A stretch of DNA of 46,315 bases, from NCBI GenBank assembly GCA_013416795.1, contig RQSC01000004.1, positions 161,464 through 207,778 on the forward strand. The letters run 5' to 3'. Made by a program: the position numbers and the translations under genes. The notes under the pieces were generated by a model. It was not told the origin of the DNA. It saw only the letters and a program-made list of their open reading frames with translations, and did not search any database. Source of the DNA: Prasinococcaceae sp. CCMP 1430. Lineage: Eukaryota; Plantae; Prasinodermophyta. The number at the start of each line of letters is the position of its first letter. Position 1 is the stretch's first letter. Of this stretch, positions 1-46,315 are shown piece after piece.

Positions 1-287
1 AACGCCGGGCCGCTCCGCGCAGCGCCGCGCCGGGCCGCGTCGCGCTGGTAGTGGCGGCGCAACCGACGGGAATTGCGCCCGCGGCTGTTTGCGGCTGGGG
101 ACGGCGGAGGTGCCACACCCCGCGGTGTGCGCGGCGAGCGCCGCAGGGAGGCGGGCGGGCACACAGGCACCCCGGTGGTGGAACGGCGGAGGGAGTTGGG
201 AGGAGGCGCACGCGCGATACGTAGGGGGGGAGCTGGAGGCAGCTGTGTGTGTGTAGTGGTGGTGGTGGTGGTGGTGTGTGGGGCAAT

Positions 288-3010
288 ATGGCCGACATAG
301 ACGTGGCATGTGTGGGCGATGCGTGCCCTCGCTTTGACGGCGGGCGCGTGGCAGCCGCCGCGCTGCTACCGACTTCTGGCGGCGGCGGCAGGGGCACGGG
401 CGTGAGCACGCCCGAGCCCGCGCGCCAGTACACTTGGAAGGCGGGCGCACAGCTTCCGCTTGCGCCGCTCGCGGGTATGGCGAGAAGGGCGATCGCCAGG
501 CGGAGTGCACGCAGGCGGGGGGGCACCGTCAAGGCGGCCGCGAGTCCAGGTGAGTGGGAGCGCGCAGAGGAGTGCGTGAGTGAAGGGAGGTTGGACGACG
601 GAGGGAGCAGGGACAGGGCGGTGGCGGTGGCGGCGGTGGTGGAGGCGGCATCGCTTGGACGCCATGTCGTACTTCGTCGGCGCCAAGAACGTCGAGGAGG
701 AGCGCCGCGGGCGCGTAGGTCGCCGGGGATTTGTTCGCAGCCCGCGCGCTGACTTTGGCGCGCACCTGTCCATCGGCGCCGCGGCGCTCACTATCGCCGC
801 CGCCTTCGCGTTGCCCCCAGGGGAAGACGGTGCACTGCTCGCTGTCGCGTTTTCTCGCCAGCTGCTGTTGCCTCAGGCGCTCGGCCTGCAGCACAGTGGC
901 CGTTGGCGATGGCGGTTGGCGCCTTGCGCGCTCCACCTCGGCGCGGACGCCACTCTCCTGCCGCGAGCGCATGCGCGAGCGGTGCGGCAAGGGGAGCGCA
1001 CGCTCGAGATCCAGCCCACCTGCCGCGTGCGGCTCGCCAAGCGCGCGCTCGGCTGTTCTCTGACCTTCCACATGCTTCCGCGGCCGGCATTGGAGCTGAG
1101 CAGGCCGCTCCTACGCCAACCCCCAGCGCCGGCACGGCGCCGAGCAGGACCGCTCGGCGCGGGGGACATCGTGCGCGGCGCGCGCCGGCTGGCGAGCCGC
1201 ATCGCCATCCGGGCGGTCTTGTCACCGCCAGACGACGACAGAACGTACGCGCGCGTGCGCGTGCAACACCCCGCAGGCAACGGGACCGACAAAGGCCGGC
1301 TGCACGACATCGGCTCGCGTGCTGCGCGCGCGCTTCTCCCTGCCGGCGGCATGGCGGTCGCCGCGGGCCCGAGGCTGCGTTTTCATGTCGAGTGGCGCTC
1401 GCCGGAGGACAACATCCGCCTCGGACGCGCGCTCACCGCTGACACGCTCCAGCGAATGGGAGGCCACGGCAACGACCGCGCCCCACACAGCGGTGCGAGT
1501 GCTGCAACGCGCACGCGCGTTGCCAAAGATGGCGTCCTCAATGGCAACCACGTGAGCAACGGCGGGGGTCACAAGATCGAGGCGCAGAGGGCATATTCAG
1601 AAATTGGCGGCAACGCGGGGCAAGAAACCGGGGCACTCTGGGCTGGTGCTCTGCTATCGCTCGCCGCTGAAGTACTGCGACCAGTGGGAATGGCTCTGTC
1701 GAGTGCGCGTGCGTTGGGTGCGGACTCAATCGCGCTCGCGGAGGCACGCGGGATCACGCCCTTCGTGAACGCTGACTCGCGTGTCAACCAAGGGCAGGCG
1801 CCGCGGCGATACTCCGTCTCGGATCTGACCCGTCGCGTTCTCCCTTCGGCACTGCACTTCGACTTCATCCGCTTCGGAAAGACGTTCGAGGGTGGCTCCC
1901 ATGATCACGAAGGTGTCGTGCCCGCGCCCGGCGTGGATGATGCTACGAGCGCCGCGCCGCTCTCGCATGACCTCATCGCGGTTGTAGCGGGGCATTGGAT
2001 CGACCCCTGGGATGAGCCTGGGGCGCCTGGTGAGAGGGAGTTCAATCTCGAGGTCGCGGACAGAGTCGAGAGGCTCCTCAAGGTGTGGCCATAGTCGTGA
2101 TGTGGGCGATTGGCCACTCTTGGCGGTTTGGATTGGGCGCATGGGTGGACGGGTTTGTCGGGAGAGACGAGAGCGCGCGCGTGTGTGGTGGTGATTGCTG
2201 GTGATAGTATTGCCCTGGTGCGCACGCGCGTGCGCATGCTGACCACCCTCGCCTACTGCCGCACACTTCCGTCTATAGGTGGACGGTTGGCGCGTACTCC
2301 GACCGGAGCGTGACGCACCCTCGCTTCGCTGGGAGGACTATCTGCAGTGGGCGGGCGCGCAAAGCAGGCGCGGTGTGCCCGTCCTCGAAATCCACGGGCA
2401 AGGCGCTATGGAGGATGGGCGCTTCTTGCAGGGCGTGCTCGGCACCAGGCGATCGCCGCTCAACGCAGAACTCGCGGAAGAGGTGCGCGCGTGCGCGCGC
2501 TCTGCTCTTGGCGTGGCGTGCTCCCTCGCAGACGCTGCCTCGCGAACGCGCCCGCGTGCGCCTATGCGCGAGCTGACGCACTCGCCCGCGTGCGTGTTGG
2601 GCACCACGCGCACGCCCATTCGCGCGTGCGCAGTTTGGCTTCTTTCCCATGGACTGGCGGGAGCTCGCTCTGCCACGCAAGGGTGGCGTGATTCTGGAGG
2701 CCTTCAACTCAGACGAAGTCCTCGCCATGGGGCCGACAGAGCGTGCGACGCACGCCGACGCAGTGGCCACCAAGGTGAGGCTGCGCTTATGGCATGCGTC
2801 AGATCGCGTGCGCGTGCGAGCTCGTGCACATGCGCACGCTGTCGCGCGGACGCGTTGCTCCCCTGGACACGAGAGTCTGACGTGCGCGCCCATCCGCAGG
2901 TCGTGCTGGCCATTGAACGCGCGAGCATGGATGACAGCTGCCAGACGAGTTTTTGCGAGACCGCTGCAGACCCGACGCCGGAGGAGCGAATCCTCAGGCG
3001 AGGCTGGTGA
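288..3010 (+). CDS. Multi-exon protein (~729 aa) with C-terminal N-acetylmuramoyl-L-alanine amidase (Amidase_3)-like Zn domain
   Basis: Exons 288-549, 611-2082 (617 is an alternative acceptor), 2279-2482, 2634-2774 and 2900-3010 splice in frame with GT-AG sites. Motifs IAVVAGH, GEREFNLEVA..VERLLK, VLEIH and VILEAF give the His/Glu/His/Glu set of Amidase_3. Confidence 0.7.
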
Positions 3011-3159
3011 CAGGGTGCCACCCTCGCTTCGCAACTGCCCCTCGGTAGCGCTCCCGCCTGGTCGCTTGGTTGGGCGGTGCACGCACTGCCCGCGGACGCG
3101 CTCGCGCCGGACGCGTCACGTAAATCGACGTTATTATCGTACAAACATTTCACAGAGTA

Positions 3160-4264
3160 TCAGAGTACCTCGGCGCTCGCACTATGCAGCCGCCGCTGCT
3201 GCCTGCCCTCCTGCCTGCGCCTGCGCCTCGCCAAGCGCCCCACACCGAGCCCCGCGCGCTCGAGCGCCTGGCGGCGCGCGTGCCGCCACGCGCGCTTCCA
3301 CAGCGCGACGATGCACGCGCGGCGCGCCGCCGCCGCACTCGGCCGCGCGTCCGCCCCTAGCGGCGTGGCCGCGTACAGCTCGCCGATCTCGGAGTCGGTC
3401 AGCCAGCGACAGGAGCCCTCTGGCATGCCCTCGTCTGTGAGTGGACCGAAGCGCACCCTGTGCAGGTGCAGCAGCCGGAGCTTGGACCGCGTGCACAGCC
3501 GCCGTATCTGTCGGTTCTTGCCCTCGTTGATGCGAAGGTACAGCTCCGTCGCCCAGCCCCGCTGGTCGCCGTCGGCGGCAGGCGGCCTCTGCCCGGGGCG
3601 CTCTTCATCCGTATCGAGCCTCCTCTGCTCAAGCCTGAGCACCTCCGCCGGCTGCGTGACTTTGCCCTGCACCTCGAGGGGTTCGCTCTGCGGGGGTGGG
3701 CGCGCGGTGTGCGTCAGCGCTCCGCCTCCGCGAGCACTCTGCGCCGCGGGCTGCGCGCCGCGCCCACCCTCGCCAGCGCGCGCCGCGCGCCTCGCCCGCG
3801 CGGCGTTCGTACCAGCCGCATAATCTCCCAGTCGTCGGGCGCCCATCTGCCCCGCAGGGTGAGGCGATACTCCTTGGCGACGTTGGCGGCGGGGTCCTTG
3901 AGCGCCGCGGCCAGGGCCGCGTCGTCTGTCATGAGCATGGTCCCGCTCGTCTCGAAGTCCAGCCGGCCGCTGTGGCCCACGCCCGCAGTCGGAAAGCCGC
4001 GCGCGGCGGCCGTGTCGTAGACATCCCTGCGCGGCGACGACTCGCCCTTCCCCAGGGCCGCGAGGCGCTCGGCGCCGCGCATGCTCAGCACGCGGCGCGG
4101 CTTGACGAGCACGAAGTACCGGAGCTGCCAGCGCGAAGGAAGCTTGCGCGCCAAGTCCCGCGCCCCGCTGCTGTCCCCGCCGCCGCCCGCGCGATGGCCC
4201 TCGGCTCTGCTGCCCTCGCGCGCCCCGCCCTCCGACCCCATGCCGGCCGCGCCGCCGTGGCCGT
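3160..4264 (-). CDS. RNA pseudouridine synthase, RsuA/RluB/E/F family (5' end at ATG 4241 or inside the N-gap)
   Basis: LVKPRRVLS, catalytic GRLDFETSGTMLMTDD, KEYRLT, then intron 3812-3688, then LRINEGKNRQIRRLC..LHLHRVRFGPL. Confidence 0.9.
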
Positions 4265-4823
4265 NNNNNNNNNNNNNNNNNNNNNNNNNNNNNNNNNNNN
4301 NNNNNNNNNNNNNNNNNNNNNNNNNNNNNNNNNNNNNNNNNNNNNNNNNNNNNNNNNNNNNNNNNNNNNNNNNNNNNNNNNNNNNNNNNNNNNNNNNNNN
4401 NNNNNNNNNNNNNNNNNNNNNNNNNNNNNNNNNNNNNNNNNNNNNNNNNNNNNNNNNNNNNNNNNNNNNNNNNNNNNNNNNNNNNNNNNNNNNNNNNNNN
4501 NNNNNNNNNNNNNNNNNNNNNNNNNNNNNNNNNNNNNNNNNNNNNNNNNNNNNNNNNNNNNNNNNNNNNNNNNNNNNNNNNNCGGCGCGCGGGCGTTGAA
4601 CGCGTGGCGCCTGGCGAAGGGCGCTGCGCCCAGCCGCTGCCGCCGCCGCCGAGGGCTTTTGTTCGCGGCGGCCCCGCCGCGCTCGCCACAGTTCTCTCTC
4701 GCGCCGGCCAACTGCTGCGCGGCTGCTGCTTCGCTGCTGCGCGTGTTGTTTCCTACGTGCCGACCCGGGCGACGGCGTCCCCTCAGCGCCAAAGCGACAG
4801 AACATACCCGGCAGATAGACACC

Positions 4824-5681
4824 ATGGTGGACTTCGGAGTGCTGCGCACTCTTCCTTGCGCGCTGCTGCTGGCCGAAATCCTGACGCTCCTGATCAGCTT
4901 TGTGGCCATGGCGACGCAAGAGAGCTTCTCGAACAGCAGCTCCATGCAATACCTGCTCGCAATGGGGATCATTACTTTCGTCGTGTGCCTCGCGCTGCTC
5001 GTTGGTGCGTGGCGACGCCGCGGTCTATGCGCGCACGCGCTGTCCCGCACCCCGCGGCGTGCGCCTGCGCGCGCGCGCGCGCTGACGTGCCCGCTCGCCC
5101 GCCCGCGCTGGCACGCGCGTTCGTGCAAAGGCGGCTACATGATGGGTCTCTTCTCTATCACCGCCTTCGCCGAAGCGTGCGTGTACCTCTTCTTTGCGGT
5201 AATGATCTTCATCGGATTTCTCGCCGGCGCAGTCGCCTGCAACAGATCTGGATCGCCGTGCAAGACCAGCGGGACGAGCGCGCACGCCAATGTGTCTATA
5301 GCCTTCGCCTTCTTCGCCACACTCGGTGCGTGCGTGCTTGCGCAGCCAGTGGGCGCGCGCCGTCCCGACCGCCGTGCTGCAGGCATCGCGCGAGCGTCTC
5401 CTGGAGACGCGTTGTGTTTGTGTGTTTGGAAAGTAAACCTCGCCGCTAACACACGCTGTCTGCTCCCTCTGCGCGCCATCTCGCCCCGCTCCTCGATCCG
5501 AATCCTCGCGATCCCTGCTCGCGCATTCGCCGCCAATTCGGCGCACGGGCCCCGGCGGCTCTCGCTCGGTTCGCCCACAGAGCTCCTCGTGAGTGCGTGG
5601 GTTGCGTACGGCGCCCATCAGGTGGGTGGAGGCATGGGCACGCAAGCTGAGGGCGGCGGCTACGTCGGAGGCTACGCGTGA
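4824..5681 (+). CDS. MARVEL/CASP-like four-TM membrane protein
   Basis: Exons 4824-5004, 5131-5325 and 5581-5681. Four hydrophobic segments, FSNSSSMQYLLAMG and a C..C loop before SIAFAFF, as in CASP-like/MARVEL proteins. Confidence 0.7.
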   Translation: MVDFGVLRTLPCALLLAEILTLLISFVAMATQESFSNSSSMQYLLAMGIITFVVCLALLVGAWRRRGLCAHALSRTPRRAPARARALTCPLARPRWHARSCKGGYMMGLFSITAFAEACVYLFFAVMIFIGFLAGAVACNRSGSPCKTSGTSAHANVSIAFAFFATLGACVLAQPVGARRPDRRAAGIARASPGDALCLCVWKVNLAANTRCLLPLRAISPRSSIRILAIPARAFAANSAHGPRRLSLGSPTELLVSAWVAYGAHQVGGGMGTQAEGGGYVGGYA

Positions 5682-5912
5682 GCGAGCTGCATCAGGACCG
5701 ACCACGCACACTCTAGATGGTGCGATGAAATGAGCGCACGCACGGAACGACTGCAACTGCCGGATGACGCCGCGCGCCGCTCCTCGCAAGCGGCTTGCAA
5801 TAGACCCATCATGATGTCCCCATGCCGGCCAGCGCCAACGTGTGCTGGTGTTATCGAGTATTATGAACTAAAACGACGCCACGTCGCACTCCCTCTACTC
5901 TACCACTAGTCG

Positions 5913-8900
5913 CTAGAAGAGGTCCCTTGTCGCCACGCCGGGGTGGTCGAGCTTGTCGTCGGGCGAGTCCTCCATGACGAGACCCCTGCGGGGCCGCTCG
6001 TCCGGGAGCGCCTTGGTCGGGTGCAGCACCACGGCAGTGGCTGGGTCGACGGGCGCAGGCTCATGGTCCACGTCGATGGCGTCAAGGTCGTCCGGATCAG
6101 GCGCGTCAGTGACGTCCCAGAGCACGGGCCCAAGGGGCTCGTCGTCGTCCGAGTCCTCCGTGGACAGCACGGTGACGTTGTCGATTGCGAGCGCGATCTC
6201 ACAACGCCTGCGCTTGGCGCGCCGCCGCAGGCGCATCACCGCCGTGCGCGAGATGTGTGCGCCGCGCAGGTCGAGCCGCCGCATTCGAGGATGCTCCAGG
6301 GCGACCACGCTCAAGCGGTGGACCGCGTCGGACGCCAGCCGCGCGCAGCCGCTCAAGCCAAACTCCTCGAGCGTGCGGTTGGAGTGCATCGCCTTGGCGA
6401 TGTGGCGCGCGCCCGGCCACTCGAGGAGGTTGCCGCCCAGGTCGATCTTGATCAGTGGCGAGTCCTCCGGAGTGAGCGCGACGTGCAGCTCCTCCACGCC
6501 GGTGCAGCGGATGAAGTTGCCGCGCAGCGTGAGCTCCTCCAGGCGCTTGTTGACGCCCATCGCGCACCAGAGCGCCTTGGCGCCCGCATCTCGCGCAGCG
6601 TTGTAGCTCAGGTCGAGGGCGAGCAGGTGCGTGTTGCTGACGAGCGCCTTGGCGAGCGCCTGGACGCCCTCGGGGCGCAGGCGGCAGCTGCGCACCACCA
6701 GCCGTTCGAGCGTGCCATTCCTGGCGAGCGCCTTGGCCATGACCTCGGCGCCATCCGGTCCCACAGGCATGTCCTCTATGGTGAGGTGCGTGAGCGTGTT
6801 CGGCGGAGCAGGCGCGGGCTTGCTGTACAGCAGCGTGTGCCACTGCCACGTCGCCAGCGGGCTTATCGGCCAGTCGACGAGCTTGTCGAGGGCGACGCTA
6901 ATGGCCTTGCTCGTCGAGCGCAGCTCCTCAAGCGCGCCCATGGCCTCCCACGTGCGGTCGAGCTTGAGGCGGTGGCGCCGGATCTCCTTGTTGCGGTCCT
7001 GCCAGTCAAGCCACAAGTCGCGGCAGTGCTTGTGCTTGGGATCGGCTCTGGTACCCTCGGCGAAATCCAAGGTGGCCTCCAGCTGCGACCCCGCCATCAG
7101 GAACGCGTTGGCGCGCAGCACCCACGCGGCCCCGTCCTTGCCCCCGCTCTGCACGAGCGCCGAGTTGGCAGCGCTGACCGCCTCCTCAAGGATCGCCATG
7201 CGGTTCTTCAGGAGGCGGGCTTCCTCGGCGGCCTGCGCGGCCTTTTTGATTTCTACGCTGAGCTCCACGCCGCGCTTGCCCTGCAGCGACATGCCGCCGT
7301 ACTGCTCGTTCTCGAGAACCATGTCCTCGCGGGTGACGTGGAGGCTCTCCTGCCCCCGAATGTACGGCCGCTTGACTGCCGACTCGACCTCCGTCTCCAG
7401 CTTGCTTTCGGTGCCAACCGCCAGGTTGACGTCGCTGCCACCGCTTGCCTCCTCGGCCGCCTTCTTCTGCTTTCCCTCGCGCCCAGCCTCAGGCTTGGCC
7501 TTCCTCGCACCTTCGCCCTCCTCGGCATCTCCCTCCTGGCATTTGTTTGCGGCGTGCTTGTCTTCTTGCTCATGCTCCCCGCCCTCCTCCTCCTCCCCCT
7601 GCTGCTGCTGCCGCTGGCGGCCTCCGTCATCCCCACCCGCTGCGGGCGCGGGATCGTCGGTGTGAGCGTCCACCGTCGCCTCGCAGGCGTCGTCTTCCCC
7701 AACCCGGATCGCCCCTAGCGCCTCCGTCGCCTTCCCGGCCGCCTCCCGAGCCTCCTCCTCCGCCTTGGCCTTGGCCGACTCCGCGTCGGTCTCGGCCGCC
7801 AGCCGTCTCTTCCGTTCCTCTTCGGCGAGCTCGTTGGCAAGGCGCAGGGCGGCGCGCGAGCGCCACGCGTGCGCCTCGGCATTGAAGCGATCCTTGCCCG
7901 TCGCGAGGCGGTAGCGCACGAGCGCGCCGGCGCTGTCGCCGCGGTTGTACAGAAGGCGCCCCTCGTTGATAAGGCTCGCACACGCGGCCCGGTTCTCCGC
8001 ACTCTCCTGCACCTCGCTCTCGAGGTTGGCCAGGACGACTTCCTCCTCCGCGCGCTCTCGGTCGTGCTGCGCCATCACTGCGCGCGAACGCTGGCGCCTG
8101 AGCGCCTCTTGCGACTCCAGGCCGGCCTGCCCGAGCGCCACCAGGATGCCCGTGCTCCTCGGAGGTGGGGTGAACCAGCTCAGCCGCGTCTCAGCGGCGG
8201 CCGCGTCCACCTTCTCCACACAGGTGAGCCACCTGCGCACGGGCTCGACGAGGCCCGTGGTGGACCACACCAGGCCGCCACCGTTTTGCAGGTGCCACCA
8301 GGTGATTCCGAAGAGGTGCGGGATGTGCTCCTCGAGGTCGAACGGCTGCTTGTCGGTTGTCTCGTCCGAGTGGTCGCCCACCACCACGGCGTGGGGGAAC
8401 TGGTTCAGCCCCTCGAGCGCCTCCCACGGCGGCAGCTCGCTCGGATTCTCGTCGTCGTTTCGCAGCCGCTCGATGAGTTCCTCGTCCACCTTCATTGGAA
8501 AGTGCGAGCACAGGGTCTCCGCGCCGCCGCCGACGCCCATCAGCAGCGCGCCGTGCCCCCAGCGCCACTTGATCTGCTCGTGCACGGCTGCATCCATGCA
8601 GAGCTCCAGCCTCATCTTAAAGGTCTTGGCATCGCGCCCAGCCAGGCAGATGAGGTCGCTCTCCTCGAGGTGCGCTCGCTCGGCAGGGCTGGGGCCCGGG
8701 ATGAGACCGAGGGAGTCCTTGGAGCAGCGGCACTTGATGTGGCGGCACTGGCGCGGCCCGATGCCAATGAGCTCCATGCAGCGGACGAAGTGGTCGTACT
8801 CCTCGGCGTCGTCGCCTGCGCGCGCGCGGGAGGATTGCGGGGGTGTGGGGGGATGAGAGGGTGAGCGCGCCGCGCAGACGGGCGTTGGCGGGCGCCAACA

Positions 8901-9622
8901 CAGCGCGCATGCACTCCGCGTCGGGTCGCGGCGCGCCAGCGGCGCCGGTCACTCACCCGAGCCCCAGTTGAGGAAGGCCACGCGCATGCCCTCCCAGTCG
9001 TCCTCTCCCGTCGCCGTCTCGCGGCGCGGGAGCTCGCAGCGCACGCGCTGCGCCCACGGCAGGCCGGCCGTCGAGGCCTCGTCCACCCACTCGAGAAGGT
9101 CCAGCGACTCCATGAGGACCACGGGAGACGGCGGCAGCGCCACGTCGCGGAACGTGTTCTTGGCCTCCTCGCGCCACTGGCAGGGGCAGCCGCCGCCCGG
9201 CGGGGCGTGCAGTTTCGTTCATCGGTGTCAGAGCGCGAGGAGCGCGCGGGCGTGCGCACACGTGGCACGCGCATGCGCGTGCGGCGGAGCGCGGGCGCCC
9301 GGGCGTGGGTTGTCGCGTGTCAAGCCGTGCGCTCGCCGCCACGGCCGCCGCCCCCGCACGCGCCCCGCGGCGCCCACAGCCGCCTCACCTTGAGGTAGGC
9401 GAGCCAGTCCTCGATGCGCACATTCTTCGGTTTGGGCAGCTTGATCTTAGAGAGGTCCGTCTTCTCACTCCTCCTCTTCTCCTCCTCCTTGTCCTCCCCC
9501 TCGGCCTGCTCGTCCGCAACTACGCGAGCGCGAAGCACGGGGTCCTGCTCACCGCCGGCGCTCGCGGGCGCCTCCAGCGGCTCGTCGCCCTTGGCAGCGG
9601 CGCTGGGTCCCACCTGTGCCAT
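5913..9622 (-). CDS. Large TPR + coiled-coil + RNI-like leucine-rich-repeat protein
   Basis: Exons 9622-9389, 9176-8957 and 8815-5913 splice in frame. TPR-like segments (EGRLLYNRGDSAGALVRYRLA; AWVLRANAFL) and repeated LxxLDLSYN / LEELTLRGNFI / IDLGGN RNI-type LRRs. Confidence 0.8.
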
Positions 9623-9862
9623 GGCTGGCGCGCGAGAGAGGGCTCGCGCGCCACGCGTGCGCGAGGCCAACCAACCGACTGACTTGAAGTTGAAGAAGAA
9701 GAATCAACAACGCAGCGCGTGCCGCGCGCGCGCGCGCCTGCTCCGCGCCTGCTCCGGGGCGGGGCGACGGGGAAAGGGCGGACGCAGGGCGTGCCACACG
9801 ACGCCTCGCGCACAGATCATCAAGCACAGTAGCCACCGCCGACCCACCCCGCCTCAGCAACC

Positions 9863-10600
9863 ATGGGCGCCGAGTACACCTTCGCGAAGTTCCTCCTCGG
9901 CATGTGCGTGCGCGAGCGGCGGTGGGAGCGCCGCCGAAAGCGCGCGTGCCGGGCCGGGCGGAGCGCGCCTCGCTTGGCGCGCGCGGCGTCCGGCGCGCCT
10001 GGGCCGCGCGTAGCTGACTGGCCAGCGCGCGCTCTGCGACGCGCGGTGTCTCCAACCCCCCGTCCCCCGTTCCCGCGGGCGCGATCCGACAGGTTCGGCT
10101 TCTTCTCCGTGGGCATGTTCGTGTCGCAGTCGTACATGTACGGGCCGGACTCGCCCCTCGGCTTCCCCATGGTGAGAGCCGGCTTGCGGGCGAGCGAGCG
10201 AAGCGAAGCGCGAGCGCGCACCATGCCGGCGCCGGCGCCGCACCGTGCTGACGACGACCCCCCACCACCCCCACCCCCACTCCCACCCCCACCCCCTGTG
10301 CGCGCGCAGATCTACTGGACCACGGCGTCGGACCACCCCATCACCGAGTGGTGGTCGCGCATCGTCGGTGTGCTCTTCCTCTCGTTCCTGTCCGGCCCGT
10401 TCGCGTTCGGCGCCGATATCTGGGTGCACCTTAAGCAGACCATGGTCGCGATGACCGGTCTCCTCGTATGCATTGTCTACATCAACGTACTGTACCCCGA
10501 GCTGTGCGCCGTCATGTGGAAGCCCCAGATCGTGCTGCAGATTGGCATCGTCGCGTACAACGCCAAGCTGCTGACGGTCGCCCATGCCAAGACCGTGTAG
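9863..10600 (+). CDS. Small (~136 aa) multi-pass membrane protein of unknown function
   Basis: Exons 9863-9903, 10093-10171 and 10310-10600. Strong C/G third-position bias and about 4 hydrophobic helices. Confidence 0.75.
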   Translation: MGAEYTFAKFLLGMCVRERRWERRRKRACRAGRSAPRLARAASGAPGPRVADWPARALRRAVSPTPRPPFPRARSDRFGFFSVGMFVSQSYMYGPDSPLGFPMVRAGLRASERSEARARTMPAPAPHRADDDPPPPPPPLPPPPPVRAQIYWTTASDHPITEWWSRIVGVLFLSFLSGPFAFGADIWVHLKQTMVAMTGLLVCIVYINVLYPELCAVMWKPQIVLQIGIVAYNAKLLTVAHAKTV

Positions 10601-11059
10601 GCCACCTCCGACGAATGAGCGGGTGGGTGGGCAGCGCGGAAGGGCGGCGCGGGCGCACGGCTCGGCCTGCGAGGCGTCCGGCGGCGAGCCGCGCAGCACC
10701 GCGCGTCCGCGCCAGCGAGCGGCCGCCCCATTGACACAGGCCTGCTGCGCCTGACCACCCAAGGGAACGCGAAAGCTGAGCGCGGCCGCGCATCGAAATG
10801 AAAGTAAAATTCAGCCACAAATCCTTCCGAGGTGGGCGCCGGCTGGCGCTCGCAGCGACGCCCCGTGGCCATGCTGCGCGGCGAGAGCGAGCGCCAGCGC
10901 GATTTCGACGTTTACGCATGCCATCTCTCAGACCGTGAGCGCGGCGGAGCAAGTCTTGAGCTGCCCCGCCGCGCAGCTTCGTCGCGCCCGCGTCGCGCCC
11001 AACGCCCGTCCTCCGACTCTGCGCACCCGTCCCGGCCATCGTCGCGACCCAGCTCATGG

Positions 11060-11761
11060 TCAATCCTCCTCATCGAAGTCATCTTCCCCATCGTAGTCCC
11101 CCTCATCCTCAAGATCGTAATCGTCGTCGTAATCATTCATCCGGTCGATCTCTTCCTGCTCGTGGTCAAAGTACTTGTCGGTGGGCTTGACGCGCCTCAC
11201 CACCGGCTCCTCCAACCGCTCATAGTCGACAATCTCGCGACCATCGGCGTCGCGCACCCAGACGTCGAATCCAAAGTCCTCAATGAGCTTCCGGCGTGAC
11301 CAGTGGTGCGCCCAGGCGATCTCATAGTACCCCCTGCTCGCCCAGCACAGGGTGCGGTGGTGGAGGTGCGGGTCGCCATTGCAATCCCCCACGCACCCAC
11401 TAATCGACGCCGAGCGAAAGATTCGCTCCGCGTCGAGGCGCAGCCGCGCGTGCTCGTCATCGGCGACCGCGCCGCGTGCTGCCTTGCTGACGGCCGCGAG
11501 GCGCGCCAGCGCGTACAGGTCGAGCTCGGCCAGCAGCAGCGTGCGCACGGGCGCGCATCTCGCCATCAGTGCCTCCAGCTTTGAGGGCGCGTCCGGCGCA
11601 TTGCCGGGCTTAGGCAGCGCTTTCCCCTGCTGCTGCCGCAGCCTGCGCTCTTCCCGCTGGGCGGCGTCGCGGACGGGGATTTTGATGGACTTGAGGTCGG
11701 CGGCGCGCTTGAGGTCGGCGGCGCGCTTCGACTGCGACTTTTTCCGCGCCTTGCCGCCCAT
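11060..11761 (-). CDS. Hypothetical protein with basic N-terminus, F-box-like segment and acidic D/E tail
   Basis: ORF from MGGKARKK. LLLAELDLYALARLAAVSKAAR resembles an F-box. Ends DYDDDYDLEDEGDYDGEDDFDEED. Confidence 0.6.
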   Translation of the reverse strand: MGGKARKKSQSKRAADLKRAADLKSIKIPVRDAAQREERRLRQQQGKALPKPGNAPDAPSKLEALMARCAPVRTLLLAELDLYALARLAAVSKAARGAVADDEHARLRLDAERIFRSASISGCVGDCNGDPHLHHRTLCWASRGYYEIAWAHHWSRRKLIEDFGFDVWVRDADGREIVDYERLEEPVVRRVKPTDKYFDHEQEEIDRMNDYDDDYDLEDEGDYDGEDDFDEED

Positions 11762-12716
11762 TGTCGACAGCAAGAAAAAACGCCGCAAATCGCGCGCGCC
11801 ACCCGTCCGACCTGGGCTCGATCGCGCGCAGGCGTGGTCCGCCGCCCCGCCACTGCCTGGCTGCGCACCCGATGGCTCGCAGGTGGATACGATGAGCCGC
11901 GCGCGCGCGTGTGGCGCGGTCCGCGGTCTTCCCTGCCCGCCCCCGGCAGTGCGCTGTGCTGCTTTTGCGCTCGCGCTCGGCCGCCAAACACTCGTGCCCC
12001 TGCGCAATAAAGTCGAGCGTGCCGAGCCGCACGCGCTGCCGCGCCGCGCGCGCGCGCGCTCACTGGCACTTTGCTGCCGCAGACCGAGCGGCCGATCGGG
12101 CGGCGCGAGGTCGCCTGCGCCGCCGCCGCAGGCAGGGCCGCCAGCGGCACCCCCTGCCTCCGCGCCGCGCCGCGCGGCGCCGCCAGCACCGGCGTGACAT
12201 GTCTATGATGAGACGGGGATGGGGGCCGCGCCACTCACCCGAGCGAGATCCGATTCATCGTCCCGCATCAGATATTTTCTTGAAATGCGCGGGAGCGAAG
12301 AATGAGTGCGAGTGCGCGTGGATGGCCAATCGCCAGTCGGCAATCGCATGACAGCCGCACAAAAAGTAGGCGCCGGGCAGATGACTGCGAGAGACAGGGA
12401 GGATGTGTGTGTGTGTGTGGTGTGGTGGAGGGGAGGGGTGCGCCACACCGCGCCTGCGGGCTGATGCGCAACTCCCCGCTGTCGCGCGCGCGTCCGGCCC
12501 ACTTTGGCGCCCTCCGTCTGTGCTTTCCCGCCGCGCAGGCAGGCAGGAGCGGAGCAGGGCTCGTCGGGCGCCCGCCGCCGCGGCCGCCTGCAGGCGGCGC
12601 TGTTTGCCGGCCCCGCCCCTAAAAGCGCGCCCTCCAAGGGGGAGCGCGCGTCCGGTGGCGCTCGCGCGCAGGCGGCTCCCGGACAGCCGCCCGCCCGCCT
12701 CGTTCCCGGGCGGCCA

Positions 12717-14118
12717 ATGTGCATCACGGCCGCCGCGCCTCGCGACCGCAAGGGGGACGCGGCGGCACTCGGCGACGGCGTCCCCCACCCCGTCGGGCTG
12801 AGCGCCGGCGTCACGAAGCGAAGGGCGGCGGGTTGGGGGGCGGCCGCAACAGCTGGCTGCGCGGATGGCTTCGACGCCGCCGTGCGCGCGCACGTGTTCT
12901 CGCCGAGGTTCGTGCGCCGCGAGTCGCGACGCGCTCCTGCGACACGCTGCTCCCGAGATCGCGCTACGTTCGCTCGCTTGTCGGTGCGCAACTCGAAGCC
13001 ACAACAGGGGCGCTGACTGACGTTGCCGAAAACGCGCCGCCGTCCTGCAAAACCCGTCCGGCGCCACGCACAGGTATCGGCCCACCAACGGCGGCGGCGC
13101 GCGCGCCGTGCTTCTGACGCTGATCCCTCAGGCCGCGCTGTACGCGTTCTGGGCGACTGTGATCGCCCCGTTGCTTCAGCGCGCGCTCGACTCGGGCGGT
13201 CTGCTCGCTGGCGGCGGCGCGTCGTTGGTCGCGCTGGCGTTCTTGTGTGTGCACTGTGCCGCGCGGGGCTGCCTCTTCGTGAGAGGATTCATGCTCTTTC
13301 ACGACGCCGGCCACAACGCGCTCTTCGCCAGTCATGCGGCGAACAGGTTCGCCACGTGGCCGCTCTCATTCTTGGTGCTCACGCCCGCCGACTGGCCCGC
13401 GAAGCACCGCCGCCACCACGGCGCCGCCGGAAACCTGGGGCAGGCGGACGCCCCGTGGAGCGATACCGTCTTCGTCACCACCAGGACTCGTGCCCGCATG
13501 TCGCCCGCCGCGAGGGCCTTCCACGACGCGGCGAGGTGGCCACCGGTGTTCTTCACTCTCGCGCCCCTGGTCGTCTGGTTCTTCAGGTATCGTGTGCCCG
13601 TGCAGCTGGACACCTTCTCGGGCCGCCTGGCAGCAGCGCCTCACAACATGGTCAACACGCTGGGCGGCGGCGCGCTGATCGCCTTGCTGTGGCACCTCCT
13701 ACCGCTGGGCGGATACGCCGCCGCCTGCGAGCTGGTCGGCGCCTACCTGGGCGCCGCCGCGGGGCTGGCCCTCTTCCACGTGCAACACGTCTACAATCCG
13801 CCCGACGGCACCCCCGCGTACGTGGTCACCGAGGGCTGGACGGTGCGCGATGCGGGGCTGCTCGGAAGCAGCCACCTCCTCGTGCGCGAGCACCTCGGCC
13901 GGGCAGGCGCATACGTCACGCTTGGGATCGAGTATCACCACATCCATCACTTCAACACGCGTGTGCCGTGTTACCTGCTCGACAGGTGCCACGACGAGGC
14001 GCCGCCCGGCATGTGGGACGCCGTCACTCAGCTCGGGCCGAAGGATGCGTGGAGGGCGCTGTGGAACACGCATTTCGACGAAGAGACGAGCCTCTACGTG
14101 CCCATTGGCGGGGCTTGA
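12717..14118 (+). CDS. Membrane fatty acid desaturase (Bacillus Des / omega-6-like clade)
   Basis: Exon 1 from ATG 12717 splices (GTTCGT..CACAG) into ORF 13108-14118. His boxes HDAGH, HRRHH and HHIHH, plus LFHVQH. No cytochrome b5 domain. Confidence 0.9.
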
Positions 14119-14765
14119 TGGCTGGAATTGCCGGCGCCTGGCCTTCGAGGGCGTCCACCGTTGCCTACAATAGACTTTGAGGCGCCTCCCACACGAGCGA
14201 TGATCCAGGCCTATCTATGCGCTGCAGTGGCGATGCAGGCGCAACAGGGCCATTCAGAAATGTCCACCGCATGGATGGCGCACGCATTTTTGCTACCAAC
14301 CAGTGTTTTGCGAGTAAATATACGATGAACGCGACAGACGAACGGGCATTCGCGAGCATTTCAGGAATTGCTGCTGCAAAGGCGTGTGTGCGCGCGAGCG
14401 CGCGGCGCGATACAGGGATGAGGAGGGGAAGGCCAGCCGAAAGGCGCGCTCCCGCGGCGCCCTTCCAGGCGTGCCGCCGCGGTCGCCCCGCCGTTGCTTG
14501 TATGATCGCCTACTTGTGCTTACAGTCACAACGATTTGGCATTGGCTCTCTGGTGGTGCGGGCGTGCATTCTACGTGGGGCGGTGAGACCCACCAGCCCC
14601 CACGGGCGCACTACTACTGTACGAATTCCTTGCGTTTGGATCGATGCCGGGCGCCTCCATGAGGGAGGGAGGGATGGATGGAGGTCGAGGTCACGCGCAG
14701 CCGGCCTCGCACCGGCTGCATCGCGCCGCGGTGCCGACAGTCTCCACTACTGGCTACGAAAGCTT

Positions 14766-16118
14766 TCAGTCGAGGTTGATGCTGTTGCCACCCGCCACGC
14801 GCGGCGTGCGCGCGGGTGTGAAGATGTGCTTCGCGGGGGTGAGCATGGCCGCCAGCTGCGAGAAGCGGCGCGGGTTGAGCGACACGCGCTTGGCAGCCGA
14901 AGCCATGGCGCGCACTGGCGCGGAGCTGTTGGCGGCGTCGACCATAGCGGCAAAGCCCTCGGTGTCGCGCTGCTGCCAGCCGCGCAGCGCCACGCAGCAG
15001 AGAAAGGCAACGTAGAGGCGCGTCTGCAGGCCCGCCGACATCCACGCGCCGGCCACGCAGACCGCGGTGGCAGCCTTCTTGTGTTTCAGCGAGGACCAGG
15101 ACGACGCAGCGCTCTTCCGCAGCGCGCGCGCGTGAGTGCGCAGAGCGGCGACCTGCGGGTGCACGCGGTCTGCCATGAGCAGCGGGTGCGCCGCGAAGAG
15201 CACTGTGTGCGCCAGCGCGAGCACACCGAAGACGCCGAAGGCGGAGACGGCCGCGGCGCCGGCGCGGAGGGCCAGGCTCGCGCGGAGCAGCGCGCCCGCG
15301 TCGCGGCCGTCCAGGGAGGCCACCGTCCCGTTGACGAAGCTGCGAGCGCGCAGGGCGCGCGTTGGAGCGCGGGCGGCATTTCGCGACGCGCGTCAGCACC
15401 AACGTCTCCCCAGGCTCGGCTGGAGCGCGCGAACGGCGCGCCGTCGCCCCGGCGCGGCCGCCACCGCGCGAGAGTTCTGGCGCTGGCGCGCGCGCATCGC
15501 GCTGCGGCACGTACCGCACGGCCGCCTGCGTGGCGTTGAGCACCGCGTGCTCACTGAGCACGGGCTTGGCATCCTTCGTGGCACCGACGTACGCGGCGAG
15601 CATGGAGCGCACGAAGCGAGCCATGAGGACGTAGAGGGCCGCGTGGCACGCGTAGGCCGTCACCGACGTGGGCGTCGTCACCGCCAGCGCGGAGTGCGCC
15701 GCCCACAGCGACAGCAGGACGCCCGCGTACGCGGCGGCGGAGGTGCGCGCGTCCTCCCAGCGCAGCGCGCGCCACGCCTTGGCGTGCAGCCACGCCGGCT
15801 GCGCGGGCTCCCTCACGATGGGCGCGGAGAGCGTGTGCGGCGCTGACATCTGCTGCTCCATGAAGGACACCACCGGCGCGGCGGCGGAGACGGGAGCGCG
15901 GGCGCACTCGGGGGCGGCGTTGGCGATGGGCGTGTCGAGGTCCATGCCCGTGGGCGCTTGGAGCGGCGCGGCGGGGCTGGCGTCCTCGCAGTCGCTGTCG
16001 CCTGCCACGTCCTCGGCCACGTCTTCGGGAGCCACGATGCGCGCGCGGCGCTCGACGGCGGGCGTCGGCGCCGGCTCGCTCAGCGGGCTGGCGCCGGCGC
16101 CGGCGCCGGCGGCCTCGA
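14766..16118 (-). CDS. Reticulon-like protein, plant RTNLB17/18/21 type (5' end in gap)
   Basis: LRWEDARTSA reticulon start and hydrophobic hairpins, one intron. C-terminal WSSLKHKKAA..AW..TRLYVAFLCCVALRGWQQ resembles the RTNLB17/21 extension. Confidence 0.75.
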
Positions 16119-16973
16119 NNNNNNNNNNNNNNNNNNNNNNNNNNNNNNNNNNNNNNNNNNNNNNNNNNNNNNNNNNNNNNNNNNNNNNNNNNNNNNNNNN
16201 NNNNNNNNNNNNNNNNNNNNNNNNNNNNNNNNNNNNNNTATGTTCCCTCTTCTCTACCCCAGAGGCGCTCGCCGCGCTCGCCCCCGCCGGCCGCGCGCGC
16301 GCGCCCGCGCGTCGCAAGCCCCGCAAAAGCAGCCACAGCGTTGTTAGTTTTTTTTTTTTTTTTGGTTCTCCGCTCGGCTCTGGTTCCCTCCCTTTCCCCG
16401 TCGTTCCTTTTTTTGTGCGGTGGGCACTGACTCGCGCATCACACATCGCACGCGCCACCCAACGACGCACCAGCGGCGGCAACGTTCGCCCGCCGTCGGC
16501 ACGACGACCAGCGAAGGCCATCGTCGATCGAGACAAGGGGGCCGGGGCGCGGGCCTGGGTCCGTCGCGGGGTCGCTCGGGGCAACGCAAGGGGCTCCGGC
16601 CGGGGAGACGAGGAGACGGGGGTCCGGCCGGGGGTCCGGGGAAGCGAAACACAAACCCTGAGAACAATGAACCTCAAAGGGGCGGAGCGTCCGCGGCCTC
16701 GCTCGCTGTCGTGTCGTCGAGACGGGGGTCCGAAACCCGCTCGCTCGCTCGCTCGCTCCGCCTGGGCGGCGGGCGATGCGAGATGCGGCGCACGGTCGGA
16801 TGTGCACTGCGATGATGCGAGCCGGCGCCGGCCGGTGCCGGCGGGCGCCTGGTCGCTCCAGCCCTAGTGTCGCTGCCGGGGGCGGGCGCCGCCGTTGCCT
16901 CTGCGCGGCCCCGGTGGCACCGGAAGCGGGCCGCCGCCGCCGCGAAGCGCCGGCGTGCCGCGCCGCTGCCGCG

Positions 16974-18488
16974 ATGGCCGACGCGCGCGAAGAGGAGCGC
17001 GAGCTGGTCGAGCGCGAGCTCGCCATCGGTTCGCTGAACAACAAGATGAGCCGCGTGAGCGAAAAGTCGCGCGCGCTGCTCGACGAGAACTCGCGTCTCA
17101 CCAAGGAGCTCCGCATCCAGAGGGACAACCTCGACGACATGAACGAGTTCCTCACGAACCAAATCAAGTGCAAGCAGTTGCTCAACGCGCAGCTGGAGAC
17201 GGACGTGGCGGCGCTCCAGAAGGAGAAGGAGGATGCCGTGTCCGCGCTCGAGCGCGAGCTCGAGGCGCTGCGCCAGCGCAGCGAGGCCGAGATCGCCGAG
17301 CTCGGCGCGACGGCCGACAAGTACCGCGCGCGCCTCAACGACCTCGAGAACTTTCAGGACCGGATGGCCGAGCTCGAGCGCGCGCTGGAAGACGCCAAGC
17401 GCGAGCTGGACGAGGAGAGGCTGCGCTCCGAGGAAACGGTCTCCAGCCTCGAGCGCAAGCACGTTCAGGAGAAGGACAGGCTCAAGAAGGACATGGCGCT
17501 GCGCATCAAGGAGACCAACGCCAACATCATGCGTCTCACCGACAACCAGCTCGAGACGACCACCAAGCGGACCATCATGGAGAACGAGCAGATCACCTCC
17601 GAGCTGGCGTACCAGTCCAAGCATACCGACGCCATGCTGCACTCGAACGAGCGCCTGCGCTGCCAGGTGGCGGCCATGCGACGCGACGCCGAGCTCTACC
17701 GCCTGACGGAAGCCGACCTCGCCAAGCGCAATCACGTCTACCAGAAGACGGTGAAGACGCTGTTGGCCAAGCTCAAAGAAAGCGAGATCGCGCAGCGCGA
17801 GGGCACCGAGCTTTCGGCCATGCTTGAGGACCACGCGCAGAGCCTGGAGCAAGAGCTGCATGGCGCCAGGATCCGAGCAGCCGCCGCCGAGGAGGAGGCG
17901 CGCGCGGCGGCGACGCAGGCGGCGGAGGCCGTCGAGCAGCTTTCGACGTCGCGCTCGGCGCAGGACGACCTCATGCGCTTTCTGACGACTTGCCTGGCCG
18001 ATCTGCGTGCGAAGACGGCCGCGTCGGCGGCCAGTAGCGCGGGCGATGGCGCGAAGGGCGACGGCGCGGACGGCGCCAGCTTTGACGAGCTGGACCCGGA
18101 GCAGCGCGAGCACGCGCTCACGCACCTGCTCGACAGGCTGGCGGCCGCGCAAGGGCTCGCGAGCAATCCCTCGGGTGCGCAGGTCGTGGGCGGCGCGTGG
18201 CCGGGCGCGCAAACGCGGGGGGTGGAAGGCGGCGCGGGGGCGGAGGTCGTAGATGTGGGCGGGCTCGTAGCTCAGGGCTCGGGCGCCGGCGCGCACGCCG
18301 GGGCGGACGGCGCAGCGGCGCCGCGCGCGGTCACAAGTGTGGCCGTGCAGACGACGGGCGTCACCATGCTTGGGCGAGGCACCATCCACGCAGCCTTCAA
18401 CACCAGCCACGAGCTCCGGCCATGGGGGCAGAAGTCGGCCGTGCGGGCGGGCACGGGCGGCGCGCGCTCGAAGGTGCTCACGCACTAG
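16974..18488 (+). CDS. CFAP157: Cilia- and flagella-associated protein 157
   Basis: Long coiled coil with LERKHVQEKDRLKKDM..QLETTTKRTIMENEQITSELAYQSK..LAKRNHVYQK, typical of CFAP157. Confidence 0.85.
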   Translation: MADAREEERELVERELAIGSLNNKMSRVSEKSRALLDENSRLTKELRIQRDNLDDMNEFLTNQIKCKQLLNAQLETDVAALQKEKEDAVSALERELEALRQRSEAEIAELGATADKYRARLNDLENFQDRMAELERALEDAKRELDEERLRSEETVSSLERKHVQEKDRLKKDMALRIKETNANIMRLTDNQLETTTKRTIMENEQITSELAYQSKHTDAMLHSNERLRCQVAAMRRDAELYRLTEADLAKRNHVYQKTVKTLLAKLKESEIAQREGTELSAMLEDHAQSLEQELHGARIRAAAAEEEARAAATQAAEAVEQLSTSRSAQDDLMRFLTTCLADLRAKTAASAASSAGDGAKGDGADGASFDELDPEQREHALTHLLDRLAAAQGLASNPSGAQVVGGAWPGAQTRGVEGGAGAEVVDVGGLVAQGSGAGAHAGADGAAAPRAVTSVAVQTTGVTMLGRGTIHAAFNTSHELRPWGQKSAVRAGTGGARSKVLTH

Positions 18489-19030
18489 CTGCGGCGGCCA
18501 GGCGCTCCAAGTGCTGGCCCCCCCGCCGGGTAATCAATCCCCTCTGTACACGCCCGTCCCAGCCGCGCGCAGCTCCTCGCGTGGAGCGCCTCTGGACCTC
18601 CCCCCCCCCCCCAAACCACCAACCACCACCCAACCAGCAGTCATCCCTGCCCTCAGCACCGCCGTGTGCGCCGCGGCGGCGGGGGAATCGTCCGGGGAGC
18701 GCAGGCAGGCGTTTTCTTCCCCCCCTTCGCCATCTCGCCATTCTCGTCGGTGTTCGGTGCGCTCTGACTCGAACGCGAACGCGCGCCGGCCCCCGTCGGC
18801 GCCGGCCCGCACGGTCCTGGAACGGAAACGGGCGCGCCCGCGTTTTCGGGGGCGCCCGCATCGCCGTGCGAGATGACGTGAACTCACGGGCCAAACGACG
18901 GTTTGGAGATTTTCGCCGCGCGGTTCCGCGCCCGCGATGCCGCGGCAACGCCCAGTCGCCGCGCCACCTCCGACGCCGCGCCGGGGTCGCCACAGCGGGG
19001 GCGCGCGCGCCGCGGCGCCGCCCGCCCGCG

Positions 19031-19604
19031 ATGTACGCCTACCTCAAGCACTGCTGGCGGCTGGACCCCATCCCCATCGTCTCCACGGGCATCGCGCTCG
19101 TCGGTGAGCGCGCGCAGCGCGCGCTGCGCGCGGGGGAGCGCGCGGGGACGCGCCCAGCGGCCCAACCCTAAGTGCGGAAGTGAGCGCACAAGCGGCGGAG
19201 CGCTGACGCCCGCCTCCCCATCCCGACGACCCCGCCCCGACCACGCGCGCACCACGCAGGTTTCTTCGCACCCGTCGTGATCAAGCCGCTCGTGGACTCC
19301 ATGTCGCCGCCGCCGCCGCGCTTCGACCAGTGCGTGCGCGCGCGCGCCCCGCGTCTCCCACCGCCGTCGGGCACCACCAAGCGCTGGACATGCCGCCGCG
19401 ACCCCCCACACCACCGCCACCATGCCACGGACGGTCGCGCTTTGCAGGCGCTGACGCGACCACGGCCACGCACGCTCTCTCACGCACGCTCCCTTCTCCG
19501 TCCGTGTCTCCCCCCACCCACCCATGACACGCGCCCGCTCGCCCAGGTACACCGGCACGCAGCCCGCCAAGATGATGCAGGGATTCAAGCTGCCCGAGCA
19601 GTGA
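19031..19604 (+). CDS. NDUFA3: Mitochondrial complex I accessory subunit B9/NDUFA3, plant type
   Basis: Three exons give MYAYLKHCWRLDPIPIVSTGIALVGFFAPVVIKPLVDSMSPPPPRFDQYTGTQPAKMMQGFKLPEQ, with one TM and the W..[DE]P.I....I..VG.F.P..V.P..DS pattern. The gene is absent as a unit from the ORF track. Confidence 0.7.
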
Positions 19605-19899
19605 GCGCGCGCACCCCACACACGGCGTCGGCGACAGATGCCGCTGCCCGACATTTTTGCCCCCCTTGTCACACTACGATATTCCACGGAGCGGTGCACA
19701 GGGAGTGCGGCCGGTGCCGGATGGCACGCGGCCGCGCTGCTGCCCGACCGGGGCACGCCGCCAGCGCGTGCTGGATCCGGGCGTGCCGCGCTGCCAACAG
19801 CGCGCGGTCGCACGCGCGAGAGCTCCTGGGCGGTCGACGCCTCGGTGCGAGACATGTTTTGTGTACATCCGAGCCCTGCCCGAGCCGGTGCGCAGGGCG

Positions 19900-21482
19900 C
19901 TATGCAGCGTCGGGCGCCGCCGCCGGCGGCACCATCTTGAGCACCACCTTGACGAGCGTCATCATTGCGGCCTCCTCTTCCTTGCACAATTCGTCCAGAG
20001 CCTCTCGGGTGGCTTCCTCCTGCTTTTTCTTCTCCTCTGGGTCCTGCTCCTCGAGCGCCACCCCCGCCGTCGCCGCCTCCTCAGCCTCCCCCTGCGGCGC
20101 GGACAGCAGCCTGCCGTGGCACATGACGAAGTTAGGCTCCTGTCCCTCCGCAGGCTCTTCCTCGAACGGCAGATCGACGATGCGCTTCAGCGTGGCCTCG
20201 TCGACGCACTCGCTGCGGTTCGCGCCGAGGTGCTCGATCTCGAGGCGCAGCCTGAGGCGCGCGCGACAGCGGCCGACCACCGCCGGGTCGGTGGCGTCGG
20301 CGTGCGCCAGCAGCAGCGCCTCCCATATACGGGCCATCTGCGAGTCCGACCAAGCGCAGCGCGTGCCCGCGCACGCACGTGCGCGCGCAGCGTCGGCGCA
20401 TCGGCGCGTCAGCCGTTGCGCCAACGCGCTGAGGAGCGCGCGTTGGTGAAGAAGGCCGCGCACGCGCGCGCGGTCGCACCTGGTTGGGGCATATCTTGAG
20501 CTTGGCCCTCGCCTCAGCCGCGACGTCCTTGGGCACCTTGTGCGGCAGCACGCGCTTGGCCTTGGGGTCCGCAGCCGGCATGTCCGAGGCGAAGGCGACG
20601 GCGGCGGTCGAGCGCGCGCGCTCCATCGCGTGGGCCTCGGACACGATCCTCTTCAGGTCTGCGACGTCGCGCAGCCGCTGCATGTCCTCGGTCGGGTCCT
20701 CGACGGTCACGTCCAGCGCGTCGCGCTCCGCGGCGAGGGCATTCACCGCCTCAATCAGCTTTGAGCCGTACCCGCGCCGCTGGAAGGGAGGGAGCACCAG
20801 CAGCTGGCTCAGCCTGAGCCTGTGCCTGTCAGGGTACGCGTAGTAGTTGTAAAGCGTGCACACCCCCGCCAGCCGCGCGCCCTCCATCAGCAGGAGCACC
20901 TCCCACCGCTCGTCATACTCGACCAGCGACGCGCCGTCGATGAAGAACATCATCAGCGGCTCGGTGCGCGACAGAATGAGCTTGGTCATGGGGTTCTTGC
21001 GCGGCACGAGCGTGACACCACCGGACGGGCACGCCTTGCCGTCGACAGTCGGGCCCGCGAACTTGGACACCGACGGCAACTGCGCCACGGCAGCCATGGC
21101 GGCGTTCGCCTGCGACAGCGCCTCCTCGAACGCGGCGGCGTCCGTCATCAGCGTGTTCGCGAACGGCACTTGCATGAGCTTGACGATGTCGTCGGGGCGC
21201 TTGCCCAGCGTGGCCTTCTCCTCGTACTTGACCTCGATGTACGCGCACATGGTCGCAGAATGGAGCCACACGTCCACCTTGAGCCCCCTGTACCCGCTGA
21301 TCTGCTCGTCTTCGCCGAACACCTGGTTTGTGTAGCTGGGGTGGAAGGAGCCCGCGCTCGCCCTCGAGGCGAACGCTTCCCTATCCGCCACCAGGTGGAA
21401 CGTCAGAGCCTCGTTCGCAGACGCTGTGAACGCATCGCCGCCCGCGCCGGCGGCCGGGGCGGCGGCCGGCGCGGCGGCCGGC
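19900..21482 (-). CDS. HAT1: Histone acetyltransferase type B catalytic subunit (5' end in gap)
   Basis: SANEALTF, FHPSYTNQVFGEDEQISGYRGL, FFIDGAS, RLRLSQLLVLPPFQRRGYGS and TVEDP. One intron near 20350-20478. Confidence 0.95.
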
Positions 21483-22103
21483 NNNNNNNNNNNNNNNNNN
21501 NNNNNNNNNNNNNNNNNNNNNNNNNNNNNNNNNNNNNNNNNNNNNNNNNNNNNNNNNNNNNNNNNNNNNNNNNNNNNNNNNNNNNNNNNNNNNNNNNNNN
21601 NNNNNNNNNNNNNNNNNNNNNNNNNNNNNNNNNNNNNNNNNNNNNNNNNNNNNNNNNNNNNNNNNNNNNNNNNNNNNNNNNNNNNNNNNNNNNNNNNNNN
21701 NNNNNNNNNNNNNNNNNNNNNNNNNNNNNNNNNNNNNNNNNNNNNNNNNNNNNNNNNNNNNNNNNNNNNNNNNNNNNNNNNNNNNNNNNNNNNNNNNNNN
21801 NNNNNNNNNNNNNNNNNNNNNNNNNNNNNNNNNNNNNNNNNNNNNNNNNNNNNNNNNNNNNNNNNNNNNNNNNNNNNNNNNNNNNNNNNNNNNNNNNNNN
21901 NNNNNNNNNNNNNNNNNNNNNNNNNNNNNNNNNNNNNNNNNNNNNNNNNNNNNNNNNNNNNNNNNNNNNNNNNNNNNNNNNNNNNNNNNNNNNNNNNNNN
22001 NNNNNNNNNNNNNNNNNNNNNNNNNNNNNNNNNNNNNNNNNNNNNNNNNNNNNNNNNNNNNNNNNNNNNNNNNNNNNNNNNNNNNNNNNNNNNNNNNNNN
22101 NNN

Positions 22104-22508
22104 GGCGGGGACGCGGGTCTCAGCGACAGAGAGCTGAGCATGCTCGCTCTCGTGCTCGACGCCAAGAAGGTCACGCAGGCGCTCAAGCTCCTCGAGACGC
22201 CCGGCGCCATCGTCAAGCACGTCGCGCGCGGTTCGCGGCGCTGGGTGTACGCCGCGCGCGGCGGGCGCGCGGGCGGCGGCGGCGCGCACGCCGAGGGCGG
22301 GGCAGGGGGGCACAACGCGCCCGAGACGTACCTGTGCTGGCCGGGAGAGTACTGCGGCTGCCAGTCGTTTTTCTTCAACGTGGTGTCCAAGGGCGACGCG
22401 CCACTCTGCAAGCACCAGCTCGCCGCGGCCATCGCGGACGCCACGGGCTGCCTCGAGGCCACGGAGGTGGCCGACGCGGAGCTCGCTGCGATGCTCGCGC
22501 GGATCTGA
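22104..22508 (+). CDS. ZSWIM7: SWIM zinc finger protein ZSWIM7/SWS1 (5' end in gap)
   Basis: YLC....YCGCQSFFFNVV......CKHQLAA SWIM motif in a short protein ending VADAELAAML. Confidence 0.85.
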   Translation, partial: GGDAGLSDRELSMLALVLDAKKVTQALKLLETPGAIVKHVARGSRRWVYAARGGRAGGGGAHAEGGAGGHNAPETYLCWPGEYCGCQSFFFNVVSKGDAPLCKHQLAAAIADATGCLEATEVADAELAAMLARI

Positions 22509-22915
22509 GCGCAGCAGCAGGTGCGTGCCCGCGCGCAGCGCGCGCGCGTGCGCCTTCAACACCCCCGAGGATTACACACCTTTCTTTTGGTACTGATTCC
22601 GAGCCGCCGCTCGCGGAGACGCGCTCGGCGGTGTGCGGAGACACGAAATCGCGCTCGCGTGAGAACGCGGGCGCATGAGGGGGTCGCGGGCGAGCGCGCG
22701 CCGAGACCTGCCGCCGCCTCGATGCGCGAGTGCTCGCGCGCGCGCGAGTATGCGCGCGTGAGAGAGAGGGAGAGGGAGGAGCCCCCCCGCGCCCGTCGCG
22801 CTGACAGTGCGCGCTCGCGCACCGCACGCTCTCCGCGTGGCAGGGTGCCGAGGCGACTGGGCTCGCCGTTGTCGGCCCTCGGCGATGGTGCAAGGCGCGG
22901 CGGATGCGCACGCCA

Positions 22916-22990
22916 AGAGTGAGAGAGAGAGAAAGAGGGAGGGAGGGAGGGAGGGAGAGAGATACCGCGGGATAGAGGAGGGACAGAGAG
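22916..22990. repeat. (GA)n/(GGGA)n purine microsatellite
   Basis: gagagagagagaaagagggagggagggagggagggagagaga. Confidence 0.8.
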
Positions 22991-23334
22991 CCGCCAACGG
23001 CGGTTCCAGCACCAGGCAGGCGTCGCAGCACCGTGCTGCTTGGCGCCTCGCCCGCGCCGCTGGCTTTGAGCCCCGCACCCACCCCACACCCACGCACACC
23101 CACTTACACCCCACCCCATCTGCCGCTGGGCCCGCAGCCGCCAGACCGAGCGCGCGCGCCCCGCCCCTGTTGTGTACTACATACCATACACCCGTGTCAC
23201 CGCCTCGCTGGAGGCGCGCGCTTGCCGGGTCTTGCTACGCTCGCATTGCACATATTGTTATCGTACACCCGCATGTCATACACGCGCGCTGCAGCAGCTC
23301 GGGGCGGCTGGCCGCCGGGGCCGCGGCGCGGACG

Positions 23335-23691
23335 TCAGTCTTCGGCCTCTAGCAGCGTGATGCGCTCCTTCGGCCTGCCCTCGGGCGCCACGCCCAGCTC
23401 GTCCAGCCCGTTTTCCGAGTCCCACCACGCGCACACCTTGGCGTGCTCCTTTCGCGTTTTTTTCCGCTTCTGATCGCGCTCTTTGCGCTCCTCCTGCCTC
23501 CTCCGATTCTCCTCCTTTTGCTCCCGCATCTCCGCCTCTTCCTCGGCCTTCCTCTTCAGCCCCGCCTCCTTGGCGGCCTCCTCCTCGGCCTTGCGCTGCC
23601 TTCGGGCCTCCGCGTTGGCCTTGGCCTTGGCCTTGGCGGCCTCATTGGCCGCCCGTTTCGCGGCCTCCAGGACGGCGTTCTTGGGCGGCAT
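23335..23691 (-). CDS. Small K/E/R/A-rich coiled-coil hypothetical protein
   Basis: MPPKNAVLEAAKRAANE... 118-aa ORF with coding-like composition. Confidence 0.55.
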   Translation of the reverse strand: MPPKNAVLEAAKRAANEAAKAKAKANAEARRQRKAEEEAAKEAGLKRKAEEEAEMREQKEENRRRQEERKERDQKRKKTRKEHAKVCAWWDSENGLDELGVAPEGRPKERITLLEAED

Positions 23692-24256
23692 GGCGGCCGG
23701 CGCGCCGAGGACGGCGAGGGCAGTCACACCGCGGCGGGGTCAGCCCCCTCGCCCCCCCTTGCCCTCCCCCGCCCGCCGCCCGCGCCCACGCCTCGTGCGT
23801 CCCCCTCGCTCCCTCCGCCGACGCCGGCGCCGGACCCCATCGCCGGCGCCACCGGCGCACTCGCGCGCGAAAGAAACCGTCAAACCCTATCCGTTTCTCG
23901 CCGCGCCAAAAGGTCCCACTCTTGTTTCGCGGTCGTCGCAGCTCTCGCGGGTTCGTCGCGCCGCGCCAATTTCGGCGCGCGCGACGCCCAAGAGGGAAGG
24001 GCGAAAGAATGTCAAGTCGCGGCGGAGGCGCGCGCGCCCGCCCCGAAAAGTCGGCCGCCGCCGGTTTCGGACGCGCGCACCGCCGCTTTTTTCTTTTTTT
24101 TTTGCGGCGCGCGCGTTTTTGCGGCGGCGGCGGGTGAAAGCAGCGCTCGGCCGCGCCCGCGCAGCGCGCGCGCACGTACCGTCCGCGCGGCAGAAGCACG
24201 CCGAGGGCGCCGAGTCGCACGCGTCGCAGGCGACCGAGTAGAGCAATTGCGTCGCC

Positions 24257-25789
24257 ATGGCGGCGCCCGAAGGCCCGGGCGGCGCAGCGGCGGATGCCTT
24301 CGTGGCGCGGTCGACGCGGACGCTGCGAGTCAACAACTGGGCGCTCGCGCGTGTGGTGGCGTTCTCGTTTTGCGTGTGGTTCAAGCCCTCGGAGGCATTC
24401 CTGTACACGTTCTACCGCGACAAGGGCTTCGACGCACCCACCGTCAACGACGACATTCTCGGCGTGTACTCGTGGGCGCACCTGCCCGCGCTTGTGGCGT
24501 GCGGCGTGCTCGCGGAGGTAGTGGGGTACAAGTCCGTCGTCGTGCTCGGCACAGCATGTGGCGTGTTCACGACCGCCACGGTGCTGCTGAGCGACCGGCT
24601 GGGCGTGCTCGTCGCGGGGCAGTGGGCCGTGTCGGCAGCGCTCGCGAGCCACGCGGCAATCTCAGCCCTCGCACTGCGGTGCGTCGCCCCAGAAAGTCAC
24701 AGTGTAGCGAGCGTCGCAGTCAAGACCGCCACGCTCACGGGACTGGGGTCGTCCGCGCTGTTGGGGCAGGCACTCGTGACGCTGCGCGACACGCAGCTGC
24801 GGACGCTCTTCCAAGTGAGCCTCATTGGACAGGTGCTCGCCTTGGTGCTCGCCTTCGTCTTGCCCTCGGCCAGGATCTCGGAGGCCAGCCTCAGGAATGA
24901 TCGAGCCGACAGCGAGAGCAGCGAGGGCGGCGGGCGCTGGCACGTCAGAGGGACGGCGCGCGCGAGCTTGGCGTGGTTGGGTCGCATGGCGTGCGACCTG
25001 TGGCGCATGCTGTGCGAGCCGATCGTGATGCTGTGGACTGTATGGGGCATCACAAACAGTGCGGTGCAGTCGCTGGTGATGACATACTGGCAGTCGCTGG
25101 TCTCGTTTGCGGGCAGGGGGAACGTCGGCAGCGGCGACGACGCCAGCCTTCGGAACGGCTACGCCTTGGCGGCAGCATACGCTGCGACGGGCATCGCGCT
25201 GCTTCTGGGTGGCTGCTCGGCGGCGGGCAAGCGCTCGGCAAAGCCATCAGGCTGGCCATGGCAGGTGGCTGCGCTCGTACTCAGCCCTGCGCTGGTTGGC
25301 GCGCTGCTGCTGGCCATGTCGGCGACGAGCACCACACTTGGCATCTACGCCGAACTTATGGGAAGCGAGGTCGTGCATCAGTGCGCGCAGGCCCTTGCGT
25401 CAGCGTCCGTGGCTGGGACACTCATTAGGCGGAGCGGAGCGCTCCCTGCGTTCCACGACGAGCGGCAACTGCTCTTGGTCAGTTCAACTTCAGACGGCAG
25501 CGACAACGGCAGCGAAGCCGGCAGCGAAGCCGGCATCGAGACGATCGGTGGAGGCAGGCTTGCCTTGCTGTTCACCATGACAGCAGCGTCGGCTGCGGCC
25601 GCCCAGATGGGCATGCTGCGTGGCCTGCGCGCGCTGAATGGCGACGACGGCATTGTGCGATGGTTCTCGACGCTTGGTTGCTTCCTTCTGGCCACCGCCG
25701 CGCTGCTGCTGGTCGCTGCGCTCCTGCTGCGCGCTCGGCTGCGTAGAGCCGCCTCGGACGCGGGTGCGCGCGCATTCGGTTCCTTCTGA
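24257..25789 (+). CDS. SLC19 (reduced folate / thiamine carrier) family MFS transporter
   Basis: Intronless 510-aa ORF with about 12 TM segments. N-terminal FKPSEAFL..F..DKGF....VNDDI..VYSW..L.......AE..GYKSVVVL matches the SLC19 signature RPSEPFL...YKPV, and YWQSL and NG motifs follow in the C-half. Confidence 0.8.
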   Translation: MAAPEGPGGAAADAFVARSTRTLRVNNWALARVVAFSFCVWFKPSEAFLYTFYRDKGFDAPTVNDDILGVYSWAHLPALVACGVLAEVVGYKSVVVLGTACGVFTTATVLLSDRLGVLVAGQWAVSAALASHAAISALALRCVAPESHSVASVAVKTATLTGLGSSALLGQALVTLRDTQLRTLFQVSLIGQVLALVLAFVLPSARISEASLRNDRADSESSEGGGRWHVRGTARASLAWLGRMACDLWRMLCEPIVMLWTVWGITNSAVQSLVMTYWQSLVSFAGRGNVGSGDDASLRNGYALAAAYAATGIALLLGGCSAAGKRSAKPSGWPWQVAALVLSPALVGALLLAMSATSTTLGIYAELMGSEVVHQCAQALASASVAGTLIRRSGALPAFHDERQLLLVSSTSDGSDNGSEAGSEAGIETIGGGRLALLFTMTAASAAAAQMGMLRGLRALNGDDGIVRWFSTLGCFLLATAALLLVAALLLRARLRRAASDAGARAFGSF

Positions 25790-25940
25790 GCTGGAGGCAA
25801 CCCCAGCTGTTGTATAACTGTGTACTGTACGGCATTTGTCCAATGTATGTCTCTCTCGCTCTCTCTTCTTGATCACCTCCGTCACTCGCACGCCCGTGCA
25901 CGCGCGCTCGTGCGCGCGTACTCGCAGACGCGCGCGTCAA

Positions 25941-26962
25941 TCAGTCCGCCGCGAGGTCGCACTCCGCCGCCGCGCCGAAGCACATCTGCTCGAACATTGC
26001 CGGCAGAACCTCCGGCATCTGGTCGGGATCCGCCGTAGGTGTGTACCACGCAACCACGCGCGCGCACGCCCCGGCAGCCCGGCTGCCACGGCTCCCGGCG
26101 TCGCTGCTGGTGCTCTGGCTCTGCTGCCCGTCGATCCCCTGCCTTGCAGCACTCGAACCCTGCGCCTCATTTCCACTTTTCTCAGGCGCGTTCGAGACGC
26201 TCACGCGGACTACGAGGTCCGCCAGTGCGAGCGGGCTGTCCGACACAAGGCCATACTCGTAGCGGCGGTGAGCGGCGTCCACGGCCCGCAGCAACTTCGC
26301 GCGCGAAGATAAGTCAGTTCGGCCGGTCCTGTCAGCGCTGCGCATGTATATCGATGTGCGAGGGGGCCGGGGAAATCGCAGGTCAAAGCGCATGCATGCG
26401 GAGGCAGCGCCGTCAAGACATCGCGCCGAGAGCAACGCGCTGTCGGCAGTCCGACGCGGCCGGCATCGCGCACCTCCAGCGAGCGGTAGCCGTGCGCGTC
26501 GCTGAGCACGCGCATATCTCCCGCGGTCGCTGGCGCATCGTCTCCACCAGTCACGCTCACCACTTGGAATGGGAACGCACGCGGAAAGTGCGCGCCATCC
26601 CACTGCGCGATGCGATTCCAGAGCTCGTCCGGCGGCAGCGCGAAGCACGCCTCGTAAGTGAGGCGTGCGCGCCCCGCCCCAGGGGGCGGCAAGGCCTCAG
26701 ACCAATAGGACACTGGTGGCGGCGGGTCGGCGAGCATCGCGCGGGCTTTCTCGCCCACGCGGGCGAGTGCAGCGCGTGCGGCGCCCGTGGCTCCGAGCAG
26801 CGGCGACGACGGCGTCGCGGGGTCACTGGCATCGGCGATGCAAACAAGGCGCCCTGCGCAGCGGGCGCCGCGCGCAGGCGCGCAGCGGGTGTCGCGCTTG
26901 CGACTCGAGCGGGACAAAAGCGGCGCCCGAGGCGGCGCTGCCGCCGTAGCCGTCACCGCCAT
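25941..26962 (-). CDS. SRPBCC/START-like (Polyketide_cyc2) protein with probable plastid transit peptide
   Basis: A/S/R-rich N-terminus, PPDELWNRIAQW, GDMRVL, then spliced E-LLRAVDAAHRRYEYGLV. Confidence 0.6.
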
Positions 26963-27548
26963 CGCCTGCAGCGGGGCCCTCGCGCGGTTACCGCCCCTCC
27001 TTCCTGAGCCGGCGCCGCGACGCCCCGCGCGTGTGCCCACCGCACAGCCGGCGACGCCGGGCCTCCCTCCGCTCCGCCCCGCGGCAGCGCGGCAGCGCGC
27101 TGCTGCAGCGCGACTCTTCCGGCCCGCGCCCGCACAACGTGTGGCGTGCATGTGCGCATGCAATGTCACCTCTAACTTCGACGTGACCAAAATTCGACGT
27201 GACATTGTCTCCGAGGCTCCTCTTCTGCACCGCGTCGATGTAGGGTCGGGGTCAAGAAATTGAAGATGTGTGCGACGCAGATATCGATCGGGCAGGCGCG
27301 TGACAGTCGCGCGGGTGGGCGGGCCGGCCTGACGCGGCGAGCCGTGGATTTGATTGGGCCCCGCGAAGAGGAGCCCCGACCGAACCCCACCCAACCCACC
27401 CTTCGGTCGGATTTGAACCGGGTTTGACACCGATCCGAACGGCGGGCGGAAGCGCGCGGGTCGCGCAGAGGCGCGCGATCGTTGCGATCGGTGTTTGTTC
27501 TCGCGCGCGCCACACGCGGAGCAGCGAGCGCGCGGGCGGCGCGCGCCG

Positions 27549-29133
27549 ATGCGCGACTGGAGCGGGCGCGGGCGCGCCGCACTCGGCGGCGGCGCTGCGT
27601 GACGCGCTCGTAGATGAGCGCGGCGCGTGCGTGCTCGCTGAGTTCTACGCGCCGTGGTGCGGCCACTGTAAGAAGCTGGCCCCCACGTGGGAAAAGCTCG
27701 CCGAGATCGCCGACAAGGCTAACGAGGAGCGTGCCCGCGGGGCAGCCGACGAGGCGGAAGGTGCGCGGGCGAAAAATGCCAGTGCACTCGTCCGCAGGTG
27801 TTGAACAGCCGCGGGAGGCGCGTGACAAGGACTGCCGCTGACCTGTCAAAACTGCACGCGCGCTCCCACTCGCGCGCGCGTGCGCACGCGCGCGGGCTGG
27901 TCTTCGACGCGCGCGGACGCGGGCGCCCGCCGCTGTCCACTGGAAGGCGGCGCGCTGGCACTGCGCGTTCTGCAGGTTGACGCCTCCGACGACGAGCTCA
28001 ATCCCGGCGTCGGTGCCGAGTTCGGCGTGACGGGCTTCCCCACCGTCCTCGGCTGGGCCGCTGATGTCGATGACGACTCCGCCGAGGCCTCGAAGCGAGG
28101 CGCGAGCAATGGTGTGCGCACTTTCAAGGGTGCCAAGCGTGATCTCGCGTCCCTGATTTCCTTCGCGAACGAGCTCTGCGGGTGGAATCTCGAGGCGCCC
28201 GCGGACTGGGTCCCACCGCAGCCCCCGGTGCCACCCGACGACGCGGCGGGCATGAAGTTCACTGGGGCCTTGCAGGGCTTTATGGTGGACCTCGAGCCCG
28301 CGCTGGCAGACGCGCTAGCAACGGCTTACCTGGACGCGCGTGCGGCGGCCGATGCGCCTCTGTCGCGTTGGATGCGCGTGGCCGAGTCGCACAGGGCGAT
28401 GCTGCGCGATGTGTCCTCAGGGTTGACCATGCTGCCTCGTGGCGTGCAGCCCAGTGCCGAAGAGGTGCGCGCGCTGAACGCACACCACGGCATCAACTAC
28501 CAGGCGGGCTCTGAGGTGGTCTCCACCGCGGGTGGCGTCCCCTTCACGCTGGTGGTGAACGTTCCACTGGGCAGCCCGCGCGCGCGCTCGGAGATCGAAA
28601 AGCTGGTCGAAATGTCCAAGGGTTACAAGGCCGGCGGCGTGCCAGCACGTATCACTGTGATCTCGTCCTCCGAGATGGGTGCCCCACTCACGTTCAAGGA
28701 AAGGATGGTGTGCGGCGCCGCCGGCGTGGCGGTCGCGGTATTCGATGGCGACGGCGGCGAGGAGCTCTGGCAGTCCGTCTTCGCGGGCCAAGGCGTGAAG
28801 TTTATGGAGGCGTGGCTCGTCAGGCCCGACGGCCTCGTCTTCTGGCGCGGCCACACGGGCATTCTCGGCGACCTCATGAATATCGAGCGGTCCTACCCGG
28901 TTAAGGGCGACGCTGTTAAGAAGGCCGTCGAGGTGCTCACGGCGAATCCCGCGTACGACGGCACGTACGACGTCCCTGCGGATCCGATCGCGCTGCTCGC
29001 GAAAGCCGGCATTGAGGTCGACGCCGACGGGTTGGTCGACAGGGGCGGCGCAAGTGCGGGCTCGTGCGGGGCGGGCGCGCCAGAACAAGAGAGCGCGACG
29101 TGCGGCGGCCACGGAGCGAAGGACGAGCTCTGA
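27549..29133 (+). CDS. PDI-like thioredoxin (WCGHC) ER protein with an extra C-terminal domain and KDEL; start unresolved
   Basis: [24 protein letters not shown], intron 27761-27946, [12 protein letters not shown], later [14 protein letters not shown] and terminal KDEL. The nearest ATG (27549) is out of frame. Confidence 0.85.
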
Positions 29134-29340
29134 GCAGCGGGTCGTATCCACCCTCGAATCACCGCTCTCGCAACGCGCGAGCGGAGGCCGGGCTAGAAGG
29201 AACCCTCAACGGCGAAAAGTATTATTTATACAAAAACATGGGGATGATCTGGAGATACCGATGTCGCTTGGGTCTGCGCGGCGCACGCGCGCGCGCGCTC
29301 GCCCTCGTGCCATGCCGGTCGCAGCCTGGCCAGCCTGTGT

Positions 29341-30177
29341 CTACGCCTCGCCCTTGCCAGTCCACTCGGCGACGAAGTGCGCGGCGCCAGGGCATGCGGC
29401 ATCCTCCAGTAGCCCCGCGAGCCTGGTGACCTCATCCTCAGTCCAGGCGCCGCCGTCACGCGCAGCGACGACGCACATGAGCTCGTGTGCGGCCTGCAGC
29501 GCCGCTGCCTCGGGCTCCGGCTGCGTGGCGAGCTCGCCCTCCTCGGCGGCCCTCTCGGCGGCGATGCGCTCAAGCACGCCCTCAGCGGTGACCTCTTCGG
29601 CCGAGCCGTACTGCGCGAGCTCCGCGACACGTCGGAACTCGGAGCCACCGAGCGACCACCACGGCAGGCGCAGCGCCGCGCGCGCCATGTCGCGCGCCTC
29701 GAGCGGCCGGTCGTGCTCAGCGCACACCTCGGCGAGGAACGCGTACGGCCGCGCGAAGCCGGGGAACCACATGCGCTTGGTGGGCAGCTCGGCGGCCGTC
29801 AGGCCGGAGATCTCGTCGCCGCGCGCGAAATGGCCGCGCGCGAGGCCCTCGATGGCGTCGGGGAACTTGCCCACGTGGCGCGTGAGGTAGGCGTCCATGT
29901 GCGGCAGCGCGGCCGCGGCGACGTCGCCCGCGGCGTAGAGCTGCGCGGCGTCGGCGCCCGCGGCGGCCGTAGCGGCGGCGTACGNNNNNNNNNNNNNNNN
30001 NNNNNNNNNNNNNNNNNNNNNNNNNNNNNNNNNNNNNNNNNNNNNNNNNNNNNNNNNNNNNNNNNNNNNNNNNNNNNNNNNNNNNNNNNNNNNNNNNNNN
30101 NNNNNNNNNNNNNNNNNNNNNNNNNNNNNNNNNNNNNNNNNNNNNNNNNNNNNNNNNNNNNNNNNNNNNNNNGCCAT
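29341..30177 (-). CDS. PAB: PROTEIN IN CHLOROPLAST ATPASE BIOGENESIS homolog (middle lost in gap)
   Basis: DAYLTRHVGKFPDAIE....HF.RGD..S......FPGFARPYAF.A......R.LEARD.AR.AL..PWWSLG. Confidence 0.85.
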   Translation of the reverse strand: MXXXXXXXXXXXXXXXXXXXXXXXXXXXXXXXXXXXXXXXXXXXXXXXXXXXXXXXXXXXXXXXXYAAATAAAGADAAQLYAAGDVAAAALPHMDAYLTRHVGKFPDAIEGLARGHFARGDEISGLTAAELPTKRMWFPGFARPYAFLAEVCAEHDRPLEARDMARAALRLPWWSLGGSEFRRVAELAQYGSAEEVTAEGVLERIAAERAAEEGELATQPEPEAAALQAAHELMCVVAARDGGAWTEDEVTRLAGLLEDAACPGAAHFVAEWTGKGEA

Positions 30178-30635
30178 CTCCTCCCCCGCCGGTGCCGCCA
30201 GGGAGCGCCCAGCGCGATCCGTGTGGCCCCCTGCCGCCGCGTCTCCCGGCGGCGGCCACGCCCGCGACGCCCGGCCAGCCGCCGCCGACACAACGCAATC
30301 ATCGCAATCCGACGCCACCCACCGACCAAAGGCACAGCCAAACACGCCGGATGGCGCCGGGACTAAGACATGCGATGGACGGGGCCCGGCCGGGATGTGC
30401 CTGGCTGGCTGCGGAAGAGAGAGGCGGAAGAGAGAGGGGGCGCGTGCCGACAGCGCGCGCGCGCGCCGCGCGCCGCCGCCAGCCAACGATCCCACCACAC
30501 ACATCGATCGATCGATGCCAAGCAAAAGTCCCATCGGACTCAGCTCAGCTCAGCTCAGATCAGATCGGGGGTTTTTAATGGCATATTCAGCCTCGGTTAA
30601 TATGGGTTATCGGGACAGAGGAGGGTCTGCACACG

Positions 30636-31440
30636 AGCGCGTGTGGAATTGCAGTGTTGGCCGGTCGTTCCCCGAGCGCGTTCCCTGAACGCACCTGGGC
30701 GGCCAAAAATCAAAATATCTGGCGCAGGAGGCGCGCGCGCGGCGTGTGCCACTCTTGTTGCTTTGCGCGCTGTCGCGCGCACAGCAACCCCCGCGGCGTG
30801 AGCGCCGCGAGAGTCACCTACGGTGAGGGTGGGAGGAGCGCGAGCGCTCCAAGCACCAGGGAGGGGCGCGATCGCCGGTCGCGAGCCCTCGCCCACGGTC
30901 CGCGCGCGCGCGCGCGAATCTGGGAACTGAATGACGCTGGCTGAGGAGTTGGCTCAGGCGCGCGAGCGGATCGCTGAATTGGAAGCTGCGATCGAGTCGC
31001 CCGACGCGGAGGACGGCCCGGACGCCTTGGACGCCTCGGACAAGGGCGCCGAGGAACGGGTGTACGTGATACCGTCCGACTACCCGGGGCATCGCCACGC
31101 TCGGGACTTCCCGGTAGGAGAGGGATCGGACGAGGGGCTGCCGGTGGCTCTCCCACTGAAGGACGACGAGGTGGCGCGTGAATATCGCGTGCGCAACGCC
31201 AAGCAGGCTAGTTACTTGTACAGGCGCCGCGTGTCTGCGTGGTGGCCGCGTTCGATCGGGGAGAGTCGCTAACCTCGTCGGATCGTCGCTACTAGCGCGT
31301 GTGGAATTGCAGTGTTGGCCGGTCGTTCCCCGAGCGCGTTCCCTGAACGCACCTGGGCGGCCAAAAATCAAAATATCTGGCGCAGGAGGCGCGCGCGCGG
31401 CGTGTGCCACTCTTGTTGCTTTGCGCGCTGTCGCGCGCAC
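30636..31440 (+). mobile_element. Putative non-autonomous retroelement-like unit: two identical 147-bp direct repeats around a small ORF
   Basis: 30636-30782 equals 31294-31440 (offset 658). The flanks are relatively AT-rich. No TSD, PBS or PPT identified. Confidence 0.55.
30931..31272 (+). CDS. 113-aa acidic coiled-coil-start ORF inside the direct-repeat element (possibly truncated ORF1/gag-like)
   Basis: ATG-initiated MTLAEELAQARERIAELEAAIES... with coding-like codon use. It ends 21 bp before the second repeat. Confidence 0.45.
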   Translation: MTLAEELAQARERIAELEAAIESPDAEDGPDALDASDKGAEERVYVIPSDYPGHRHARDFPVGEGSDEGLPVALPLKDDEVAREYRVRNAKQASYLYRRRVSAWWPRSIGESR

Positions 31441-32034
31441 CCACCCACCCAACCCGGTCTATTTTGCGTAGGCCTGGGTCAAAGCTTAGTTTTCAGGTTT
31501 TAAAGGGTTTCAACCCCTTCACCGTAAGATGTGACTTTAAAGGCAACACGAGACCCCCTCAAGATAACTCTGTCATTTCCCAATCCGGGAACCATTTGGT
31601 TTGGTTGGGATTTGTTGTGTCCTGGAAGCGGGGCTGCTGCGGCGACGCTTGCTGAGTGGTCTGGCTGGGGCTGGATGGATTCTGAGATGGAATCTGGGGG
31701 CGTCGCCGCGCGCTCGCTCGCGACGCTCGCGCGTTTGTGCAGGCGTTACATGGAGAATCGAGACTTTGTTTTCGTTTTCGTTTTCGTTTTCGACATCCCA
31801 TCAGACGCCTGCCAGGCGCCGCGCGGTGGCGGGAAAACGCGAGACGAAACGCCGCGCGCGCTTCCAATGCCGTTACCCGAGGACAGTGCGCCGGGCGCAC
31901 GCTCGGGCGGGGCGGGCGGGGCGACAGCAGGGGGGGGAGGCGGCACACGTCGCGCAGGGGAGCGCAGCGAGGCGGCTGGACGAGCGCGCGGGCGTGCGCG
32001 GCGTGCCGCGTCGCCAGCCAGCACCCCACCCACC

Positions 32035-32990
32035 ATGTCGCAACCGCAGGCCGCGCCGGTGGCGTGCAGCGCCTTCTACGGGCGGTCGTACCCGGCGCCG
32101 TATGTCGCGCCTGACGGCTCTGTGCGCGCCGCCTACGGCGGCGTGATTGGCCCGCTCGCCGCCTGGGCCGGTCGCGCGGCCTTCGGACGCGGTGGCTACG
32201 CCGCCGACGTGGCGAGTGCCAAGGTGCACGGAGGCGCAGGCGCGCTGCTGGGCGGCGTGCGCGCGCGCACGCTGAGCGGCGCTGCGCCGCTGAGGCGCGC
32301 ACGTGCCATCGACACGCTCGCCAAGGCGCGGGCGGTGCGCGCGGGCCGCGTGTACAAGAAGGCGCCCGGCGGAGCAGGGAAGTCCAAGGCCGCGCAGACG
32401 CCGCGCAGCAAGGCCGAGGAGCTCAAGGTACGAACCGGCGCCCCTGCCCGCACTACTAGACTCGCATGCGCGACGCACTCGCAGCTGGCCCTGCGCAGCT
32501 CGTCGCGCGCTACCGAGCGTGGCGCATCACGCTGATACGATTCTACGCGGTTCGGCATTGACGCGTCGCTACTGCGCCAATCGTGTGCGTGCGTATCCCA
32601 CAGGCGCGCGTGATCGCGCAGGCAACCAAGAGCATGGCCATCGCAAAGGCCGGCACCAAGACCAAGGCCAAGGCCGCTGCGAGCAAGGGGAAAAAGATCG
32701 CAAAGGCCGCAAAAGCGTCCAAAGCCAAGGGCAAGGGCAAGAGCAAGGCCGCCGCCCGCCTCGACTTCCAAGTCGTGCTTCCTGGACCCTTCTCTGGCGA
32801 GGACAGCATCGAGCTCGACGATGACGTCACTGACAGCGATGCGGAGGAGCTCGGCAGTGGTCCGCGCGGCCGGCCGGCACCGCGGGCCAGCAAAGCTGCC
32901 AGCAAGGCAGCTGGCAAGCGCCTCACGGAGAAGATGCAGGCAGCACGCAGGGGTACGAAGGTCGGCAAAATGCAGGGCAAGAAGAAGTGA
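32035..32990 (+). CDS. Basic Lys/Ala-rich protein with histone H1-like tail, unknown function
   Basis: Two exons joined at AAG|GTACGA..CACAG. AKAGTKTKAKAAASKGKKIAKAAKASKAKGK plus an acidic patch. Confidence 0.65.
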
Positions 32991-33221
32991 GCATCGATCA
33001 ATCCTCAGCGCGCCGCCCGCTCCTTCTCGAGGACGCGTGCGCACACGCGCACATGCATTGCCAATCGAGCGCGGTGCTACACAGAGGCAGTGACCAAATG
33101 CGTCACGCTGTAAGAGAAGCCAACGTATGTTACTTTAGCGCCCGGTCACATTGCCAGCCGCGCGCGTGCGCGCTCGTGTGCGCGCATTCCAGTGTTTGTA
33201 TATATACCGAGCGCACGCGCC

Positions 33222-34923
<1,702 letters not shown>

Positions 34924-35252
34924 CGCCTAGGCAATGCTGCGCGCCGCCGGGGCCCTGCGCTCCCACAGCTGCGAGCGCGCGCGTACGCCCCACAGCAACG
35001 CGCGCTGTCTGGCACACAGTCCGTGTGTTGGGTGCGGAATATTTTGTGTGTGTGCACTCCGTGCGCGATAGTGCACGGGGGGATCGGGCGCAACACCCAC
35101 GCGCGCGCGCGCGCCGTGTGCCGCTCGCGTGCCACAGTGTGTGCAGCGGAGCGTAGTGCAGTGACGCGCGTGTGCGCGCGCGTGGGGTGGGTGGGTGGGT
35201 GGGGCAGGTGGTGTTGGGTGGGCCGGGGTGGTGGTCGGGAGGGGCGCGCGCA

Positions 35253-36256
35253 ATGTGCGCACACGCGAGAAGCGGCGCGCTCGACGCCCTCGAGGACGAG
35301 CTGGTGCTGAGGGTGCTCGCTGCGCTCGACCCGCTGCCTGACAGGTTCGCGTCGGCGGCCACATGCCGCCGCCTGCGGCGCCTCGCGGCGGACCCGCGCC
35401 TGCTAATGCACGTTTCGCCTGCAGGTCAGGGCTCCGACCGCAGCGGTTGGCGCAGGCAGTGGGCATGCGTGCGCGCGGCTGTACGCGCAGCGCGGGCGGG
35501 TGAGACGATCGTGCTCGGAGCTGGTGAACATTGCGTGGGCGACGGGCTTGCTGTCGACCGGCCGCTGAGGTTGACACGTGCGCACGGCAGGTGAGTGCCG
35601 TCAAAGGAGGAGAGGAGCATTCGCTCCCTCGCACCCTCGCACCCTCGCACCCTCGCTCCCTCGCTCGCTTGCTCGCGCGTGCGCGTGCCCGCGTTCCCTT
35701 CTGACACACACGGCGCCGACTGTTGGCGCATAGTGGCGCGGCTACGTTGGTGGCAACGAACGGCGCGGACGTCGTGCACGTGTCGGCCGCCGCCGCGCGC
35801 ATGGACGGCCTCGAGCTACGCGCACGTGGCGGCGGCGCGTGCATCGCCTGGCACGCTGCGGGCGCTTTGCGCGTCGCTGACTGCACGCTCCGCTGCGAGC
35901 CGCCACCGCTCGCGCACCTGGCAGAGGCCGTCAGATGTGGGACGCGCTCGTTGGGCCCGAAGCGAAAGCGCACGGCAGCCGGCGGCCGCAGCGACCGCGA
36001 AAGAGCGCCCGCACCTGAGTGCCATGTGCCAACGCGCGCCCCCGAGCGTGCACACAAGCACGGGCCAACGAACCCCTCTTCAGCGCGACTTGAGTTGCGA
36101 GGGACCCGTATTGTGGGGGGTCCGCGCGCTGTGCGCGTGGGGCCGGGCGGGGCGCTGCGCAACGTGCGCACACACGCTGGTGTCTACGCGTTCGATGTGC
36201 ACTACGCGCGCCCGGCCGTGCCAGGAGGAGGAGCGACTGCGCGCGTGGCGGCATGA
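35253..36256 (+). CDS. F-box protein SKIP5-like (F-box + beta-helix)
   Basis: LEDELVLRVLAALDPLPDRF..AATCRR....DPRL, AAVRAARAGETIVL and DCTLRCEPPPLAHL; one intron after 35590. Confidence 0.8.
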
Positions 36257-36450
36257 GGCACCCACGCGTTGTTTCAGCATGTGTTCGCGCGTACTCTCGG
36301 ACGTAATCTCATATAGGTGCACGCACCCAGGTGCACGCACCCACTGTGCGCGCGCGCGTGCGCTTGCTAGAGGCTCCTCATGTGTTCGTGCAAAGCAGAG
36401 CATCATACGTGTGCGCAACAAGTGTGCGCGCGACGTCGAGAAAGCGCAGC

Positions 36451-37616
36451 TCATGCTGCGGTCTTCTCCAGCAGCATGCGGAAGACCGGCTGGCCCTCGG
36501 CCTGGACCAGCACCTCGCGCTCCGTGGGCGCCTCCAGCGGGTTGACCGTCATCCACGGCCAACTGCGCACGAGCGCGTGCGCCTCGGTTTCCTGCATGCG
36601 CGAACGAGCGTGCGGGCGAGAGCACACAGGGAAAGACGGGCCGTCAGCCGCGACTGCGGCTCGCGCGTGGAGCCACAGACCGGCAGCGCGAGCGCTCGCG
36701 CACGCACCAGCTCATCTTCATACTCGGCCTCCACCGCTCCCCACCTATCCGCCCCCAGCGAGTCCACGCCCTCCGTCGCGAGGTTGTGTGCGAGTGCCTC
36801 CGGCGCGCGAACCAGGCGCCCCCGGGCATGTGCGATGAATCTGACGAGCATGTCAATCTCCACGGCCTCCACGTCGCTCTGCAGCCAGACCGCACCGCCG
36901 TCCTCCAACTTTTCGACGATAGCCTCGACGAGCTCCGCCTGCACCACGCGCCGCTTGTGATGCCTGCGCTTGAAGTGAGGGTCGGGAAACTGGACGCACG
37001 CGAGCGCGAGCGGCCCCGGGTACGAACTCAGCAGCGCGCGTGTCGACACGGTGGCGTTGTGAGGCAGAAACGCGCAGCGGTCGGCGTGGCCGAGCTGGTC
37101 GGCCCATTTGCCCGCGCGCTCGACGAGCTTTTCGCGGATCTCGAGGCCAAGGAAATTGGTTCCCGCTGGCGCGAAGCGGGCGAGCGGCGCCGACTGCGTG
37201 CGCTGCGCACACAGCAGCGCAAAACGCCCCGGTCCGCAGCCGACATCGAGCACCAGCGGGCGCGTCGGGTCCTCGTAGAGCGTGCCCCAGTCTGGCGGCT
37301 CGGGCACTGTCTGATATCTACTAAGTAGCGGATTGGCGTGCTGCCGGGTGCGGATACCCCCTGCGGCGTCGTAGTGCCCGTCCGCGCCCAGCGCCAGCTC
37401 ACTGAATGCCTCCTCACGCGCCACCGCGTGCCTGTCGGCCGTGCTGACGGCCGCGCCGCGCGTGCGCTGCGTCGGCGCCTGCGCTGGCGTCTGGGTTGTC
37501 TCCCCAGCAGTGCAGCGCGCCGTCGTCTTGCGCGATGCCACACGTGTGGTCGGCGGCCTGGGCGTGCCCGCCTCGCCGCTGCGCGTCGTGCTCGGCGTGG
37601 GCGCGGCCGCGGGCAT
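36451..37616 (-). CDS. trmB: tRNA (guanine-N7)-methyltransferase TrmB, organellar type
   Basis: RTRQHANPL, LDVGCGPGRF, NFLGLEIREKLV, QFPDPHFKRRHHKRRVVQ, LQSDV, and last exon NPLEAPTERE; transit-peptide-like N-terminus. Confidence 0.92.
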
Positions 37617-37663
37617 CGGCGCCGGCTTCGGCTGGGGCTTCGGGAGGGGCGTCGTGGTGTCCG

Positions 37664-37705
37664 ACACGGACTGGGCGACCGTGAAGGGGAGCTATCGCTA
37701 CTGAC
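37664..37705 (+). repeat. 42-bp module copy 1, followed by a hairpin and a GATGG/(GT)n tail
   Basis: ACACGGACTGGGCG-N14-CTATCGCTACTGAC; 35/42 identical to 37998-38039. Confidence 0.8.
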
Positions 37706-37761
37706 CACGACGCTTTAGTCGTCGATGGATATGGTATGGTGGTGTGTGTGAGGTGTGTGTG

Positions 37762-37970
37762 TAGCAGCAGCCTGACGCCGCCCGTCAAGCCCCGCTTGGC
37801 TGCGCGCATCAGGGCAGTCTGGCCGGCTTTGTCTGCCTTGTCCACGTCGGCGCCCGCCTCGAGCAGCAGCCAAACCAGGGCTTCCTCCTCATCACTGCAT
37901 GCTTCAGAGTCATGACGAACAAATCTCAACGCCGGTACTGCCTGCATCAGCGCAGTCTCGCCATCGTTCT
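37762..37970 (-). pseudogene. Orphan ankyrin-repeat fragment
   Basis: DGETALMQA...LLLEAGADVDKADKAGQTALMRAAKRG..GGVRLLL. It has no upstream ATG and runs into a (CA)n tract. Confidence 0.7.
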
Positions 37971-37997
37971 CTTTAGTCACGGTCGTCGCCACTTCTT

Positions 37998-38039
37998 ACA
38001 CGGACTGGGCGCCCACGAACGCGTCCTATCGCTACTGAC
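37998..38039 (+). repeat. 42-bp module copy 2, followed by a GATGGATGG(GT)n/(G)n tail
   Basis: Same conserved 14-bp blocks as 37664-37705. Confidence 0.8.
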
Positions 38040-38092
38040 GCGCCGGATGGATGGTGTGTGTGTGGGGGGGTGGGGGGTGGGGGGGGTGCTGA

Positions 38093-39714
38093 ATGCGAGG
38101 CGCGACGGTGCTCTACGCCGGGACGGTGCTCTGCACTGCGATTTTGTGCGCCAGCGCGCACGCCTCGGCAAACGCATGCGAGGAGGCATGCGCTGCCTCA
38201 ACTGCTGAACGTGCTGCGGCCGATGCTGCGTGCGCTGCGCAGCGGCCCCAGGTGCCGCAGACACCGGTGTCTGCCGGCTCGCCGGTGCTATTCTATGCGC
38301 CCTCGACGCTCGAGGGCCTCGGCGCAAAGCTCGCAGACTTTCGCGCGGCCGCATGGGCCGCGCTGCGCCTCGGCGCAGTCCCGTGCGGCGCCGTCGTGGG
38401 TGCAAGCGTGCAACACGCTGATAGCTCGTACGAGCGCGCCGCTGGCTTCCTCGGCGTCGGTGTCGTTGACGCCCACGGGCCTGCGCACGCGTCGGCAGAA
38501 GCGCGCTTGCATGCGCGTGATGGCGCAAGCGTATCCGCTTACACGATCTACTCCTCGAGCGACGAGGCAGAGGCATGTGGTGCGGCGCTTGCTCTCGCTG
38601 CGTCCCTACAAAATTTGACCGACGAGACGCTGCTGTCGCACGCCGCACATGGCGTGCACCTCCCACCAACCGGCGCGGCGGTGTGGGCGCTGCCGCCAGC
38701 TGGTCGCGAGCGATGGCACACGTACGGCGGCGCAGCCGAGGCGCTGCGCTGCCTGCGGCCGTGGCTGAGGGAAAGACACGAGCGCGCGCGCATGATCCTT
38801 GGCCATGACGAGCAGCACGAGGGCGCCTCCGTCGAGAGCTGCGCCGCGAGCCAGCAGGCGGGTGCATGCGCTCGCGAGGGTGTCGGCGCCGCCGAGTGCG
38901 GGGCCAGCGTCAGCGCTGAGCCGCAACAGGAGTCGCAGTCGATGCCACGACTCTTCGCGCGCGTCGACCCCCAAGCGCGCTTCTACCACGGCGCACTACA
39001 CATTCGACGGGGAGACGCGTCCGTCGAGCGCCTCGCCTGGCGGCGTGTGGGCGATGCCGCACACGCAGCTACAGCGCTTGCTGCTGCAGTCGCTCTGGGT
39101 GAGCCTGGCACGTGCGTGCACATCTTCACCGACGCGGAGAGCGCGCAATCACTGACCGACGCTGACGGAGCTGCGTCGACGCTCGTGGAGCGGCTGCTGG
39201 GCACGCACGCGCGCGTGGACGAGAGCGTCAACGCGAGCGCTGTGAGCGACGGCGCGGAGCTCGTGGCGCGATGCGGCGTCTTCATGTGGGCGCGCGAGGA
39301 CGCAAGCGCATCTGACGTGGTGAAACACTTAGCTCTTGCGGACGTGGTACGTCGCCAAAGCCGTGCGCGATGCGCATACGCAGACTGAGTAACTGCTTGC
39401 TGACCTGCGCCTCGCAGGCCATCGGATCGACCTCCGCACTGTGGTGGGCGATCGTTCCGGTCGCGCGCGCGGCGCTCAGTATCGTCGGGGACTACTGGCT
39501 CGGCGCAGGGGAATCCAACCTCGATCTGTTGCGGCGCATGCTTCCCGGCGCTGCGCACATCGGCGCTGCCGTCAATGCCACATCGCCATGCTGCGGCGCT
39601 GCCCACACCGAGTCCGTGGCGCGCGGCCTGCTCGAAAAGAACGTGCGCGCTGCTCTGCGCTGCGCCGCGTGCCATGCGCGCGAGCGACGAGCGAGTAAAA
39701 ATTGGCGCAGCTAA
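38093..39714 (+). CDS. Secreted/Golgi GT-B glycosyltransferase-like protein (GT11/GT23 fucosyltransferase-like motifs)
   Basis: Signal-peptide-like N-terminus. ALHIRRGD, VHIFTD and spliced HLALADV-AIGSTSAL correspond to fucosyltransferase motifs I-III. Confidence 0.6.
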
Positions 39715-39770
39715 TTATGTAACCGAAGGCCGCGCAGCATTGACAAACCAGCACAAAACCCAAGGCTTGA

Positions 39771-41589
39771 TCACCTCTCCTCCTCGTCCTCGTTTCGCGC
39801 GGCGTCCAGCGGGAAGATGTCGTGGGGCATCGAGTCCACCATCGACCTGTATGACTTGTTGGGTGAATGAAGGCCGAGGTTGGACACGCGGCTCGTGTAG
39901 ATGCACGCAAACCGCTCAATCTGGTGCGCGAAGCGGCTCGCCTGGTAGCCCGACTTGAGCAGCTGGCCCCAGCGCGGATGGAACTCCTTGTGGTGCTGGC
40001 GCAGGGACTCGCGGTGGCGCTCGCGCGCGGCGGCGCGGCGCTTGAGAAGCTCGCTCCAGTTGTCCGGCAGCGGCTCGCCCTCCGTCTTCACGCGCCACTC
40101 GAAGCGCTGCAGCAGGTCGTCGTACGCGTCCGCCTCCTCGCGCTGCTGATAGAGCTCCACCAGCGACTCGTTCTGTTTGTGCAGCACCTCAATCTCGCCC
40201 TCTAGCTCGGGGATGACCAGGCACGTGCGCCAGCCGAGCTCCTTCTTTGACCGCACGATGTCGCCGTAGATATGGTCGCCAACGTACAGCACCTCCGAGC
40301 CGCTGCGCACGCCGAGCATCGCGTGCAGGTTCGTCACGCCGCCGCCTTGAATGACGTGCATCTTGCGCTCCGCGACATCCGCTATCGTTGCCTCGCGCGC
40401 GCCCAAACTCCCCACTTGGACCAGCGGCGACCCTGTCGCACGCACGTTGGAGGTGCAAGTGTGTGGATGTGGTGATGGTTGGGGGGGGGGATGGCATGCA
40501 CTCCGGGCAGAAGAAAGTCTGGGGGGGAAGGGAGCATACGGGAATGATGAGGGGGGGCGGAACGCGCAGTCCGCCGCGAGTCAGTGCCACGCGCACACGC
40601 ACAGGACTCGCTGTCGCCAGCGTGGCAGCGTATGCGCGCGCGCGCAAACGCCCGCTCTCACCGTTGTCCGTGTTGCGCAGCATGCCGGTATCAACATCCA
40701 CCTCGAAGGGCGGGCTGCTGGTCTTGAAGAACGAGGGCTTGCGCGAACCAACAACGATGGTGTCGAAGTAGTCCTGCCAGCGCCCCTCGTAGTTGCGGCA
40801 CAGGTGCGTCATGACGACGTCCGTGTAATCGTACAGCGAATTGGTGAGCAGGAAGACCTTGCGGCCGCTCTCGCGCAGCGTCTTGAAGAGGGGCACGAGC
40901 GTCTCATCGTCGACGATGAACTTGGCGGGATCCTCAGCAACTGAGGCCTTCAGCGAGCCATCTCGGTGGCAAAGGTCGACCGCCTCGCGGACGTCGTCGT
41001 AGATCTCGAGGTAGCTCTTGGGCTTCTCGCCGTCCTCGCCCGTGAAGAGCTCGGGGCGGCTGTCGCGCAGGTCGACGAGCTGCGAGAAGAGGTACGTCTC
41101 GCCCACTGCGAACAGAGTGTCGACGAGCGCGTAGTTTGGCTCGTCAAACGTCAAGTTGAACGGGGCCAGGTTGTACGTCTCGTTGCGCTCCTTGCTGTCG
41201 AGCTCGCGCCAGCCGTGGTACGCGACCTTCACGTAGTTATGCCTGTCTATCTTGAGCACGTTGCCGCGCGCCTTGTCGATGGCGAGGCCGCGCACCATGT
41301 ACGCGTGGTCGAGCTTGAAGCCCAACACGACTTCGGGATAGCCTACGCTGTGCACCAGATTCTTCAGCGTCTGCTGATACACCAGCTCCTCGAACGTGTC
41401 GGCCTTGTACTGCGCGAGCGTGTAGTCCATGTCGAAGCCGACGTACCCGATGTTGGCCATGTTGAGTGAGCGGTTGCAGAATATCTGCTGGCAGGGGTCG
41501 AGGCTCGACGCCGGCAGGGCCGCTTCGGCGCCCCAGCGCGCGAGCGTCTTGCGCGCGCGCTGCACGGCCGCGCCCGCGCCCGGCCCCGC
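39771..41589 (-). CDS. HAD-superfamily IG 5'-nucleotidase (NT5C2/cN-II family), 5' end missing at the N
   Basis: IFCNRSLNM..I.YVGFDMDYTLAQYK, FLLTNS, RKPSFF, LYVGDHIYGDI..SKK..GWRT and ACIYTSRVSN; one intron. Confidence 0.95.
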
Positions 41590-41590
41590 N

Positions 41591-42651
41591 GCGGCAGACA
41601 AGCGCAGGCGTGCGCGAGCGTGCTTCCGAGAGGCGGCAGTCGATCAGACTTCCCTCAATGCTGCCACCGCCCCGGCCGTCTGGCGGCCAGGGAGACAAGA
41701 TGCTGTGGGAGCTCCCAGAAGACGAAGTCTCGGGGATAAAGTTTGCACTGCTATTTGAGAACGTGTACCCAACGGAGAAGAGAGAGCTCAACAATTTCAG
41801 CGCCGCGATGCTGACGTTGCCTTGGGTCAGGCTCAACAGCTGGCCGCAGTGGAGCACAGCCCTTCGCGATCGTGTTTACATCACGAACTTGCGCGGACAC
41901 GTGAAACCGACCGCCACGCACGAGCAAGCGGCGATTCAGCGGCGGGACCAGATGCACGAGATGATGAAGGACGTCTTGAGACTTGAAGCCATGCCGATGT
42001 GGTACGCTTCTGTCGTTCATCGCTTCTCCATGATTTCGACGAAAGAGTACGAGTCACCCAAGGCCGAGGCGCTGCGCGACGACGCGGACTCGTTCAGGAA
42101 CAAGGGGCGCGGCCCGAAGAAGGATGGAGGGTTTGCCGGCAAGAAGCAGAAGACGGCCTGGCGCAAGGTGCGCGCGCGGGCGTCGCAATCGCGCCGCGGC
42201 TCCCATGCGCTGCGAAAACGGCAGCCTCCCACGCTGACGCGGACGCGGCCGCCATCGCCGCCCCCTGCTCGCGCGCACTTGAATGCCACGCGTGCGCTCG
42301 TGCAAACAGTTCAAGTCGCAGTGCACGAAGGCCCGCAAGGTGAGGCCCGGCAAGCGTGCGCGAAGGCTCCACAGCTCGCGCGCTTCGCCTTTGCAAGCGC
42401 ACATGGCAGTGTGCCGTTCAGGGCACGCTCCTGGTCCGCAGCACACTTGCCTGACAGCCCCCCCCCACACACCCACCCACCTCATTCCCTGACCCCACCA
42501 CGTGCGCCCTCCCGACGGTGCGGACCCTCCATCGCAGGCCATCGTGAGCGCCGTGACACGCAGTGACAAGGATCAGAACGTGGACGCGGGCCCGCAGAGC
42601 GTGAAGGTGCTCGGGCTCAAGACGACCGACCACTCAGCGCCCGCGAACTAA
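41591..42651 (+). CDS. Hypothetical protein, probably 5'-partial, three exons
   Basis: Coding-like frame up to AWRK|GTGCGC, micro-exon FKSQCTKARK, and last exon AIVSAVTRSD..APAN-stop. Confidence 0.6.
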
Positions 42652-42959
42652 TCTAATATTGAGGCTGTGCAGCCGCGGACTGGTGGCAGCACGCTCGCCG
42701 CCCGCGGGAAGACTTCAGCCCCGGCGAGCGCACGCGCGAGCGCTTGTGCGGGCGCGGACATGTCCGTGTAGGTGTGAGCTATTCGGTAATAACGCAGACT
42801 CCCATCACACCGAGCGCGCAACGGGTGCCGCCGGCTCGGCCTCTCCGCCGCCCGCTCTGCTGAGATGGCGTCGGGGCACCTGCCGCGGCGCGTGCGCATT
42901 GCCCTTCCACGTCAACGCACCGATGCCCCACGACCACGCCGAGCGCCGTCGAGGTGGGT

Positions 42960-43737
42960 TCACAGCTCGTCCGACGCGGCCATCGCGGCGGCAACGTCGG
43001 CATCTGCGGCGGCGGTGACGACGAACGCGCCCTGAGCCCACAGCCGCAGCGTGTGAGTGACGATCCACGTGAGGAAGAACGTACCCATGCCCTGCGACAT
43101 GCCTTCGCCGATGAGCTGAGCCTCGGGCTGATCGCCGCCGAGGATCTCGGCGGCGTCGCACTCGAGCCACACGCTGTATACGAACAGCGCCGAGGCATAT
43201 ACGATCGAGATGCCAAGGAGCGCAATCATCCCGCCCTCGAGCGCCAGCGCGCCGAAGGCGAGGCCTACGCGCGAGCGCAGGCAGGCAGGCAGGCAGGCAG
43301 GCGGGCAGGCACACGCGGTGAGGTGGGCGCGCGCCACGAGCCGAGACGCGCAAAGCACAGCGCGCGCGAGAGGTGGAGAAAGAGCGATCGTCAGCGCCAA
43401 TAGCAACAGTAGCATCTCTTCGCTCGGGTCGCTGCTCCAAAGCATGTGCGCGCGAACGCATGCAGCGAGCAAAGCGCCCGCGCCTGCGCGCCGCGCCGCG
43501 CCGCGCGCTGCAGCGCCGCAGCGCCGCGCCTCTCTCACCGAGCACCGCCGAGAGGAGCTGACGGGACCAGTACACGGCATCCAGCAGGTCGTTCTTGTTC
43601 CACGCATCGTCCCTCGCCGCCACGCGGCCGATCAGTGCGCACGTGTGGCGCACGCTCTTGGTCGCCTGCGCGACCGGCCCCGCGCTCGCGGGCGCCGCCT
43701 TCGCCTGCTTTGCTCCCTTGGCGTCCGCCCCCGCCAT
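42960..43737 (-). CDS. RAB5IF: RAB5-interacting factor (RAB5IF/OPTI, Rab5ip family)
   Basis: WNKNDLLDAVYWSRQLLSAVLG spliced to LAFGALALEG...EGM..GMGTFFLTWIVTHT. Confidence 0.85.
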
Positions 43738-44576
43738 GTTTGCCAGCCCGCTCACCAGGCGCGGACTGCGCCCGCGCCCAAACCGGGAGCCCGCCGCCGC
43801 GCCCGCGCCACCGGCCGGCGATCCGAGGCCGCGAAAGGCTCGGCCCTCCTCGCGCTCGCCCCCGCGNNNNNNNNNNNNNNNNNNNNNNNNNNNNNNNNNN
43901 NNNNNNNNNNNNNNNNNNNNNNNNNNNNNNNNNNNNNNNNNNNNNNNNNNNNNNNNNNNNNNNNNNNNNNNNNNNNNNNNNNNNNNNNNNNNNNNNNNNN
44001 NNNNNNNNNNNNNNNNNNNNNNNNNNNNNNNNNNNNNNNNNNNNNNNNNNNNNNNNNNNNNNNNNNNNNNNNNNNNNNNNNNNNNNNNNNNNNNNNNNNN
44101 NNNNNNNNNNNNNNNNNNNNNNNNNNNNNNNNNNNNNNNNNNNNNNNNNNNNNNNNNNNNNNNNNNNNNNNNNNNNNNNNNNNNNNNNNNNNNNNNNNNN
44201 NNNNNNNNNNNNNNNNNNNNNNNNNNNNNNNNNNNNNNNNNNNNNNNNNNNNNNNNNNNNNNNNNNNNNNNNNNNNNNNNNNNNNNNNNNNNNNNNNNNN
44301 NNNNNNNNNNNNNNNNNNNNNNNNNNNNNNNNNNNNNNNNNNNNNNNNNNNNNNNNNNNNNNNNNNNNNNNNNNNNNNNNNNNNNNNNNNNNNNNNNNNN
44401 NNNNNNNNNNNNNNNNNNNNNNNNNNNNNNNNNNNNNNNNNNNNNNNNNNNNNNNNNNNNNNNNNNNNNNNNNNNNNNNNNNNNNNNNNNNNNNNNNNNN
44501 NNNNNNNNNNNNNNNNNNNNNNNNNNNNNNNNNNNNNNNNNNNNNNNNNNNNNNNNNNNNNNNNNNNNNNNNNNNN

Positions 44577-45097
44577 GTCGGGCTGTACTGCGGCGGAGGG
44601 GGGAGCGGCACCACCGGCGACAGCGGCAGCTTCGTACGCGCGGCCGCGGCTGACGAGGGCGAGGGCGACTGGGATGGCGACGTCGCAGTCGAGCCCGCGC
44701 CACTCGGCGACGCGCCGCTGTCGCAGTCGGGTGACGCCCGCGCGCTGTTGCCGCCGCCGCTCTCAGCGACAATGTGATCGCCCGCGGAAGAGAGAAGATC
44801 GAGCTGCGTGAGGAGCTCGCTCACGCCTCTGTGCGCGGTGGGCAGCGCGCGCCGCGCGCACGCGTCGCGTCAGCGTGTGTTGTCGCGAGCAGCTCGGCGC
44901 GCGCACTACCGGCGGCGCGGGCGATGATAGGCGCGCACGCCACGACGCACCCGGGAGGTAGGCCCGCGCTCGCCGCGAGCTCGTCGCCCCTGTGCGTTCC
45001 TCCAACCCCGCCGCCCTCCCGGCACACGCCCCCCGCGAGCACGCGCAGCATCGGCTCTCGCGCGGCGCCGCCCACACCTCTTCAAGGTCATTGACAT
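44577..45097 (-). CDS. Hypothetical S/P-rich protein, 3' end in gap
   Basis: MSMTLKR|GTGTGG..CACAG|GVSELLTQLDLLSSAGDH... splices in frame. Confidence 0.45.
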
Positions 45098-45249
45098 CGA
45101 CGGCACGAAGAAGGAGGATGCCCCCTCCACGCGCGCTGAGCGCACGCACGCCGAGCGCACGCGTGACCGCCCGTGGCACGGCGCGCCTGCCTGCTGCCTG
45201 CCTGCCGGCGCGCCGCTGCTGGTTGCCGTCGCGGCGCGCTCGCCGGCCC

Positions 45250-45278
45250 AAAAAAAAAAAAAACGGTTTGGGCAAAAA
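45250..45278 (-). terminator. RNA polymerase III oligo-T terminator(s) for tRNA-Ala
   Basis: A T5 run starts about 5 nt after the tRNA 3' end, followed by a longer T-run on the minus strand. Confidence 0.75.
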
Positions 45279-45282
45279 GAGA

Positions 45283-45355
45283 TGGAGAAGCCGGGTTTCG
45301 ATCCCGGTGCCTCGTCAATGCGAATGACGCGCTCTGCCAATTGAGCTACTCCCCC
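45283..45355 (-). tRNA. tRNA-Ala (anticodon CGC)
   Basis: The reverse complement GGGGGAGTAGCTCAATTGGCAGAGCGCGTCATTCGCATTGACGAGGCACCGGGATCGAAACCCGGCTTCTCCA folds as a 73-nt cloverleaf with G3:U70. Confidence 0.97.
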
Positions 45356-45836
45356 CCGCGAAAAAGCGGCACGGAGCGAAAACGACGCAATATATTGCTT
45401 CTCGCCTCTGCGCGCTGGATAAGATTTGCTCCACGCCTAGCGCGGGCGACCAGGGCGAGTGCGAGACGCGAGGTGCGCCGGCCACTCTCGCCTCCTCACG
45501 CGCGCGCCACCGGGGGCGCGGGTGTCGTCCGTCGCCCAAGCGCATACCCTCCGCCGCCCCCTTTTCGCTCGCGCGCTCGGTCGCCAAAGCGGCGGCGCGC
45601 CCACCGGCTAGCCGCGACGAGCGTCGCTCGTCCTCGCTCGCGTAGGACGAGCGCGCGCAGCCAGCCGGCCTCCTTTCGTCGGCGGCGGCCAGCCCGCCTC
45701 CCTGCCGCCGGCACCGGGGAGGCTCGACTCCGCCGGAGCATGCTCGCCTCAAAGCCGCGCGCCGCCTCGAGCGCCCCCCACTGCCCGTTGAAGCGCGCCC
45801 ACGCGCAGTATCGCCGGGAGACCGCGCGGGCGGCAC

Positions 45837-46098
45837 GGTTAGGGTTAGGTTTTATAGGTCATTTCGGCGAAATGACCATTCCGCACGCCAGAGAAAAAAT
45901 GCGGAATGTGCATGATCGAAAATATGTTCTGTGAAATTTGCACATGCGTTGTGAAATTGCAATTCCGCAATCCGCGGAGATTCCCGCAGGTATCAAAAAC
46001 GACGGAATTACACATACTCAAATATTTCTGCGATCATTTTACACATGCATTTTAAGAACGCAATTGCGCAATCCGCGGAGATTCCCGCAAGGATAAGG
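45837..46098. mobile_element. AT-rich island, probable non-autonomous DNA element
   Basis: GGTTAGGGTTAGG, inverted repeats at 45857-45877 and 45877-45908, and a 30-bp direct repeat (45959-45988 / 46060-46089). Confidence 0.45.
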
Positions 46099-46315
46099 TT
46101 GGTGCGCGCGGGCACACGCCGCGCAGCAGCTGCGCCACACGCGCGGCGTCGCGCGCGCGCGGGGGCAGAGCGAGCAGAGGGTACTGCCCGAGGCGGTCGA
46201 GCGCCCCTACCCCCTGGGCGTGGAGGCGCTCGGCGTGTGTGTTGGGGGAGGAGCGCGCGCGCGAGAAGCGTTGCGGTCCCCCGGCGACATGGCGGCGCGC
46301 GGCGCCGCGCGCGGC

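What the first reader, a model, noticed from the sequence alone, without database searches (positions are those of the whole stretch)
1975..3010. Intron-containing nuclear gene with an intact bacterial cell-wall amidase (Amidase_3) domain: candidate plastid peptidoglycan hydrolase
Seen: the domain is split over four exons and is invisible in the ORF track. Spliced, it reads IAVVAGH-x12-EREFNLEVADRVERLLK...VLEIHGQG...LAEEFGFFPMDWRELALPRKGGVILEAFN. Known: Amidase_3 enzymes (AmiA/B/C, CwlV) use His, Glu and His as Zn ligands plus a catalytic Glu, in this order. From memory, the 'LEIH...FG.[YF]P...R..L..PR.G..ILE' variant resembles a compact marine Synechococcus/Prochlorococcus family. Some early green algae and mosses retain plastid peptidoglycan genes, but amidases are not among the commonly listed ones as far as I know. 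Inference: an endosymbiont-derived or transferred amidase that remodels plastid murein during division, or that digests bacterial walls.
Basis: partly seen in the sequence, partly recalled or inferred. Interest (0 to 1): 0.85.

Follow-up and report, generated by a model that had tools for sequence, protein, structure and literature searches.

The report
Membrane-barrel-anchored chloroplast wall amidase candidate
A spliced, expressed nuclear gene of a marine green picoalga encodes a very diverged bacterial-type wall-cutting enzyme joined to a predicted membrane barrel. The same protein is found in the named green algae and early land plants that keep a bacterial wall around their chloroplasts, so it is a testable candidate for the amidase not yet reported for that wall.

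Summary
The gene runs from 288 to 3010 on the + strand, with 5 exons encoding 659 aa. All four GT..AG introns are joined in RNA-derived contigs from three studies.

The last ~175 aa, spread over four exons, are a very diverged Amidase_3-type domain:
- No Pfam hit at threshold.
- A 36-sequence family profile hits solved Amidase_3 enzymes (E 7e-5).
- A model of the Prasinococcus homologue matches 14 of them at Z 13-15.
- The His, Glu, His and Glu that align to Amidase_3 conserved motifs are invariant or nearly so in the family.

It is a conserved all-beta region of about 12 amphipathic strands whose only structural matches are transmembrane beta-barrels (OmpG, TamA, Sam50, Toc75). There is no transit peptide.

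The family is small: 120 hits among 1.84 billion representatives. Every named carrier is a green-lineage organism, and most are reported to keep plastid peptidoglycan genes. I saw no angiosperm.

The nearest prokaryotic relatives are distant. They sit beside or fused to M23 peptidases in cyanophage baseplates and conjugation-like modules.

Best reading (0.55): an outer-envelope-anchored amidase acting on plastid murein.

Earlier scan notes report other peptidoglycan genes in this genome, including a different, canonical amidase, but not this gene.

The parts
245..287 (+). (GT)n/(GGT)n microsatellite directly upstream of the start codon (5' UTR)
   Evidence: Read. Read laying reports reads cut at the repeat 200-284, and the X1 transcript contig starts at 285.
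288..549 (+). Exon 1 (coding). Holds ATG 288, the conserved N-terminal C-x4-C motif (309-326) and the start of the beta-rich region (about 432 onward).
   Evidence: 55% identical to the N-terminus of P0002. The 549/821 joint is seen in an X1 contig. An in-frame stop lies upstream of 249.
550..820 (+). Intron 1 (271 nt, GT..AG, phase 1)
   Evidence: Skipped in an X1 contig and present in DNA run X11.
821..2082 (+). Exon 2. Most of the predicted beta-barrel region (to about 1887) with lineage-specific loop insertions. From about 1975 it holds the first part of the amidase domain, with His 1993-1995 and Glu 2032-2034.
   Evidence: BLASTP to P0003 gives two blocks, E 6e-21 and 9e-25. The barrel prediction is on homologue P0003. 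Invariant G-H and E are shown.
2083..2278 (+). Intron 2 (196 nt, GT..AG, phase 0)
   Evidence: Skipped in contigs of X1, X2 and X3.
2279..2482 (+). Exon 3, middle of the amidase domain, with the LEIHGQG motif (Glu 2387-2389, His 2393-2395)
2483..2633 (+). Intron 3 (151 nt, GT..AG, phase 0)
   Evidence: Skipped in contigs of X1, X2 and X3.
2634..2774 (+). Exon 4. Holds FGFFPMDW..PRKGGVILEAFN with the predicted catalytic Glu at 2697-2699.
2775..2899 (+). Intron 4 (125 nt, GT..AG, phase 0)
   Evidence: Skipped in contigs of X1, X2 and X3.
2900..3010 (+). Exon 5 coding part. Holds the last helix of the domain, the C-terminal C-x4-C motif (2939-2956) and stop TGA 3008-3010.
   Evidence: The C-x4-C tail (GCSxSGC in many chlorophyte and metagenomic members) is seen.
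3011..3109 (+). 3' UTR (at least to here)
   Evidence: Transcript contigs end at 3050 (X1), 3097 (X2) and 3109 (X3).

Best explanation
The gene encodes a two-part protein of 659 aa.

C-terminal part: a very diverged but intact member of the Amidase_3 (N-acetylmuramoyl-L-alanine amidase) superfamily. This is a Zn hydrolase that cuts the stem peptide from the glycan strand of peptidoglycan.

N-terminal part: a conserved, roughly 12-stranded amphipathic all-beta region predicted to form a transmembrane beta-barrel.

In eukaryotes such barrels are known only in the outer membranes of plastids and mitochondria. They are made without a cleavable transit peptide, and this protein has none.

The most likely mechanism is as follows. 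The barrel anchors the protein in the plastid outer envelope. The amidase domain hangs into the intermembrane space, an OmpA-like layout. There it trims or splits the plastid murein layer from its outer face during growth and division, possibly together with the M23/LytM protein DipM.

Shown: splicing and expression; the fold and conserved active-site residues; the family's distribution.

Inferred: membrane insertion, which membrane, topology, substrate, and the partnership with DipM.
For: 1. Gene model and expression. All four introns are joined in RNA-derived contigs: three in three runs from three studies, intron 1 in one run. The DNA run is colinear.

2. Amidase fold.
- Foldseek on the domain model gives its top ~36 hits to Amidase_3 structures, apart from one FGase-type entry, 2odf.
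- In the full-length model the domain has pLDDT 90-97.
- VIA-align gives Z 13-15, rmsd about 3 A over 150-160 residues, to 14 Amidase_3 structures. The next fold scores Z 9.5.

3. Sequence link. The 36-sequence profile hits 3czx at E 6.7e-5, 4rn7 at 1.9e-4, CD27L at 8e-4 and LytH at 4e-3, over the whole domain. The family's GH, E, E-x-H and E fall on the matching conserved motifs of those enzymes. These residues are invariant or nearly so in 36-39 sequences.

4. Distant relatives are peptidoglycan enzymes. They are fused to M23, SLT, glucosaminidase or LysM domains. Or they lie next to an M23 gene in a Microcystis cyanophage baseplate module and in FtsK/TraB-type modules.

5. Barrel. Residues 41-281 of the model match only transmembrane barrels: OmpG Z 9.9, TamA 9.4, Sam50 9.0, Toc75 8.0, Tom40 7.5. 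Family-averaged hydropathy alternates along the strands. Protein-language-model neighbours with a name are all outer-membrane barrel families, at weak scores of 0.76-0.77.

6. No transit peptide. A conserved C-x4-C motif sits at residues ~8-25 in all full-length members.

7. Distribution.
- Named carriers: Prasinococcus, Pycnococcus/Pseudoscourfieldia, Picocystis, Chloropicon, Tetraselmis striata, Mesostigma, Chlorokybus, Spirogloea, Mesotaenium, Closterium, Netrium, Riccia, Ceratodon, Diphasiastrum, Adiantum and Ginkgo.
- Papers report full peptidoglycan toolkits for P. coloniale, Picocystis, Chloropicon, T. striata, streptophyte algae, bryophytes and ferns.

8. The tree follows the species groups, which suggests vertical descent.
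Against: - No localisation or activity data exist.
- The barrel rests on one AlphaFold model from a shallow alignment (about 19 full-length rows; pTM 0.48). Its Z values of 8-10 are only just above the tool's stated background of 7-8.
- Barrel closure and strand number could not be checked.
- Orientation is not predictable. Some metagenomic members carry a roughly 400-aa Lys/Glu-rich coiled coil between the beta region and the amidase, which is awkward for a narrow intermembrane space.
- The domain fails Pfam's threshold.
- Absence from angiosperms and core chlorophytes rests on named hits only, not on a systematic profile.
- Ginkgo and Pycnococcus were not checked against published peptidoglycan gene lists.
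Confidence: 0.55

Rival explanations
1. It is the same enzyme, but it does not act on the intact murein layer from the outer envelope. The catalytic domain faces the cytosol, or the beta region is a soluble or peripheral domain. The protein then cleaves released muropeptides, a recycling or clearing role like bacterial AmpD or AmiD.
For: There is no transit peptide. Some members carry long coiled-coil spacers. Earlier scan notes report recycling-type genes (AnmK, an NlpC/P60 peptidase) in this genome (unchecked). Barrel topology is not predictable.
Against: All structural matches of the N-terminal half are transmembrane barrels. Barrels of bacterial ancestry normally keep soluble terminal domains on the periplasm/intermembrane side (established knowledge for OmpA, BamA, Sam50 and Toc75). 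Compact Amidase_3 enzymes usually act on polymeric murein.
Confidence: 0.2
2. The domain keeps the Zn-amidase chemistry but has been retargeted to a non-peptidoglycan amide. Possible substrates are a gamma-glutamyl or N-acyl compound, as in the related PghP and N-formylglutamate amidohydrolase folds.
For: The sequence is extremely diverged from canonical Amidase_3, with no Pfam hit. PghP (3a9l, Z 9.5) and an FGase-type entry (2odf) also appear in the fold lists. Family-specific invariant motifs (WxxYLxW, MDWR, PRxGG) have no known role.
Against: Amidase_3 structures score far above those folds, Z 13-15 against 9.5. Distant relatives are always combined with peptidoglycan hydrolase domains or genes. 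The distribution tracks peptidoglycan-retaining lineages.
Confidence: 0.1
3. It is a lysin against bacteria, used for defence or feeding and acting on foreign cell walls.
For: Amidase_3 domains are common in endolysins. The nearest detectable relatives include phage baseplate lysins.
Against: No signal peptide. A predicted organelle-type barrel. Presence in mosses, ferns, lycophytes and Ginkgo. Descent that follows the species tree. A distribution matching plastid peptidoglycan rather than phagotrophy.
Confidence: 0.05

Closest known systems
Compact Amidase_3 catalytic domains (CwlV 1jwq, CD27L 3qay, PlyPSA 1xov, Neisseria 3czx, C. difficile 4rn7)
   Same: The same alpha/beta fold (Z 13-15). 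Similar size of about 170 aa. His-Glu-His plus Glu in the same order and aligned to the same conserved motifs. An E-x-H motif as in 3czx and CD27L.
   Different: Below Pfam's threshold. Carries its own invariant motifs (GHWID, WxxYLxW, EIHGQG, MDWR, PRxGG). Encoded by a spliced eukaryotic nuclear gene. Fused to a predicted membrane barrel.
Division amidases AmiA/AmiB/AmiC of Gram-negative bacteria and cyanobacterial AmiC2
   Same: The presumed job of splitting murein at the outer face during constriction, and the catalytic fold (4bin, 8c0j, 8c2o, 5emi). An association with M23/LytM proteins.
   Different: No AMIN domain and no Tat or Sec signal. No long insert where the autoinhibitory helix would lie (not examined in 3D). 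Anchored by a barrel instead of being soluble in the periplasm.
OmpA-type architecture (N-terminal outer-membrane barrel plus C-terminal periplasmic peptidoglycan-directed domain); the outer-membrane-anchored amidase AmiD
   Same: The layout of a membrane barrel followed by a soluble wall-directed domain. The idea of a murein amidase tethered to the outer membrane (from established knowledge).
   Different: OmpA's C-domain binds murein and does not cut it, and its barrel has 8 strands. AmiD is a lipoprotein with the unrelated Amidase_2 fold. No sequence relation was found.
DipM (LysM + M23), the characterised plastid peptidoglycan hydrolase of Cyanophora and moss (PMC4015805)
   Same: A nuclear-encoded murein hydrolase whose distribution follows the plastid peptidoglycan genes. 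Presumed intermembrane-space action at division.
   Different: A different fold and a different bond cut. That study searched photosynthetic eukaryotes for Ami amidases, DipM/NlpD, EnvC and LytE and reports only DipM homologues.
Microcystis phage Ma-LMM01 gp094 baseplate protein and the amidase genes of FtsK/TraB-type modules (P0077, P0083, P0085, P0087)
   Same: The nearest detectable prokaryote-world relatives of the domain, with the same G-H, E, E-I-H and E invariants. Always next to an M23 peptidase gene.
   Different: Only 23-35% identical. Carry a phage hub domain, or a Tat signal plus glucosaminidase domain, instead of the beta-barrel region. Belong to mobile elements.

Membership tests
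Amidase_3 (Pfam PF01520, N-acetylmuramoyl-L-alanine amidase) | Scores at or above the Pfam gathering threshold (27 bits) | tested here: not met
   The window's exons give no hit. Intact homologues score 12.6-15.7 bits, and distant relatives up to 21.2 bits.
Amidase_3 (Pfam PF01520, N-acetylmuramoyl-L-alanine amidase) | Three-layer alpha/beta fold of solved Amidase_3 enzymes | tested here: met
   The model of homologue P0003 gives Z 13-15, rmsd about 3 A over 146-162 residues, to 14 Amidase_3 entries. Foldseek E values go down to 1.8e-5. This was tested on the homologue, not on the joined window protein.
Amidase_3 (Pfam PF01520, N-acetylmuramoyl-L-alanine amidase) | Zn ligands His, Glu, His in this order | tested here: met
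   The family profile aligns GH, GxxE and E-x-H with the corresponding conserved motifs of 3czx, 4rn7 and 3qay. That these are the Zn ligands rests on knowledge of those structures. They are invariant or nearly so in 36-39 members. Window codons: 1993-1995, 2032-2034, 2393-2395.
Amidase_3 (Pfam PF01520, N-acetylmuramoyl-L-alanine amidase) | Catalytic Glu on the late beta-strand | tested here: met
   An invariant Glu (ILEAFN; window 2697-2699) aligns with the E of 'vfEpF', 'liEcG' and 'liEsF' in the solved enzymes.
Amidase_3 (Pfam PF01520, N-acetylmuramoyl-L-alanine amidase) | Hydrolyses the MurNAc-L-Ala bond of peptidoglycan | not testable with these tools
   Needs recombinant protein on sacculi or muropeptides.
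Transmembrane beta-barrel of organelle or bacterial outer membranes | Antiparallel all-beta region matching solved membrane barrels | tested here: inconclusive
   The model has 12 strands in residues 49-275, with pLDDT mostly 70-90. All matches for residues 41-281 are membrane barrels, Z 7.3-9.9. Those scores lie near the tool's background, and closure could not be inspected.
Transmembrane beta-barrel of organelle or bacterial outer membranes | Alternating hydrophobic and polar residues along the strands | tested here: met
   Hydropathy averaged over 11 full-length members alternates in most predicted strands.
Transmembrane beta-barrel of organelle or bacterial outer membranes | Integral insertion in the plastid outer envelope | not testable with these tools
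   Needs fractionation, carbonate extraction or imaging.
Plastid peptidoglycan machinery of Viridiplantae | Occurs with the Mur/MraY/PBP toolkit and is lost with it | tested here: inconclusive
   All named carriers are green-lineage. Most are explicitly listed as toolkit holders. No angiosperm was seen among the named hits. This is not a systematic presence/absence matrix.
Plastid peptidoglycan machinery of Viridiplantae | N-terminal transit peptide, as in the Mur enzymes | tested here: not met
   The N-terminus is acidic and carries a conserved C-x4-C motif within the first ~25 residues in all members. This is compatible with outer-envelope barrel proteins, which lack transit peptides.

The most novel reading that the evidence does not exclude
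This is the so far unreported murein amidase of green plastids. It is a protein family ancestral to all Viridiplantae. An organelle outer-membrane beta-barrel tethers a cyanobacteria-world (phage or mobile-element type) Amidase_3 domain in the intermembrane space. There it splits the plastid peptidoglycan from outside, probably in concert with the M23 protein DipM. It was lost each time the plastid wall was lost.
Probability: 0.45. Interest if true: 0.85.

Novelty: new variant of a known kind. Interest (0 to 1): 0.78.

Why it matters
Plastid peptidoglycan in green algae, bryophytes, ferns and some seed plants is established mainly from its synthesis genes. The hydrolases named in the papers I could read are DipM, MltB and VanY. 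A motif search for Ami amidases, DipM/NlpD, EnvC and LytE in photosynthetic eukaryotes reported only DipM homologues.

This gene gives three things:
- a conserved and expressed amidase candidate, present in tractable models' relatives (mosses, liverworts);
- a structural idea for how the outer envelope could be coupled to the wall;
- a simple knock-out, localisation and sacculus-assay programme to test both.

It also shows that a family with only 120 detectable relatives among 1.84 billion representative proteins escaped domain annotation.

Tried and rejected
- Exon-by-exon Pfam and NCBIfam scans gave nothing.
- A profile of six close homologues found no solved relative. Only the wider 36-sequence profile did.
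- Motif scans for relatives found nothing in 185,579 prokaryotic species genomes or in IMG/VR.
- A source's name for one member, 'C2 NT-type domain-containing protein', found no support in Pfam or in the fold search. I reject it.
- 'Stand-alone compact' members (P0015, P0048) turned out to be pieces or neighbours of eukaryotic genes.
- PHROGs gave only weak hits: baseplate and endolysin families, E about 1e-4.
- The Utsunomiya 2021 paper on moss hydrolases is not held. Its content (MltB, VanY) is known to me only second-hand.
Intact natural homologues (P0002, P0003 and others) served instead.
- Complex prediction was not used, because the report does not rest on a binding claim.
Full report
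**Observation**

The window is about 70% G+C. Between 288 and 3010 on the + strand it carries a five-exon gene: 288-549, 821-2082, 2279-2482, 2634-2774 and 2900-3010, with TGA at 3008-3010. That is 1980 coding bases, or 659 aa.

Every intron is GT..AG. Laying public runs on 200-3300 showed contigs that join exactly these exon ends:
- 549/821 in X1
- 2082/2279, 2482/2634 and 2774/2900 in X1, X2 and X3

X1 and X2 behave like transcriptomes of the source organism, and X3 is a marine metatranscriptome. A DNA run (X11) is colinear with the window. The transcripts end between 3050 and 3109.

Full-length homologues from transcriptome projects cross the same junctions without gaps. Exons 1 and 2 align to their N-terminal parts.

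Intact natural homologues (P0002, P0003 and others) stood in for the joined protein.

**Organism**

The tools hide the source. Several things fit Prasinoderma coloniale or a very close relative, as earlier scan notes say:
- G+C of about 70%, against 69.8% published for P. coloniale.
- The closest named homologue is from Prasinococcus capsulatus.
- There is a 99%-identical Logan ORF.

I did not prove the assignment.

**The C-terminal domain**

Pfam and NCBIfam find nothing in the exons. In intact homologues they give only sub-threshold Amidase_3 hints, 12.6-15.7 bits against a cut-off of 27.

An exhaustive HMMER search of 1.84 billion representative proteins with a six-sequence profile returned only 120 proteins. 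The family is therefore small and is not linked to the huge Amidase_3 family at that level.

A wider 36-sequence profile (A3) does reach solved Amidase_3 enzymes over the whole domain:
- 3czx, E 6.7e-5
- 4rn7, E 1.9e-4
- CD27L, E 8e-4
- LytH, E 4e-3

Nine of the eleven listed matches are Amidase_3. In these alignments the family's GH, GxxE, E-x-H and late Glu fall on the corresponding conserved motifs of those enzymes. I take these to be the Zn ligands and the catalytic Glu, from knowledge of those structures. The residues are invariant or nearly so across 36-39 members.

AlphaFold models of the Prasinococcus homologue agree:
- The domain alone has pLDDT 71. Its top ~36 Foldseek hits are Amidase_3, apart from one FGase-type entry, 2odf.
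- In the full-length model the domain has pLDDT 90-97.
- That model matches 14 Amidase_3 structures at Z 13-15 and rmsd about 3 A. The next fold (PghP) scores Z 9.5.

The domain therefore works like, and descends from, Amidase_3, although it fails the Pfam membership score.

**The N-terminal half**

All full-length members share a conserved region before the amidase. Its features include a C-x4-C motif within the first ~25 residues, YxWK, LPxxLGLxxxGRWRW and LLPxPxL. It has no Pfam match.

In the model it forms 12 long strands (residues 49-275), mostly at pLDDT 70-90. In a search of 48,161 chains, every match to residues 41-281 is a transmembrane beta-barrel:
- OmpG, Z 9.9
- TamA, Z 9.4
- CdiB, BamA and FhaC
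- Sam50, Z 9.0
- Toc75, Z 8.0
- Tom40, Z 7.5

Hydropathy averaged over the family alternates residue by residue along the strands. The nearest named language-model neighbours are outer-membrane barrel families, at weak scores.

The Z values lie only a little above the tool's background, and I could not inspect barrel closure. The barrel is a prediction.

No member has a transit-peptide-like N-terminus. Outer-envelope barrel proteins do not need one.

**Distribution**

Named carriers are all Viridiplantae:
- Prasinodermophyta: the window, Prasinococcus
- Chlorophyta: Pycnococcus/Pseudoscourfieldia, Picocystis, Chloropicon, Tetraselmis striata
- Streptophyte algae: Mesostigma, Chlorokybus, Spirogloea, Mesotaenium, Closterium, Netrium
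- Bryophytes: Riccia, Ceratodon
- Vascular plants: Diphasiastrum, two Adiantum species, Ginkgo

Published surveys list complete peptidoglycan toolkits for P. coloniale, Micromonas pusilla, Picocystis, Nephroselmis, Chloropicon primus, Ulva mutabilis, T. striata, streptophyte algae, bryophytes and ferns. The overlap among chlorophytes is striking. I saw no angiosperm or core-chlorophyte model alga among named hits, but this is not a systematic matrix.

A quick maximum-likelihood tree of the domain recovers several expected groups:
- the Prasinodermophyta pair, support 99
- Mesostigma + Chlorokybus, support 95
- Zygnematophyceae + embryophytes, support 88

This is as expected for vertical descent from an early green ancestor. 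Deep nodes are unresolved.

Some metagenomic members of about 1100 aa insert a long Lys/Glu-rich coiled coil between the beta region and the amidase.

**Relatives outside eukaryotes**

These are few and distant.
- Multi-domain proteins combine the domain with M23, SLT, glucosaminidase or LysM. One lies on a phage-like 97-kb contig.
- A group with Tat-like signals, some with a glucosaminidase domain, always follows an M23 peptidase gene and an FtsK/TraB-like translocase.
- One such contig also carries nblA, and its TrpRS is closest to cyanobacterial clusters.
- Among 50,697 phage records, the only tblastn hits are Microcystis cyanophages. There the domain ends a baseplate hub protein (gp094 of Ma-LMM01) next to an M23 endopeptidase (gp095). 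It has the same invariant residues.
- The best structural match in the ESM Atlas is a Pfam-less cyanobacterial 'amidase family' cluster, TM 0.73.

The domain lineage thus belongs to the cyanobacterial cell-wall world and is repeatedly coupled to M23 enzymes. Neither an endosymbiotic nor a later transfer origin can be shown.

**Mechanism**

The best-supported reading has these steps:
1. The barrel inserts in the plastid outer envelope.
2. By the usual biogenesis logic of bacterial-type barrels, the soluble C-terminal domain stays on the intermembrane-space side, as in OmpA.
3. The Zn amidase removes stem peptides from plastid murein at its outer face. This step is needed for splitting or thinning during division or growth.

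The recurrent M23 pairing suggests cooperation with DipM. DipM is the known plastid M23 hydrolase (PMC4015805), and a LysM-M23 gene is noted elsewhere in this genome (unchecked).

Rival readings are a cytosol-facing or soluble recycling amidase, a retargeted non-murein amidase, and an antibacterial lysin. The evidence for and against each is given in the rival-explanations section.

**Literature**

I found no paper describing a plastid amidase of this kind.
- Miyagishima et al. 2014 searched photosynthetic eukaryotes for Ami amidases, DipM/NlpD, EnvC and LytE and report only DipM homologues.
- The moss hydrolases reported later are MltB and VanY, which I know only second-hand.
- Earlier notes of this scan describe other peptidoglycan genes of this genome, including a different, canonical Amidase_3 gene, but not this one.

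**Verdict**

This is a real, expressed gene. The amidase assignment is sound at superfamily level (about 0.9). The outer-envelope anchoring and the plastid-murein role are well-motivated inferences (about 0.55 for the full mechanism). It is a new architectural and phylogenetic variant of a known enzyme kind, and it is directly testable in moss or liverwort.

Noticed in passing
window 657-700 (inside intron 1): A stretch of about 40 nt is covered by very abundant short contigs in the RNA-like runs (summed depth about 32,000 in X1, 665 in X2). These contigs continue into unrelated sequence on both sides. It looks like a short segment shared with highly expressed transcripts or a repeat, not part of this mRNA.
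   Followed up: no
window 3160-4264 and beyond the gap, minus strand: The convergent neighbour encodes an RsuA/RluA-type pseudouridine synthase (PseudoU_synth_2, E 4e-9 for 3714-4262). Its stop lies only about 50-100 nt from the 3' end of the amidase transcript. The gene is interrupted by an assembly gap at 4265-4582.
   Followed up: partly
window 309-326 and 2939-2956; family alignments A3/A4: Two C-x4-C motifs are present. One is at the extreme N-terminus (CVGxxC, nearly all members). One is near the C-terminus (SCQTSFC here, GCSxSGC in many chlorophyte and metagenomic members, absent in land plants). If both termini lie on the same side of a barrel, they could form a metal site or disulfides. 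This is unexplained.
   Followed up: no
P0030, P0043 (marine metagenome members, about 1100 aa): Long forms insert a roughly 400-aa Lys/Glu-rich coiled coil between the N-terminal beta region and the amidase domain. One source mislabels fragments as 'CheA'.
   Followed up: partly
L002, L007, L008-L010 (metagenome contigs): A conserved module recurs: several small unknown genes, an FtsK/TraB-like translocase, two small genes, an M23 peptidase, then the amidase (with or without a glucosaminidase domain). On one contig it sits beside nblA and housekeeping genes. It looks like an undescribed conjugation-type element of cyanobacteria.
   Followed up: partly
P0050 (871 aa, unknown source): A fragment of the family's last exons is embedded in a Ty3-type retrotransposon polyprotein (capsid and integrase hits). 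It is probably a chimeric gene call or a captured exon.
   Followed up: no
window 4265-4582, 16119-16238, 21483-22103, 29985-30172, 43867-44576: Runs of N (assembly gaps) are present. The window comes from a scaffolded draft.
   Followed up: no
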